From Hormoscilla sp. (GTDB lineage: Bacteria > Cyanobacteriota > Cyanobacteriia > Cyanobacteriales > Desertifilaceae), in contig JBFRWI010000132.1 in NCBI GenBank assembly GCA_051439505.1, positions 18,717 through 82,716 of the forward strand: DNA of 64,000 bases, written 5' to 3'. The notes beneath the pieces are model-generated. The model was not told the origin of the DNA and made no database searches. It worked only from the letters and a program-made list of their open reading frames with translations. Shown here piece by piece: positions 1 to 64,000 of the stretch; position 1 is the stretch's first letter, and each line of letters opens with the position of its first letter. The position numbers and the translations under genes were made by a program.

Positions 1-777
1 CCGCTCCTGGGTGCGATCGCCCGCTTCTATCTGCTCTCCCAACTGCCAGACTTGCTGCTTGAGCGATCGCCATTTGAGCACCACTTCCCACTGTTGTTGC
101 TGCTGTAGTCGAGCCCGCAACTGCTGGTATTGTTCGGCCTTGGTCCGGTCAGCCGCCAGGCGATCGCGCTGGCCCATCAGTTCCTTTTCAATAATCCGAG
201 AATTTTGTTCGCGTTCCTTGACAGCATCTAACTTTTCTTTGGCCTGGTCAATTTTGCGATCGAACTCGGCTACGCCAGCCAATTCATCAATAATCTCCCG
301 CCTGGCCCTGGAGTTCATCGAGATAATGCTAGTAACATCCCCTTGTAGCACCACGTTATAGCCTTCTGGATAAATCCGCAGGCGGTTGAGTTCTGCATGC
401 AGTTCCGTGAGGGTGGCCGTTTCACCGTTGATGTAGTATGTCGAGGTGTAGCCCTTACGGGTGACTCTGATTCTGCGGCTAACAGTCCAGTCGGTCGATT
501 CGCTTACGCTATCTAACCCCAAGTCAAAGGTGACCGTAACGCTAGCTTCTTTGGTTTTGCGGTCCTTTTGCTTGTGATTTATCAGATCGGGTAGGCGTTC
601 TGCCCGCATGCCCTTAGAACTGGACAACCCCAGGCAAAACAGCAGGGCGTCCAAGATATTTGATTTGCCCGAACCGTTTGGTCCAGAAACCACGGTAAAC
701 CCCGGCAGCAACGGAATTGCCGTTGTGCCGCCGAAGGACTTGAAGTTGGTCAGTTCCAGGCGCTTGATATGCACCAT
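1..777 (-). CDS. smc: Chromosome segregation protein SMC, N-terminal part (runs off window start)
   Basis: Manual translation from ATG at 777: [50 protein letters not shown] (Walker A), later [33 protein letters not shown]; absent from ORF track because it is open at the edge. Confidence 0.95.
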
Positions 778-841
778 AGACGCCTCGACTTTTGTCAGTG
801 GTCGGTAGGGTGGGCACCGCCCACCATTGGCGGGTGCGGGC

Positions 842-915
842 TTGCTAATTGCTAATTGCTAATTGCTAATTGCTAATTGCTAATTGCTAATTGCTAATTG
901 CTAATTGCTAATTGC
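842..915. repeat. Heptamer tandem repeat (TTGCTAA)x10, STRR-type
   Basis: Ten perfect copies read directly; other heptamer arrays at about 40813-40850, 41770-41805, 43160-43198, 47084-47150 and 54803-54836. Confidence 0.95.
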
Positions 916-1172
916 CAAGAGGTAATTAATCTATTAATGACTATAAATGAATATCTAGATTAACCATTGACAATTAGCCATTAGCAGCCCCGTACATCGG
1001 TTTAATTGTGCAACCCCGAATTTGTCAGAGTCGGTAGTAGCAACTGGTGATGAGCGATCGCCACAGTATTATTATTATTCATGCTCCCATACGAGAACCA
1101 CGCCTGTAGTCATGCTTGTTACGGAAATTTTTTGGGTACAGGCGGGGGTGTGGTCCCCACTGCTGGTTACTG

Positions 1173-1371
1173 GGGTGTTGTCATGCATTTGTTGGTACAC
1201 CGGAGTTCTCGCGGGGTGCGGGCGAAGCATTCTGAGAGAACAGCTGTCATCTATGGTCATAATTTGTCGCCAGAATGCTAGCTGCTGCGCAGCCCCTGCG
1301 AAGCCGCGCCCCTACAGGGTCTCCTACAGCTGGTATATCCCAGAAACGATCGACGGGTTTTGACCACACCC
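1173..1371. mobile_element. MITE shell A variant carrying a GTAG/CGCCCCTAC-type palindrome
   Basis: Ends GGGTGTTGTCA...TTTTGACCACACCC flanked by 8-bp direct repeat GGTTACTG (1165-1172, 1372-1379). Confidence 0.7.
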
Positions 1372-1412
1372 GGTTACTGGATCGGGGGTGGGCGGTGCCC
1401 ACCCTACTGATT

Positions 1413-1553
1413 TTAGCCCTGGCGCTTATCCCGTTCCCGGCGTCGGCGATCGCGCCAATCTGCCAGGGTAAGATAGACAATGCCTCCAGTGACAATCACC
1501 AGCAGCCCGAAGCCAAACAAAACTCCGACGTTAAACAGAACAGTAGATTCCAT
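1413..1553 (-). CDS. Small single-TM membrane protein (46 aa) downstream of petN
   Basis: MESTVLFNVGVLFGFGLLVIVTGGIVYLTLADWRDRRRRERDKRQG: hydrophobic helix followed by an Arg-rich tail; starts 22 bp after the petN stop; below ORF-track cutoff. Confidence 0.75.
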   Translation of the reverse strand: MESTVLFNVGVLFGFGLLVIVTGGIVYLTLADWRDRRRRERDKRQG

Positions 1554-1575
1554 TGCCGACCAAATAGCACGTCAA

Positions 1576-1665
1576 TCAGAAGCCGTTGCGACCCCACACG
1601 ACCATAGAGATCGAGAAGGTGAAGCAAACTAGCAGCGAAACCCAACCTAAGGAAAGAATGTCCAT
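1576..1665 (-). CDS. petN: Cytochrome b6f complex subunit PetN
   Basis: [29 protein letters not shown] (29 aa) with the characteristic VVWGRNG terminus; below ORF-track cutoff. Confidence 0.95.
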
Positions 1666-1922
1666 AATTACTCTGTGATGGTAGCTCCAAAGACGATCAT
1701 ATTCCAAATTGTACTTGCTGGGCAGCATTATGGGGCGGTTTGACCACCGGCATCTGGCCTGATTATACCACTTACCGGGTAATTGTCAAGATTTGTGTTC
1801 GGTTACGGGCTGGGCTGAGGAGCCCCTGATATGATAAAGTTCTGTGGGTACGTGGCGTTGCACCTGTTGCTACCGTCACATAGTCGTGAGTCCCACGCTT
1901 AAAGGAGAAATAAGGAGAAATA

Positions 1923-2342
1923 ATGACCCGCGCCATAATGGAAACCGAAAAGGGCACGATCAATCTGGAATTGTTCGCTCAAGATGCACCCAATACTGTC
2001 CAGAATTTTGTTGACTTGACAAATAAAGGCTTTTATGATGGTCTCACTTTCCATCGCGTCATCCCTGACTTTGTGATTCAAGGGGGCTGTCCTAAGGGAA
2101 ATGGTACGGGAGGTCCGGGATACACCATCAAATGTGAGATTAACGAGAATAAGCATTTAGCTGGCAGTTTGTCAATGGCTCATGCGGGTCGCGATACGGG
2201 TGGCAGTCAGTTCTTTATTTGCCATTCTCCTCAGTCTCATTTGGATGGAAAACATACGGTTTTTGGCAAAACTGAGGATATGGATGTAGTTAATGCTATC
2301 CGCCAAGGTGACAAGATTGTTTCTGTCAAAATTGAGGAATAG
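1923..2342 (+). CDS. Cyclophilin-type peptidyl-prolyl cis-trans isomerase
   Basis: [35 protein letters not shown] and [10 protein letters not shown] motifs; AGGAG RBS upstream. Confidence 0.95.
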
Positions 2343-2399
2343 CAGGGATAGTCATCAAGAAAGCAACCCGAACAGGGTAGGGCGCAGATGAACTAGCGG

Positions 2400-2434
2400 C
2401 ACCTATTTCCCAGGCAGAGTTTGGGAAATAGGTG
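2400..2434. terminator. Stem-loop downstream of cyclophilin gene
   Basis: CACCTATTTCCCA...TGGGAAATAGGTG inverted repeat; no clear U-tract. Confidence 0.45.
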
Positions 2435-3036
2435 ATGAATAAGCTGTTGTGCTAAAAATTGCACCCAGATGTAATATTGTCATCCAGACTGAAACCATTT
2501 GGTAGCTGGAGATCGGAGGCTTGGAAAATAACGTAGTTTGTTGAAGTGGGAACGTAAAATGGCGATCGCCTCTTTCTGGAAAAATTTTTCAGCAATTTGA
2601 GAAAAATTCCCAAAACTTTACATAATTCAGGTTACCAATGTCCGGCGATAATTGTCAAGTTTTCCCGACCTTAGCCATTCCTCATAATTATATATATGCG
2701 AGATCGAGTCTTTTTATGGCAAGGATCTCAATTTTGTCAAAGATAAAATTTTATCGGTAGCATCTCAGAAAAGCTTGCTTGAAAAATTGAACATGGAAAA
2801 TTGAACATTGAGCAAGAGTTAATTAGCGAACAAGATTATAATAATTTTGAATTTATAATTGTGAATTATGGTATTATAGGTACAAAAGCCCACCCACGAA
2901 CTCTATCTTTCGGGAGATGCGATCGCTGCAAATGCTAGATGCTATAGTCTCAAAAGCATAATTTTCGCGATCTGCTTGACAGAATCAAGGTTAGGAGTGT
3001 ATAATGTTGTAAGTAGATAGCAGTAAGGATAAAAAG

Positions 3037-4350
3037 ATGGAACAAGAAGAAAACTATCAAGGCAGTATATTAGTCATAGACGACCTGCCAGAAAATTTGC
3101 GGCTGTTAGTTAATATCTTGAGGGATAGAGGTTATAAAGTCCGGGCAAATCCCAATCCTACGTTGGCCCTTAAAGGAATTCACAATTCGATTCCGGACTT
3201 GATTTTACTGGACATTATGATGCCGGAGATCGACGGATATCAAGTCTGCGAGCAGTTGAAGGCAGATGAACGAACTAGGGATATCCCGGTGATCTTTCTC
3301 AGTGCGCTGAATGAGGTACTAGATAAGGTGAAAGCTTTTTCGATCGGCGGCATAGATTACATTACGAAACCATTTCAAGAAGAAGAAGTGTTGATCCGGG
3401 TAAAAACCCATTTGGAGAATAGTTTTTTGCAAAAAAGAATCGCAGCCAAAAATCAAGAATTAACGAAAGCATTGCAATATCTGCAAAATACCCAAGCACA
3501 GTTGATTCACACGGAAAAAATGTCGAGCTTGGGGAAAATGGTGGCTGGAGTGGCTCACGAAATTAATAACCCGGTAAATTTTATCTATGGGAATATAAAT
3601 TATGTAGGTGATTATGTACGAGACTTGTACGAATTGATTGAGGCATATCAGCAGGCATGCCCTAATCCAGATGAAAAAGTTGAAGAAATAACTGAAAGAA
3701 TAGATCTGGAATTTTTGACAGAAGACTTGCATAAAATGCTGTATTCTATGCAGACAGGGGCCGAGCGCATTCGGGAAATTGTCCTCGGTTTGCGTAATTT
3801 CTCCCGCCTGGGGGAATCTCAAATGAAGGCTGTAGATATTCACGAGGGCATTGAATCGAGTTTAATGCTGTTGCAGCATAAACTCAGAAAAACAGAGGAA
3901 GAGGAAGAAGCAGACGGAGAAAAAGCCAAACGTGCGGCAATTGAGGTGATTAAAAACTATGGCGAGTTGCCCAAGGTTATATGTCATGCAGCGCAGCTGA
4001 ATCAGGTGTTTATGAATATTATTACCAATGCTATTGATGCTTTAGAGCCCATCAGGTACAATGCGCAAGAGTCAAAGGCCGCGATCGCAATTAGCACGGC
4101 AGTAGAAAACTCAAAAAATATTGTCATCAAAATTGCCGATAACGGTCCCGGCATGGCGGAGTCCGTGATGCAGAAGATATTTGACCCCTTCTTTACCACC
4201 AAACCGGTCGGGTTTGGGACTGGCTTGGGGCTGTCCATCAGCTATTCTATTATAGTAGAACTGCATCAGGGTCAGCTCAATTGTACGAGTAATCCGGGAG
4301 AGGGGACTGAGTTTACTATCTCTATTCCCCATGCAACAACCGTCAATTGA
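3037..4350 (+). CDS. Hybrid response regulator-histidine kinase (REC-HisKA-HATPase)
   Basis: [10 protein letters not shown] receiver, [10 protein letters not shown]-box, DNGPG / FDPFFTTK / GTGLGL boxes. Confidence 0.93.
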
Positions 4351-4364
4351 GGAAAATAAATAAA

Positions 4365-5660
4365 ATGGAGCGAGAGGGCGATCGCCAGGCCGATATAGTA
4401 GTGATAGATGACTTGGCTGATAATTTACATCTGTTAGTTAAGATTTTGAAACCCCAAGGCTATAAAGTGAGACCGATCACCAGCATTAAAATCGCAATGA
4501 CCTGCATTCACAATACCCTGCCGGATTTAATCTTGCTAGATATTATGATGCCGGAAATAAATGGCTATGAAGTCTGCGAGAGGTTGAAAGCAGATATCCG
4601 GACTAGAGACATTCCAGTAATTTTTATCAGCGCTATGAATGATGTGCTAGATAAGGTGAAAGCTTTTTCGGTGGGCGGGATAGACTACATCACTAAACCT
4701 TTTCAGAAAGAAGAAGTGTTAGTCAGAGTGAAAACCCACTTGGAAAAGAGTTTTCTCCAAAAAAGAATTACAGCTAAAAATGAGGAATTGACTAAGACAG
4801 TGCAACAGTTGCGAAATACCCAAGCACAACTGATCCACACGGAAAAAATGTCGAGTTTAGGTAAAATGGTAGCAGGGGTGGCTCATGAAATAAATAATCC
4901 AGTCAATTTTATCTATGGCAATATCAATTATGTGGGTGATTACGTGCAAGAGTTGCTGGAAGTGATTGAGGCATATCAGCAGTCATACCCCAATCCCACA
5001 GAGGAAGTTAAAGCAAAAATAGAAAGCAGCGACCTGGAATTTGTGACAGAAGACTTGCAAAATATGTTAGAGTCGATGCAGACAGGGGCCGATCGCATTC
5101 GGGAAATTGTCCTCGGTTTGCGGAATTTCTCCCACCTGGGAGAATCTCAAGTGAAGGCCGTAGATATTCACGAGGGCATTGAATCAACTTTAATGCTATT
5201 GCAGCATAGACTCAGAGAAGAAGAAAACCGTGCGGGCATTGAGGTGATGAAAAACTACGGCGAGTTGCCCAAGGTGACATGTCATGCAGCGCAGATGAAT
5301 CAGGTATTTATGAATATTATTACCAATGCTATTGATGCTTTAAGTGAAATCAGGTATAATCAGAAAGAGTCAAAGGCCGCGATCGCAATTAGCACTGAGA
5401 TAAGAGAGGATGAAAATCTAGTCATCCGGATAGCTGATAACGGTCCGGGGATGAGTGAGTCCGTGATGCCGAAGATATTTGACCCCTTCTTTAGCACCAA
5501 ACCGGTAGGGTCGGGGACTGGCCTGGGGCTGTCCATTAGCTATTATATTATAGTAGAATTGCATCAAGGTCAGCTCAATTGCACGAGTAAACCGGGAGAG
5601 GATACTGAATTTACGATCTCTATTCCGATGAAACCACCGTCCAGTGAGGAGAAGAAATAA
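4365..5660 (+). CDS. Hybrid response regulator-histidine kinase, close paralog of upstream gene
   Basis: Same motifs; long stretches identical to 3037-4350; ATG at 4365 chosen over TTG at 4347. Confidence 0.92.
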   Translation: MEREGDRQADIVVIDDLADNLHLLVKILKPQGYKVRPITSIKIAMTCIHNTLPDLILLDIMMPEINGYEVCERLKADIRTRDIPVIFISAMNDVLDKVKAFSVGGIDYITKPFQKEEVLVRVKTHLEKSFLQKRITAKNEELTKTVQQLRNTQAQLIHTEKMSSLGKMVAGVAHEINNPVNFIYGNINYVGDYVQELLEVIEAYQQSYPNPTEEVKAKIESSDLEFVTEDLQNMLESMQTGADRIREIVLGLRNFSHLGESQVKAVDIHEGIESTLMLLQHRLREEENRAGIEVMKNYGELPKVTCHAAQMNQVFMNIITNAIDALSEIRYNQKESKAAIAISTEIREDENLVIRIADNGPGMSESVMPKIFDPFFSTKPVGSGTGLGLSISYYIIVELHQGQLNCTSKPGEDTEFTISIPMKPPSSEEKK

Positions 5661-5661
5661 A

Positions 5662-7086
5662 ATGGATCGAGAGGGCGATCGCAAAGCTAATATATTAGTA
5701 ATAGATGACTTGCCAGAAAATTTGCGTCTGTTAGTTAATATGTTGACAGACAAAGGCTATAAGGTGAGAGCTACTCCTAGTGGCAAGCTAGCCATCAAGG
5801 GCATTCATAAGGCCCCACCGGATTTAATATTGCTGGATATTATGATGCCGGAAATGAATGGCTATGAAGTCTGCGAGCAATTGAAAGCAGATGAACAGAC
5901 TAAAGACATTCCGGTGATTTTTCTCAGCGCCCTGAATGAAGTGCTAGATAAGGTGAAGGCTTTTTCTATGGGAGGAATAGACTACATCACGAAACCATTT
6001 CAGACGGAAGAAGTGTTGGCGCGGGTACATACTCATTTAGAAAAAAGTTTCCTGCAAAAAAGTCTGCAAGCAAAGAATGAGGAATTGGCGGCCACCCTGC
6101 AACAGTTGAAAGCTACCCAAGAAGAACTGATTCAATCGGAAAAAATGGCGGCCCTGGGACAACTGGTAGCAGGAGTGGCCCATGAAGTGAATACTCCCTT
6201 AGGGGCCATTCGTTCCTCGGTGGAGAATATCTCCTCCTTTTTAAGTGAAAACCTGGAACATCTGCCCTCATTCTTTCAAGGTCTCTCCCCAGAGGAACAG
6301 CATTACTTCTTTACCTTGCTGCAAAAGTCGATCGAGCAAGAAACTTCCCTCTCTAGCAAGGAAAAACGTCAATATAAACGCGGGTTAAAGCGACAAATGG
6401 AAGCAGCAGAGATTGATAATGCTGATAGTCTGGCTAGTACCCTGGTAAATATAGGCGTATATGATGACGTTCAACCCTTTTTGCCCTTGTTAAAAGACCC
6501 CGAAAGTGACAATATCCTCAAAACTGCCTATCAATTTGCTACGGTGCAGAAAAGCACCAGAACCATCGCTACAGCGACCGATCGGGCGGCGAAAGTGGTA
6601 TATGCCCTGAAAACCTATGCCCGTTATGATAGTTCTGGACAAAAAGTACGTGCTAAGATCGGCGAGGGGATTGAAACCGTATTAACCCTTTATCACAACC
6701 AAATCAAGCAGGGTGTAGAGGTGGTCAGGAACTATGACGAATCTCTGCCAGCAATACTTTGCTATCCCGACGACCTGAATCAAGTTTGGACGAATCTGAT
6801 CCATAATGCCTTGCAAGCGATGAACAATCGAGGTACGATCGCCATTGAGGTCGCCAGGCAAGATGACCGGGTGCGAATTGACCTGACCGATAGCGGTCCC
6901 GGTATTCCTCCGGAGATTCAGCCGAAAATATTCGATCCCTTCTTTACCACTAAACCCCCGGGAGAAGGAAGTGGCCTGGGATTGGACATCGTCAAGAAGA
7001 TAGTTGTCAAGCATGAAGGTACAATAGAGGTCAACTCGGTGCCAGGGAAAACCACATTTACGGTATACCTGCCAATACGAGAATAA
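5662..7086 (+). CDS. Hybrid response regulator-histidine kinase (third copy, divergent kinase core)
   Basis: [36 protein letters not shown]. Confidence 0.92.
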   Translation: MDREGDRKANILVIDDLPENLRLLVNMLTDKGYKVRATPSGKLAIKGIHKAPPDLILLDIMMPEMNGYEVCEQLKADEQTKDIPVIFLSALNEVLDKVKAFSMGGIDYITKPFQTEEVLARVHTHLEKSFLQKSLQAKNEELAATLQQLKATQEELIQSEKMAALGQLVAGVAHEVNTPLGAIRSSVENISSFLSENLEHLPSFFQGLSPEEQHYFFTLLQKSIEQETSLSSKEKRQYKRGLKRQMEAAEIDNADSLASTLVNIGVYDDVQPFLPLLKDPESDNILKTAYQFATVQKSTRTIATATDRAAKVVYALKTYARYDSSGQKVRAKIGEGIETVLTLYHNQIKQGVEVVRNYDESLPAILCYPDDLNQVWTNLIHNALQAMNNRGTIAIEVARQDDRVRIDLTDSGPGIPPEIQPKIFDPFFTTKPPGEGSGLGLDIVKKIVVKHEGTIEVNSVPGKTTFTVYLPIRE

Positions 7087-7123
7087 GGTAAACTGTCATT
7101 GAAGTCAAGATCGAGGAGGAACG

Positions 7124-7528
7124 GTGTCTAAGCCAGTCATTTTATGTGTGGATGATGAAGGTATCATCTTGCTGAGTATGGAGATGCAACTGCAAAAAGC
7201 ATTTGCCGAAAAATATCTCTATGAAACTGCGGAAAGTGCCGATGAAGCGATCGAACTGATCGAGGAACTAGAAGCGGAAGGTGCTGACGTGCTCGTGATA
7301 GTTTCTGATTGGTTAATGCCGGGGATGAAAGGAGATGAATTGCTAATCAAGATTCATGAAAGAACGCCAAGAACGATTAAGATTATGTTAACGGGACAAG
7401 CGGATTCCGAAGCAATAGAACGGGCCAAAACTGAAGCTAATTTACACCGGTACTTGCAGAAGCCTTGGCATGCAGATGATTTAATTGAGGCGATCGAGTC
7501 AGGGTTGGCAAAATTGCAGCAGGAATAG
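7124..7528 (+). CDS. Single-domain response regulator
   Basis: ILCVDDE, SDWLMPGMKG, MLTGQA, KPW; GGAGG RBS before the GTG start. Confidence 0.92.
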   Translation: MSKPVILCVDDEGIILLSMEMQLQKAFAEKYLYETAESADEAIELIEELEAEGADVLVIVSDWLMPGMKGDELLIKIHERTPRTIKIMLTGQADSEAIERAKTEANLHRYLQKPWHADDLIEAIESGLAKLQQE

Positions 7529-7704
7529 AAGCTGAAAAAGCTACGATCTTGATGATGGACTGACGTAAGCAATTCAAAATTCAAAGTTCAAAATTCAAAA
7601 TTGTGAATCTCTTTGAGTACAAGGCTTTCGGCGGAATGAAGCTAAGTGTGGTAAATTGGGGTATTGAGAAGAAAGAATGAAAAAATGGAAATGAACAATT
7701 AACA

Positions 7705-9312
7705 ATGAACAGAAGAATCACAACAGCAATAATTGGCACGGCAGCAATGGCGGCGATCGTCCTGCCAGCGATCGCCTCAATTCCCGATGTGAACAGGACA
7801 ATAAAAGAGATTACTGTCCGTATAGATGGAGACAGCAGAGGTGGTAGTGGTGTGATAGCTTACAAAAAGGGGAACACTTACTATGTGTTGACGAACTCTC
7901 ATGTAGTAAACCTTCCGGAAAGCTATAGCATTGTCACGGAAAATGGCACCCGTTATCCTGTAGATTCAGGGGACATCCTGCACATGCAAGGAGTAGATTT
8001 AGCAGTATTGCCTTTCACTAGCAATGCCGAGTACCGAGTGGCCCAGCTAGGAGATTCCGATCGCCTGGTCTCCGGAGAAGTGATTCACGTAGCAGGATGG
8101 CCCCGATCGGGCGGTTCTTTGCGACAGCGGATCTTTATTCACACGGAAGGGAAATTAACTCAAGGAGGGGCAGCTTTAAGCTATACTAATCTGGTCAGAG
8201 CGGGAATGAGTGGCGGTCCGATATTAGACAGTCAGTCGAGGTTAATTGGCATTAATCGCTTGGTGAGATTAGAGGGTGACAGCGATAAAATAGTGGCATC
8301 GGGAGTAGCGATTAACAGGTTTTTGAACTGGTGGCAAAGGGTAGCCCAGCCGCCAAAACCGACAGGGCCAGCAAATGCAAATGTGACAGGCATTACCTCG
8401 GTAAATAGTGGTGTAGACTTTGCTTTAGCTGGGACGATCGAAGGAAAAAATGGGTCGATAAGTTCGGTAGCTATTAGTAGTGCTAATGCCAGGCAGGGGC
8501 AGTTGGTGGCTAGTGGGAATAGTGATGGGACAATATCGGTGTGGAATCTGGTGGACGGGAAAGCGATCGCTACCCTGCAAGGTCATGAAAAACCGGTGAA
8601 TACTGTAGTAATTAGCCCCGATGGGAAGATGCTAGTCAGTGGCAGTGACGATCATACCATAAAAATTTGGAATATGTCCAATGGGGAACTAGAACGCAGT
8701 CTCGAAGGACATGCCTTAGCAGTGTCGGCCCTGGCGATCGCCCCAGATGGAAAAACCCTAGTGTCGGGCAGTTGGGACAAAACCATCAAGATTTGGGATC
8801 TTCCGACAGGGGAGTTGCAAAAGACGATCGCGGGACATACAGCATTGGTGAGTGCCTTGACCATAAGTCCAGATGGAAGAATTTTAGCTAGCGGGTCTCA
8901 GGATAAAACGATCCGCCTGTGGCATCTGCAAACAGCACAACCCCTGGGAGTCCTGCGAGGACATAGACTGTCGGTGTTGAGTATCGCCATTAGTGCCGAT
9001 GGCCGGATATTAGCCAGCGGCAGTGGAGACGGGACGATCGGGATCTGGGATTTGAGCAAGGGTGAGAGAATCAACACCTTGAGAGGGCATACAGATGGGG
9101 TTTGGTCTGTTAAAATCAGTCCAGATGGTCGGACAGCGATCAGCGGGAGCTGGGATAGGTCGATCAAGCTGTGGGATCTGAGCAGTATGAGACTGAACAG
9201 AACCCTCACAGGACATGCAGGTTATATTAATTCTGTAGCCTTGAGTGACGATGGACAGACAATGGTGAGTGGAGATTGGAATAGCAAAATCAATATTTGG
9301 AGAAGAAAGTAG
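7705..9312 (+). CDS. Secreted trypsin-like serine protease with C-terminal WD40 propeller
   Basis: Signal-like N-terminus; TNSHVV, VDLAVL and GMSGGP catalytic triad; about 7 GH...WD repeats. Confidence 0.9.
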   Translation: MNRRITTAIIGTAAMAAIVLPAIASIPDVNRTIKEITVRIDGDSRGGSGVIAYKKGNTYYVLTNSHVVNLPESYSIVTENGTRYPVDSGDILHMQGVDLAVLPFTSNAEYRVAQLGDSDRLVSGEVIHVAGWPRSGGSLRQRIFIHTEGKLTQGGAALSYTNLVRAGMSGGPILDSQSRLIGINRLVRLEGDSDKIVASGVAINRFLNWWQRVAQPPKPTGPANANVTGITSVNSGVDFALAGTIEGKNGSISSVAISSANARQGQLVASGNSDGTISVWNLVDGKAIATLQGHEKPVNTVVISPDGKMLVSGSDDHTIKIWNMSNGELERSLEGHALAVSALAIAPDGKTLVSGSWDKTIKIWDLPTGELQKTIAGHTALVSALTISPDGRILASGSQDKTIRLWHLQTAQPLGVLRGHRLSVLSIAISADGRILASGSGDGTIGIWDLSKGERINTLRGHTDGVWSVKISPDGRTAISGSWDRSIKLWDLSSMRLNRTLTGHAGYINSVALSDDGQTMVSGDWNSKINIWRRK

Positions 9313-9459
9313 CCTGCTGGCAGGCAAAGCTCAACTCAAAGAGGTAAAATAGAGCGTGAGGGGAAAGCGCCTATGGCAGTTACGGCTCTCCTCACTGCCA
9401 AGTACAGGTTTCCAGAGATAAGTTGATTGCAGTCAGCGAAAAAATGCGGGAAATAAGCG

Positions 9460-11904
9460 ATGTTTGAATATTTTACAGAACAAGCCATTAAGGTGATTAT
9501 GCTCGCTCAGGAAGAGGCCCGTCGCCTGGGACATAACTTCGTAGGCACCGAACAAATCCTCCTGGGTTTAATTGGGGAAGGCACGGGGATAGCAGCAAAA
9601 GTCCTCAACGAACAGGGTGTAAATCTCAAGGATGTGCGGACGGAGGTAGAAAAAATTATCGGTCGGGGTTCGGGATTTACGCCAGTGGAAATTCCGTTTA
9701 CGCCGAGGGTAAAGCGGATTTTCGAGTCATCCCTGAACGAAGCTCGCCAATTGGGACATAATTACATAGGCACCGAACACCTGCTCCTGGGACTGATTCA
9801 GGACAGGGATGGAGTAGCGGCGAAGGTACTGCAAAATATGGGGATTGACGCCAACGCGATGCGGACGCAAGTGATTCGCATGCTGGGAGAAGAAGCAGCG
9901 GTAAGCGTGGGTGGAAGCTCAAATAACGGCAAGGTGCCCACCCTGGATGAGTTTGGCACGAATCTGACGAAACTGGCAGCACAGGGGAAACTGGACCCGG
10001 TGGTGGGTCGGCAACCGGAAATTGAACGGGTAATACAAATTCTGGGTCGGCGGACGAAGAATAATCCGGTGCTGATCGGAGAACCGGGGGTGGGGAAAAC
10101 CGCGATCGCGGAAGGGTTGGCCCATCGGATAGTCAACAAGAACGTGCCGGAAATCCTAGAAAATAAGCAAATCATTAGCCTGGAATTGGGAATGCTAGTG
10201 GCAGGAACCCGGTTCCGAGGGGAATTTGAAGAGCGGTTGAAGAAAATTATCGCCGAAGTCCGCTCGTCGGACAACATTATCCTGGTAATTGATGAAATCC
10301 ATACGATAATCGGGGCAGGTTCGGTAGAAGGCAGTCTGGATGCGGCTAACATTCTCAAGCCATCATTGGCGAGAGGAGAACTGCAATGTATTGGGGCCAC
10401 GACAATGGACGAATACCGCAAGTATATCGAGCGGGATGCGGCCCTGGAACGTCGGTTCCAACCAGTGAAGGTGGGAGAACCCAGCGTGGAAGAGACGATC
10501 GAGATTCTCTACGGTCTGCGTTCGGCCTACGAACAGCATCACCAACTGAAAATATCCGATGAGGCGATCGCCGCAGCAGCGAACCTCTCGGACCGCTATA
10601 TCTCGGACCGGTTTTTGCCAGATAAGGCGATCGACTTGATTGATGAAGCAGGTTCCCGGGTGCGGCTGTTCAATTCTAAACTGCCGCCAGAGGTGAAGGA
10701 ACAGAAGCGACAGCTGCGAGAATTAATTAAGGAAAAAGAGGCGGCGGTTAAGGATCAAGACTTTGATAAGGCGGGAAAACTGCGCGATCGGGAGTTAGCA
10801 ATTAAAGAGGAGATTCAAGCGGCGACGAGCAATAAAATCAATATTGCTCCGGTGGTCAGCGCAGAAGACATCGCCCAGATCGTATCTTCTTGGACGGGGG
10901 TACCAGTGCTGAAGCTGACAGAATCGGAATCGGAACTGTTGCTGCACATGGAGGATACCCTGCATCAGCGCTTGATCGGTCAAGAGGAAGCAGTGACAGC
11001 GGTATCTCGCGCTATTCGTCGGGCCCGCGTAGGTCTGAAAAACCCCAACCGCCCGATCGCCAGTTTCATCTTTTCGGGACCGACGGGTGTGGGCAAAACG
11101 GAACTGACAAAAGCTTTAGCAGCCTATTTCTTCGGTTCGGAAGAGGCGATGATTCGGTTAGATATGTCAGAATACATGGAACGTCACACGGTATCAAAAC
11201 TGATCGGTGCGCCTCCGGGATTTGTAGGTTATCAGGAAGGGGGTCAACTGACAGAAGCGGTGCGCCGCCGTCCCTACACTGTGGTGCTATTTGATGAAAT
11301 TGAAAAAGCCCACCCGGATGTCTTTAACCTGATGCTGCAAATTTTTGAAGACGGTCGCCTGACGGATGCGAAGGGTCGGACTGTGGACTTCAAGAATACC
11401 CTGCTGATCATGACCTCTAACATCGGGTCCAAGGTGATTGAAAAAGGTGGGGGAGGCTTAGGATTCGAGTTTGAGGAAAATAGCGCTGATGCTCAGTATA
11501 ACCGGATTAAAGCTTTGGTGAATGAGGAACTGAAGCAGTATTTCCGCCCCGAGTTCCTCAACCGCTTGGATGAGATTATCGTCTTCCGTCAGCTGAACAA
11601 AGAACAGGTGAAAGATATCTCGGAGATCATGCTGCGGGAAGTCTTCAGTCGCCTCACGGAACAGGGTATTACTTTAGAAGTTACCGATGCTTTCAAAGAA
11701 CTCTTGGTCAAGGAGGGATACAACCCTGCATACGGGGCACGACCCCTGCGGCGAGCGATTATGCGCTTGTTGGAAGATGTCCTGGCCGAAGAGTTGCTCT
11801 CCGGTCGCATCACTGAGGGCGATCGGGCGATCGTGGATGTTGACGAAGAGGGTAAAGTTAAGGTAACCTGCGCCGAGAAGAAGCAGTTGCTCTCTGTTGG
11901 TTAA
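9460..11904 (+). CDS. clpC: ATP-dependent Clp protease ATP-binding subunit ClpC
   Basis: Clp-N repeats, GEPGVGKT and GPTGVGKT Walker A motifs, UVR-type coil, GARPLRR. Confidence 0.95.
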
Positions 11905-11969
11905 TGGCAAGCATAAGTAATCGGACAAAATGACCGATCGCATTTTCTCAAGGGGCGATCGCCTTTAAT

Positions 11970-12005
11970 TAAGAAACCCGGTTTTCGGTAAAAACCGGGT
12001 TTCTG
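11970..12005. repeat. AGAAACCCGGTTT/AAACCGGGTTTCT palindromic dispersed repeat
   Basis: Paired palindrome here; three more units at about 60868-60976. Confidence 0.7.
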
Positions 12006-12044
12006 GCCGAGGGGCGATCGCGGAAGTAAAACACGGACTACCAC

Positions 12045-12140
12045 TAAACAATTCAAAATTCAAAATTCAAAATTGGGAAAGCCCTTGAGGGCAAGGATCT
12101 CAGCTTTTTGGCCTATGCAATTTAAATGCGCGACAGCTTA
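12045..12140. mobile_element. MITE shell D (TAAGCAATTCAAAA...GCAATTTAAATGCGCGACAGCTTA; TA ends)
   Basis: Same element in reverse orientation at 15077-15179 and 62000-62363; partial ends at about 2439, 7566 and 17384. Confidence 0.7.
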
Positions 12141-12206
12141 TGACAGCAAATTTAGACTCCTTTATCTAATTCTCCAACAGCTACCCAACGGACTAAGTCT
12201 TTTTGG

Positions 12207-12449
12207 GTGGGCGAAAGCAAGCTTCTGCTACAAGATGCGATCGCAGTTGCCATAGAAGAAACTCGGCAGATGATGGCAGCAGGGATAGACATCAGGGATT
12301 CCTGTGTAGTTACACCGTTAGAATGGACTGCCAATAAATATCCAGAAATTGCCGAATATTGCAATCAATATTTAATGAAACTGGTGGAAGAACAAATCGA
12401 GCAAATAAATGATTCGACCTCAGATGAGCAAATAGTCGATATTTTTTGA
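12207..12449 (+). CDS. Hypothetical protein (start uncertain, possibly 5' frameshifted)
   Basis: Protein-like acidic helical ORF; frame open back to 12156 with no ATG; an out-of-frame ATG lies at 12140. Confidence 0.6.
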   Translation: MGESKLLLQDAIAVAIEETRQMMAAGIDIRDSCVVTPLEWTANKYPEIAEYCNQYLMKLVEEQIEQINDSTSDEQIVDIF

Positions 12450-12634
12450 TGACAAGCATTGTTAAGTAAATTATTTCAAGATAGATTAAATGATAATGGC
12501 ACACATCTTGGGCGAAACCCAACCTACATATAAGTATTAATTCGTAGGCTGGGTTTCCCAACGTTACCCAGCAGTTACCTGATGGTTGGGTTTCGCGCTT
12601 TGCGAAACCCAACCAGGAGATGATTATAAATAAT

Positions 12635-12788
12635 TATAGCAGTTCTCATCCTTTGTGTGATATGCGATTGGTGAGATTGCTTCGGGGGGGGGTTAACGCA
12701 TAAAGCATAAGTTGATCGCTACGTACCCCCCCCTCGCAATGACAAATAGACAATTTAGCTGTACCACATCTATTTGAGAAACGCTATA
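12635..12788. mobile_element. MITE shell C (TATAGCAGTTCTCA...TGAGAAACGCTATA) with GATTGCTTC...CTCGCAATGAC cargo
   Basis: Imperfect 14-bp terminal inverted repeats beginning and ending in TA; interior matches half of the shell B cargo. Confidence 0.65.
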
Positions 12789-12899
12789 TTTTGCGGAAGA
12801 TGTCGGGTTGAATCTGGAATATAAAATATAAGGATTAAATAGTCGATCCTGGGGTTGGGTGCATAAGCCAAGCAAATTAACTACAGGAGAAACCCTGAT

Positions 12900-14690
12900 A
12901 TGGCTCGAATTAACGGTACGCGGGGGGGCGATATTCTCTCGGGCACGTCGGAACAGGACGTGATTCGAGGTAGAGCCGGTAACGATCGGCTTTTGGGCGA
13001 TCGCGGAAATGACGTGCTCTATGGCAATGCAGGCCGGGATACCTTAACAGGAGGGGACGGCAGTGACATCTTCGTGCTTAGCGGCGGTCGCGATCTAATT
13101 ACCGACTTTACTGACGGTGAGGACTTGATGGGATTACCGGGTCGCGTCAGCTTCTCGCAGCTACAGATCTCTGCTGGCACCGGGGCTAATGCCGGAGACA
13201 CGATTATCTCTTTTGGACGCTTTCAGGTAGCAGTCTTGGAGGGGGTGAACAGCAGCCAGATCGACGCCGCTGATTTCACAAACGATCTGACACCCATATC
13301 GGAACCGACGCCGACAGATCCGCCATCAAATGGCAATTTTAACATTGAATTCGACTATCGCTTTGACAGCAGCGGATTTTTCAATGACCCGGCACGCCGG
13401 GCGGCATTAGAAGCTGCTGCTGATATCTGGGAGGGTTTTATTCAAGACGAGTTTCCCGATGTTCCAGCTGGGATTGAATTTACTGTAAATAATCCTTCTG
13501 TCTCAGGCCGGGAAGAACGGATCGTCTTGAATTCGGAAATTGACGATTTGCTGATTTTCGTGGGGGCGCGTCCATTGCCTGGCAGCACTCTGGGGGAAGC
13601 TGGACCTGATGGGGTGGATGCTGCTGGAACTGTTTTCTCCAACCGCCTCTTAGGCAGCAATTTTGAGCCTTGGGTGGGAGGGTTGACCTTCGATACTGAT
13701 GCGAATTGGTTTTTTGACTCCACGCCCAATACAGATGGGGACATTCCTTTCGGGCAAAGCGATTTTATCAGTACGGCTTTGCATGAAATCGGGCATGTTT
13801 TGGGCTTTGGTACTGCTGACATTTTCGAGCAAATCGGTGCCGGGGGGACTTTTGATGGTCCCAATGCTTTGAATGTAAATGGGGGCCGACCTATTCCTCT
13901 GGAAGGGAATTTGTCTCATGTTGAAGAGGGGTTTTTGAATGATACTGTCTTGCTGGACCCCACAAGCAGGAACGGCACCCGCACATTGCCTACTCAGGTT
14001 GATTTGGCTTTGTTGGCTGATATCGGCTATGAAATACCCGGCTTTATACCTCAAGGATCGACGCCCCCGATCGCTACTTCTGGGGATGACCTGATCTTCG
14101 GGACAATTTTGGCTGATGCGATCGACGGTTTAGGTGGTGACGACCAAATTCAAGGCGATCGGGGGAACGATCGGCTGAATGGAGGTTCTGGGAATGATAA
14201 CCTTTTTGGTCAAGCAGGTAACGATACCATGAATGGGGACGCTGGGGATGACCAACTTGTGGGAAATGAGGGTAATGACATTCTCAATGGTGGCTCTAAT
14301 AATGATACCCTCTTCGGTGGCACGGGTAACGATATCCTGAATGGCGATGGGGGGAATGACTTCCTGATTGGAGAAGCAGGGGATGATTTGCTCGATGGTG
14401 GTGCTGGCGATGATAACCTTTTTGGTGATGGGGGCCGGGATACGTTCTTCTTTGGTGCTAACAATGGTGAAGACACTATTACCGACTTTGACATTGCTAC
14501 TGAAAGGATCCAGATAGCATCTGGTCTGGGTTTTGCGACGGGTGCAGATGTGCTGGCTACTCTCTCTCGGACTTTCATTAATACTTCTGTCTTCACCCTG
14601 AGTCCGGGGAACTCGATCGAGGTCTTTCATGAGGATGTATCTAACATCAATAATACTCCTCTGACAGCAGCCAATTTCGTTATTGTCTGA
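12900..14690 (+). CDS. RTX/hemolysin-type Ca-binding repeat protein with central zinc metallopeptidase domain
   Basis: GGxGxDxLx nonapeptides at both ends; ALHEIGHVLGF zinc motif. Confidence 0.88.
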   Translation: MARINGTRGGDILSGTSEQDVIRGRAGNDRLLGDRGNDVLYGNAGRDTLTGGDGSDIFVLSGGRDLITDFTDGEDLMGLPGRVSFSQLQISAGTGANAGDTIISFGRFQVAVLEGVNSSQIDAADFTNDLTPISEPTPTDPPSNGNFNIEFDYRFDSSGFFNDPARRAALEAAADIWEGFIQDEFPDVPAGIEFTVNNPSVSGREERIVLNSEIDDLLIFVGARPLPGSTLGEAGPDGVDAAGTVFSNRLLGSNFEPWVGGLTFDTDANWFFDSTPNTDGDIPFGQSDFISTALHEIGHVLGFGTADIFEQIGAGGTFDGPNALNVNGGRPIPLEGNLSHVEEGFLNDTVLLDPTSRNGTRTLPTQVDLALLADIGYEIPGFIPQGSTPPIATSGDDLIFGTILADAIDGLGGDDQIQGDRGNDRLNGGSGNDNLFGQAGNDTMNGDAGDDQLVGNEGNDILNGGSNNDTLFGGTGNDILNGDGGNDFLIGEAGDDLLDGGAGDDNLFGDGGRDTFFFGANNGEDTITDFDIATERIQIASGLGFATGADVLATLSRTFINTSVFTLSPGNSIEVFHEDVSNINNTPLTAANFVIV

Positions 14691-14932
14691 TCTGTTTTAC
14701 CGACATAAAATTGCGATCGCATTATTTCTGGTCCGTAGATTACGGGGCGATCGCATGATGTCGGGGCGATCGCGGTTGTTACATTTTCCATGGGGCCGGG
14801 GCACGGCGATCGTTATTTGGTCATATTTACCGATAATTTGCGGATGCCGTGCCCCTACGTAACATTGGCGATCGCATTATGTGGGGGAGTCGGTAACAGG
14901 GCGATCGCATTATATCGGGCCACATAATCTGA

Positions 14933-15076
14933 TTAGCCTAATATTTCATTAACTGCGATCGCCACATCAGGAAAGCCCAGGATCGACAAACTTGCACCTC
15001 GCCCCAACTGGCGAACATTTTGATAGCCATCGGGAGTCGGTTCCCGATAAACTTCAATAGATTGCCCATTTATATC
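14933..15076 (-). pseudogene. 3' remnant of a Uma2-family endonuclease
   Basis: DINGQSIEVYREPTPDGYQNVRQLGRGASLSILGFPDVAIAVNEILG* resembles the C-terminus of the intact Uma2 at 18873-19436; 5' side abuts MITE shell D. Confidence 0.75.
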
Positions 15077-15179
15077 TAAGCTGTCGCCCATTTAAATTGC
15101 ATGGCTCCAAATGCTGAAACCCTTGCTGTCAAATATTTCCCAAATTTTTAATTTTGAATTTTAAATTTTGAATTGCTTA
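15077..15179. mobile_element. MITE shell D copy
   Basis: TAAGCTGTCGCCCATTTAAATTGCA...TTTTGAATTGCTTA. Confidence 0.7.
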
Positions 15180-15229
15180 TTGTCCCCCACCTTAAGTCGG
15201 GCTAAAGGATGGTGACAACGAACATGGGT

Positions 15230-15979
15230 TTACTTTTGCTTTGGCTTAACGGACTTTTGTAAGGCGAAAAACTCGTAACCATAGTAATCATGGTATTCCC
15301 GATACATTTCAACCTCGCGCTGCTCATTTTCCAAGACAGCTAACGCCTCTGAATCATTGCTGTACAACTCGCGCAGGCGATCGATTCTGGCTGCCAATGG
15401 CTGATAGTAGTTCCACCAAGCCTGTTCTGGAAGGGTAAAGTGTCCCACTATGTCGTATCCACAGTCGGGAATCAGGTTTAATAGCTGCTCTACGGTCCGC
15501 ATCCCAGGATAGTTTTCCTGCCAATAATCTTGAATTATTTTCGGGGGGTTATCCTGCAACCAAACCAGTTCTGAAACCACTAAATATCCTCCCGGTTTAA
15601 TCAAAGGACGCCACTGCTTTAATCCTTGTTCAAAGCCCATGATATAAATCGACCCTTCCGCCCATAGCAGGTCAAAGGTCTGGTCGGGAAAAGATAAGTC
15701 AAACATCGATCGGTTCAAACAGGTAATCCGATCGAGTAAACCGGAATCTGCTGCTGCTGCTTCCAGCCGATCTAAGAAGGGTTGATGGGTATCGATCGCG
15801 ACAATCTTCCCGTCAGTCAACCTGGCCAGTTCTAGGGTTTGTGCCCCGGGACCGCAACCAATATCGAGAATAGTCGGCTGGGATAATAAGGGAAGCATCC
15901 CATATGCTTGGCGAGTATACTCGTCGCCACCCGGACTTTCCTTGGGTAAGTTTGAGTGAATTTCAAAGAATATTTCCAT
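15230..15979 (-). CDS. Class I SAM-dependent methyltransferase
   Basis: ILDIGCGPG motif I; FDLLWAEGSIY; KPGGYLVVSE. Confidence 0.9.
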   Translation of the reverse strand: MEIFFEIHSNLPKESPGGDEYTRQAYGMLPLLSQPTILDIGCGPGAQTLELARLTDGKIVAIDTHQPFLDRLEAAAADSGLLDRITCLNRSMFDLSFPDQTFDLLWAEGSIYIMGFEQGLKQWRPLIKPGGYLVVSELVWLQDNPPKIIQDYWQENYPGMRTVEQLLNLIPDCGYDIVGHFTLPEQAWWNYYQPLAARIDRLRELYSNDSEALAVLENEQREVEMYREYHDYYGYEFFALQKSVKPKQK

Positions 15980-16005
15980 ACCGGTTTTGGTGGGCAGTGC
16001 CCACC

Positions 16006-16917
16006 CTACTGAATTACAACTTGAGGAATTAACAATATTTTATCCTCTTCATTGCCCAGCTTGCCAATTCCTAATAAACGTCCATCCTCATGCTTTACCC
16101 TCACTATTTTATCGCCATCTTCATCAGATATATTATAAATTTCTGCTGCATTTTTTACTGTTAAACGTTGACCATTACACCAGCGTCGCGCTTTGTCTGC
16201 CGGAAGTTCGATCGCCCCTAAATGTGCCAGGGCGACATCTGGGGATATGGGACTAAATCTTTGCTGTTGCAACTGAGATTCAAACTCATCAAAAGTTAAA
16301 CTATCTGCTAAACTGAAGCCACTACTATAAGTGCGATCGAGGGCGGCGAGGGTGCCACCAACCTGCAAAGCGGCCCCTAAGTCCCGGGCGATCGCGCGAA
16401 TATAGGTGCCCGGACCGCAGGCGATCGCCACATCAAGTTCTGCAAACTCTCCCGATCGCCAATCCAAAACATCTATACTATAAACTTCCACAGAACGGGC
16501 CTGAACCTGAATCTTTTCGCCACTCCGGGCCATATTATAGAGGCGTTTACCCTGCACTTGAATGGCGCTATAATTGGGAGGCACCTGCTGAATCTTACCC
16601 TCAAACTGCTTCAGGGCCGATCGCACGGTATCCAGGGTTAAATGACCCGCAATTTGAGTAGAGATAACCTCCCCTTGGGTATCATCAGTAGTAGTAGTAA
16701 CTCCCAGGCGAATAGTGCCATGATAAGCTTTATCTTGAGGGAGAAACTGTAATAGTCGCGTCGCCTTCGAGAGGGCGATCGGCAAAACCCCAGTCGCCGC
16801 CGGGTCTAAAGTACCTGCATGTCCCACCCGCTTCAGGCGCAGCAAGCGCCGCACCCGGGCGACACAGTCATGAGATGTTAAACCCGCTGGTTTATTTAAG
16901 TTAAGAAAACCTGTCAC
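16006..16917 (-). CDS. truB: tRNA pseudouridine(55) synthase TruB
   Basis: [45 protein letters not shown] at 16917 preferred over TTG at 16959. Confidence 0.95.
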
Positions 16918-17106
16918 AGTTAACCGTTTACAATCAATATTTTTGCTAGAGATAGGCAATTAAAACGAGTAAAGGATTAATTCCGATCGCGTTACCATTC
17001 GGTTGAAAACCGACTAAAAACATTATCATTTTAGCTCATATATTTTTTCTGTGTAAAGTTGCTCATCTTTTCTGATGGAGGATCTCAATGCCGCCGTGCC
17101 CCGGTT

Positions 17107-17142
17107 GTTTCATTCCCCGATCGGGGAAGCGTATTTGTAAAG
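17107..17142. repeat. Solitary CRISPR-repeat-like 36-mer
   Basis: GTTTCATTCCCCGATCGGGGAAGCGTATTTGTAAAG: GTTTC start, TTCCCC/GGGGAA hairpin, AAAG end; no second copy seen. Confidence 0.4.
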
Positions 17143-17743
17143 AAAGGGGAAACCATAGCGCAATAGTAACTGAGCTGCGGCAAAGATGGCTGTCTGGAGC
17201 TATAAATTATAATATCAATTGACATATAGCGCCCTGCACCCCCCTTCCGATCTGAAAAAGAGAGAACAAAAAAGGCCCTTTTGGGAAACCACCCATTTTT
17301 ACGGTCTAATATACCCCCCCCCTGTGGAGTTGTACAAAAATGGCCTTTTTTGAAAATGGCTTTTGTTACTCCCCCAATTTCGGTAGCAATTCAAAATTCA
17401 AAATTTAAACTTTCCACTTTGGGAAGTCTTTGGCATCCAGTATCTGTCTTACTTTCATCTCCAGATCGGTTGCGAATATTGGTAAATTACGATGACTGCG
17501 CTACATATAGTTGCGCTTTACCTTGAGGTATTGGGGTCGCCCTTCCGATATTGAGAGAGAACAAAATAGGCCATTTTTGGGAAAACAGCCTATTTTTACG
17601 ATCCATAACCTCTCCCTCACAGGGGTAGGTTTTTGACATTTTGGTTTGTTTGAGGGGGTGAAGGAGTGAGGGGGTGAGGGGGGATAAAAGTCAATAAACA
17701 TGGCTCGCTAATAGACAATTATGACAAAATGCCGCTCCCTCAA

Positions 17744-17893
17744 GGGTGTGGTCAAAACCCGTTGATCGTTCGGGCGGCCCTCTCAGTCGCCGGATCCCCC
17801 CAAACCCCCCTTAGAAAGGGGGGCTTCCGGAGCCCCCCCTTTTGGAAGGGGGGGTTTGGGGGGGATCCTCTGCAACTACTTTTGACCACACCC
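17744..17893. mobile_element. MITE shell A (150 bp) with CCCCCTT/AAGGGGG palindromic cargo
   Basis: Perfect 14-bp TIR GGGTGTGGTCAAAA/TTTTGACCACACCC; 9-bp TSD CTCCCTCAA. Confidence 0.92.
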
Positions 17894-17904
17894 CTCCCTC
17901 AAGG

Positions 17905-18124
17905 GAAAAGGTTCTTCTCTCGGCGAGGAAAGGATCTTTTCTCACCGAGAAAAGGATCTTTTCTCACCGAGAAAAGGTTCTTCTCTCACCGAGGAAAGGA
18001 TCTTTTCTCACCGAGGAAAGGATCTTTTCTCACCGAGAAAAGGTTCTTCTCTCACCGAGAAAAGGTTCTTCTCTCACCGAGAAAAATTTCTTTTCCCATA
18101 GCGGAAAAATTTCTTTTCCCATAG
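17905..18124. repeat. Tandem array of about ten 22-bp quasi-palindromic units
   Basis: Eight units of G(A/G)AAAGG(A/T)TCTT(T/C)TCTCACCGA (first unit slightly variant) plus two degenerate units; no spacers. Confidence 0.9.
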
Positions 18125-18142
18125 GAGAACCTTCGCCGGGTA

Positions 18143-18274
18143 TGGAATTGTAAGCATATGGCTAACGCTCAACTGCAGATTAAGTTATCACAAATTAGCT
18201 CTGAATTTGGATACAATCTACCAACTATCTGCACTCCATATCAGTTGATGGCATATGAAGTTATGGGAGAATAA
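18143..18274 (+). pseudogene. 3' remnant of a PIN-domain (VapC-like) toxin gene
   Basis: WNCKHMANAQLQIKLSQISSEFGYNLPTICTPYQL...* matches the WNCKHxAN...PxICTP C-terminus of a cyanobacterial PIN family; no 5' half. Confidence 0.7.
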
Positions 18275-18277
18275 ACC

Positions 18278-18457
18278 ATGTGGAAAGATGAAATACTCGA
18301 AGAAATTCACAAATACCGAGAAGAATATGCCCGATCTTTTAACTACGACCTGAAGGCAATCTTTGAAGATTTGCGTAAAAAAGAAAACGCTCATCCGGAA
18401 AAACTTGTGGAACTTCCCATCAAGCGGAGACCTAACAATGGGTGTGGTCAAAAGTAG
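18278..18457 (+). CDS. Small putative antitoxin partner of the PIN gene; C-terminus replaced by MITE sequence
   Basis: MWKDEILEEIHKYREEYARSFNYDLKAIFEDLRKKE...RRPNN then GCGQK* from the MITE; original tail QSGEQTGPQ* follows the second TSD. Confidence 0.7.
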   Translation: MWKDEILEEIHKYREEYARSFNYDLKAIFEDLRKKENAHPEKLVELPIKRRPNNGCGQK

Positions 18458-18588
18458 TTGGAAAGGATCCCCCCCAAACCCCCCCTTCCAAAGGGGGGGG
18501 TTCCGGAAGCCCCCCTTTTTAAGGGGGGGTTGGGGGGATCCGGCGACTGGGAGGGCCAATGAATGATCAACGGGTTTTGACCACACCC
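18440..18588. mobile_element. MITE shell A (149 bp), opposite orientation to the 17744 copy
   Basis: Same TIRs; 9-bp TSD CCTAACAAT. Confidence 0.92.
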
Positions 18589-18872
18589 CCTAACAATCAG
18601 TCTGGGGAACAAACCGGTCCGCAATAGTCAAATTCCTCTCTAGTCTCCTGGCCCGCCGGGGGTTCAAACCCCCGCGTTACCAGGCGGAGCCAGGTAACGA
18701 GGCTAAAGTGGGTTGAAAACCGACTGAAAATCTTATGGAAAAAATATTTTACCTCTCTGTGCCCATCGTTAAGATGCTCCGCCTCTTAACGATGGTAATA
18801 CACTTTCTCGACAATGCTTTTAGCGGGCCAGGAGGCCGATCGAGGGGCTGGGGGGGCTGGGGGACTTCATAT

Positions 18873-19436
18873 TTACATCCCCAACAATCGTCTAATTTCC
18901 ACTTGCAGATACCGAAAGGCCAAGGGATTAACATAACCTTGAGAGAAAGTTTCTCTGGACTGATAGCCCTGCTGAGTAGGTTGTCGAAATACAATCAATT
19001 GATTAGCACGCAAATTAATCAGCCAATATTCTCTAATCCCTGCTAATGCGTAAACCTGGCTTTTCACCTCCCGATCCTTACTCAGACTAGAATCAGAGTA
19101 TTCTATTACCCAGAAAATATTTTCTGGGTAGGGATGATGTTCTCGATATTCTCGTCCCAGACGCTGCACCACCGCAATATCTGGTTCCGGTTCCGAGTTA
19201 CTATTCAGTAGTGTAACGGGCTTTGCTTGCCGGACTTTCGCCCGATCGCCTAATAAATATATCAGATACTCTGCCGCCTCATCGCTAGCATAAGCATGGG
19301 GTTGTCCTTCTGGGGGCATTTCTACAATGTCTCCATTCAGCAACTCTACCTGCCGCCCTGCTAAAATACCCGCTGCCACCATGCTATGGTAATCAGCAAT
19401 TGTCCATTTTGCGGTTGCGATCGTCACCGGCGTCAT
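18873..19436 (-). CDS. Uma2-family (PD-(D/E)XK) endonuclease
   Basis: VELLNGDIVEMPP, SEPEPDIAVV, VIEYSDSS, YALAGIREYWLINL. Confidence 0.92.
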   Translation of the reverse strand: MTPVTIATAKWTIADYHSMVAAGILAGRQVELLNGDIVEMPPEGQPHAYASDEAAEYLIYLLGDRAKVRQAKPVTLLNSNSEPEPDIAVVQRLGREYREHHPYPENIFWVIEYSDSSLSKDREVKSQVYALAGIREYWLINLRANQLIVFRQPTQQGYQSRETFSQGYVNPLAFRYLQVEIRRLLGM

Positions 19437-19583
19437 ATCCTCTAATCCTATCTTTTATCATAACTAATAGCAAGCACCATTGTCAAGGGAATTAACCAAA
19501 AAATATGCTGATTATAGAGGCGATCGATCTGATCGCGCAATTGTATTATACCAATACCAAATAATTTTAGTCGGTTTTAACCG

Positions 19584-19667
19584 ACTTTAGCTATTAGCCG
19601 GGGGTGGGATACCCCCGGCGGGCTAACTTTAGCTATTAGCCGGGGGTGGGATACCCCCGGCGGGCTA
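19584..19667. repeat. Perfect 42-bp tandem duplication of a hairpin repeat
   Basis: ACTTTAGCTATTAGCCGGGGGTGGGATACCCCCGGCGGGCTA x2, immediately after the ndhD1 stop. Confidence 0.85.
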
Positions 19668-19677
19668 ACGGGAAAGA

Positions 19678-21264
19678 CTAATCACCGATCGCAGGCGATC
19701 GGGCGAACAAAGTGGAGGTATCCTGTAAAGCCACAGAAGTATTTGGCATCAGAGTCGGGACCGAGTCTCGCAACCGGGCAGTCAACTGCACCGTTGTCGC
19801 ATCGTACATCTGGGTAACCATTTTCGGATACAAACCAATGCCAATAATAGGTACCAACAAACAAGCAATAATGAACACTTCGCGCGGTTCGGCATCGACC
19901 AGCACTTCATGTTCCACTAACTCCTTGTTTTCCGGTCCGTAGCAGATCTCCCGCAGCATAGACAGCAAATAAATCGGAGTCACTATTACCCCCACAGCGG
20001 CCAGGAAGACCACCACCACCTTAAAGGTTGAACTGTAGGCATCGCTAGTAGAAAACCCGACAAACACCATCACCTCGGCCACAAATCCACTCATTCCCGG
20101 CAATGCCAAGGATGCCATAGAACAAGCAGTCCACATAGCGAAAACCTTGCGCATCTTCTGGCCCACGCCGCCCATTTCATCTAGCATCAGGGTGTGCGTG
20201 CGATCGTAAGTAGCACCCACCAGGAAGAACAAACTCGCCCCAATCAAACCGTGGGAAATCATTTGCATCACCGCACCGCTTAATCCCAGGTCCGTAAAAG
20301 AGGCAATGCCGATCAACACGAAACCCATGTGGGAAATCGAAGAATAGGCAATTTTCCGCTTCAGGTTGCGCTGGGCAAAGGAAGTCAACCCCGCATAAAC
20401 GATATTCACGACCCCCAGAATTACCAAGGCCGGGGCAAAGAAAGCATGGGCATCGGGCAGCATTTGAGCGTTCATTCTAATGAGGGCATATCCCCCCATT
20501 TTCAGCAGAATGCCAGCTAGTAACATATGCACCGGGGCAGTAGCTTCCCCGTGGGCATCGGGAAGCCAAGTATGGAAGGGAATAATTGGCAGCTTCACCG
20601 CGTAGGCAATGAAGAAAGCAGCATATAGCAACAACTGTAAATTGAGCGCGTATTCCTTAGCCGCGATCGCCCTCATATCGAAGGTAACAGTATCGCCATA
20701 GAAAGCCATGGCCAAAGCCGCGAGCAAAATAAACAGAGAGGCCCCAGCAGTGTAGAGGATAAACTTAGTAGCCGCATACAGACGCTTTTTGCCTCCCCAA
20801 ATAGCCAGCAGCATATAAACAGGAAGCAACTCCAGTTCCCAGGCCAGGAAGAACAACAGCAGATCCTGGACCGCAAAAACAGCGATTTGACCGCCGTACA
20901 TAGCCAGCATCAAAAAGTAAAACAGCTTGGGCTTCATGCTCACTGGCCAGGATGCCAACATTGCCAGAGTAGTAATAAAGCCAGTCAGGAGCACCAGCGG
21001 CATAGATAAGCCATCCACCCCCACAGACCAATTCAAATCTATCTGAGGCACCCAAGCATATTGTTCCACCAACTGCAACTCGGGATTATTCATGTCGTAC
21101 TCAGTGCAGAAGGCGTAAATAATGAAAGCAAAATCAATTAGCCCCACCGTTAGACCGTACCAGCGCACAGTCTTCCCGTCCCCCTTGTCTGGGATCAAAG
21201 GTATCAGTAGCGAAGCGACAATAGGAAACAGAATTATTGTTGTTAGCCAGGGAAAATTTGCCAT
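19678..21264 (-). CDS. ndhD1: NAD(P)H-quinone oxidoreductase subunit 4 (NdhD1)
   Basis: [30 protein letters not shown]; directly downstream of ndhF1. Confidence 0.93.
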
Positions 21265-21288
21265 TTTTAATTTTTAATTGCTGATTCA

Positions 21289-21422
21289 GTAGGGTGGGCA
21301 CTGCCCACCTTACCGCTACTAACTCGATGTCGGGTCTGTACCGCCCACCTTATTACTGGTGGGCGATGCCCACCCTACCCCATTGGTGGTGGGCGATGCC
21401 TGGTGGGCGATGCCCACCCTAC
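21289..21422. repeat. Cluster of GTAGGGTGGGCA.TGCCCACC REP-like palindromes
   Basis: About five full or partial units between ndhF1 and ndhD1; same family at about 806, 1385, 15988, 38207, 41813 and 60550. Confidence 0.8.
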
Positions 21423-21428
21423 GTTCAA

Positions 21429-23513
<2,085 letters not shown>

Positions 23514-23604
23514 CGCTAACGCCTACTTTATATTTCTTCACTATTTTTACCAAACCGTTAACAATTGTGACACATGGAGCCAGGTGTAAGTCAAGCTCAA
23601 GTTA

Positions 23605-23640
23605 AAATCCGCCATCTGCATCCAGTCAGATGGCGGATTT
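23605..23640. terminator. 14-bp stem-loop between trxC and ndhF1
   Basis: AAATCCGCCATCTG-N8-CAGATGGCGGATTT; followed by a short T-run on the minus strand. Confidence 0.6.
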
Positions 23641-23665
23641 GATAACCGGCGGTTAGGGAGCGGGC

Positions 23666-24055
23666 TTAAATCATGGCCGCCGGTTCTGAGCTTTCTGCGG
23701 CTGTCACCAGCGAGATGGATGTCGAAGCTGTCTGGCCTATAACTAGAGCCTCCAGTTGTCGGCGCAGATCTTCAGCACTGTGAAATCCTTCGATCCGATG
23801 TCGGACTTGGCCACCTTCAAATAGGAGCAATGTTGGTAATGTCCTGAGTCGATAGGCGTTGGCGAGTTTCAAAGAGCGATCGGCATTGATCCCAACCATC
23901 TTCATACCTGTACCCCATTGAGCCTGAAACTTATTCAGGGCTGGGGGGATCAGCCGACAAATACCACACCAAGGGGCCCAAAAATACACTAAAACCGGGG
24001 TGGAAGCTTCCTCTACTTCTGAAGAAAAAGTCCCTTCACTGACCGACAAGATCAT
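23666..24055 (-). CDS. trxC: Atypical thioredoxin, TrxC-type
   Basis: FWAPWCGICR active site; position between nnrU and ndhF1. Confidence 0.75.
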   Translation of the reverse strand: MILSVSEGTFSSEVEEASTPVLVYFWAPWCGICRLIPPALNKFQAQWGTGMKMVGINADRSLKLANAYRLRTLPTLLLFEGGQVRHRIEGFHSAEDLRRQLEALVIGQTASTSISLVTAAESSEPAAMI

Positions 24056-24172
24056 GATCTTACAGATTTATTATCTTTTTTCGTATCCGATTGGGATCAT
24101 GCTACATCGATTTTGGATCCTTTGACTCACTGAATTGAAAAATTGGCGTTGCACATTTTTACCGATGATAGC

Positions 24173-24886
24173 CTAAAACTCAACGCGGCTGGTAGTGACG
24201 ATCAACCAGGGATGGGCCCACCACAGCAGTCCGATAAAAGCAAGGACGCCCAAATAAGCGGGGCGGATAAACTCTTGCCATTGCAGGGTTTGACGCCCCT
24301 GGGCGATCGCCAGAAAAGGGACGATCGAGGTGTTCGCCTTGACGGTTTCAAAGGCTGTACCATAGCGGTCCGCGAGACGGCGATCGCCATGCCAGACGCC
24401 AAATATATGATGTAGCACCAAACCGATGGACGTTACCAGAGTAAAGGTACTACCAATCCAGAGGGTATGGGCGATACACCAAATCACCTGTCCTACCATC
24501 TGGGGATGACGGGTGACGCGAATAATGCCAGTAGAGTACAGATGTACTTGAGGCTTTTGCACCGCCGCAATTTCCAGGAGATTGAAAGTAGCTGGGTATA
24601 GAAAAAAGAAGGAAATGGCAGATAGCACCCATACTAAAGGTTTCACCACTGCTACATCCTGTACCTGCCAAAGTTGCCAGCCATCATAGCGGTGGTTAAA
24701 GAAGTATACGATCAGTACCACCGCTAGAGGCAGACTGACTAGGGCAAAGAGGACGCGATAAAGTCGGACGCCCATCAGTTTTTCGCCCCAAGGACGCATC
24801 GCAGCTAGTCCGCTGTGGGCAACAGCAAAACCCAGCAGCAGTCCGATCATAATTAAATGGCTGTTCGTCAAGCAATTCTCAAGCAT
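24173..24886 (-). CDS. NnrU-family membrane protein, probable 15-cis-zeta-carotene isomerase (Z-ISO)
   Basis: HSGLAA, TGIIRVTRHPQMVGQVIWCIAH, WHGDRRL; ATG at 24886. Confidence 0.85.
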   Translation of the reverse strand: MLENCLTNSHLIMIGLLLGFAVAHSGLAAMRPWGEKLMGVRLYRVLFALVSLPLAVVLIVYFFNHRYDGWQLWQVQDVAVVKPLVWVLSAISFFFLYPATFNLLEIAAVQKPQVHLYSTGIIRVTRHPQMVGQVIWCIAHTLWIGSTFTLVTSIGLVLHHIFGVWHGDRRLADRYGTAFETVKANTSIVPFLAIAQGRQTLQWQEFIRPAYLGVLAFIGLLWWAHPWLIVTTSRVEF

Positions 24887-24899
24887 AAACAGTAAGAAC

Positions 24900-26759
24900 T
24901 TAAAATAGTAAGTCGAGATCGAATTCTCTGAGATCCAGCAGTCTAAATACACCCCCTGTACCCTCAACTGTAGCAATCATCAGACCAGAAGTATGAAACG
25001 GGGCGATCGCACTTATCTGCTGCTGTACATCAATCTTCCCCACCACCGTTCCCTGCCGATCCAACAAGATAATTTTTCCCAGCATATCAGCAACCACATA
25101 ACCCCAGGATGTGGCCGCCAGGAATTTGGGATCGGGTAAGTCCACTTTCACCTGCCGGATGCGAAAAGGCTTGAGGTCGATTAATAGTAGAGATTTCTGG
25201 TTATTTGCTTGGGTAGCTAGCAGTCGATACTGTACCCCAGCAGCAGCGATCGCCCGATCCAGCAGCACTGGCAGCATCCAGCGGCCCACCTTAGTGCCCC
25301 GCCGGGTAAAAACCGACAGTTGCGTCCCGGTCTTACCAGAAGCTAACGCCGCCACATGCCGTGAATCAAGCACCAGTAGCTGAGATGGTGCCGATTTCAG
25401 TTCCACAGCGATCGATTTAGGATGAATAGTCAAGGTTTGACCGCCAGTTATGTGAGAGCCGATTTCCCAATCCCGCAAATCGAACAGCCGTAATTGCTTG
25501 TCAGAAGTAGCTGCTGCTATCCAACGTCCTCTGGTTTCGACATCTGCCACAAATTCACCGTCTTCTTTGGTTATCAATCCGATCGAAACAACTGAGTACT
25601 CATAGGTTTCATAGCTGAGGAAATAAATCGATCGCTCGGCGATCATAAAACATCCTTGTGGAGAGCCGAGCAATTTTTGCATCGACTCACTCAGATGCAC
25701 CCGAGACAGATGAAATGTTTCACCCCTATTGATTCCATCTGGATAAATCTGACATTCCACAACCGCTCCTGCGGCCCAATATACCTTATCTAGAGATTTA
25801 ACATCTTCAGACTCTTTCCCAGATGCTGTTTCCTGTGAAGATACCACTGCCAGAGCAGTTATAGGCGCTCCAACCCGCTTAGTCCAAACAGCCCGGTCTC
25901 CTACTGGCACATCAGGCAAAACCTCCGACCCATGGCTCAAAGAATAAGTTGATTTCTCGGAGGACTTCATCCGTTCAACTGCTACTTGAATTGCCTGCAA
26001 CATGTCTGATGCTGTATGATATCGGCGAGCTGGCAGCTTTTCTAAAGCCGTAGCGATCACCCGTTGCAAATCTTCAGGCACGTAGTTGGGAATCTCCACC
26101 CGCTGGTTCAGATGAGCTGTCATTAGCTGGCCAGGTGCCCCCGAAAAAGGCCGATCGCCCACCAGCAATTCAAATAGCATAATACCTACAGCATAAATAT
26201 CACAGCTAATATTATATTGGCCGTAAAACCGTTCGGGAGCCATGTAAGCTGGAGAACCCGTATTATCCTCAGATTCTATCATCTCCTGAGTTAAGCGGGC
26301 TATGCCAAAATCGGAAATCCGGGCGATCGGGCCACCTGGCCTTAAATTGAGCAAAATATTATCTGGCTTGATATCGCAATGAACAATGCCACGACTATGG
26401 GCATGGTCCAAACCCGCAAGCACCTCTGTCATCAGCCTCAAATTCTGCTCCCAAGACAAAGGCGAATCTGACTCCATCCAAGTCCGCAGAGTCCCGCCCT
26501 CGCAATAATCCATCACCAAGTAGCGACCCCTATTACTATGCTCGATCGCCCTAAAGGTGACGATATTAGGATGCTGTAAGCTCAACAGAAAGCGCAACTC
26601 CCGCAGAAACTTATTGGTGGGGAATCGATACTTGTCTAAATCTTTCAGAGCTACGAGCTGACCTGTTTGGCGATGACAACCGCAGAATACCCGACCAAAT
26701 TGCCCTTGTCCCACCAGTCCCAATATCCTGTACTTGGATAATTGTGATTTTCTGTTCAT
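24900..26759 (-). CDS. Hanks-type Ser/Thr kinase (SpkG-like) with C-terminal beta-rich domain
   Basis: GQGQFG, VALK, HCDIKPDN, DFG, GSPAYMAPE; last gene of the V4R/ferredoxin cluster. Confidence 0.9.
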   Translation of the reverse strand: MNRKSQLSKYRILGLVGQGQFGRVFCGCHRQTGQLVALKDLDKYRFPTNKFLRELRFLLSLQHPNIVTFRAIEHSNRGRYLVMDYCEGGTLRTWMESDSPLSWEQNLRLMTEVLAGLDHAHSRGIVHCDIKPDNILLNLRPGGPIARISDFGIARLTQEMIESEDNTGSPAYMAPERFYGQYNISCDIYAVGIMLFELLVGDRPFSGAPGQLMTAHLNQRVEIPNYVPEDLQRVIATALEKLPARRYHTASDMLQAIQVAVERMKSSEKSTYSLSHGSEVLPDVPVGDRAVWTKRVGAPITALAVVSSQETASGKESEDVKSLDKVYWAAGAVVECQIYPDGINRGETFHLSRVHLSESMQKLLGSPQGCFMIAERSIYFLSYETYEYSVVSIGLITKEDGEFVADVETRGRWIAAATSDKQLRLFDLRDWEIGSHITGGQTLTIHPKSIAVELKSAPSQLLVLDSRHVAALASGKTGTQLSVFTRRGTKVGRWMLPVLLDRAIAAAGVQYRLLATQANNQKSLLLIDLKPFRIRQVKVDLPDPKFLAATSWGYVVADMLGKIILLDRQGTVVGKIDVQQQISAIAPFHTSGLMIATVEGTGGVFRLLDLREFDLDLLF

Positions 26760-26791
26760 TGTTCATTGCTAATTGCTAATTGAGAATTGAC

Positions 26792-26879
26792 AATTTGCCT
26801 CGTTACCTGGGGACCGCCTGGTAACGCCATTACCCATTTGCCTCGTTACCTGGGGACCGCCTGGTAACGTCATTCCCCA
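26792..26879. repeat. Tandem duplication (about 44 bp) of a CGTTACC...GGTAACG palindrome
   Basis: ATTTGCCTCGTTACCTGGGGACCGCCTGGTAACG occurs twice; related unit at about 18675. Confidence 0.75.
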
Positions 26880-27539
26880 TTAGCTATTAACTAGCTTTTG
26901 CATTATTTCTGCATGTTCCATCTGGTTTTCTACCATTTCTGAAACTGGCTTCAACCTTTCTTCTAACCCCAAGACAAATTGATTGCCTTCTGCTCCCAAC
27001 GATTCGCAGCTCGTTTGGATGCACTCTAGTTCTTTGCCCGTCAACTGGCTAAAGAATGAACTCAAAACTCCCGCATCCAGAAAACATGCCGGGATATCGC
27101 CTTTAGGAGCATGAGCTGCAAAGGGCGAATTCACAATTTTCACCACCAAAAATCCTTGCTGATGGTAGCTATTGTCCAAATCTATTTTACCCCAACCGTG
27201 GGTTTGCCAGCATTGTTGCAGGCATTGGACAAACTCCACCATTGCCATCTCCGCCAGGGGCTTTTTATAGTAGTCGCTCAGTTCTTCACAGAAGCGAGCG
27301 TAGAAATTTTCCCCCCACCAGCGACCGCAGTTATACAATACTAGACGGGATGCTTGACCTGTTTCCTTGTCCAATCCCGAATATATCGCTTGCAGTAGGG
27401 TTTCTGGCATGGCTATCAGGCGATCGCCCCGGCGATTTTCCAGCAAACCCATTTCCAGTTCGCTGCGCACGTATACGTCGCTCGCAAAGTAATTCCCGGG
27501 TATGCTCTTATCTACGATCAAATCGGCTACCGAAATCAT
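26880..27539 (-). CDS. V4R (4-vinyl reductase) domain protein
   Basis: HGWGKI, C..DAGVLSSFFSQL, CIQTSCESLG. Confidence 0.85.
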   Translation of the reverse strand: MISVADLIVDKSIPGNYFASDVYVRSELEMGLLENRRGDRLIAMPETLLQAIYSGLDKETGQASRLVLYNCGRWWGENFYARFCEELSDYYKKPLAEMAMVEFVQCLQQCWQTHGWGKIDLDNSYHQQGFLVVKIVNSPFAAHAPKGDIPACFLDAGVLSSFFSQLTGKELECIQTSCESLGAEGNQFVLGLEERLKPVSEMVENQMEHAEIMQKLVNS

Positions 27540-27594
27540 TTCCCCAATTCCTTTTTCTCCTGTACCTCAACTTTTCTGGCGTCCCAAATGGCAG

Positions 27595-28056
27595 CTATTC
27601 ATTGAGCAACGTTTCTTTCGCTATTGTTAATGACGGTTTGAGTAAGCCTAGCTGTTCTTTACTCATGACTTGACTTAATTGCTGCCAGAGCAATCTATAC
27701 AGTTTTGTCTCTATCTGTGAACTATTGTAAGTCTCCACAATTACATCTAGCCAACCCAGGAATCTCTCCTTGACAAACGACTCGTCATTCAGCAGCATTG
27801 CCATTCCACAATAGCGCAGCATCAGCATAGCATTTTTTAAGCTCCGTTCTAAATCGCTTGTTTTTTCCTTGGGTAGTTGCGCTTCCAACTGGGAAGCTAC
27901 TGCTTCCATAATCTCTAGTTCCTTGTCTCGCAGATGCTGATATGTTTCCACGCGAGATGGTAATGATTCTACATACTGGCCGATGATTTTCAGTTCTTCG
28001 GGTTTGAGATAACGACTTTCTGCTTCGTTAAAAATTGCTTCAAGTTTTGGATGCAT
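27595..28056 (-). CDS. Phycobiliprotein/globin-like fold protein
   Basis: EAESRYLKPEEL (cf. AD.EGRYLS..EL) and LRYCGMAMLLND; the usual chromophore-binding C-x-R-D motif is not evident. Confidence 0.7.
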   Translation of the reverse strand: MHPKLEAIFNEAESRYLKPEELKIIGQYVESLPSRVETYQHLRDKELEIMEAVASQLEAQLPKEKTSDLERSLKNAMLMLRYCGMAMLLNDESFVKERFLGWLDVIVETYNSSQIETKLYRLLWQQLSQVMSKEQLGLLKPSLTIAKETLLNE

Positions 28057-28080
28057 AAATTTTTACGTGTGACATTCCTT

Positions 28081-28395
28081 TCAGAACAGACTGGAAAAAT
28101 CATCCAGAGTAAATTCATTGGAGCCGGACTCTGCTGCTGGAGCGCTCGTGTCTGGCACTGGCGCTGCTACTTGCTTTCCTTCCCAAGCGAAGCAGCTAAA
28201 AAACTGACGCACGCTCAGCATCTGCGACAGCGGTTCGTTGCTTCCTTGCCAGGCCGCCTGCTTGATCTGCTGTACTAATATCGGCTGTAGATCCCAGTTG
28301 ACCGCTGTAAAAAACTCTCCGACTGACCTTCGCAGCCATTCTTTTGAGATTCCTGCTACCTTACCATTTTGCTCCCCTATTGTCAACTGATTCAT
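28081..28395 (-). CDS. Small hypothetical protein of the V4R cluster
   Basis: Internal repeat SVGEFFTAVNW / SVRQFFSCFAW; ATGA overlap with the upstream V4R gene. Confidence 0.75.
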   Translation of the reverse strand: MNQLTIGEQNGKVAGISKEWLRRSVGEFFTAVNWDLQPILVQQIKQAAWQGSNEPLSQMLSVRQFFSCFAWEGKQVAAPVPDTSAPAAESGSNEFTLDDFSSLF

Positions 28396-29090
28396 AGCAG
28401 TCGTTCTCCTGAACGTAAGCGTTTTTCGATATCCCGAGCTGTGGCCCCCTCATTCAGCCAGAACCCAGCTGCATCAATCCGGTCTTTCCCGCCGATCAGG
28501 AATTTACAGTAAGTTTCGCCCATCGAGTAGCATTGGATTTCAATGCAGCTGAGTTGTTTGCGCACCAGTTCTGTAAAGAAGCCTGCGAATAGACCGGCGT
28601 ATAGGTGGCAAACTGGCTTGCCCACATCTCCCAGGGTGCGGGCCACAGCCGAATCAAACAGGTTGATGAACATAAATCCCTGCTTGCGATCGCCCATATC
28701 CACTTCCCAACGACCCCAACCCTGAGAAGTAAACGGCCACCACCATGTTTCTAGTAAAAACATCAAGTTTGATTGCCGCATATTGCGTTCAAACTCTTTT
28801 TCAAACCACTTTTCAAAGAAGAAAGCATCTTTTTGGCCCCATTCGCAGCCGATCGTATACATAATAGCGGCTGAGGCATCTCCCACTTCCTCCTCTAACC
28901 CTTCTACCAGACCGATAATGAAGTCTTCCGAAGTGAGGACGTTTTGAGCCCCATTCCAGTCTACGATGCTGCCCCGGTCCTGGTCGAACTGAAAAAAATC
29001 ACCAAAGCCATAGTGATTGTGCTTCTTGGGGTACTTCTGCTTCAGTTTGTGCAGTAAGGGATTTGTATCTACCATAGTATGCCTAGCCAT
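28392..29090 (-). CDS. V4R domain protein
   Basis: QGWGRW, PVCHLYAGLFAGFF, CIEIQCYSMGETYCKF. Confidence 0.88.
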   Translation of the reverse strand: MARHTMVDTNPLLHKLKQKYPKKHNHYGFGDFFQFDQDRGSIVDWNGAQNVLTSEDFIIGLVEGLEEEVGDASAAIMYTIGCEWGQKDAFFFEKWFEKEFERNMRQSNLMFLLETWWWPFTSQGWGRWEVDMGDRKQGFMFINLFDSAVARTLGDVGKPVCHLYAGLFAGFFTELVRKQLSCIEIQCYSMGETYCKFLIGGKDRIDAAGFWLNEGATARDIEKRLRSGERLL

Positions 29091-29165
29091 GCGTGGTTAA
29101 TTTGTCAAGGAGCGGAAATATCCAATCGTGCTCTACTATCGCCTAGTTCTCCTAGATGAGCGAAC

Positions 29166-29648
29166 TCAGGCATCCGTTGTCTTAGTCAAGTACGATCCGA
29201 TCTGGAAGTCAGTATTTTCCAACTGCTTTAGGGTCGAGCGTGTGATCAGCTTGCCTGACTCTACCAGCACTTCGCCGGTGACTGGATGAAGCATATTCGT
29301 TTGGGCGCGACGACCAATAAGGGCCTCAATGTCCTGCAAGGATTTCACATACATCCCCGGAGGCAGTTCGACGACGACACCGTCTTGCAAAACTCTCGAT
29401 TGGCAAGCTAGTCGGGAATTGGGCTTACAAGAGGTAATAATCTCTAGAGTACGTTGTTCGCGGCGAGACATGGCCGAAAGGAAATCCATGCCCTGCTTGA
29501 TATACACGTGGCAGGTAGCACACATACCCCGTCCGCCGCATTCCTTGAGCACATCTAATTCCGTATCAATCAGGATAGACAGGAGATTGCCATTGGTTTC
29601 CACCTCAGTGAAGGTGGAGATCGGTTCTAGCTTGACAATTTTGACCAT
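29166..29648 (-). CDS. 2Fe-2S ferredoxin with C-terminal extension (Fed5/Slr0148-like)
   Basis: CGGRGMCATC...RLAC motif; Thr at positions 18 and 72. Confidence 0.88.
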   Translation of the reverse strand: MVKIVKLEPISTFTEVETNGNLLSILIDTELDVLKECGGRGMCATCHVYIKQGMDFLSAMSRREQRTLEIITSCKPNSRLACQSRVLQDGVVVELPPGMYVKSLQDIEALIGRRAQTNMLHPVTGEVLVESGKLITRSTLKQLENTDFQIGSYLTKTTDA

Positions 29649-29682
29649 TTATACCTTCTCCGTTTGCGCGTTGGCCTATTGA

Positions 29683-30567
29683 CTAGGGTAACAACAGTTC
29701 TTTTTGTTGGGGGTTGAGGGCTTTTTGCTCAACTAGGGCGGGGAAGTCGCGGATCACCTTGGCACATCTGTTGATGAATGCTGCTACCCAGGACTGAATC
29801 GAGGAGATTTCCTGCTCTGTGACTTCCCCAGACTCTGACTGGGAGGACTCACCATTGAAGCTAATTTCCGCTTTGCGGTTGACTTGGAAGTGGTTGAGCC
29901 ACTCAATATTCTGCGGGCGAGAAGTCTTCCAGTAATTGCTAATCACAGCTACTCCTAGGTATTGCGTGGTGAACTCAGACAGCTGATTGAGGGCTGCCAG
30001 AATTTCTTTGAGGGTAACTTGGTGCGTCCCATTCTTGGCGTCCGGTTGCGGCGAGGCGGCGTCATGGAAGCCATTGCGCGAACCGGTAGATGTGCCTGAT
30101 GCTGTTTTTGCTACGGGAGCGGGGACAGCTGCGGTTTGCCCGGGCTTGGTCCCGTCGGAGGCAGCAGGCTTCCAGTACTCTTGACCCGACAGGGTGATAT
30201 TACCAGCTAGCAGGCGAAATGTGGCTACACCCGTGGAGAGGTCGGCGCTCAGTGCTGCTTTAAGTTTTTGCAGAGCCGGTAAATAATCGGAGTAGACTAG
30301 ACCGCTGCTAGTCAGCACCAGCAGGATCATGTCGGAAGCTAGTTTGTAAATATATACTTGGTGTGCTGCGAATTGAAATTCAAAAGACTCAAAGCTCTCA
30401 GGCGTCGTCTCCACTACCTGGCGGATGCCCTGAGCTAGGGCTTCTTTTTGCTGAAAGTTCAGGGCGCTATCCACGCCACAAAAGTAGGGGCGCGATCGCC
30501 TATCCATTAAGGCCACACCCGCAATTCCTGGTAAATTCAGAAAGTCCTTGACTACCTCCCGGTTCAT
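29683..30567 (-). CDS. Hypothetical protein, N-terminal roadblock/longin-like domain plus linker and helical domain
   Basis: LPGIAGVALMD and VYIYKL..DMILLVLT strand pattern; Pro/Ala/Thr-rich linker; fold call is inference. Confidence 0.65.
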   Translation of the reverse strand: MNREVVKDFLNLPGIAGVALMDRRSRPYFCGVDSALNFQQKEALAQGIRQVVETTPESFESFEFQFAAHQVYIYKLASDMILLVLTSSGLVYSDYLPALQKLKAALSADLSTGVATFRLLAGNITLSGQEYWKPAASDGTKPGQTAAVPAPVAKTASGTSTGSRNGFHDAASPQPDAKNGTHQVTLKEILAALNQLSEFTTQYLGVAVISNYWKTSRPQNIEWLNHFQVNRKAEISFNGESSQSESGEVTEQEISSIQSWVAAFINRCAKVIRDFPALVEQKALNPQQKELLLP

Positions 30568-30870
30568 ATATCTCAGAGTACGTCTATTTATTTTGTTGCC
30601 GTTTCATGCCACTTTCGTTATTGTGGGGAGGTTCTTAACCGTAACAATTGTGGTACATCTGTACAACAGCCAGCAACCGATTGAGAACCCTGCTGGATTT
30701 TGGGGGCCTGTGGTTTGAACGGTACTCTCCAAGAGCCGGCCCGATCATTATCTCCTGCATCTCACCCTCCATCGGGGTCGGTGATGTCCCGTACAACAGG
30801 CCCCGACCTGCTGACTGCGTGTCTGTTGAGCCCTGTGCGGAGTAGGTGGTGCCGATTTTAGGTATAGCAA

Positions 30871-31926
30871 ATGTCTGATGACCTTCGTTTCACTTTAGAG
30901 CAATTACGGATTCTCAAAGCGATCGCCGCTGAGGGCAGCTTCAAGCGTGCTGCTGACAGTCTCTATGTCTCGCAACCGGCAGTTAGCCTGCAAGTGCAAA
31001 ACTTGGAGCGGCAGTTAGAGGTGCCTTTGTTCGACCGGGGGGGCCGACGCGCTCAACTGACGGAAGCTGGCCATCTGCTGCTCAACTACGGAGAAAAAAT
31101 CCTGTCCCTGTGCCGGGAAACCTGTCGGGCGATCGAGGATCTCCAAAATCTCCAAGGTGGCACCTTGATAGTTGGCGCTTCCCAGACGACGGGGACTTAT
31201 TTACTGCCCCGGATGATTGGTTTGTTCCGGTCTCGGTATCCGGATGTGGCCGTGCAATTACACGTTCATTCTACCCGCCGCACCTCTTGGAGCGTTGCCA
31301 ATGGACAAGTTGACTTGGCTATAATTGGTGGTGAGGTTCCTGCTGAACTGCAAGAGTCTTTAGAAATTACTCCCTATGCTCAAGATGAACTGGCTTTAAT
31401 CTTACCTGTATTTCATCCTCTAGCAGCCTACCAGACCATTGAGCCTTCCGATCTCTACCAACTCCAGTTTATTGCCTTAGATTCCCAATCGACGATTAGA
31501 AAGGTGATTGACCAGGTTCTCACCCGTTGCGGCATCGATACTAGCAATCTCAAAATTGAGATGGAGTTGAATTCGATCGAAGCGATTAAAAATGCGGTAC
31601 AGGCGGGATTGGGCGCTGCCTTTGTCTCAGTTTCGGCAATTGAGAAGGAGTTGCAAATGAAACTCCTGCATCGAGCCAAAATTTCAGGGGTAGTGGTGCA
31701 GCGGATGCTGTCTGTGATTGTTAACCCGAATCGCTACCGCTCTAAGGCCGCAGAGGCTTTTAGCCGAGAGATCCTGCCCGGGTTTGCGATCGCAGGTTCC
31801 TTGGTGTTAACAGCAGAAACTACGGAACCCACACCGATCGCCACCGCTCCTGCGGCAGATGCCAAGCAGGAGCAAAGCTACCCAGCAGAAAGTATAGCAA
31901 AGGTTGTCAAAGATGCTCCGTCGTGA
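30871..31926 (+). CDS. rbcR: LysR-family regulator RbcR/PacR (Ycf30)
   Basis: [55 protein letters not shown]. Confidence 0.9.
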
Positions 31927-31963
31927 GCGAGGAATAATTGACAACGAACAAATACAACTGACA

Positions 31964-32056
31964 ATGGATGTTTACTGCTTTTGCAGAACCTGTAGGATGC
32001 CTCTCAAACTGCTGGGACTCGGTGGGTTGGGCACGGCTTTCCATGGGCCGTGGTGA
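31964..32056 (+). pseudogene. Probable heavily deleted remnant of a Cys4-prefix Ser/Thr kinase
   Basis: MDVYC-FCRTCRMPL-KLLGLGGLGTAF keeps the M(E/D)VYC, CxxCxMPL and Gly-loop pieces, then stops. Confidence 0.5.
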
Positions 32057-32492
32057 AGCGCCAGGGATTAGCATGGGAATATGGGGCATGATGTTGGGCG
32101 GAGCGATCTCCAGTCCCGCCGGTGGATCTCAAGCACGGATTTGTTGATTGTTACTGGTGTCACTGGGAGCGATGGTTTGATTTTTCCCCTTTTTGCGCCG
32201 CTCACTTCCCATTGAGATTGTCCTGGTAGTGACAATCTTGCCAGGGGCATCTATGGTTGCTGTAACAGCTATATATATTCCTCCTGATTTACAGACCGTG
32301 ACGCGCGAATTCTGTTGCACAACTACATTATGTCAATCGGGCGATCGCAATAGTTGATACTGACGATGAAAAATCCCAGTTGAAAACTAACAATTTACAA
32401 CTATCAATTTACAACTATCATCTCCTCTTTGGTGCAACAATTTTGGAGGTAATTAACTCGATAATTGTTAATTATCAAGCTATAACTGTATA

Positions 32493-33827
32493 ATGAGCAA
32501 ATTGAATCAACTAACTCCCAATTCAACCTTGGGTGATTTACCACTGCATGATTTCCAGGTTTCTCCGAAAACTAGAGGCAAGGTTCTCGCTAATGTTTTT
32601 GCCTTTCGACCGGAACTGCCTGGGGCGATCGTGGCCGATCGCTCTGGCATGATTGGCATGATTTCTCGGCGTAGGTTTAACGATTGGATGAGTTCTCCCT
32701 ATGGCATAGATGTTTTTCTCGAAAGTCCGATAGAAATATTTTCTCAGATGATTACTCAGAAGGTAAAATTGTTGCAATTGCCCGATACAGAAAAGGTAGA
32801 AATAGCTGTAAAACAGGCACTCAGTCGGGCCGCAGAGGACATGTATGAGCCGATCGTTATTGTGTATAAAGACTTAAGCTTGCCAGATTTTCAAGCCTAC
32901 TTTTTACTTGATGTTGTCACCCTCATTCTCGCTCAGAACCAAATTTTTACTGTTTTCAAGAAACAAGTCGAACAAGATATTTTTCAATCAAGCTGTCAAT
33001 TAAAATTAGTAAAAGAGCACCAAAAAGTAGAGGAATACGATCGAATATTAAAGGAGCAAAAGGCGGCGATTGAAGAACGCAACCAGCTCTTAGAAATCCA
33101 GCGGATTGAACTGGCAAAGAAATCCCAAGAGATTGCTCAACTCAATCAAGGATTTCAGCGAATTGGGCAATTGATGTCTCAAAAAGCGACAAAAGCGTTT
33201 CGAGCTACTTTTTCAGGAGTAAATGTGATTTGTCGCCAGACTAACCAGATTGTGGATATCGGTCGGTTATTAAGTGAAGAATTGGAGCGAATTCAGGACA
33301 CTTCCCAACTGATTAAAAAAGTGTCTCAGCAAGTCCGTCATTTAGCAATGAAGGCGGCAATTGTAGCCAATAATGCTGGCACGGAATTAAATAGTTTTAG
33401 CCAGATAACTACTGAAATTGGGAAATTGGTTAGTCAGACTTTTGAAGCTGGGCGTCAGATGGATCGTTCTGCCGATCGCTTCATGCAGAAAATCCAAGAA
33501 TTTACGGAGTCTGCCCATCGGGGAATGAGGGTGACAAAGTCTCTGATCCAAGAGATCCAACAGGCGGAGATGGCATTAGCGGAGTTGGAGTCATTGGTGC
33601 AACAGCACGACAGTAATTTTAGTCCTGAAAAGGGATCGGAAACTATGACCGCTGCTAAGGACCAAGAGGATCTAGAAGAGATAGAAAAGGGATCGCTGGC
33701 CCTAGTGGAAAAGTTGGCATTAGCAGAGGCGACGCTGTCTGATTTGCAGGAAATGACGCGGTATAAAGATTCTGCCATGATCCTGCGCAAGATCAGGCGA
33801 GCTTTGCATAAATACAAAACTTATTGA
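32493..33827 (+). CDS. Soluble signalling protein: CBS-like pair, coiled coil and degenerate MCP signalling domain
   Basis: LPGAIV...GMISRRRF...YEPIVI N-domain; VSQQVRHLAMKAAIVANNAG..FSQITTEIGKL resembles the MCP hairpin tip. Confidence 0.7.
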   Translation: MSKLNQLTPNSTLGDLPLHDFQVSPKTRGKVLANVFAFRPELPGAIVADRSGMIGMISRRRFNDWMSSPYGIDVFLESPIEIFSQMITQKVKLLQLPDTEKVEIAVKQALSRAAEDMYEPIVIVYKDLSLPDFQAYFLLDVVTLILAQNQIFTVFKKQVEQDIFQSSCQLKLVKEHQKVEEYDRILKEQKAAIEERNQLLEIQRIELAKKSQEIAQLNQGFQRIGQLMSQKATKAFRATFSGVNVICRQTNQIVDIGRLLSEELERIQDTSQLIKKVSQQVRHLAMKAAIVANNAGTELNSFSQITTEIGKLVSQTFEAGRQMDRSADRFMQKIQEFTESAHRGMRVTKSLIQEIQQAEMALAELESLVQQHDSNFSPEKGSETMTAAKDQEDLEEIEKGSLALVEKLALAEATLSDLQEMTRYKDSAMILRKIRRALHKYKTY

Positions 33828-33879
33828 ATGTTGGCTAGGCAGAATTGTGCAACCCAAAAATAGAATTAGATTAGATTTC

Positions 33880-33990
33880 GGCGTTGCACAACGACACCGA
33901 TGATGAGGGCTGCTAATTGCTTATACTTCGTCCTCTGCCAGAGCGCAAATTTTAACAATTGGCTGCTATCATCGGTAAAAATGTGCAACA
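33880..33990. repeat. Degenerate inverted-repeat element GGCGTTGCACA...ACCGATGA / TCATCGGTAAAAATGTGCAAC
   Basis: Same end sequence occurs singly at 24145-24172; no clear TSD. Confidence 0.5.
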
Positions 33991-34025
33991 ATCGACTTTC
34001 ACTATTGTTCAAGCAGAAATTAAGG

Positions 34026-35507
34026 ATGAAAGATAGAGGATATAATAATTTGTTAGGATGGGGCAAGTATCGTAAAATTCTGATATCTGTGGCTCTGTTT
34101 CTGACTTTTGACCTCGGGGTTTTGATCCCGAATTTGCTCGTCTCTTCCCAACTAAAACAAGATGCGATCGGCATCAACCTCTCAGGTCGTCAGCGCATGC
34201 TTTCCCAACGCACGGTCAAAGCATTGCTGCTACTGCAACTTGCCCATCAGGCTAATAAAGATATTACTGTGGCTCAACAAGAACTGGCGATCGCCTACAA
34301 GTTGTTTGACCAAACTCTGACTGCTTTCAATTCCGGTGGCATGGTAACGGGCGGTGACGGACAAGCTGTTTTTCTCGCATCTGTGGAGAGTGACAAGGCC
34401 AAGAGTCTCGTCAAACAGGCCCTGGAGATTTGGCTCCCTTATCAGCAGAAATTAATCCCTATTTTAACTGCGGAAAATACTATTGACCCAGAAAAGCTGG
34501 CTATTGCGATCGCCTATGGCCAACAGCAGAACCGGCAACTATTGTCCTTAATGAATAGCTTGACATTTGAATTAGAACAGATTGCCAATCACAAAGCTAC
34601 CAATTTGCAGCTATTTCAAACTATTGGGATACTTCTGGCATTGTTAAACTTTTTTATTCTCTTGTATCACACCTTAATAAAATTAAAAGCTAGCGATGCC
34701 GAAATCGCCCATGCCCATGAGAAAATATCGGCCCTGAACCAGCAATTAACAGCGGAAAATCTCCGCCTAAATGCGGAGATAGACGTGACGCGGAAACTGC
34801 AACAGATGATCCTACCTAAAGATCGGGAACTGAGTAAAATTAGAGATTTAGATATTGCTGGCTTTATGGAACCAGCGGCGGAGGTAGGTGGAGACTACTA
34901 CGACGTGCTTCACAGCAATGGTCGAGTAAAAATAGGCATCGGCGATGTTACAGGACATGGGTTAGAATCAGGAGTATTGATGATTATGGTGCAGACGGCA
35001 GTGCGCACTCTTCTGGCCAATAATGAAACGGACCCGGTGAAGTTTTTGAATGCTCTCAACAGCACGATTTACAATAACGTGCAGCGGATGAATTCTGAGA
35101 AAAACCTCACCCTCTGCTTACTAGATTACTCTGGTGGAGTTATTAGTTTGAGCGGACAGCATGAGGAGATGATTGTGGTGCGCTATAGCGGTGTGGTAGA
35201 ATGTATTGATACGATCGACCTCGGTTTCCCGATCGGGCTGGAGTCCGACATTACCGATTTCGTCGCTTCCACGAGGGTAGAGTTGCAGCCAGGGGACGTG
35301 GTGGTGCTGTATACTGATGGGATTACCGAAGCGGAAAATCCGCAAGGAGAGTTCTACGGACTAGAGAGGCTGTGTGAAGTAGTCAAGCAAAACTGGCAAG
35401 GTGATGCTGCTGACATCAGGCAGGCGGCGATCGCGGACCTGCGGCAGCATATTGGGGAGCAAAAGCTGTATGATGACATTACTTTGCTAGTCATCAAGCA
35501 AAAATAG
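34026..35507 (+). CDS. Membrane SpoIIE/PP2C phosphatase with periplasmic PilJ/NarX-like sensor domain
   Basis: TM1, INLSGRQRMLSQR (P-box/N-box-like), TM2, coiled coil, then VGGDYYD, GDVTGHG, LYTDGITE, DDITL; ATG at 34026 preferred because the upstream frame is repeat-derived. Confidence 0.88.
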   Translation: MKDRGYNNLLGWGKYRKILISVALFLTFDLGVLIPNLLVSSQLKQDAIGINLSGRQRMLSQRTVKALLLLQLAHQANKDITVAQQELAIAYKLFDQTLTAFNSGGMVTGGDGQAVFLASVESDKAKSLVKQALEIWLPYQQKLIPILTAENTIDPEKLAIAIAYGQQQNRQLLSLMNSLTFELEQIANHKATNLQLFQTIGILLALLNFFILLYHTLIKLKASDAEIAHAHEKISALNQQLTAENLRLNAEIDVTRKLQQMILPKDRELSKIRDLDIAGFMEPAAEVGGDYYDVLHSNGRVKIGIGDVTGHGLESGVLMIMVQTAVRTLLANNETDPVKFLNALNSTIYNNVQRMNSEKNLTLCLLDYSGGVISLSGQHEEMIVVRYSGVVECIDTIDLGFPIGLESDITDFVASTRVELQPGDVVVLYTDGITEAENPQGEFYGLERLCEVVKQNWQGDAADIRQAAIADLRQHIGEQKLYDDITLLVIKQK

Positions 35508-35554
35508 CAGGCTCTCAGTTTCAACTCGCTAATAGGTATGAACGCTCTTCTGAT

Positions 35555-38050
35555 GTGATTGTGACAGATATTCTCTGGATCCTAGCTTGTTCGGGCTTGG
35601 TCTTCCTGATGCAACCGGGATTTATGTGCCTGGAGTCAGGGCTAACCAGGTCGAAAAACAGCATCAATGTTGCTATCAAAAATATGGCCGACTTTGGCGT
35701 TTCCGCCGCCTTATTTTGGGTGTTTGGTTATGCCCTGATGTTTGGACCCTCCCTCTGGGGGTGGATAGGATCGGCAGGATTTGTCTTACATATAGAGTCT
35801 AACTCAGAACTAGCAGCCTTCTTTTTATTCCAGGCGATGTTTTGCGGCACCGCTACCACTATAGTATCTGGCGCTGTGGCAGAGCGGATGAAGTTTGCTG
35901 CCTATCTGCTCGTCGCTGGTTTAGTTTCCAGTCTGATTTATCCCATATTCGGTCATTGGGTATGGAACGGGGCCCTGTCGGGCAGCTTGACTGGCTGGCT
36001 GGGAAAAATGGGCTTTGTAGATTTTGCTGGCTCCACCGTGGTTCATAGCGTTGGCGCATGGGTTTCCTTAGCTGCTTTGCTGGTGGTCGGACCCCGCGTG
36101 GGCCGCTTTACCTACTCGGGGCGATCGCGCAAGATCCACGGTTCTAACCTGCAGCTTGCTGTCTTGGGGGCAATGCTGCTGTGGATCGGTTGGATGGGGT
36201 TTAACGGTGGCAGCACCCTGGCCTTAAACGAGCAGGTAACCAGCATTATCGTCAATACGATCCTGGCTGGGACAGCTGGCATGATTACTGCCGCCGCGAT
36301 CGGTTGGCATCAGCGCCAAATACCGGAAGTAGAAATGCTGATTAATGGGTCGATCTCGGGGCTAGTATCGATCACCGCTTCCTGTCATGCCGTGACCACC
36401 CCACTGGCGGTGATTATTGGAGCCATTGGCAGCGCGGTGATGCTGTTGGTGGCCTATTGGTTACAGCGCTATCGGATTGATGATGCTGTCGATGCCGTGG
36501 CGGTTCACGGGGGAGCCGGTGTTTGGGGCACCTTGGCAGTCGCCTTGTTTGGTCAGCCGGAGTTACTCAACACCGGTCTCTCTCGGTTGGCCCAGCTAGG
36601 GGTGCAGCTGTTGGGAATTTTAGTTTGTTCCTGTTGGGCATTTTTATTGACATATTGCCTATTGTCTGTTATTGATAAATTCTTAGCTCTGCGGGTTTCT
36701 CCCCAAGAAGAAAAGATCGGTCTGAATATATCAGAGCATCGGGTTAAAGCGGAAATTTACGATCTTCTCCAAGTCATGGAAGACCATGTAAAAACGCAAG
36801 ATTTAAGCTTGCGGGTGCCCGTGGAACCCTTTACTGAGGTAGGGCAAATTGCTTCTCGTTATAACCAGGTGATGGATGCCCTACAGTCAGCATTTACGGA
36901 AACACAAGCTGTTGTCCAAATGGCAACAGATGCGATTATTACCTTCAGCAAACCCTCAATCAAAATTATCACAGCTAACCCCAGTGCCTCCAGAATATTT
37001 GGGTATCATCTCAGTCGTTTAGTGGGGATGGATATCTCAGGATTGCTGATTTTGCCAACTGGGATTACGCCAAACAAACTGCTGCAATATTTATTGACAC
37101 CAGGACGTCATGAAATAGCCGGGCGTCGTGCCACAGGTGAGCATTTTCCTCTGGAAGCTACCGTAACGGAAGTTTTGTTAGGCGATCGCTCTTTCTACAC
37201 GGGCACATTTCGCGACATCAGCGATCGCAAACTGGTAGAAGCGGAACTGGCCAGGGCACACGAAGAAATCTCTGCCCTCAGCCAGCGTCTGCAAGTGGAA
37301 AATATCCGCCTGACTGCCGAACTAGATATCACGCGCCAACTGCAACATATGCTATTACCCAAGGATTCCGAACTGGAACAAATTCCCGGGTTAGATATTG
37401 CTGGCTTTATGGAACCAGCTAATGAGGTAGGGGGCGACTACTACGACGTATTGCAGCACAATGGACGAGTCAAAATTGCCATTGGCGATGTCACGGGACA
37501 TGGACTAGAGTCAGGGGTATTGATGATTATGGTGCAAACTGCTGTGCGGACTCTGCTGGAAAACAATGAAACCGATCCCGTGAAATTCTTGTCTACCCTC
37601 AACCACACGATTTACGACAACGTCCAGCGAATTAATTCCGATAAAAACCTTACCCTCTGCTTGCTAGACTATCAGTCTGGCAGACTGCATTTGAGCGGAC
37701 AGCATGAAGCGCTGATTGTGGTGCGATCGGGCGAAAAGGTAGAACTGATTGATACAATAGATTTAGGCTTTCCCATTGGACTGGAAGCAGACATTACTGA
37801 TTTCATCGCCTCTGCTGAGGTGCAGTTACACCCAGGAAATGTGGTGGTGCTGTATACTGATGGGATTACCGAAGCAGAAGATATTCATAAAGTCCAATAT
37901 GGACTAGAGAGGTTATGTGAAGTGGTCCAGCAAAACTGGCTGCGATCGGCTGCCAAAATCAGGCAAGCGGTTATTGATGACGTGCGATCGCATATCGGCC
38001 AGCAAAAGGTATATGATGATATTACCTTGGTAGTAATTAAGCAAAAGTGA
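35555..38050 (+). CDS. Ammonium transporter (Amt)-PAS-SpoIIE/PP2C phosphatase fusion
   Basis: LESGLTRSKN, SGAVAER, DFAGSTVVH, WMGFNGGS, IDDAVDAVAVHG; PAS (ANPSASRIFGY...FPLEATVTE...FRDISDRK); complete PP2C motifs. Confidence 0.92.
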   Translation: MIVTDILWILACSGLVFLMQPGFMCLESGLTRSKNSINVAIKNMADFGVSAALFWVFGYALMFGPSLWGWIGSAGFVLHIESNSELAAFFLFQAMFCGTATTIVSGAVAERMKFAAYLLVAGLVSSLIYPIFGHWVWNGALSGSLTGWLGKMGFVDFAGSTVVHSVGAWVSLAALLVVGPRVGRFTYSGRSRKIHGSNLQLAVLGAMLLWIGWMGFNGGSTLALNEQVTSIIVNTILAGTAGMITAAAIGWHQRQIPEVEMLINGSISGLVSITASCHAVTTPLAVIIGAIGSAVMLLVAYWLQRYRIDDAVDAVAVHGGAGVWGTLAVALFGQPELLNTGLSRLAQLGVQLLGILVCSCWAFLLTYCLLSVIDKFLALRVSPQEEKIGLNISEHRVKAEIYDLLQVMEDHVKTQDLSLRVPVEPFTEVGQIASRYNQVMDALQSAFTETQAVVQMATDAIITFSKPSIKIITANPSASRIFGYHLSRLVGMDISGLLILPTGITPNKLLQYLLTPGRHEIAGRRATGEHFPLEATVTEVLLGDRSFYTGTFRDISDRKLVEAELARAHEEISALSQRLQVENIRLTAELDITRQLQHMLLPKDSELEQIPGLDIAGFMEPANEVGGDYYDVLQHNGRVKIAIGDVTGHGLESGVLMIMVQTAVRTLLENNETDPVKFLSTLNHTIYDNVQRINSDKNLTLCLLDYQSGRLHLSGQHEALIVVRSGEKVELIDTIDLGFPIGLEADITDFIASAEVQLHPGNVVVLYTDGITEAEDIHKVQYGLERLCEVVQQNWLRSAAKIRQAVIDDVRSHIGQQKVYDDITLVVIKQK

Positions 38051-38267
38051 CCCGATCGACTGCTATGATATAAATTTGATTTGCATAACCGGGGCCAAGC
38101 CCCACGCGACTGCTGCCGACTTCAACTGACAAAAAATCAGGGCGAATTTATCACCCTCTTGATGGGTAATTTGACAATAGTGCTAGCTCTCAGTTATAAT
38201 AAAAAGTAGGGTGGGCACCGCCCACCAGCACCGCCCACCAGTAGCTATACTCATCGCATCATCAACA

Positions 38268-38735
38268 ATGAACAATCTCGCGAACAGTCCCGATATCGCC
38301 CATATATCGAAACTCAAGCAATTGTCGATCGGGCTTCCGGAGAAAATCCCATACATGAGGATGCTAGTATTGTTTGGTTCGAGGGCCAGGGGCGATACCC
38401 ATGCCAAAAGTGATTGGGACTTTGCCGCAGTTTACGATGAAGAAATTCGTTATCTTCAGATTAAAGATAATGGTTTTCGCTGGTTTGAAGTGCCGCATTT
38501 GCTGGGGGAAGCTTTTGCACTCAATCCAGATATGATTGATGTCGTAGATTTAAATAAATGCTCGTCACTGATGGCCCATTATGTAGCACGTGATAGTATC
38601 CTATTATATGAAAAGGATGCGGGTCTCTTTGATGGTTTTCGGTCAAGGGCCTTAAAAAGTGATGCCGAACTGAACGCCATTCGCAAGGCCCTTAGAGAAC
38701 AAGTTGAACAAAATTTACAAAGGTGGGGTGTATGA
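38268..38735 (+). CDS. Minimal nucleotidyltransferase antitoxin (MntA-like)
   Basis: LFGSRARGDTHAKSDWD (GSX10DXD), IDVVDL; ATG at 38268. Confidence 0.88.
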   Translation: MNNLANSPDIAHISKLKQLSIGLPEKIPYMRMLVLFGSRARGDTHAKSDWDFAAVYDEEIRYLQIKDNGFRWFEVPHLLGEAFALNPDMIDVVDLNKCSSLMAHYVARDSILLYEKDAGLFDGFRSRALKSDAELNAIRKALREQVEQNLQRWGV

Positions 38736-39163
38736 CTGAAATTGATCCGGATATTGTTATAAATAAGCTAGTTTTTTTAGATAAATATCTCAAAAAATTA
38801 GCTGACTTTGAGGATTTCAATCTGTCGGAGTATCTCAAGGATTTCAATCAGCAGTTAGTTGTAGAAAGACTGCTACAGTTAACCATTCAAGTGGCGCTAG
38901 ATATCAATAGATATTTACTCAAGCAACTTGAAATAGAGCAGCCCGAGAGTAATTTTGCAACATTTATAGAGGTTGGCAACTGTGGAATCATTACACCGGA
39001 GTTAGCAAAAGTATTAGCCCCTTCGGGAAGTTTACGTAATCGACTGGTTCATCTTTACGAAGAAATAGATCCGATGCGAGTACATACCGATATTAATATA
39101 GCGTTGCAATATTATCCAATTTATCAAAGACAGGTGACAATTTACTTAGATTCGTTAGAATAG
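38732..39163 (+). CDS. HEPN/DUF86 RNase toxin (HepT-like)
   Basis: LRNRLVHLYEEID (RX4HXY); ATGA overlap with the MNT gene. Confidence 0.88.
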   Translation: MTEIDPDIVINKLVFLDKYLKKLADFEDFNLSEYLKDFNQQLVVERLLQLTIQVALDINRYLLKQLEIEQPESNFATFIEVGNCGIITPELAKVLAPSGSLRNRLVHLYEEIDPMRVHTDINIALQYYPIYQRQVTIYLDSLE

Positions 39164-39285
39164 GCTAATACCATTTTTGTAAATATCCCAGGTAGAACCT
39201 GGGAACGAAAGAATTTAGCCCGCGCAGGCGGGCTTTGTTTGTGTAGCCGGACCCTTTAGGGTTCGGGCGGGCGAGGCAGATTACA

Positions 39286-40788
39286 TTAAAAGATTCCTCG
39301 GGCAGTATTCTCCACAAGATAGCCCTTCGATGCAATGAGATTAAGCCCCATCAAATCCCCTGGCTGAAGCTTTGGCAACTGCTGCACGAGGTCGAGAAAA
39401 TTATCCTGTTCTTGACTGTCGATGATTCCTTCAGTCAAGGTCTTGAACTTGTTGATATAATCAGGTCGCTGAAACGGTCGCGCACCATAGGAATGTGCAT
39501 TTGCTACCGCTAGTTGGTCTTCCAGCTTAGAACCATCAGTAAATAAGACCTCAACCCGTGCCCCAAAGGCTCGTTCTTTGGGATCCCGACTGTGATAGCG
39601 TCGCGTCCATTCGGGATCTTCCAGCGTGCGGACCTTCTGCCAAAGGCGAACCGTATCTTCCCGCTGGGCCCGTTCGGGGGTATAAGAATCAAAGTGATGC
39701 CAGCGTCCGTCTTGCAGGGCCACCGCAAAGATGTACATAATCGAATGATCTAGGGTTTCCCGGGTGGCCTTGGGGTTCATCTTCTGGGGATCCCCCGAAC
39801 CCGTACCGATGACATAATGGGTTTGATGGCTGCCGTGAATCACTATTTCCTTAATCTTCTCGAAGTCGTCAATTTTTTCTCCTAGGCGAAATGCTAAATC
39901 GATCAGTCCTTGGGCTTGATACTCCGCAGAATGTTCCTTGGTGTAAGATTCCAGAATTGCTCGCTTGGGTTCCCCAGGTTCCGGGAGTGGCACCTCATAT
40001 AGCGCATCTGGTCCGCTTAAAATCCAAGCAATAATACTGTCTTCCCCTTCGTAAATTGGTGATGGGGAACCCTCTCCCCGCATGCAGCGATCGACCGCTT
40101 CCAGCCCATTCTTGCCAGCATAGGCGGGGGCATAGGCTTTCCAGCTAGATATGTCCGCCTTGCGAGATTGTCGGGTGGTAATTGTCGTGTGGGCCGCCTG
40201 CTGAACGGCTTGGTAGATCGTTTCGGTATCCAGTCCTAACAGGGTGCCGATCGCCGCAGCTGCCGATGGTCCCAAATGAGCAATATGGTCGATCTTGTGC
40301 TCGTGAAGACAAATTCCTTTCACCAGATCGATCTGAATTTCATAGCCCGTAGCAATACCGCGAATCAGATCGGCTCCACTACAACCGCATTGTTGAGCTG
40401 CTGCGATAATGGAGGGAATATTATCCCCCGGATGGGAGTAATCAGCAGCATGGAAAGTGTCGTGAAAGTCCAGTTCCCGTACAGCCACACTATTGGCCCA
40501 GGCTGCCCATTCTGCACATACTTTTGTTTCTGGGGGAACGCCAAATATTGTCGCACCACCACTGCGTAAATGAGCTAAGGCTTGAGCCCGGGCCGTTTGG
40601 ACTGAATGATAGTTCAATGCCGCACATGCTGCTGCGGCATTGTCGATGATGCGGTTGATAATCATTTCCACAACGTCGGAGTCAACCGCCACGGTATCTG
40701 ATGCCACGGCGGCAATTTTCCAGGCCAACTGCTCTTCCCGGGGCAGGTATTCTTTAGAGGGATAGGTTCGGACTTGATTAATTTTCAT
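39286..40788 (-). CDS. prpD: MmgE/PrpD-family protein (2-methylcitrate dehydratase-like)
   Basis: [44 protein letters not shown]. Confidence 0.85.
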
Positions 40789-40968
40789 GCTTTTTTCGGC
40801 TGTGGAAGTCTGAGAATTGAAAATTGAAAATTGAAAATTGAGAATGGAGAATTGAGCTATTTTCCTTTCGACCTTCGCCCGACCTTAGCAATTATTCATA
40901 TTTATTGCTAAGATGAAAAGTGAGATTATCCCATCCTCATCTTAATCCTCACATTCTTATTCAACGGG

Positions 40969-41721
40969 TTAGTATCGCAATGCACCGCCGTTGATGTGAA
41001 GAGTTTGACCCGTAATGAAACTTGCTGCATCCGAGGCTAAAAAGACGCACATCTTGGCGATCTCTTCGGGTAGTCCCAAGCGTCCTTGGGGGACCATGGC
41101 AATTCGTTTTACCGTTTTTTCATCTGTGGAGGTTCCGAGGGTCGTATCTATGAGTCCTGGAACAATATGATTGACTGTAATTTTTTGTTTGGCTAATTCC
41201 ACCGCTAAAGCTCTCGTCAGGCCGAGTGCTCCCATTTTCGAGGCGCAGACGTGAGACCATTCGGTACGACCGATGAAGGCATTGAGTCCCGATACATTAA
41301 TAATCCGACCCCAGCCAGTAGCTATCATACTGGGCACGACGGCTCGACAACAGAAAAAGGGACCGTCCAAGTTGCCCGCCAGGACGCTGCGCCACTCCTC
41401 TGTCGTCATCTCGGTTATCGGGCTCGATCGCCGCAGTCCGGTATTATTCACCAGAATATCAATTCGACCAAACTCTTCCAATACCCGTGCTACCATAGCC
41501 TGAACTTGGCTTTCATCACCGACATCAGCCAGTAGGGGGATGGCCTTTACTCCTAATGCTTCCACCTCCTTTGCCGTAGATTCCGCTTCTTCGGCACTGG
41601 TGCGGGCATTGACCACCACATCAGCACCTTGCCCTGCCAGTTCCAGGGCGATCGCGCGACCGATATTCCGGCTGGAGCCAGTCACTAGCGCTACTTTCCC
41701 CTGTAAATCTCTTTGAGTCAT
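40969..41721 (-). CDS. Short-chain dehydrogenase/reductase, atypical catalytic motif
   Basis: TGSSRNIG, DILVNN, ITGQTLHING; YxxxK position reads VCASK; ATG at 41721. Confidence 0.85.
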   Translation of the reverse strand: MTQRDLQGKVALVTGSSRNIGRAIALELAGQGADVVVNARTSAEEAESTAKEVEALGVKAIPLLADVGDESQVQAMVARVLEEFGRIDILVNNTGLRRSSPITEMTTEEWRSVLAGNLDGPFFCCRAVVPSMIATGWGRIINVSGLNAFIGRTEWSHVCASKMGALGLTRALAVELAKQKITVNHIVPGLIDTTLGTSTDEKTVKRIAMVPQGRLGLPEEIAKMCVFLASDAASFITGQTLHINGGALRY

Positions 41722-41856
41722 ACTTAAATCCCTAAAACTTTTCCTTTTACTGTCGCTGATTTTTTCCCTTCTGACAACTGACAACTATCAACTGACAACT
41801 GGCAACTTTGAATGGTGGGCGGTGCCCACCCTACCAATCCCCAATCGAAGCCCTCC

Positions 41857-42849
41857 TCAGCTATCTTTAATGGGGGAGATGGCGAGATAACCCTGTCTCA
41901 AGTATTTCTTAATTTTTTTATCTGCTGCCTTAAAAGCTGGCATCCCTTTGTACTCACCTGCCACTACATGAGCATTTGTCTCCGCCGTTCCCAGAAATGA
42001 CTCCATTGTTGCCAGGTATTCCTCTATTTCTGAGAGTCTCGGTGAATAGACCTTATTTATGAATTCCAACTGTTTTGGGTTGATGGACTTTTTCCCCGTG
42101 AACCCAAATATATTACAGGAAAGCAGGGCCTCGTTGCGAGCCTTCTCTGGATCGTTAAATTTTGCCGAAACGCTGTCAAATAGATCCAGCCCGTATTTCT
42201 TACCTGTCATAGTAATGATACCTAGAATTTGCTGAAACAGGGGACTTTCACAAGTAGAGATTCGCTCCACACCCAGATCTGTAGACATATCCCCTATGCT
42301 AAAACCCAGGCCATCCCGTCCTCTTCTGAGAACCTTGGCAATCTCCTCTATTGCCTGTAAACCGGCTATCGTTTCTATAGAAACGATATAATTCTTATCT
42401 TCTCCAATCGTTTCCATGAGTCGTGCAATCTCATGACCTGATTCCCCCTTAGCGATGGTAACTGCATCAAAAGGAAACTGGGCGATCGCCTTAATATCCT
42501 CTTCTAGCTCCTGAGGGTCTCCAGAATTTATTCTCACTATATACTCTACCGGTCCTGGTTTCGGCGGGATTTGGGAAATGCTCTCCCGCGCGACTTTTTT
42601 GAGATCGTAAGGGATGCTGTCCTCTAAATCCCAGATAATCCCATCTGCTGGGATTTCATTGTTTGCCACTTTTTCTCGGAATCGCGGCTTATTCAGAGGC
42701 ACGAACAGATGAGACCGTCGTTTGAACTCAGTGCAGAACTCCCTGTCCGAGCAGTAGCCCTCTATATACCCATATAGCTTTTCCGATATTTCCAAGGGCC
42801 TCCTCTGCTCTGCCTCTGCCAGTACACAATCAAGCTCTAATTTTCCCAT
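41857..42849 (-). CDS. HpcH/HpaI aldolase-citrate lyase beta (CitE)-family protein
   Basis: RSHLFVP, DLEDS, VRIN, SIET, GFTGKKSINPKQ. Confidence 0.8.
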   Translation of the reverse strand: MGKLELDCVLAEAEQRRPLEISEKLYGYIEGYCSDREFCTEFKRRSHLFVPLNKPRFREKVANNEIPADGIIWDLEDSIPYDLKKVARESISQIPPKPGPVEYIVRINSGDPQELEEDIKAIAQFPFDAVTIAKGESGHEIARLMETIGEDKNYIVSIETIAGLQAIEEIAKVLRRGRDGLGFSIGDMSTDLGVERISTCESPLFQQILGIITMTGKKYGLDLFDSVSAKFNDPEKARNEALLSCNIFGFTGKKSINPKQLEFINKVYSPRLSEIEEYLATMESFLGTAETNAHVVAGEYKGMPAFKAADKKIKKYLRQGYLAISPIKDS

Positions 42850-43271
42850 AACTTCTTTGGATCTACATTTTGTGAATTATACTATACCGCTTCCTCTACC
42901 GCTGAAAGCATCTGTGTCCCCAGGTTTTTCCTGGGAGCGCCAATCGCACTACCGGTGGAGAAACCTCGTCCTAGTAGCACAACGGTACCCGTGCATGGTC
43001 CGGCTACAGGTTCCATACCCGCCAGCACCGGCTAGATGACAAAAGTGCAGTGTACCCCATACTCTACCATAGCGGCTGGAACCAGGGTAATAATTTTGCG
43101 CATTGCACTTCGACAGGATTAAACTGAAGCCACGCGCAGTTGTTGTTAATGACTTGTAACAACTGACAACTGACAACTGACAGCTGACAACTGACAACTT
43201 AATTGAGCATTGTCGAATATAATCGATAAATCTCGAAAAGTCAAGCCCTTAGTAAACAGGATTGAGCAGAC

Positions 43272-44390
43272 ATGCACATAGATGGTAAGTATCTTATATC
43301 GATCTGGCAGAAAATTAGAGGGCTAGTAGAGCCATTAGTCCTGGCGGTAGGCGCTGGCTTCCTGTCTAAGTGGATTGGGATTCCTGTAGCATGGCTAGTA
43401 GCGCCTTTGGTGGTGGGCATTGCTTATGCCTTTATTCAAGGTAGTCCCAAACCGATCCCTAAGAGTGCGATCACGGTTGGTAAAGCAATTATCGGCATTT
43501 CTTCTGCGGCTCGCTTCTCCCCAGATACGCTAATGCTAGCAAAGGAATATGCAGTGCCTCTGCTGTTGTGCATTTTGATAACGGGTGGCTTGAGTATGCT
43601 GAATGGTTACCTACTGTGGAAATGGACTGGGCTCGATCGCATGACAAGTTTTTTAGGGTCTATTCCGGGCTCTTCTTCTAACATAGTGGCAATGTGTGAA
43701 GAGTTTGGCGCCGATGCCATGTCAGTGGCAGTGCTTCAGTATTACCGGATGATGTTTGTGGTTTTATTCGTACCCACAATAGCAAGATTTCTGTCTCCCA
43801 CTGCTGCCGCAAACACAACGGCTACCTTGTTGCCGACAGCAGTTAACGAGCATCCAATTCCCATGTATGTGAATTTACTCGTCTTGGCGGCATGTTGTGG
43901 CTTAGGAATTTTACTAGGCAAGTGGCTGAAGCTGCCGACAACAGGATTTTTAGGTTCTTTTCTGCTGGGACTGTTGGTGTTCTGGAGTTTGCCCTACTCG
44001 TTTCACGTACCGCGATGGCTGTTTAATATCGGACTGCTTTTGGTGGGAATATCGGTCGGTCTGAAGTTTGACGATCGGGCAGTCCGCAAGCTTGGGAAAG
44101 CAGTGTTGCTCGAAGTTATTCTTGTGCTCGTACTGATGCTGTGTTGTGTTGGGATCGGCTATGAATTTCATCTGATAACTAAAGTCGATACAATGACGGC
44201 ACTTCTAGGTTTTGTACCCGGAGGCATAGAGGCTATGATTGCGACAGTCACTGAGTTAGGAGGAGACACCGGTATGGCTTTGTCGATCCAGTTAACGCGG
44301 CAGATGTTGATTTTATTAGCCATTAATCTTTTGAACGTCTCGATCAATTTGACAAGAGGTAAAATGACTGAGATCGGTGAGGAAAGCTGA
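43272..44390 (+). CDS. AbrB-family duplicated-domain membrane protein
   Basis: Two halves with GSIPG / GFVPGGIEAM and QYYR / QLTR motifs; about 10 TM segments. Confidence 0.8.
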   Translation: MHIDGKYLISIWQKIRGLVEPLVLAVGAGFLSKWIGIPVAWLVAPLVVGIAYAFIQGSPKPIPKSAITVGKAIIGISSAARFSPDTLMLAKEYAVPLLLCILITGGLSMLNGYLLWKWTGLDRMTSFLGSIPGSSSNIVAMCEEFGADAMSVAVLQYYRMMFVVLFVPTIARFLSPTAAANTTATLLPTAVNEHPIPMYVNLLVLAACCGLGILLGKWLKLPTTGFLGSFLLGLLVFWSLPYSFHVPRWLFNIGLLLVGISVGLKFDDRAVRKLGKAVLLEVILVLVLMLCCVGIGYEFHLITKVDTMTALLGFVPGGIEAMIATVTELGGDTGMALSIQLTRQMLILLAINLLNVSINLTRGKMTEIGEES

Positions 44391-44428
44391 GAATGGATAA
44401 CCAGGATGTTTGGCATTTGTAAATGTTG

Positions 44429-45088
44429 TCACAGGGGTTGAAGACTGTCAGCAAGGGTAGCAACAGCGGCATCAACATTATTGCGCCCGGTTTCAGTAGC
44501 CGAAATCAACAGCATGAGTATATCCTGCTGTGGCTGACTGACGAAAATCATCCCACCCATTGGCTGAGTATTGCCCCCCATAGTTAAGCTACCAGTCCAG
44601 GGAATTAGCACCCTTCCCGACCCCAAAGCTCGAAAGCGATCGGGGATAAATCCCTCGCCGCGCCCGAAAGTATCGATCGCGATCTGTGCCAGAGTAGCAG
44701 CAGTCAAAGATCTGCTACTGCTGCGCGATCGCACCAGGACAGTATAGGCCAAATTCCCATCAGGGGATGAAAATAAAGGAGAAGTACCAACCGCACTGAC
44801 CTGATATCCTTCCAGAATACCTACTTGAAAGCGTCCGGCAGGGTCTTGATAAGTGAGTCCCAAAGATAAAGATGCCGTCGGCGTTGTCGCCAATGCTGCT
44901 GCGAGTATTTTATTGTCGCAAAGCGTTTCCCCGTGAAAGCCCGCGCAGGCGGGCTTCGTCCTTGTCGCCCCACCCTTGAGGGTGGGGGTGTGGGTGGAAA
45001 TGGTTGTCTGGTAAAACGGCGACCAGATAATCAGAACCAGGGCGGTCAGCAACATCAAACCAACTAGCCAAAAGCGATTACGTTTCAT
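44429..45088 (-). CDS. Hypothetical exported protein containing an in-frame palindromic repeat
   Basis: N-terminal hydrophobic helix; TPTLKGGATRTKPACAG is encoded by the repeat at 44938-44990, related to 39217-39270. Confidence 0.7.
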   Translation of the reverse strand: MKRNRFWLVGLMLLTALVLIIWSPFYQTTISTHTPTLKGGATRTKPACAGFHGETLCDNKILAAALATTPTASLSLGLTYQDPAGRFQVGILEGYQVSAVGTSPLFSSPDGNLAYTVLVRSRSSSRSLTAATLAQIAIDTFGRGEGFIPDRFRALGSGRVLIPWTGSLTMGGNTQPMGGMIFVSQPQQDILMLLISATETGRNNVDAAVATLADSLQPL

Positions 45089-45090
45089 AT

Positions 45091-46494
45091 TTACCTACCT
45101 AAAATAGCAGCAGAGTTACCGAAATAAAATACCCCAGCAATACAACCAGTCATCAAGGTAGCTAAGGTAGCGGCCCAGAGGGCTTTCCAGGCTACGGAAC
45201 TAATATCTTTTCGCCGTTGAGGCACCAAACTCGTCAAACCGCCCACGAATATCCCCAAGGATCCGACATGGGCAAAACCGCAGAGAACGTAGCTGACTAT
45301 TAACAAGGCCCGATCGCTCAAAGCGCCCTCTGCCGAAAGTTGATTGAGGGCGATAAACGAGGGTATTTCAGTTTGGAGAACTCGCCGTCCGATCAGCACC
45401 GAACATTGCCATATTTCAGACAGATCCAGGGAGACCCCAGTGAGGAAAGTCAAGGGAAAGAACAAAACCCCAAAGATATTATCTAAAGTTACCACCGCAA
45501 ATAATGGTCCGACTGCGGGCAGGGTAGCGAGAAAGGCAAAAAAGCTATTCAGCAGGGCTACTAAACCCAGAATAGCGATGAGGACGGCGGCGATACCCAC
45601 TGCCATTTTGACGCCGTCCGAACTCCCCATAATCAGACTATCCATATAACTGGGTTTTTCCATTTGAGAGTCTTCTTCCTCTTTGGGCACCCCATCCAAG
45701 GTTTTCGGCATCCCAGTTTCCGGTACGATAATTTTAGAGATGGCGAAGCAGGCGGGAATGGTCAGGATCGAAGCAGACATCAAATGACCGACTATACCAG
45801 GAAAGGTAGGTCGCAGCAAACCCGCATAGAGTCCCAGGATCGTGGAAGCAATGGAACCAAAGCAGCATGTTAATATGGCACAGAGTTCGCTGCGAGTCAT
45901 ATCCAATAAAAACGGCTTGACTGCGATCGCCGATTCTATGCCCACAAAAATATTAGCAGCACCCGATAGAGACTCGGCCCCGCTGAGATTCATTGCCCGG
46001 CGAAATAGCTTGGCAAATACCCGGACGATCGGTTGGATCGCATTCATCCGGTACAGCAGTGCTACTATAGCTGAAAAGAATACTACCTGGGGCAGGGCCC
46101 GAAAGGCAAAGATATATCCTAAGTTGAGGTTATCCAGACCCAGGCGATCGCCCGGTACTGCCACGTAAGGGGAAGCAATGGTCCTGGCGATCCATCTGGC
46201 CGCCGGTCCCGGTCCCGGACTCGATGCCAGATCGGGGACAAATGCAGGACCGAAGATAAATCTGGCCCCGGCCTCAGAAGCATCAATCACAGGATTGAGG
46301 ATATCGTTCAGTAGTACAATTAATTGGCGGGTTCCGGGTACCTGGAATAGCAACAGCCCGATCGCCAGTTGCAGGCCAACACCAGCAACGATCGTCTTCC
46401 AGGGGATAATGCGGCGATTCTCAGAACCCAGCCAAGCCACCAGACATAAGCTAAAAATGCCACCTATAGAAATCAAGTTTAATGTCAAGTTCAT
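45091..46494 (-). CDS. CNT/NupC-family Na+/H+:nucleoside transporter
   Basis: FAFRALPQVVFF, ESLSGAANIFVG, SYVLCGFAH; true start MNLTLN at 46494 (ORF-track extension is MITE sequence). Confidence 0.9.
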   Translation of the reverse strand: MNLTLNLISIGGIFSLCLVAWLGSENRRIIPWKTIVAGVGLQLAIGLLLFQVPGTRQLIVLLNDILNPVIDASEAGARFIFGPAFVPDLASSPGPGPAARWIARTIASPYVAVPGDRLGLDNLNLGYIFAFRALPQVVFFSAIVALLYRMNAIQPIVRVFAKLFRRAMNLSGAESLSGAANIFVGIESAIAVKPFLLDMTRSELCAILTCCFGSIASTILGLYAGLLRPTFPGIVGHLMSASILTIPACFAISKIIVPETGMPKTLDGVPKEEEDSQMEKPSYMDSLIMGSSDGVKMAVGIAAVLIAILGLVALLNSFFAFLATLPAVGPLFAVVTLDNIFGVLFFPLTFLTGVSLDLSEIWQCSVLIGRRVLQTEIPSFIALNQLSAEGALSDRALLIVSYVLCGFAHVGSLGIFVGGLTSLVPQRRKDISSVAWKALWAATLATLMTGCIAGVFYFGNSAAILGR

Positions 46495-46503
46495 ATCCCT
46501 AAG

Positions 46504-46737
46504 CAATACCTCTCTGTTAAGGATATAGGATAGGATGTCATTGCGAGGGGGGGGGTAGGACGCGATTAACTTATGCTCAATTGAGTCGCGCAGCGTTGCG
46601 AGGCACGAAGCAATCCCCCCCGAAGCAATCTCCCCGACGACCCATGAGATTGCTTCGGGGGTTCTTAAGCTATGATTCCTAAAATATCCGTTTTGGTTTC
46701 CCCCTCGCAATGACAGATTATTAACCGAGAAGTATTG
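46504..46737. mobile_element. MITE shell B (234 bp) with GTCATTGCGAG...CTCGCAATGAC cargo
   Basis: TIR CAATACCTCTCTGTTAA / TTAACCGAGAAGTATTG; 10-bp TSD TATCCCTAAG. Confidence 0.9.
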
Positions 46738-46812
46738 TATCCCTAAGCGGCAATTTCCGCCCCCAGCACCAAAATCGCAATCGAGTAAAAGCAATAGAAG
46801 AGAATAATAATT

Positions 46813-47082
46813 ATGGAAGCTTTCGATGTCAACCCGCCAGAATGGACTAAACCAGCAACTCACGCCCTGCACTTCTGCTGTCCCAAATGTGGAGCTAGTT
46901 CTCGGTCCGCCCAGCGTGTCTGGCTAAATCGGCGATCGCCTGTCTACACGGAAACCCATCGTCGCAAGTTCCAGGAATTTTACCACTGCGAGTGCGGCTA
47001 TGCTTGGTGGGCCTGGAGCGATCAACGCCCCCCTTCCGATTTATATAAAGGCGATCGCCTGGGTGAAGAAGATCTCTTCTGA
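46813..47082 (+). CDS. Small zinc-ribbon hypothetical protein
   Basis: CPKC and CEC motifs; WLNRRSPV, WWAWS. Confidence 0.75.
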   Translation: MEAFDVNPPEWTKPATHALHFCCPKCGASSRSAQRVWLNRRSPVYTETHRRKFQEFYHCECGYAWWAWSDQRPPSDLYKGDRLGEEDLF

Positions 47083-47162
47083 TGTCAATTCTCAATTCTC
47101 AATTCTCAACTCTCAATTGTCAATTGTCAATTCTCAATTCTCAATTCTCAACTAACCAATAT

Positions 47163-49397
47163 CTACCATTGGGGTGCCTGGAGGAGCAAGTTCGTAGCCC
47201 GATCGCGATCGACTGGTTTAGAGAAGAAATATCCCTGAACATAATCGCATTCCCAAGCCCATAGCCACATAAATTGTTCGTCATTTTCCACCCCTTCTGC
47301 GGTCACGTACATGCCCAAATTATTAGCCAGGCCGACGATCGCCTGGACAATGACAGCATTTTCGGGATTCTCCGTGAGATCGTAAACAAAAGACTTGTCT
47401 ATTTTTAAGGTAGTGACGGGAAAGCGTTGTAGATAGCTCAAGGAAGAATAGCCCGTACCAAAATCATCGATACACAGCTCGATATTTTGAGCCCGGAGTT
47501 CTTCCAAGAGGGCCGCAGCGCTAGGGGCATTATCCATCAGGACACTTTCAGTAATCTCCAGCTTTAAACTACCAGGTTCGAGAGCGGTTTCTTGGAGAAT
47601 TTCATCTACAATATCGATCAGACTCGGATCGGATAGCTGTTTGCCAGAAATATTCACAGCCAAGGTCAGAGGCGGGTAACTGGGAAATTGTCTTTGCCAA
47701 ATTTCCAGTTGATAGCAAGACTGGCGCAGTACCCAGGCCCCTAGAGGCACGATCAGTCCCGTTTCCTCTGCCACGGGGATAAACTCTGCTGGCGAGATGA
47801 AACCACGTTCGGGATGAGCCCAGCGCAGTAGGGCTTCAAAACCGGCAATTCTGCCCGTATCGCGGGCGACAATTGGCTGATAGTAAATCTGAAATTCTTC
47901 ACGATCCAGAGCCCGCCGCAAGTCATTTTCTAACTGTAACTGCGCTACGGCATGACTACGCATGGCCGGGTCGAATATTTGACAAGATCCCCGACCCAAA
48001 GCCTTAGCTTGATACAGGGCAATTTCAGCATCCCGGAGTAAATGTTCTGGCTCGTCGTCACCCATAGAGGAAAGTGTAATCCCAATGCTGACCGTAGCGA
48101 ATACCTCGTCAAAAGTCGTGCTACGGCTTTTTACCTCCCGGTTATGGAGATGAAAAGGATCCCCGAGCAATTTTTGAATGCCTTTAGCCCGATCGATCGC
48201 CTCCCTTGCCTCTGATATCCGGTCTAATATCATGACAAAATTGTCCCCTGCCAGTCTCGCTATGAGATCCCCCTTTCTTGTCGCTTGGGATAATCTCTTC
48301 GCTATCTGTTGTAGTAACCGATCTCCGCTTCTATGTCCCAAACTATCGTTAATTAATTTGAACCTGTCTACATTCAACCATAGCAGCGCCAATAGGCAGC
48401 CATCACCCGACACTCTCCCTCGATCGCGATCGACTGCCTGTTGCAGCTTCTCCATCAATAATGCCCGGTTGGGCAATCCTGTCAAGCGATCGTGTAAAGC
48501 ATTATGCAGTAACCTGGCCTCCTCGCGCTTATATGCAGTTACTTCAAAGCCGTACAAATATACTTGGGACATTTTGGGGAGTGGCTGATACGACCAGCTC
48601 CAAACCCGATCGCCTACTTGCCTTTCCACCATATCTATGGTATTTCCTGTCTGTAAGCAGCTTTGCACCAATGTGGAATGTTCCGCCGGTAAAAAGTCTG
48701 CCAACATATCTATAGACAGCTGTTCTTGGATGGCTGTTATCGCCTGATTAACATAGACAACCTTGCCCCGAACATCGCAGGCGACAAAGGGATAGGGGTG
48801 ATGTTCCCAGAAAGCTGCTAGCCGGGTATAATTTTGATTTAGTGATGCTTTGAGAGTAGGATCTTGTTCTAGTCGAACAACTACTTGACGAGCTAATGCC
48901 TGCAATGCCTCTGTCTGGGACAGGTTTAACTGGCGATCGACAAAGTCCATTACAGATAAAACACCAATGACTCTGCCGAAAGAATTGATTAAAGCGGTAC
49001 TAGCCGAAAATTGAATTAAGTGCTGGACTAAGCCTTCACCTTGATAGGGTAGCCCCAATACTAATTGGTCCCATTGTAGAAGATCGACTCTGGCGAGGGC
49101 ATCTCTCAGGGTTTCTGGAATCTCTGGGAAGCATTGTTGGCAGTCAGTCCCCTCATCTGTCAAGCAGATCAGAGCCAGGGGAGTGTTGCAAATATGATTA
49201 GCCAGACGGATAATGTCATTAAATACCTCTAGCCCGGACTTGTTTAACAGACTCCCGCTCTGGAATAGATCCCCTTGATGCTCGAATTGTTGCGGCATAT
49301 CCGATTCTGGGCTAAGGGTCAATGAAGCCGTAAGTGGTGATAGGATTGGCAGGGGAGAATGATGAATGTATCTCAGGTCTGCCCTTCCCATCACCAC
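47163..49397 (-). CDS. GAF/PAS-GGDEF-EAL protein, probable c-di-GMP phosphodiesterase
   Basis: HDRLTGLPNR; degenerate AGDNF; intact EAL, LEITE, DDFGTGYSS, KIDKS. Confidence 0.88.
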   Translation of the reverse strand: MVMGRADLRYIHHSPLPILSPLTASLTLSPESDMPQQFEHQGDLFQSGSLLNKSGLEVFNDIIRLANHICNTPLALICLTDEGTDCQQCFPEIPETLRDALARVDLLQWDQLVLGLPYQGEGLVQHLIQFSASTALINSFGRVIGVLSVMDFVDRQLNLSQTEALQALARQVVVRLEQDPTLKASLNQNYTRLAAFWEHHPYPFVACDVRGKVVYVNQAITAIQEQLSIDMLADFLPAEHSTLVQSCLQTGNTIDMVERQVGDRVWSWSYQPLPKMSQVYLYGFEVTAYKREEARLLHNALHDRLTGLPNRALLMEKLQQAVDRDRGRVSGDGCLLALLWLNVDRFKLINDSLGHRSGDRLLQQIAKRLSQATRKGDLIARLAGDNFVMILDRISEAREAIDRAKGIQKLLGDPFHLHNREVKSRSTTFDEVFATVSIGITLSSMGDDEPEHLLRDAEIALYQAKALGRGSCQIFDPAMRSHAVAQLQLENDLRRALDREEFQIYYQPIVARDTGRIAGFEALLRWAHPERGFISPAEFIPVAEETGLIVPLGAWVLRQSCYQLEIWQRQFPSYPPLTLAVNISGKQLSDPSLIDIVDEILQETALEPGSLKLEITESVLMDNAPSAAALLEELRAQNIELCIDDFGTGYSSLSYLQRFPVTTLKIDKSFVYDLTENPENAVIVQAIVGLANNLGMYVTAEGVENDEQFMWLWAWECDYVQGYFFSKPVDRDRATNLLLQAPQW

Positions 49398-49417
49398 TTA
49401 CCAAATAGCAAAAAAAA

Positions 49418-49759
49418 CTATTCGCCGCCAACAGCCACTTGGGGGAGACCCATGCTATAGTTCAGGACGCGGCTGTTGAGATTGTAGCTGATCTGACCGG
49501 ACGATAGGAGCGATCGCACGAAATGCTCCAAGTCAGAGCCGATGCGGCGTAAATTATATTCCGTCAGGTCTGCCCCGGCGTAGTCGGACACCAACTCCGA
49601 GAACTTGCTGTATACCTGCTGCAAGGCATTATCGTTCCAGTTCAACTCATTATCTGGATCTACATCTATGGTTAACACGTTGTCGCTGGGCCGTAGTTCG
49701 TTGTTCTCTACTTGGGCGGTAAAGATGCGGATATGACGGGTAGTAGACTTAAGCAGCAT
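49418..49759 (-). CDS. ndhM: NAD(P)H-quinone oxidoreductase subunit M
   Basis: [15 protein letters not shown]...[11 protein letters not shown]...NYSMGLP. Confidence 0.95.
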
Positions 49760-49837
49760 TGATTCATCTCATAGTGAACTGACTTTTATTGTAAACGCTC
49801 TTGATGGGATCTGTGTGTTTTTACAGATCCTCTGCTG

Positions 49838-50383
49838 CTACTGGCTGCTAATCATGCCAGTTTTGCGAGCATAGGCGAAGATCCCTCCCGCATCTATCAC
49901 CGGTCCCACTTCTCCCAGGGGCTGGAGTTGGTAACTTTTACCTAGGGTATGGTTGAGAAGCTGATGCAGATCGAAGTCAATGGTAACTTCCTGACCGGTT
50001 GTGAATAGGTCGCAGAGGCGTTCTTTACATTCCCAAGGATAAAGTTCCCCCGTGGCCGAACAGTTGCGGAAAAAGATCCGGGCGTAAGACTGGGCCACTA
50101 CGGCCTCTACGCCGGACGCACCCAAGGCGATGGGGGCATGTTCTCGGGAAGAACCGCAGCCGAAATTTTCTCCACCGATAATGATGGGATAGGGTGTTTT
50201 CATCTGGTTGGGGAGGATAAATTTGCCGTAGCGGTCTGGCAACCCACTCAGGGCGTAGCTTCCTAGTTTTTCGTACTCCTCTGGTTTGGATGGAACCAAC
50301 GTTAGATATTCTGCTGGAATGATTTGATCGGTATCAATGTTGTCATCGACCACAAAGATCTGTCCCCGAATTACTTTGCCCAT
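49838..50383 (-). CDS. leuD: 3-isopropylmalate dehydratase small subunit
   Basis: DNIDTDQIIPA, NFGCGSSREHAP, ARIFFRN. Confidence 0.92.
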   Translation of the reverse strand: MGKVIRGQIFVVDDNIDTDQIIPAEYLTLVPSKPEEYEKLGSYALSGLPDRYGKFILPNQMKTPYPIIIGGENFGCGSSREHAPIALGASGVEAVVAQSYARIFFRNCSATGELYPWECKERLCDLFTTGQEVTIDFDLHQLLNHTLGKSYQLQPLGEVGPVIDAGGIFAYARKTGMISSQ

Positions 50384-50423
50384 GATGTCTATTTACTATT
50401 GTGTGTTTTCACTGTACCATTCC

Positions 50424-51332
50424 TTACTGTTGTAGGGTGGCAGCGACTAAATTGTCTAGTTCTAATTGCATCTGGGTACGGACTCGTTCATAGCAGGCAT
50501 CCACGTACTCCCGATCGATCGCCGCCTTTCTACCATAGCGCTCAAAGACGATCGGGGCACAGACGCGAGTGTGAATCTGTACTGGCGGTGGGATATTGGG
50601 TAGGGGGCCAATTGCTAAACCCCAAGGCAACCCCAAGAACACGGGAAATACGCCGATGTCGGGACCAAATATCCAGGGCAGGCCCCATGCTGCGTGCAGT
50701 TGCTTTACCTGGGGGTAGATATCGCCGAGCACGATCATGGTATCGTGGGCGCCAACGCAGATCAGCGGTACGATCGGGGCATTTTCCCGCAATGCTAGCT
50801 TAATAAAACCTTTACGTCCGGCGAAGTTAATTTTATGTCGATCGCTGTGGGGGCGGAACATATCCTCTGCCCCTCCCGGATAGACCAGCACCGCTGCCTC
50901 CCGGCGCAGGGCCGCGATCGCCATTTGGGGATGGGCCACAAGCGCCCCTGCCTGTACTACTAGCTGGGCCAGGTCGGGAAAAGTCCAAGCCGCCGGATGC
51001 ATCAGTCCATAGCTTAAGCGATCGTAACCTTCTCTGCGGAACCAGTCATACATAAACATGGAGGTATCCGGCGATGCAAAGCCCCCATTATGGGAACCCA
51101 CGAACAAGATCTTGCCTTGTTTGGGCACGTGATGCCATCCCGATGTTGTCACCCGAAAGTAGTTGTGGTACAGCCATTCGGCCACTGGCATCCAGGACGA
51201 CTTGATGAATTCTGGGTCTCGATCGTCTAAGGACCAACCATCAAGCCGTTTGCGAGAGGTGGGGCGATCGGCGCCGCCCCCGTCAGTCAAAGCCTTCAAA
51301 TGATTAAACAATGTTTTTACTGCCCCTAACAT
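50424..51332 (-). CDS. Lysophospholipid/DGAT2-like acyltransferase family protein
   Basis: VGSHNGG..SPD, VYPGGAED, RKGFIKLAL, PIVP. Confidence 0.85.
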   Translation of the reverse strand: MLGAVKTLFNHLKALTDGGGADRPTSRKRLDGWSLDDRDPEFIKSSWMPVAEWLYHNYFRVTTSGWHHVPKQGKILFVGSHNGGFASPDTSMFMYDWFRREGYDRLSYGLMHPAAWTFPDLAQLVVQAGALVAHPQMAIAALRREAAVLVYPGGAEDMFRPHSDRHKINFAGRKGFIKLALRENAPIVPLICVGAHDTMIVLGDIYPQVKQLHAAWGLPWIFGPDIGVFPVFLGLPWGLAIGPLPNIPPPVQIHTRVCAPIVFERYGRKAAIDREYVDACYERVRTQMQLELDNLVAATLQQ

Positions 51333-51453
51333 CTTTTTTAGGATAATCGGTTAAATCGATAATGCCAACCCTGCTTTCGGTGGGCCGTACACTACACTAA
51401 CCACTAACAACTGATTGAGATGGGTTCGCTGTCCTGATACCCTTTGATAGTCT

Positions 51454-53340
51454 CTATTGAGCTTCTGGATGAAAGTAGTTGTAGATTGACTGGGCTAAAC
51501 GGGGCCCAATGCCGTCCACTTCCGCTAGCTGTTGGGGCGTGGCCGCCCGGATGTAGTCAATTGACCGAAAATGTCCCAGCAGTTGCTTTTGCCGTTCAAA
51601 CCCTAATCCGGGAATTGCATCTAAGTGCGATCGCTTCATTTTCTCACTCCGCTGCTGTCTGTGAAAGCTGACAGCAAACCGATGGGCTTCATCTCGCAGT
51701 CGCCTTAACAATTGTACTCCCGGTTGTTCTGGATCTGTCTCTAATGGTAGAGATTCTCCCGGCAGGAATATTTCTTCTCGCTGCTTAGCTAAACTAATGA
51801 CCCGCAGTTCTCCCATTAAGTCTATTTCTTGTAATACCGAGACTACAGAAGAGAGTTGCCCTTTTCCACCATCGATCGTCACTAAATCGGGAAAGTCTCT
51901 ATTGCCATGGCGCTGCAATTGCGGGTTCTCGACAAACTTGCGAAAGCGACGTCTGATGACTTCAGCGAGACTGGCAAAGTCGTCGGAATGACCTGGTTTG
52001 ACTTCGGGATTTTTGATCTTATAATGACGATAATACTGCTTGGCGGGCAATCCGTCAATAAACACGACTTGAGAGGCGACGGCGTTCGCCCCTTGGATGT
52101 GGGAGATGTCGTAACATTCTAGCCGATCGGGCAATTCCGGCAAGTCGAGGATGTTAGCTAAGTCTTGCAATGCTTGCCGATTTTTTTCTCCTGCCTTGAC
52201 CGTCCCTTCCAGTTCGTATTGGGCATTGCGGGCGACCATTTCTATCAAGTCAGCTTTGCTTTGCCGCTGGGGGGCGATGATACTGACTTTGCGACCTTTT
52301 CTGGCGCTCAAATAGTCTGCTAACATCTCGGCATCGGGTAATTCTTGCTGCACCAATATTTCGGCAGGAATTTCCACGGCATCTGCATTTTGATAATGTT
52401 CTTCTAATACCCGTTGTAAAATTTCCCCAGCCGTGCCAGACTGAGGATCCCCATTGAATCCTAACCTGCCTACCAGTCTGCCCCCACGCATTGGGAATAG
52501 CTGAATGCAGCAATGCTTGTCATTAGCCGCTAGGGCGATCGCATCCCTAGAGATAGTATTATCTGGTAAAGACACCTTCTGGTCGGCGTTCAGGGATTGA
52601 ATCGCGGCAATTTGGTCCCGCAGTTTCGCAGCGGTTTCAAAGTTTAACTCTGCTGCCGCTTGCTGCATCTGTGCGGTCAGCATATCTACCAGTTGGACCG
52701 TTCTGCCCTGAAACACCATGGCTATTTTTTCCATAGTTTGGCGATATTCTTTCGGAGAAATTAGCTGCTGGCAGACTCCCGGACATTTGCCTATATCGTA
52801 ATTCAAGCAAGTGCGATCCTTGAACAGGGGTTGGGGGCGCTGGCGCTGAGGAAATATTTTCTTGAGAGTATCTAAGGTGTTCCGCAATAGTTTTACGTCC
52901 ACAAATGGTCCGTAATATTTATCTTTGCGGTTCCCCATGCGTCGCTTTCGGGTAATAAAGATGCGGGGATAATCTTCCGACCAAGTAATGCAGATGTAAG
53001 GATATTTCTTGTCATCCTTGAGCAATACATTAAAATGCGGTTGGTGCTGCTTTATCAGATTTGCTTCTAATGCTAATGCTTCCGCTTCCGTGTCCGTAAC
53101 GATAAATTCAATGTTACTCACTTGGCGCACCATCAACTGGATGCGATGGCTATGTTTTTGTCCGTCCCGGAAGTAGGAACGGACCCGCGATCGCAGTTTC
53201 TTGGACTTGCCGATGTATAATAGGCGATCGCCTGTATCCTTCATCAGATATACACCCGGTTCTTGGGGAATTTCCTGGAGGCGCGAGACCAGGCGATCGG
53301 GGTCTTGGACGAGAGGTAATGCCGAGGTTGTCACAGTCAC
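51454..53340 (-). CDS. uvrC: Excinuclease ABC subunit C
   Basis: GVY-YIG N-domain, [22 protein letters not shown], HhH. Confidence 0.96.
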
Positions 53341-53522
53341 TGCTTAAGATCAAATAATTCGCTCTATTCTAGCAATAATCATCCATGTAACCATCGGAGA
53401 TCGCCCTCGGCCTCAGCATCCATCGCCTGCCGATGATATTTGCATCTATCTATAGAGATATTTAGAGTCAAAATAAAATATTCCTGGGGGTTGATAGTAG
53501 ATGCTGCCCCCGTTATGATAAA

Positions 53523-54812
53523 ATGACTTTCATGGCAAGCTTAAATACAAACACTTCTATCCAATTACTCCAGCACCAAGCAGCCTCTCTGTTGCTCTAT
53601 CAACAGGTACTCACTGGCGCTGAAGGGCAGGCTTTTCTAGAACTATTACATGCCTTATCGACACCCGACGCCCAAGGCATTAATTGCCTGCAAGCTTATG
53701 GGACATGGTTGAGAAATCTGGCGGCCACAGGGAAAAGCTGGCAAGATTACATCGTGACACGAGTCCTCAGAGATGATAACCCTTTTACTCAGCAAGTCCA
53801 AAAGATAGCTTTAGCTGCTTTACCACCAGCTTTGCTTGCAGCAGCGAAACAGGATATGCTTTGCTTGCAGAGTCTCTATCAATGCAGCGGTACCCAGTTG
53901 AGTCTCTGGGTGCAAGAGGTATCTGGGTTGCCTCACCCCCCGGTAGCTTGGGATCTGGAAACTTCCCCTCCCGCCCCTTTTTTACAAGTAGGGGAAAATT
54001 GGTCGGATGCGATCGCCGAATTGGCGGCCTATTATCGGGAACATGGCTGCGGGATCTTTGCTGAATATCGGGCCTTGCGCTGGCAGGAGGGGCAGTTGCT
54101 AGGCATTCCCCACCCGGACAGGGTGCAGTTGTCAGAATTGGTAAGCTATGAAGACCAGAAAGCTGCTTTGCTGAAGAATACAGAGTTCTTATTGGCAGGT
54201 TATCCGGCATTGCATGTTTTACTCTATGGTTCTCGTGGCAGCGGCAAGTCTTCTTTGGTTAAGGCTTTGTTAAATAAATATGAAAAGCTGCGTCTGATTG
54301 AAGTAGCAAAATATAATCTGAAAAACTTACCTGCCATTATCGAACAATTGCGCGATCGCCCCCAGAAGTTTATCATTTTTGTTGACGATCTCTCTTTTGA
54401 GGAAGATGACGATGCTTTCAAAGCCCTCAAGGTGGTTTTGGAGGGAAATTTAACTGCCCGATCGCCCAATGTGGTGGTTTATGCTACTTCTAACCGCAGG
54501 CATTTGGTCCGGGAGTTTTTGGCCGATCGCCCCGGTCCCAGTGAGGGTGAAGAAGTCCATACTTGGGATACCATGCAGGAAAAGCTTTCTTTTAGCGATC
54601 GCTTTGGCTTAACCCTCACGTTTTCACCCCCTAACCAGGACAGTTACTTAGAAATTGTCCGCCATCTAGCCTCCCAAGCATGCATTTCCCTGGCCAGGGA
54701 AGATTTAGAATATCGCGCCCGACAATGGGCTACCCGCCATAACGGGCGATCGGGGCGATCGGCCCGACAGTTTGTTGACTTTCTCCAAGCAGAGTTGATG
54801 ATTAATGGCTAA
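53523..54812 (+). CDS. DUF815-family AAA ATPase
   Basis: GSRGSGKSS, IIFVDDLSF, YATSNRRHL, SGRSARQF. Confidence 0.88.
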   Translation: MTFMASLNTNTSIQLLQHQAASLLLYQQVLTGAEGQAFLELLHALSTPDAQGINCLQAYGTWLRNLAATGKSWQDYIVTRVLRDDNPFTQQVQKIALAALPPALLAAAKQDMLCLQSLYQCSGTQLSLWVQEVSGLPHPPVAWDLETSPPAPFLQVGENWSDAIAELAAYYREHGCGIFAEYRALRWQEGQLLGIPHPDRVQLSELVSYEDQKAALLKNTEFLLAGYPALHVLLYGSRGSGKSSLVKALLNKYEKLRLIEVAKYNLKNLPAIIEQLRDRPQKFIIFVDDLSFEEDDDAFKALKVVLEGNLTARSPNVVVYATSNRRHLVREFLADRPGPSEGEEVHTWDTMQEKLSFSDRFGLTLTFSPPNQDSYLEIVRHLASQACISLAREDLEYRARQWATRHNGRSGRSARQFVDFLQAELMING

Positions 54813-54899
54813 TGGCTAATGGCTAATGGCTAATGGAGATGAAGAAATAATCAACAATTTTACCTTCACAATTCACAATTGACAATTTGAGATTCACAG

Positions 54900-55301
54900 A
54901 TGCCTTTTACATATAGCCGAACTGTTAGATTTGCAGATACTGATGCTGCTGGCGTTGTTTACTTTGCCAATGTTTTGAGTATGTGTCACGAAGCCTACGA
55001 AGCAGCATTGGCCGCTGCCAGCATTGACCTCAAGTCCTTTTTCTCTAACCCAGCTATTGCTTTTCCCATCGTGTACGCCAGTGTTGACTTGCGCCGTCCC
55101 ATTTCCTGCGGCGATCGCCTGGAGATCCGGGTCAGCTACCGGCAGCGGAGTGAAGATAGTTTTGAACTGGGCTACGAAGTGCGATTGGCCGATCGCTTTG
55201 CCGCCATCGGCCTTACCAAGCATGTCTGCATCGATGCAGCTAGCAGAACCCGCCAACCCTTGCCTGCTCATATGGAACAATTTCTGCAAACTTTATCTTG
55301 A
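54900..55301 (+). CDS. Hotdog-fold thioesterase, probable DHNA-CoA hydrolase
   Basis: RFADTDAAGVVYFAN; adjacent to the men cluster. Confidence 0.85.
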   Translation: MPFTYSRTVRFADTDAAGVVYFANVLSMCHEAYEAALAAASIDLKSFFSNPAIAFPIVYASVDLRRPISCGDRLEIRVSYRQRSEDSFELGYEVRLADRFAAIGLTKHVCIDAASRTRQPLPAHMEQFLQTLS

Positions 55302-55397
55302 TTATGTATCCTAGACTACAGATTAAGATTGTTTTAATATTTTAATATTTTAATATAAATTTAAGATTTGGCGATCGGGACAGTATCCGTCCTCACC

Positions 55398-55444
55398 CAA
55401 TACCTCAAGGTTTTGACAAATAAGATGTTAACCGAGAAGTATTG
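55398..55444. mobile_element. Empty 47-bp MITE shell B
   Basis: CAATACCTCAAGGTT...TTAACCGAGAAGTATTG with perfect 10-bp TSD CGTCCTCACC and no cargo. Confidence 0.85.
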
Positions 55445-55473
55445 CGTCCTCACCTATATAACAGGAAGAGAAA

Positions 55474-55821
55474 ATGACCATAGAACAAGCTTTTTATCAG
55501 GAATTGCGACAGCGGGGATATTGGGATCGAGTGGACATGATGCCGGCAAGGGATCATGGGTATGCACCGGCGCTAGCATGGTCGAATCCCAACGTGACAG
55601 CAGACCCCGATACCATGTTTAAGCTAGTCTGGATCCTGTCCTCCAGTACCAGATGCCAGCGACTCAGCCCGATCGATGTCCGGATCTTAGACCGGACTGC
55701 CACTGAGTTGGCCGAGGAAGGACATCTGCTGCCGGCGACTAAGTCTTATGTAAAATATCTCTGGGAACAAGTTTATAATCTGGAGTTTTCCCACCAGCTA
55801 GCTACCGGCGAATGTTTTTAA
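55474..55821 (+). CDS. Hypothetical protein
   Basis: 115-aa ORF with purine-rich RBS; fills the gap and converges on menE; no recognised motif. Confidence 0.55.
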   Translation: MTIEQAFYQELRQRGYWDRVDMMPARDHGYAPALAWSNPNVTADPDTMFKLVWILSSSTRCQRLSPIDVRILDRTATELAEEGHLLPATKSYVKYLWEQVYNLEFSHQLATGECF

Positions 55822-57347
55822 GTTTTAGTTTGGATCTTCGCCCAGGCAATTTGCCCCAGATGTTCCCGGTTTACTTTACCCTGCCCATTGCGGGGTAAAC
55901 TTTCTACGGCTATCCAATGTTTTGGCCGTTTGTATTTACTTAATTTATTGGCGATCGCCCCTTGCAGCTGGGGGAGAGAAATATCCTCGGACTTGGGGAC
56001 GTAGACAACTGTCACTACTTCTCCCCATTGGCGATCTGGTAGCCCGATCGCGCAGACATCTGCGACCAACTGGGTTGCCAGCAATGCTGCTTCCACTTCA
56101 GCGGGAAAGACATTTTCTCCTCCAGTAATGATTTTCTGACTCTGACGCCCGACTATATGTAGGTAACCCTGGGGATCGAAATAACCCATGTCATCCCCTG
56201 CCAGGTCGAAGGGAGATTCGGTTTGGCCATAGTAACCTAAGGTTAGGGAGTCACCATTAATGGCGATCGCCCCAGTCTGGTTAACGTCCAGGATTTCTCC
56301 ATCCGGACCAGTGATGGTAACTTTAGCATGGGGCAAAACCCGACCGCAGCTATTATTGCCAGCGAGAAAATCTGCTGGTTTGAGAGTGACTATCCCAGAT
56401 GCCGTTTCGGTCATCCCGTAGGTAAGGGCTAAAGGGATATTTTTTATTCTAGCAGTTGACAGGAGAGAGTTCCAAGCTGGGCCACCCCCCAAGAGAACAG
56501 TTTCAAATTGGGATAACCAACTACTATGTTTCTCTAGCAATCTTTGCAGTTGGGTGGGTACGAGAGAAATAAATAAATTAGTTATATCGATATTGTCGTC
56601 ACCAGGTATGGACTTAAATGGCCGAATTACTAGGTTCCCGCCAGTAGTAAAGGAACGCAGGAACTGCATTAAACCGCTGACGTGATATAGAGGTAAAACG
56701 CAGAAAGAATTAATCGCCGTTTTCTCAAAATACTTTTGAAATCCTCTGACAGATGCCATCAAGGTTTCCCAAGTATGGATGGCAAAGCGAATTTTTCCCG
56801 ACGAACCTCCCGTAGGAATCATTATGCAGGAATTTGTTCGGGTGTGGTCAAAACCAGTTGATAGTTCTAGGGCGTTCCCAGTCGTGGGATCCCCCCAAAC
56901 CCCCCTTAAAAAGGGGGGCTTCCGGAAGCCCCCCCTTTTGCAAGGGGGGGTTTGGGGGGGATCCGCCGCAACTACTTTTGACCGCACCCAATTTGTTCTG
57001 GAGAATTGGGGATTAGAAATTGGCCATGGCAAATCAGGTGCGTGTCCTAAAATTATATCGGGTTGGACGAGGTGAAGTATTTGCTGCCATTCTCGTTCTA
57101 CCCAATGGGGGTTACATAAAAAAACGGAACAATTAGCTGCCACCGCTGCTATGAAACTAGCTATGAATTTAACAGGTTCTGCTTCAGCCAGTAGTATAAC
57201 AGGTGGTTGTTCCTGCTGGGATAATTTCTCGAATAAATCTTGACTTAGCTGAGTAAATTGGTGAGAGTTATCGCTTATCAACCAATTATCAAGCAGACGC
57301 TTTTCCCACAATTCTTTTACAATTATTCCCATAACTGCTGCACCCAT
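55818..57347 (-). CDS. menE: o-succinylbenzoate-CoA ligase with in-frame MITE insertion
   Basis: PTGGSSGKIR, LPLYHVSG, TYGMTET, TGGENV, GKVNR. Confidence 0.9.
   Translation of the reverse strand: MGAAVMGIIVKELWEKRLLDNWLISDNSHQFTQLSQDLFEKLSQQEQPPVILLAEAEPVKFIASFIAAVAANCSVFLCNPHWVEREWQQILHLVQPDIILGHAPDLPWPISNPQFSRTNWVRSKVVAADPPQTPPCKRGGFRKPPFLRGVWGDPTTGNALELSTGFDHTRTNSCIMIPTGGSSGKIRFAIHTWETLMASVRGFQKYFEKTAINSFCVLPLYHVSGLMQFLRSFTTGGNLVIRPFKSIPGDDNIDITNLFISLVPTQLQRLLEKHSSWLSQFETVLLGGGPAWNSLLSTARIKNIPLALTYGMTETASGIVTLKPADFLAGNNSCGRVLPHAKVTITGPDGEILDVNQTGAIAINGDSLTLGYYGQTESPFDLAGDDMGYFDPQGYLHIVGRQSQKIITGGENVFPAEVEAALLATQLVADVCAIGLPDRQWGEVVTVVYVPKSEDISLPQLQGAIANKLSKYKRPKHWIAVESLPRNGQGKVNREHLGQIAWAKIQTKT
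56840..56989. mobile_element. MITE shell A (150 bp) inside menE
   Basis: TIRs GGGTGTGGTCAAAA / TTTTGACCGCACCC; 9-bp TSD AATTTGTTC; 150+9 = 159 nt keeps the frame. Confidence 0.92.
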
Positions 57348-58387
57348 TTGTCGTCATTCTCGGCAAACCACTGCTGGACGCCAAAACCAACAGCCCGTTC
57401 ACCTACTTGTAGTTCTGCGGCTAGCTTTAAAGCCGCATTTCTGCCAATGGCGGTTTCCATTACTGAGGAGAAGACTATGTCGATCGGGTGGGACTGGCAG
57501 AACTGACGCAACCGGCTTGGGGAACCCGCGATCGCCGCTTTGATGACAAAGATCGATCGCCAACCTCGATGATAACATGTTTCCAGGCGATCGATACCTG
57601 CCACGGATTCATCTAGGGCAATGAGAGTCGAATATTGCCCAGACAATTTTTGCATCTCTTCAAACTTTTCCACTGCTAGGGGTTGTTCTATAAATTCTAC
57701 AGCTTTACCTTCACAAGCATCCAGCCACTGACAAGCTTCTTCCCAGGTAAGTCCGCCATTGGCATCCAAGCGCAATTTTGTTCCCCGGGGCAGTTCTTTG
57801 GTCAGTTGGGCAAATATTTTCAGTTCTTCCACAATGGGCATCACGGCTATTTTCCACTTAAAGGTCCGATATCCCTGATGCCAGAAACCCGGCCATGACT
57901 GTAAACTTTCCGGTCCCGCTGGTAACAAATAACTATAGGTAATACTTTCATCATGAGATGATGACTCTTGACTTTGGGTGTGGTCTGCATTTGTGGCCAG
58001 GGATCCCCCCCAAACCCCCCCTTGCAAAAGGGGGGGCTTCCGGAAGCCCCCCTTTTTAAGGGGGGTTTGGGGGGATCCGACGAATGGGAGGGTATCAATA
58101 GCTGACTCAAAGCCAAACTGACAGGCAGGTAGATCGTCAGGTATTGCCTTAATAATATCCCATGTTATTTCTGACGGCAAGTTTTGGCAAAATGAGAGGG
58201 CCTGTTCCCAAGTTTCCGAACCAAACCAGGGTAAAGGGGCAATTTCTCCCCAACTGACTTTCCCAGTTGCATCCCTCAGGCGAACAATGATGCCTTGGCG
58301 GACATGCCATTCACCGTGACTGGTGGTCAGCGATCGCCTAAACCGGCGCTGGTAGGGACGAAACTCAAATTGGTAATGTTCTGCCAC
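57323..58387 (-). CDS. menC: o-succinylbenzoate synthase with in-frame repeat insertion
   Basis: GEIAPLPWFGSE, FKWK, LRLDANG, IEQP, ALDES. Confidence 0.9.
   Translation of the reverse strand: MAEHYQFEFRPYQRRFRRSLTTSHGEWHVRQGIIVRLRDATGKVSWGEIAPLPWFGSETWEQALSFCQNLPSEITWDIIKAIPDDLPACQFGFESAIDTLPFVGSPQTPLKKGGFRKPPLLQGGVWGGSLATNADHTQSQESSSHDESITYSYLLPAGPESLQSWPGFWHQGYRTFKWKIAVMPIVEELKIFAQLTKELPRGTKLRLDANGGLTWEEACQWLDACEGKAVEFIEQPLAVEKFEEMQKLSGQYSTLIALDESVAGIDRLETCYHRGWRSIFVIKAAIAGSPSRLRQFCQSHPIDIVFSSVMETAIGRNAALKLAAELQVGERAVGFGVQQWFAENDDKWVQQLWE
57976..58092. mobile_element. Eroded MITE shell A inside menC
   Basis: One end GGGTGTGGTC plus the full palindromic core; other TIR lost. Confidence 0.75.
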
Positions 58388-58406
58388 AAAATTCTCTCAC
58401 ATGCTT

Positions 58407-58638
58407 CAATACTTCTCGATTAAGGATATAGGTTGTCATTGCGAGGGGGGGATACTCCGCGATTAACTTATGGGAAATTGAGTTAACCCCCCCCGAAGCA
58501 ATCCCCCCGCCCTGTATGATACCCAAGAACACTTCTGCGTCATCGGTGAGATTGCTTCGGGGGTCTGATCGCGGCGATCCCTACAATGTCGGTTTTGCCC
58601 CCCCCTCGCAATGACAGGTTGTTAACCGAGAAGTCTTG
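58407..58638. mobile_element. MITE shell B (232 bp) at the menH/menC junction
   Basis: TIR CAATACTTCTCGATTAA / TTAACCGAGAAGTCTTG; TSD TCACATGCTT / TCACCTGCTT (9 of 10 match). Confidence 0.85.
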
Positions 58639-59437
58639 TCACCTGCTTCACCCATTCTCCAGGATTTTCTAGATGAATATTATGACCTGCTTGGGCCACT
58701 ATCTGCAACTGCGCCACCTCACACAAACTAGCCATTTCGGCATTAATTGCCTTAAACTTAGCATCATATTCTCCCACCAGCAACAGCAGGGGGATTTTAT
58801 TTTCCGCCAGTCTATCCCATAAAGGTAGCATGTTGCCCGTACCCATGTTCCGCAGTGATTTCGCCAACTCCCAGGGATGATTTGCTAACCTCCTCTCCAT
58901 CATTTTCCCGAAGTCAGGATGATTTCGTAAAGATTGGAATATTGCTTGATTATACCATTTTCCTAAGAACTGTCTGAAATCCCCATTTTCCAATTCCCGG
59001 GCCCGTTCTGCATCTGCTTGACGGCGTTTTTTTCTCTCTGCTGCTGTTTTTAATCCCGCAGTTGCTGACTCCAGAATTACTTTTTCAAACCGATCGGGAA
59101 AGTTTAGCATCAGGTATAATGCTAAACGCCCGCCCATAGAATAACCTACCAAAGAACATTTGTCCATCTTTAACTCATCCAGTAAATCATTTATCCCCTG
59201 GGCGGTGTTGGACATATTGTAGCATGATTCGTCACCCTTTACCTGGGTTTTTCCATGTCCGGGCAGGTCAACTGCCAGACAGCAGAACTCTTCAGATAAC
59301 AACTCAATTACCTCATGAAAATCATCGCTGCTGCCCATAAAGCCGTGCAACAATATAATTAGCGGTTGTTTTTTGTTCCCGCTAATTATATTGTGAAATT
59401 GGTAAGCTTCTCTCTTATTCTTCAGGGAGGATATCAT
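58622..59437 (-). CDS. menH: SHCHC synthase (alpha/beta hydrolase)
   Basis: LHGFMG, DLPGHG, GYSMGGR, GHNIH; start uncertain (59437 or 59449). Confidence 0.88.
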   Translation of the reverse strand: MISSLKNKREAYQFHNIISGNKKQPLIILLHGFMGSSDDFHEVIELLSEEFCCLAVDLPGHGKTQVKGDESCYNMSNTAQGINDLLDELKMDKCSLVGYSMGGRLALYLMLNFPDRFEKVILESATAGLKTAAERKKRRQADAERARELENGDFRQFLGKWYNQAIFQSLRNHPDFGKMMERRLANHPWELAKSLRNMGTGNMLPLWDRLAENKIPLLLLVGEYDAKFKAINAEMASLCEVAQLQIVAQAGHNIHLENPGEWVKQVTRLLG

Positions 59438-59635
59438 ATTTGCAAACATATCAATGCGTAGGTTGGGTTGAGGCACGAAACCCAACACCCAACACCAGCC
59501 AATTTTGCGAACATATCAATGCCGTAGGTTGGATATCCGCCCGAAACAAAACCCAGAGATGCTGTTTTACTTGGGGTTGTTGGGTTTCCTAACGTCAACC
59601 CAACCTACGATTTCATGCATTGAGATCCACTTCCT

Positions 59636-60541
59636 TCATCCCCCTGAGATCCAGAAACCAATTCCTAACAACAGTCCACTCCAGAAATGCAATTCTACCG
59701 CAATAAACTTGCAAATTTTCACCATTTCCGGTTGGTCGTGATGGGTACCTACATGGCGGCAAAGTTTGATGGCAGCGGGCAAACTTAAGAAACTCAGTAA
59801 TGTCCACAAGGGAAATATTCCCCCTATTACTAAAATAGCAATTAGGGTAAATATGCTACCGCTAAACCACCATAACATCTGCGATCCGGTTTTCGTTCCC
59901 AGCCGGACGATCGGCGATCGCTTGCCTGCAGCGAGGTCATCTTCCACTTGATGAAAATGGGAACAAAACAGGATTAAAGTAGTAGTAATGCCGATAATTA
60001 TGGAAGTCACCAGATTAGTTATAGACCAACTCTGAGTTTGACTGTAGTAAGAAGCGGACAATGCTAGGGGACCGAAGGCAAAAAAGCAGAGAAACTCTCC
60101 CAAACCTTGGTATCCCAGACGAAAGGGCGGACCTTGATACATATATCCCAGGGCGCAGCAAGCAAGGATTAAGCCGATCACTGTTAAATCTTGCTGCCAC
60201 CAACAGATTAACAGAATTTCCAGAATCCCGAGGGCTAAACAAAGATTGCCCAACCAGAAAATTAAGGATTTGTTGCCCGTCAGGTTCACCAAGGAATGAT
60301 GTTTATTTTGATCGATACCCGTCTCCGAGTCAAATACGTCGTTACTGAGATTCTCCCATGCCAGAATTAAAATTGCGGCACTGATAAAGGTGGCAAATAT
60401 CCACCAATCTATGCTATGCTGTTCAAAAACAGCCACCGCAGTTCCTACCCAAATTGGCATTATTGCCACGCTGTACATGGGCGGTTTAATTGCCGCTAGC
60501 CAGAGTTTTTTGGGCGATCTTTCGATTGTCTGATTAGTCAT
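59636..60541 (-). CDS. menA: DHNA phytyltransferase
   Basis: AAIKPPMYSVA, NDVFD, YQGPPFRLGYQG, DDLAAGKRSPIVRLG. Confidence 0.93.
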   Translation of the reverse strand: MTNQTIERSPKKLWLAAIKPPMYSVAIMPIWVGTAVAVFEQHSIDWWIFATFISAAILILAWENLSNDVFDSETGIDQNKHHSLVNLTGNKSLIFWLGNLCLALGILEILLICWWQQDLTVIGLILACCALGYMYQGPPFRLGYQGLGEFLCFFAFGPLALSASYYSQTQSWSITNLVTSIIIGITTTLILFCSHFHQVEDDLAAGKRSPIVRLGTKTGSQMLWWFSGSIFTLIAILVIGGIFPLWTLLSFLSLPAAIKLCRHVGTHHDQPEMVKICKFIAVELHFWSGLLLGIGFWISGG

Positions 60542-60595
60542 ATGCCTCAGGTAGGGTGGGCACCGCCCACCTTACATGTTACTGATTCTATTTTA

Positions 60596-60783
60596 TCAAG
60601 TATCAGCATAACATAGACAAGCGCGGATATCTTCAACTTGAATATCTGGATAGTAATCGCGCATAATGTCTTGAAAGGAAAGTCCTGCATCAAGTAGTTC
60701 CAGCACTTCCTGGACAGTAATGCGATCGCACCCATGCCAGGCTTACCAAAGCGAATTTTCCGATTGACCGATATGAGTTCCAT
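60596..60783 (-). pseudogene. Frameshifted DUF433-family antitoxin-like gene
   Basis: MELISVNRKIRFGKP in one frame and RITVQEVLELLDAGLSFQDIMRDYYPDIQVEDIRACL in another; switch occurs at a HIP1 site. Confidence 0.75.
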
Positions 60784-61217
60784 AATCCGTCCAATACTTC
60801 CTTCATTTTACGATACTACAACAACACCCTTGAGCGATCGCCCATTTATGGGTGTGGTTACATGAACGAGAAACCGGGTTTCTGTGGTCATTGAGGTAAC
60901 CATGACGATCGGCCCGTCAAAGAAACCCGGTTTTTGGCCCCCACGCGCGGGTTGGGTTCCGAGAAACCGGGTTTCTGTTTCCCTGGAGACTCAATTACTT
61001 CCAGATTTGGACAGGGAATTTAATTTTTGTAACCCCCCGATACCTGTCGCGGCCCTTGGGGGTGGGTAACTCGGAGGTCCTGACAGGTATCGAATTACGG
61101 AAAAAAGGAAAAAGCGTGACTCTTTTTGAGAGTTGGTGCTAAGTTAACGAGAACGACGCCGCAGTCGGGATGCTACTGCTCCCACAGCACGACCCCCAAG
61201 ACGGGTATCGCCATCAC

Positions 61218-61430
61218 CTAGAAACCTTGCCCTCCCCCCCTTGCGATTATTGCTATTTCCTCTAATTCGGTTGCCGTTAATTCGGCGACTTCTTCGACGG
61301 TCTCTTTTCCTGGCATCTCGACGGAGCCTTTATACGTCCCATCGGCGGCGGTGACTGTATCCGTGGCAACCGTCGAAGCCAATAGGGCTGTCGAGGCGGC
61401 AGCCGCAATCATTTTGGTGGTGACTTTCAT
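61218..61430 (-). CDS. Small secreted-type peptide, hypothetical
   Basis: MK...AAAASTALLA signal-like N-terminus, acidic middle, ELTATELEEIAIIARGG near the end. Confidence 0.6.
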   Translation of the reverse strand: MKVTTKMIAAAASTALLASTVATDTVTAADGTYKGSVEMPGKETVEEVAELTATELEEIAIIARGGGQGF

Positions 61431-61999
61431 GGTTCTTTAATGTCCCGTTATTTCTTGATTTTCTGCGCGACGCGGATGTCGATTACTACCTAATAGCACC
61501 ACTTGGATGATATTCCTAAAGGTCACACCCATTGCCTGCCTTTTGCTACCTCTCGTACCCGCGCCGATACGTTCTTTTTATTATGCCTGTCATCATGACC
61601 GAGTGTCAAGTGCAGATGCCAATCTTTACAGAATCTTCATAATCAAAGCTTTTTGTGGCTCTTGGGTTGTACTGTCTATGAATTGCAATTTTTAAGACTG
61701 TGACAATTTGTCCAGACATAGATTAGATCCCAGCACACCTCCTTACTTCTCGGGTCCGCTGAGATCCAGAGTAGAAGTATACTTTTCTCAATTACCCGGC
61801 GATCGGCTACCGATCGCGATCGGACGGTCAACCGGTAGTTGCGTGAGGATTTTCCTATCCTCACCGATCGGGCTCCCAAACCCTGTTTCGATGGTTATAC
61901 GACTCCTGGTGTAGAAACAGTCAAGGTCGGGTTGTAGTTTTTTTGATATCAAAACACAATCCTTTATTGGTATAGTATTATAAGATAGGTCAGGATTAA

Positions 62000-62363
62000 T
62001 AAGCTGTGGCGCAATTGCATAGGCAGAAACTCAATACCTCTCGGTTAAGCATATAGCTTGTCATTGCGAGGGGGGTACGTAGCTATTAACTTATGCTCAA
62101 TTGAGTCGCGCAGCGTTGCGAGGCACGAAGCAATCCCCCCCCCCGTTAGCGTAGCGGCCCGACGCAGGAGGGCTAGCAATCTCCCCGACGACCCATGAGA
62201 TTGCTTCGGGGGATCTAAGCTATGATTCCTAAAATGTCGGTTTTGGTTTCCCCCTCGCAATGACAGATTATTAACCGAGAAGTATTGGGCAGAAACTCTG
62301 AAACCATTGTTTTCTATTTCTTTCCTAATTTTGAACTTTGAATTTTTAATTTTGAATTGCTTA
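62000..62363. mobile_element. MITE shell D interrupted by a nested shell B element
   Basis: TAAGCTGTGGCGCAATTGCA...TTTTGAATTGCTTA ends enclose the 62032-62287 element. Confidence 0.75.
62032..62287. mobile_element. MITE shell B (256 bp) with GTCATTGCGAG cargo
   Basis: TIR CAATACCTCTCGGTTAA / TTAACCGAGAAGTATTG; 10-bp TSD GGCAGAAACT. Confidence 0.92.
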
Positions 62364-64000
62364 TGTGTGGTTTTGCTGGATTTATCGATTTTCAATCCCG
62401 TCGAGTACCGAGAGATCTCAATCGTGAGATATTAGTTGCTATGAGCGAGCAGTTATCCCGCCGTGGCCCCGATGACGAACAGCTATCAATAACTCCCCCT
62501 TTGTCCTTGGTGTTTCGGCGGTTATCCATTATTGATTTGTTGGGGGGGTCCCAACCCATATGGAATGAAAATCATACCATGTGCGTCGCAGTCAATGGAG
62601 AAATTTACAATCATCGAGAACTGCGATCACAGTTACCATCGCACCATCGCTTTTCTACCGGTTCTGATGCCGAAATAGTATTGCACTTGTATGAAGAGTT
62701 GGGACCAAAAGCTCTTTCTCTTCTGAATGGCATGTTTGCGATCGCCCTCTGGGATGGCGATCGGGAACAACTTTTCCTCGCCCGCGATCGCTTGGGAATC
62801 AAACCCCTCTATTACAGTCAAGTCGATTCCCTGCTGATTTTTGGTTCCACATTAGCATCAGTGCTAGTTCATCCCTTAGCACCTCGATATCCTCAATTCC
62901 AAGATTTAAGCAATTTGAGTACCACAACTTCCCATGTTCGAGGCATCAACCGTTTAGCTGGAGGACATTATCTGCTGTTTGACGATCGCACGAGCACCGC
63001 TACCCCTGTTTGTTACTGGAATCTTGCGGATTATTTGGTCACGGAACCGATTCAGGATTCTCGGACCCCAGAAGATTACTGCGTTGAATATAGAGAATTA
63101 TTTGTCGATAGCGTCAAAAAACGCCTGATGAGTGATGTGCCTGTGGGGGCCTGTTTGAGTGGCGGTCTAGATTCGGGAGTGGTGGCAGCAGTTGCAGCTC
63201 AAGCTCAATCGGATTTGCACTGTTTTACAATAGTGGATGAAAATACGATCGACAATGGGGACGCCCAAGTAGCTCGTCAAATTTGCCAACAGTTGCAACT
63301 CCCCTTTTATCCAGTGCGGTGTGACTCGGAGAATTTACTAGAAGAACTTGATTTTTCCTTAGAGACATTTGAATATTTTGTTGGCATGATAGATTCGCCG
63401 CGATTTAGTCTAGAGTGGTTTTACAAGCACGAACTCCATCGCTATGCCAAAACTCAGATTCCCGAGCTGAAAGTCATGCTATTAGGGCAAGGAGCAGATG
63501 AATTTACTGGCGGGTACTCCACCCCGGATGATTTTCAACATGCCCACTGGCAAGAATATACTGAAAAACTCGCCGAAATGAAACATCAACACAGTCAAGG
63601 TAAACGACAAACTAGCTTAAAAGACGGCTCTTACTTATTCGATCGTACAATAGAAGGCATTCCCCCCAATTGTACGGAATTTCAAAAAGAAATGCTGAGG
63701 AGGATCTATACTTTGCAAGATTACAACCTCTGGCATGAAGATCGCAGTTCCATGAGTCAGAGTATTGAAGCGCGCGTTCCCTTTTTAGACCATCGTTTAG
63801 TAGAATACCTCGCCTCAATTCCCCCCCAACAGCATTTCACTCTGTTTTGGAATAAAAAGATTATTCGGGAAATGGCTTCAGACTGGCTTCATAATGATTG
63901 GGTGGAACGGAGTAAATCTGGCGGCAGTGAGCCGTTAATATATTATCGGATGAAAGAGAAGATCATCAAGCGTATTTGGCAGCCTTTCAAGGAGAAATAT
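62363..64000 (+). CDS. asnB: Asparagine synthase (glutamine-hydrolysing)-family amidotransferase, runs off window end
   Basis: MCGFAG Ntn start, RRGPD, NGEIYNH, ARDRLGIKPLYY, CLSGGLDS, GQGADE, EARVPFLD. Confidence 0.9.
   Translation, partial: MCGFAGFIDFQSRRVPRDLNREILVAMSEQLSRRGPDDEQLSITPPLSLVFRRLSIIDLLGGSQPIWNENHTMCVAVNGEIYNHRELRSQLPSHHRFSTGSDAEIVLHLYEELGPKALSLLNGMFAIALWDGDREQLFLARDRLGIKPLYYSQVDSLLIFGSTLASVLVHPLAPRYPQFQDLSNLSTTTSHVRGINRLAGGHYLLFDDRTSTATPVCYWNLADYLVTEPIQDSRTPEDYCVEYRELFVDSVKKRLMSDVPVGACLSGGLDSGVVAAVAAQAQSDLHCFTIVDENTIDNGDAQVARQICQQLQLPFYPVRCDSENLLEELDFSLETFEYFVGMIDSPRFSLEWFYKHELHRYAKTQIPELKVMLLGQGADEFTGGYSTPDDFQHAHWQEYTEKLAEMKHQHSQGKRQTSLKDGSYLFDRTIEGIPPNCTEFQKEMLRRIYTLQDYNLWHEDRSSMSQSIEARVPFLDHRLVEYLASIPPQQHFTLFWNKKIIREMASDWLHNDWVERSKSGGSEPLIYYRMKEKIIKRIWQPFKEKY

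Follow-up and report, generated by a model that had tools for sequence, protein, structure and literature searches.

Genes 2 and 3 of this locus, neighbours on the plus strand in a marine cyanobacterium, each join a predicted nitrogen-sensing input to a SpoIIE/PP2C phosphatase domain. The joint view that we hold with moderate confidence is that they encode nitrate (gene 2) and ammonium (gene 3) sensor phosphatases that would set an Slr1659 switch, which in turn would act on a CHASE2-PAS adenylate cyclase. The view builds on the domain anatomy, site residues and metal ligands of the two proteins and on the co-occurrence, neighbourhood and relic that link them to slr1658/slr1659. Cyanobacterial nitrogen control is commonly presented as the sensing of internal 2-oxoglutarate through NtcA and PII. 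If the view is right, the cell would read outside nitrogen directly, through a nitrate receptor in the periplasm and an ammonium receptor in the membrane. The pair also offers two cheap, defined ligands for the Slr1658/Slr1659 switch, which is biochemically unstudied and occurs in 23 of 41 related genomes; this opens the whole path, from ligand through phospho-switch to cyclase, to tests in vitro. An earlier note had proposed a dual nitrate/ammonium-sensing phosphatase system; both sensor types, PP2C domains with intact metal ligands and a shared substrate are supported, whereas a conserved unit, a part for upstream gene 1 and an RsbU-type circuit are not.

Both reading frames are present in the window, i.e., the whole 64,000-nucleotide stretch analysed, and are, as first described, co-directional, 47 bp apart and in possession of the motifs quoted for them. 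The gap runs from the stop of gene 2 (35507) to the GTG at 35555 that opens gene 3 (35555–38050, +; 831 aa); the database protein P0121 has 829 aa, i.e., a start 6 bp downstream of that GTG. Gene 2 has an open frame from 33900, and its most likely start, judged from homologues that begin 13–18 residues ahead of a KYR motif, is the ATG at 34026 (34026–35507, +; 493 aa). The gap between genes 1 and 2 is therefore 198 bp, not 72. No strong terminator was found between genes 2 and 3. The NtcA box GTA-N8-TAC occurs four times in the window and nowhere in the segment from 31.9 to 38.3 kb, which has only two one-mismatch sites; a promoter scan was uninformative (11 sites versus 9.5 expected). A contig from an RNA library spans the gene 2–3 junction, whereas the same run leaves gene 1 uncovered; this is not counted for co-transcription, since a contig is no proof of a transcript and the library may contain DNA.

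Gene 2 has the architecture TM-PilJ-TM-PP2C, with a PilJ match above cut-off (E 5.6e-10) and a SpoIIE match (E 1.8e-41) in the Pfam/NCBIfam HMM scan that the note had suggested. Two hydrophobic helices placed by hydropathy, TM1 (34077–34133, +) and TM2 (34611–34667, +), flank the PilJ domain, and TM2 leads directly, with no HAMP, into a signalling helix of fixed length: the spacing is identical in 17/17 PilJ-PP2C proteins measured. The N-box-like motif INLSGRQRMLSQ (34173–34208, +) keeps the nitrate-contacting G-x-x-R, where G54/R57 correspond to NarQ G47/R50 and McpN G58/R61. It agrees with the strict N-box [IVL][ND]xAGxQRML[ST]Q at 11 of 12 positions, Ser replacing Ala. The strict box is found in 48 of 120 homologues, and a relaxed box (A or S) in 119. 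Searched against PDB as a single sequence, the PilJ region had chance matches only; the PilJ family profile run against PDB sequences has McpN as its sole match (E 1e-4). A model of gene 2 (pLDDT 89) retrieves NarQ and McpN as leading Foldseek rows with probability 1.0, at E 3e-3 to 4e-3 and TM up to 0.62; no row reaches E 0.001, and PcaY four-helix bundles, of other ligand specificity, score close behind.

The neighbourhoods of relatives point the same way. Genes resembling nrtAB, or nirB, lie within 8 kb at 19 of 80 genome loci of the PilJ subfamily and at 6 of the 80 metagenome loci listed, all of these neighbourhoods being non-cyanobacterial and none PilJ-PP2C, with 2 of the 19 having supplied queries. 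Six of the 19 carry the same Ser variant of the N-box. Ligands of NrtA-like proteins also include cyanate or bicarbonate. Motif, fold and neighbourhood support a nitrate-type sensor, and the prediction for gene 2 is that outside nitrate binds at the dimer axis of PilJ. Like McpN and NarX/NarQ (PMC6381276; PMC8199190), it would be a two-TM periplasmic PilJ sensor, probably of the same four-helix fold, with G-x-x-R right after TM1; it differs in the Ala-to-Ser change, an extra beta-hairpin insertion, the missing HAMP and a Ser/Thr phosphatase output. Among carriers of the N-box, the McpN paper names regulators, kinases, chemoreceptors and diguanylate cyclases, and no phosphatases.

In gene 3, the scan likewise returned the anticipated domains: Ammonium_transp over the whole profile (E 1.6e-122), PAS_9 and SpoIIE. 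The Amt domain (35573–36745, +) has Sd-Amt1 as its best PDB match (E 4e-123). With offsets taken from the gene 3–Sd-Amt1 alignment, 17/17 marked site residues are identical (Trp/Ser, Phe gate, twin His, switch Lys/Tyr, exit Asn, the last being N264). The ordinary Amt of this genome, in contrast, departs from the Sd-Amt1 sites at Q22, D48 and Y119. The N1/N2 ammonium-receptor signature comprises Q20, E27, K42, N43, D46, T102, S105 and Y117. The AmR pattern QX6EX15NX2D(F/T)X54-60TX2(S/T) is present at residues 20–105 of gene 3 and has only two matches genome-wide, gene 3 and an Amt-kinase on contig C63; the ordinary Amt is negative. Thus the assignment to the ammonium-receptor type is supported, and the pocket is predicted to bind ammonium. 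The alignment with Sd-Amt1 continues through its predicted HAMP (Sd 404–449) into a HAMP-like linker (36752–36886, +), where no Pfam HAMP match was found; a PAS domain (36911–37249, +; TIGR00229, E 1e-11) follows. Gene 3 shares with Sd-Amt1 (Amt-HAMP-DGC) and Ks-Amt5 (Amt-histidine kinase) a whole Amt, the N1/N2 signature, the exit-blocking Asn, a HAMP-like linker and a fused enzyme, and differs in being cyanobacterial with a PP2C output behind PAS (PMC11152129; PMC5764959). Excerpts of these two papers hold no mention of SpoIIE/PP2C fusions or cyanobacteria. The literature examined contains no Amt-SpoIIE ammonium sensor or cyanobacterial ammonium receptor, although the Amt-fusion survey of Tremblay and Hallenbeck (2009) may list Amt-PP2C; for a cyanobacterial nitrate sensor with PP2C it yields plant or review papers only, and a characterised phosphatase output for PilJ nitrate or Amt ammonium sensors was not found in it.

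The phosphatase domains of gene 2 (34917–35498, +; D290, D307, D431, D483/D484) and gene 3 (37460–38041, +; D628, D645, D769, D821/D822) both match SpoIIE above cut-off and retain the four metal-binding Asp motifs. They are 76% identical, in keeping with the close similarity that had been pointed out. This likeness is a property of a clade, because three further paralogues in the genome, with REC, ETR1-like and Cache-kinase-REC inputs, have phosphatase domains 64–74% identical to those of genes 2 and 3. A PP2C tree, poorly resolved and compatible with one origin, needs five label changes for the PilJ and for the Amt inputs; with 19 of 30 inner branches open, the domains of genes 2 and 3 are not supported sisters in it, so that a recent tandem duplication may, but need not, have given rise to the two genes.

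These data bear on an alternative that we regard as improbable, namely that one or both inputs differ: PilJ would have a different oxyanion as its ligand (nitrite, sulfite, bicarbonate) or none at all, or the Amt would mainly transport, and the pair would have arisen incidentally as domains were shuffled within a growing family of phosphatases. The label changes in the tree, the Ser in place of the N-box Ala and the decay of the module in 4/4 same-genus genomes are consistent with it, as is the binding of nitrite and sulfite by NarX/NarQ. The N1/N2 signature also occurs in proven transporters, and plant Amts that bear it transport (PMC11152129). However, 119/120 homologues retain G-x-x-R together with the other positions of the box, the Ser variant occurs in nrt/nirB clusters, genes 2 and 3 are intact beside a separate ordinary Amt, and linker lengths are fixed (17/17 and 35/36).

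The pairing itself is rare and recurs in close strains. Contigs from two other studies bridge the gene 2–3 junction at ~92% identity, and a second, distant organism (64–67% protein identity) probably has both genes on one contig, adjacency aside, a reading based on a size match only (45345 and 53394). The partner gene is absent from 24 of 24 other loci, i.e., from 13 Amt-PP2C loci (not independent: six from one genus, five from one family) and 11 PilJ-PP2C loci (not independent: nine from organisms named Calothrix/Rivularia or a similar MAG); receptor-type Amts are found in 0/11 other PilJ-PP2C genomes. A first metagenome scan found nothing; the 80 loci listed by a second include at least one of PilJ-PP2C type, which duplicates locus L059, and an Amt neighbour was not seen among these matches. 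Across 401 genomes of the order, the PilJ subfamily occurs in 11, with no new PilJ-PP2C; the two new matches are a 505-aa protein without a PP2C match and a 181-aa fragment. Hence synteny bears out the pairing in close strains and probably in one distant organism, and not at the 24 other loci; with five paralogues feeding the clade, the claim of a conserved two-input unit is not supported.

This pattern also weighs on a second alternative, likewise unlikely, in which the phosphatases would have opposite signs or form mixed dimers, so that the switch reads the nitrate-to-ammonium ratio as a proxy of depth and redox in mat or sediment, and the tandem is selected for that. In its favour, the genes adjoin co-directionally with no strong terminator between them, the junction recurs in the two other studies, the second organism probably holds both genes on one contig, nitrate sensors are retained despite nirA/narB loss, and N-box proteins number three in the genome and Amt fusions of receptor type two. 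Against it stand the 0/24 and 0/11 counts; moreover, the second organism's evidence covers one contig, not adjacency.

A common phospho-substrate, as the note proposed, is supported and can now be given a name: the likely candidate is a SiaC-like protein of the Slr1659 type, paired with an Slr1658-type kinase, rather than an RsbV/anti-sigma pair; both names come from Synechocystis PCC 6803. The slr1658/slr1659 pair of this genome, on contig C53, passes the cut-offs of NF052618, NF047703 and NF047705 (297/200, 264/100 and 170.5/100). The clade phosphatase occurs in 24 of 41 genomes and slr1659 over cut-off in 23, all among those 24; the 24th has a fragment. Both slr genes lie at 7 of 13 other Amt-PP2C loci and at 10 of 11 other PilJ-PP2C loci. 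In 4/4 same-genus genomes, the window's LysR side is joined via phosphatase remnants to slr1659 remnants, and phosphatase and slr1659 decay jointly in five genomes (G001–G004 and G029). In the genome under study, slr1658/slr1659 and the cyclase sit on contigs other than that of genes 2 and 3, and the linkage to slr1658 is a relic: 66 bp, 21 bp upstream of slr1658, match gene 3 at 37946–38011 (+; 92% identity), with 57/62 against gene 3 and 39–44 against the other four paralogues. For slr1658, a mutant phenotype is all that has been published, recovery from iron limitation, as cited in PMC7555055. The literature searched yielded nothing on a kinase activity, phospho-site, phosphatase or nitrogen input of Slr1658/Slr1659.

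In the search for STAS/anti-sigma partners, the genome proved to encode six further small STAS-type proteins as well as five RsbW-like kinases, none of them on contig C132, where STAS has no match and the only HATPase_c_2 match, in a 484-aa frame, is sub-cut-off. No linked anti-anti-sigma or anti-sigma kinase genes were seen among the loci read, and the genomic partners reach 25.6 of 53.45 bits against ant_ant_sig. RsbU/RsbV/RsbW and SpoIIE/SpoIIAA/SpoIIAB share with the pair the PPM/PP2C catalytic domain (Pfam SpoIIE) and a signalling helix ahead of it, whereas the partners here fall outside their families and no sigma factor is linked; the RsbU-type circuit of the note is thus not supported. 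That real sensors act on a conventional RsbV/SpoIIAA-type anti-anti-sigma protein (of Slr1856/Slr1859/Ssr1600 type) is very unlikely: PP2C domains can be promiscuous, those STAS-type proteins and kinases exist and slr1658/slr1659 are not adjacent here, but the conventional STAS/RsbW genes on C57, C100 and C165 adjoin their own, unrelated PP2Cs (22–29% identity to the clade), and the 24-genome co-occurrence, the joint decay and the relic all favour slr1659.

Under the Slr1659 model, outside nitrate bound by PilJ and ammonium bound by Amt would change phosphatase activity through the fixed-length helix, and both enzymes would dephosphorylate one Slr1659-type protein that the Slr1658-type kinase would phosphorylate. 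The phospho-site would be Ser63, invariant in 14/14 aligned proteins and within LEFLNSSG, which matches SiaC LLYLNT68SS. The unphosphorylated protein would then bind a KxDLEILLETxxxH helix of the cyclase, much as the stalk of SiaD is bound by SiaC. Both ligands may act the same way, as an OR gate for combined nitrogen outside; the sign (ammonium activates, after Sd-Amt1) is a guess. The three other paralogues would feed the same switch, which therefore would have five inputs.

Of the 41 genomes, 19 have the helix; all of these belong to the slr1659 set, and the helix often adjoins slr1659. In this genome one carrier was found, a CHASE2-PAS adenylate cyclase on C26, which is the likely output. 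Complex prediction of the Slr1659-like protein with the helix lends this weak support: it scores 0.54 versus 0.02 for the best control, at a mark reached by 116/157 solved and 2/215 mismatched pairs and, at 0.60 or below, by only 18 solved pairs plus both mismatches. Runs agree in at least 96% of contacts with partner pLDDT of at least 72; the pass may reflect memory of SiaC–SiaD. In Pseudomonas aeruginosa, SiaABCD likewise has a membrane PP2C, a small kinase, a STAS-like phosphoprotein with an N-[ST]-S site and a cyclase bound via a helical stalk, the last predicted here (10.1101/674879; PMC8457831). NCBIfam SiaA is the best full phosphatase-family match of genes 2 and 3. In contrast, Sia profiles lie far below cut-off (SiaA 58/52 of 700 bits, SiaB 23 of 85, SiaC 19.7 of 24.5), the families are Slr1658/Slr1659, five phosphatase inputs replace one, the sensors are for nitrogen, and the output is a predicted adenylate rather than a diguanylate cyclase. 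By analogy, the system would work like SiaABC and is not a member of it.

Both nirA and narB are broken in this strain, and this speaks against the pair deciding there between nitrate and ammonium for assimilation; nifH was not found in this genome. Behaviour or surface lifestyle is a likelier output than nitrogen-source choice. As a tentative extension, doubtful as yet, some marine filamentous cyanobacteria may have a dedicated sense of outside nitrogen apart from NtcA/PII and 2-oxoglutarate, in which nitrate/ammonium balance would act through Slr1659 on cAMP as a positional cue kept after loss of nitrate assimilation.

Gene 1 (32493–33827, +; 444 aa), the CBS-like/degenerate-MCP gene upstream, comprises a CBS-like cyanobacterial N-terminal module, a coiled coil and a degenerate MCP-like hairpin. 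Its position is as described; its MCPsignal match is sub-cut-off (25.7 versus 34.6 bits), and the CBS-like N-terminus comes from leads only (1/4 aligned members at E 0.004; Atlas 0.85). As a third component it was rejected: none of eight orthologue loci read has PP2C, Amt or PilJ within ~1.5 kb, and orthologues are present in G030 and G031, genomes without the phosphatase clade. Gene 1 is probably a neighbour and not a dedicated part. Its N-module recurs on three histidine kinases and one GGDEF protein of the same genome. Separately, four loci of one family have a fusion of the module with a PP2C of the clade, placed upstream of Amt-PP2C.

The three open reading frames lie where the earlier note placed them: gene 1 (32493..33827, +), a CBS-like/degenerate MCP gene; gene 2, ending at 35507; and gene 3 (35555..38050), 47 bp further on, as that note stated. 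ATG 34026 is the most likely start of gene 2, judging by ten homologues that begin 13–18 residues ahead of a common KYR motif. HMM scans bear out the predicted domains, namely PilJ (E 5.6e-10) and SpoIIE in gene 2, and a whole Amt, a PAS and a SpoIIE domain in gene 3. Both phosphatase domains keep all four metal-binding Asp motifs (4/4), and linker lengths into the phosphatase are constant in 17 of 17 PilJ-PP2C and 35 of 36 PAS-PP2C proteins, as would be expected of a signalling helix. The anatomy of the two genes is real, and each putative input passes most sequence tests. The source assembly is cyanobacterial, 6.5 Mb and 93% complete; the four sequencing runs that contain at least one third of the stretch are all marine sediment metagenomes from a single study.

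The gene 2 motif, INLSGRQRMLSQ, agrees at 11 of 12 positions with the N-box as defined for McpN in the available text of PMC6381276, Ser replacing Ala. It retains the G-x-x-R that, according to the accessible part of PMC8199190, holds nitrate in NarQ and McpN. Among 120 of 366 homologues listed, the strict N-box pattern occurs in 48 and the Ala-or-Ser pattern in 119. A PDB search with a six-sequence profile of the gene 2 PilJ family returned McpN as its sole match, and NarQ and McpN are the top Foldseek rows for the AlphaFold model (pLDDT 89), all at E > 0.001. Members of the PilJ subfamily have nrtAB-like or nirB genes no more than 8 kb away at 19 of 80 genome loci listed and 6 of 80 metagenome loci listed; these loci are all non-cyanobacterial, with outputs other than PP2C. 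Of the 19 genome loci, six contain nirB and six carry the Ser variant, and two supplied the queries. The ligand of gene 2 is likely nitrate; nitrite or sulfite is conceivable instead.

Two further PilJ proteins of the source genome have the strict N-box. One (C226:20702-22156, L006) is an MCP that belongs to a Wsp-like chemosensory cluster and lies some 11 kb from the narB remnant, and the other (C10:1767-4556, L007) is a hybrid histidine kinase. At proteobacterial loci (L062, L068, L084, L093, L106 and similar), the subfamily is fused to a CheA-like Hpt-HATPase, with a receiver and/or CheX gene downstream and, at some loci, surrounding nrt/nirB clusters. This arrangement is possibly an undescribed nitrate-sensing phosphorelay.

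Among solved proteins, Sd-Amt1 comes closest to the Amt domain of gene 3 (E 4e-123); their alignment extends across the predicted HAMP of Sd-Amt1. Gene 3 has the ammonium-receptor signature described in the available portion of PMC11152129 and keeps 17 of 17 marked Sd-Amt1 residues; the ordinary Amt of the source genome differs at Q22, D48 and Y119 and has no such signature. Of 66 Amt-PP2C homologues that are 700 aa or longer, 47 have the strict signature; a Q-E-KN-D core is kept by 66 of 66 homologues whose N-terminus is intact, cluster members included. "Receptor" stays a prediction for gene 3 because some signature-bearing proteins transport, as the same portion of PMC11152129 reports. Named Amt-PP2C relatives belong to Coleofasciculus, Roseofilum, Baaleninema, Spirulina and Beggiatoa. 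The source genome has a second receptor-type Amt (C63:3656-6403, L002), joined to a PAS domain and to a histidine kinase and 66% identical to gene 3 across 600 residues.

The earlier note read genes 2 and 3 as a pair. A synteny search gave the partner gene at 0 of 24 other loci, and receptor-type Amts are absent from 11 of 11 other PilJ-PP2C genomes. Full-length Amt-PAS-PP2C proteins occur in 8 of 40 relatives and in 7 of 400 phylum genomes, two candidates being scored per genome in the phylum search. Beyond the source genome, the PilJ subfamily has members in 8 of 400 genomes searched across the phylum and in 10 of 400 searched within the order. Of 17 genomes searched for receptor-type Amts, a single one, which has a PilJ kinase, carries two. 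The gene 2–gene 3 junction itself is bridged, at about 92% identity, by contigs from two other studies. Proteins P0003 and P0130, with 64% identity to gene 2 and 67% to gene 3 respectively in the regions searched, are both on 45,345-base contigs and, via cluster members, both on 53,394-base contigs; the shared sizes suggest a second organism with both homologues on one contig, though not necessarily adjacent. A phosphatase-domain tree (33 of 93 domains) is mostly poorly resolved.

Orthologues of gene 1 were found in 12 other genomes; two of these have no member of the phosphatase clade discussed below, and neighbours of gene 2 or gene 3 type are absent at 8 of 8 orthologue loci examined. In the source genome, its CBS-like N-module (32493-33002) is shared by three histidine kinases and one GGDEF protein, with carriers on contigs C24 (L235; three in tandem) and C161 (L236); in other genomes it also occurs on PP2Cs.

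The noted likeness of the two PP2C domains is confirmed, at 76% identity, but is not special to the pair. Three more paralogues of the source genome (REC-PP2C, ETR1-like-PP2C and Cache-HAMP-kinase-REC-PP2C) are 64–74% identical to them, and its remaining SpoIIE proteins 22–29%. The ETR1-like member (C2:27999-29336, L004) has an N-terminal domain like that of ethylene receptors (ETR1_N, E 3e-40).

The clade travels with an Slr1658-type putative kinase and an Slr1659-type switch protein, the latter being the likely common substrate of the phosphatases. Clade phosphatases occur in 24 of 41 related genomes, and slr1659 exceeds the cut-off in 23, every one inside those 24; the 24th (G002) has an slr1659 fragment, and three clade-negative genomes have frameshifted remnants. 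At other loci, both switch genes accompany Amt-PP2C in 7 of 13 cases and PilJ-PP2C in 10 of 11, these counts and the co-occurrence including many kin. The source genome has one slr1658-slr1659 pair, on contig C53. In the same-genus genomes G002, G003 and G004, the window's LysR gene is joined via phosphatase-region remnants to slr1659 remnants; in G001, ndhD/ndhF, located further upstream, are so joined. The junctions in all four also reach genes flanking slr1659 on C53. A 66-bp stretch 21 bp upstream of the source-genome slr1658 shares 92% identity with the 3′ end of gene 3. Compared over 62 bases of this relic, gene 3 has 57 matches, the other paralogues 39–44 and anything else at most 37. 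Together, junctions and relic tie the gene 2/gene 3 locus to slr1658/slr1659.

In the same four genomes (L043, L246, L247, L248), the signalling module was lost by stepwise deletion, amid many broken genes and insertion elements. In the window, an MNT-HepT-like nucleotidyltransferase-HEPN toxin-antitoxin pair (38211-39163) comes immediately after gene 3, in the position that slr1658 has in other genomes. A fused Slr1658-Slr1659 protein (320–343 aa) directly follows PilJ-PP2C at Rivularia/Calothrix-type loci (L056, L057, L058, L059, L061, L065, L069), with a separate pair upstream.

Ser63 of the Slr1659-like protein, its predicted phosphorylation site, is invariant (14/14), and its setting, LEFLNSSG, matches the SiaC site LLYLNT68SS given in the accessible text of 10.1101/674879. 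The system would work like SiaABC(D), with components that belong to the Slr1658/Slr1659 families and fail the Sia profiles. A mutant phenotype is cited for slr1658 in the available part of PMC7555055.

A candidate output is an adenylate cyclase. A helix with the consensus KxDLEILLETxxxH was found in 19 of 41 genomes, every one of them in the slr1659 set; it often adjoins slr1659 and often comes in two copies, resembling the SiaD stalk's pair of SiaC-binding motifs in the accessible portion of PMC8457831. In the source genome the helix was found in just one protein, a CHASE2-PAS adenylate cyclase encoded on C26. A 2:2 complex prediction of the Slr1659-like protein with the cyclase helix scored 0.54, against 0.02 for the best control. 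The mark for support was attained by 116 of 157 solved pairs and by 2 of 215 mismatched ones, but only 18 of the solved pairs, along with both mismatches, did so at ≤0.60. Contacts agreed between runs at ≥96%, and partner pLDDT was ≥72. The prediction weakly favours binding, and the SiaC-SiaD likeness may contribute to the score.

In the source assembly, nirA is reduced to residues 57–215 and narB to frameshifted C-terminal pieces (C226:32912-37056, L233); a full-length nirA frame is found in three of four same-genus genomes. In G004, nirA is followed by a nitrate permease gene; searches of the assembly gave no match to this permease, to NrtA or to nifH. The loss of nirA/narB looks real, recent and strain-specific, since a run X2 contig spans the break without differences and a related strain in run X6 has 3,813 extra bases there. 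Three N-box proteins remain in the genome, as do two receptor-type Amt fusions, and PII is present; near genes 1–3, no perfect NtcA box was found. Contig C126 carries what we take to be a urea ABC-like cluster.

A literature search of openly accessible papers returned no nitrate- or ammonium-sensing PP2C in cyanobacteria. Elsewhere in the window, 26880-30567 (−) holds a small-gene cluster, conserved in G002, that we take to resemble V4R-domain, globin/phycobiliprotein-like and 2Fe-2S proteins and that adjoins a presumed Ser/Thr kinase. Presumptive MmgE/PrpD-like, short-chain dehydrogenase-like and citrate-lyase-beta-like genes stand in a row at 39286-42849 (−).
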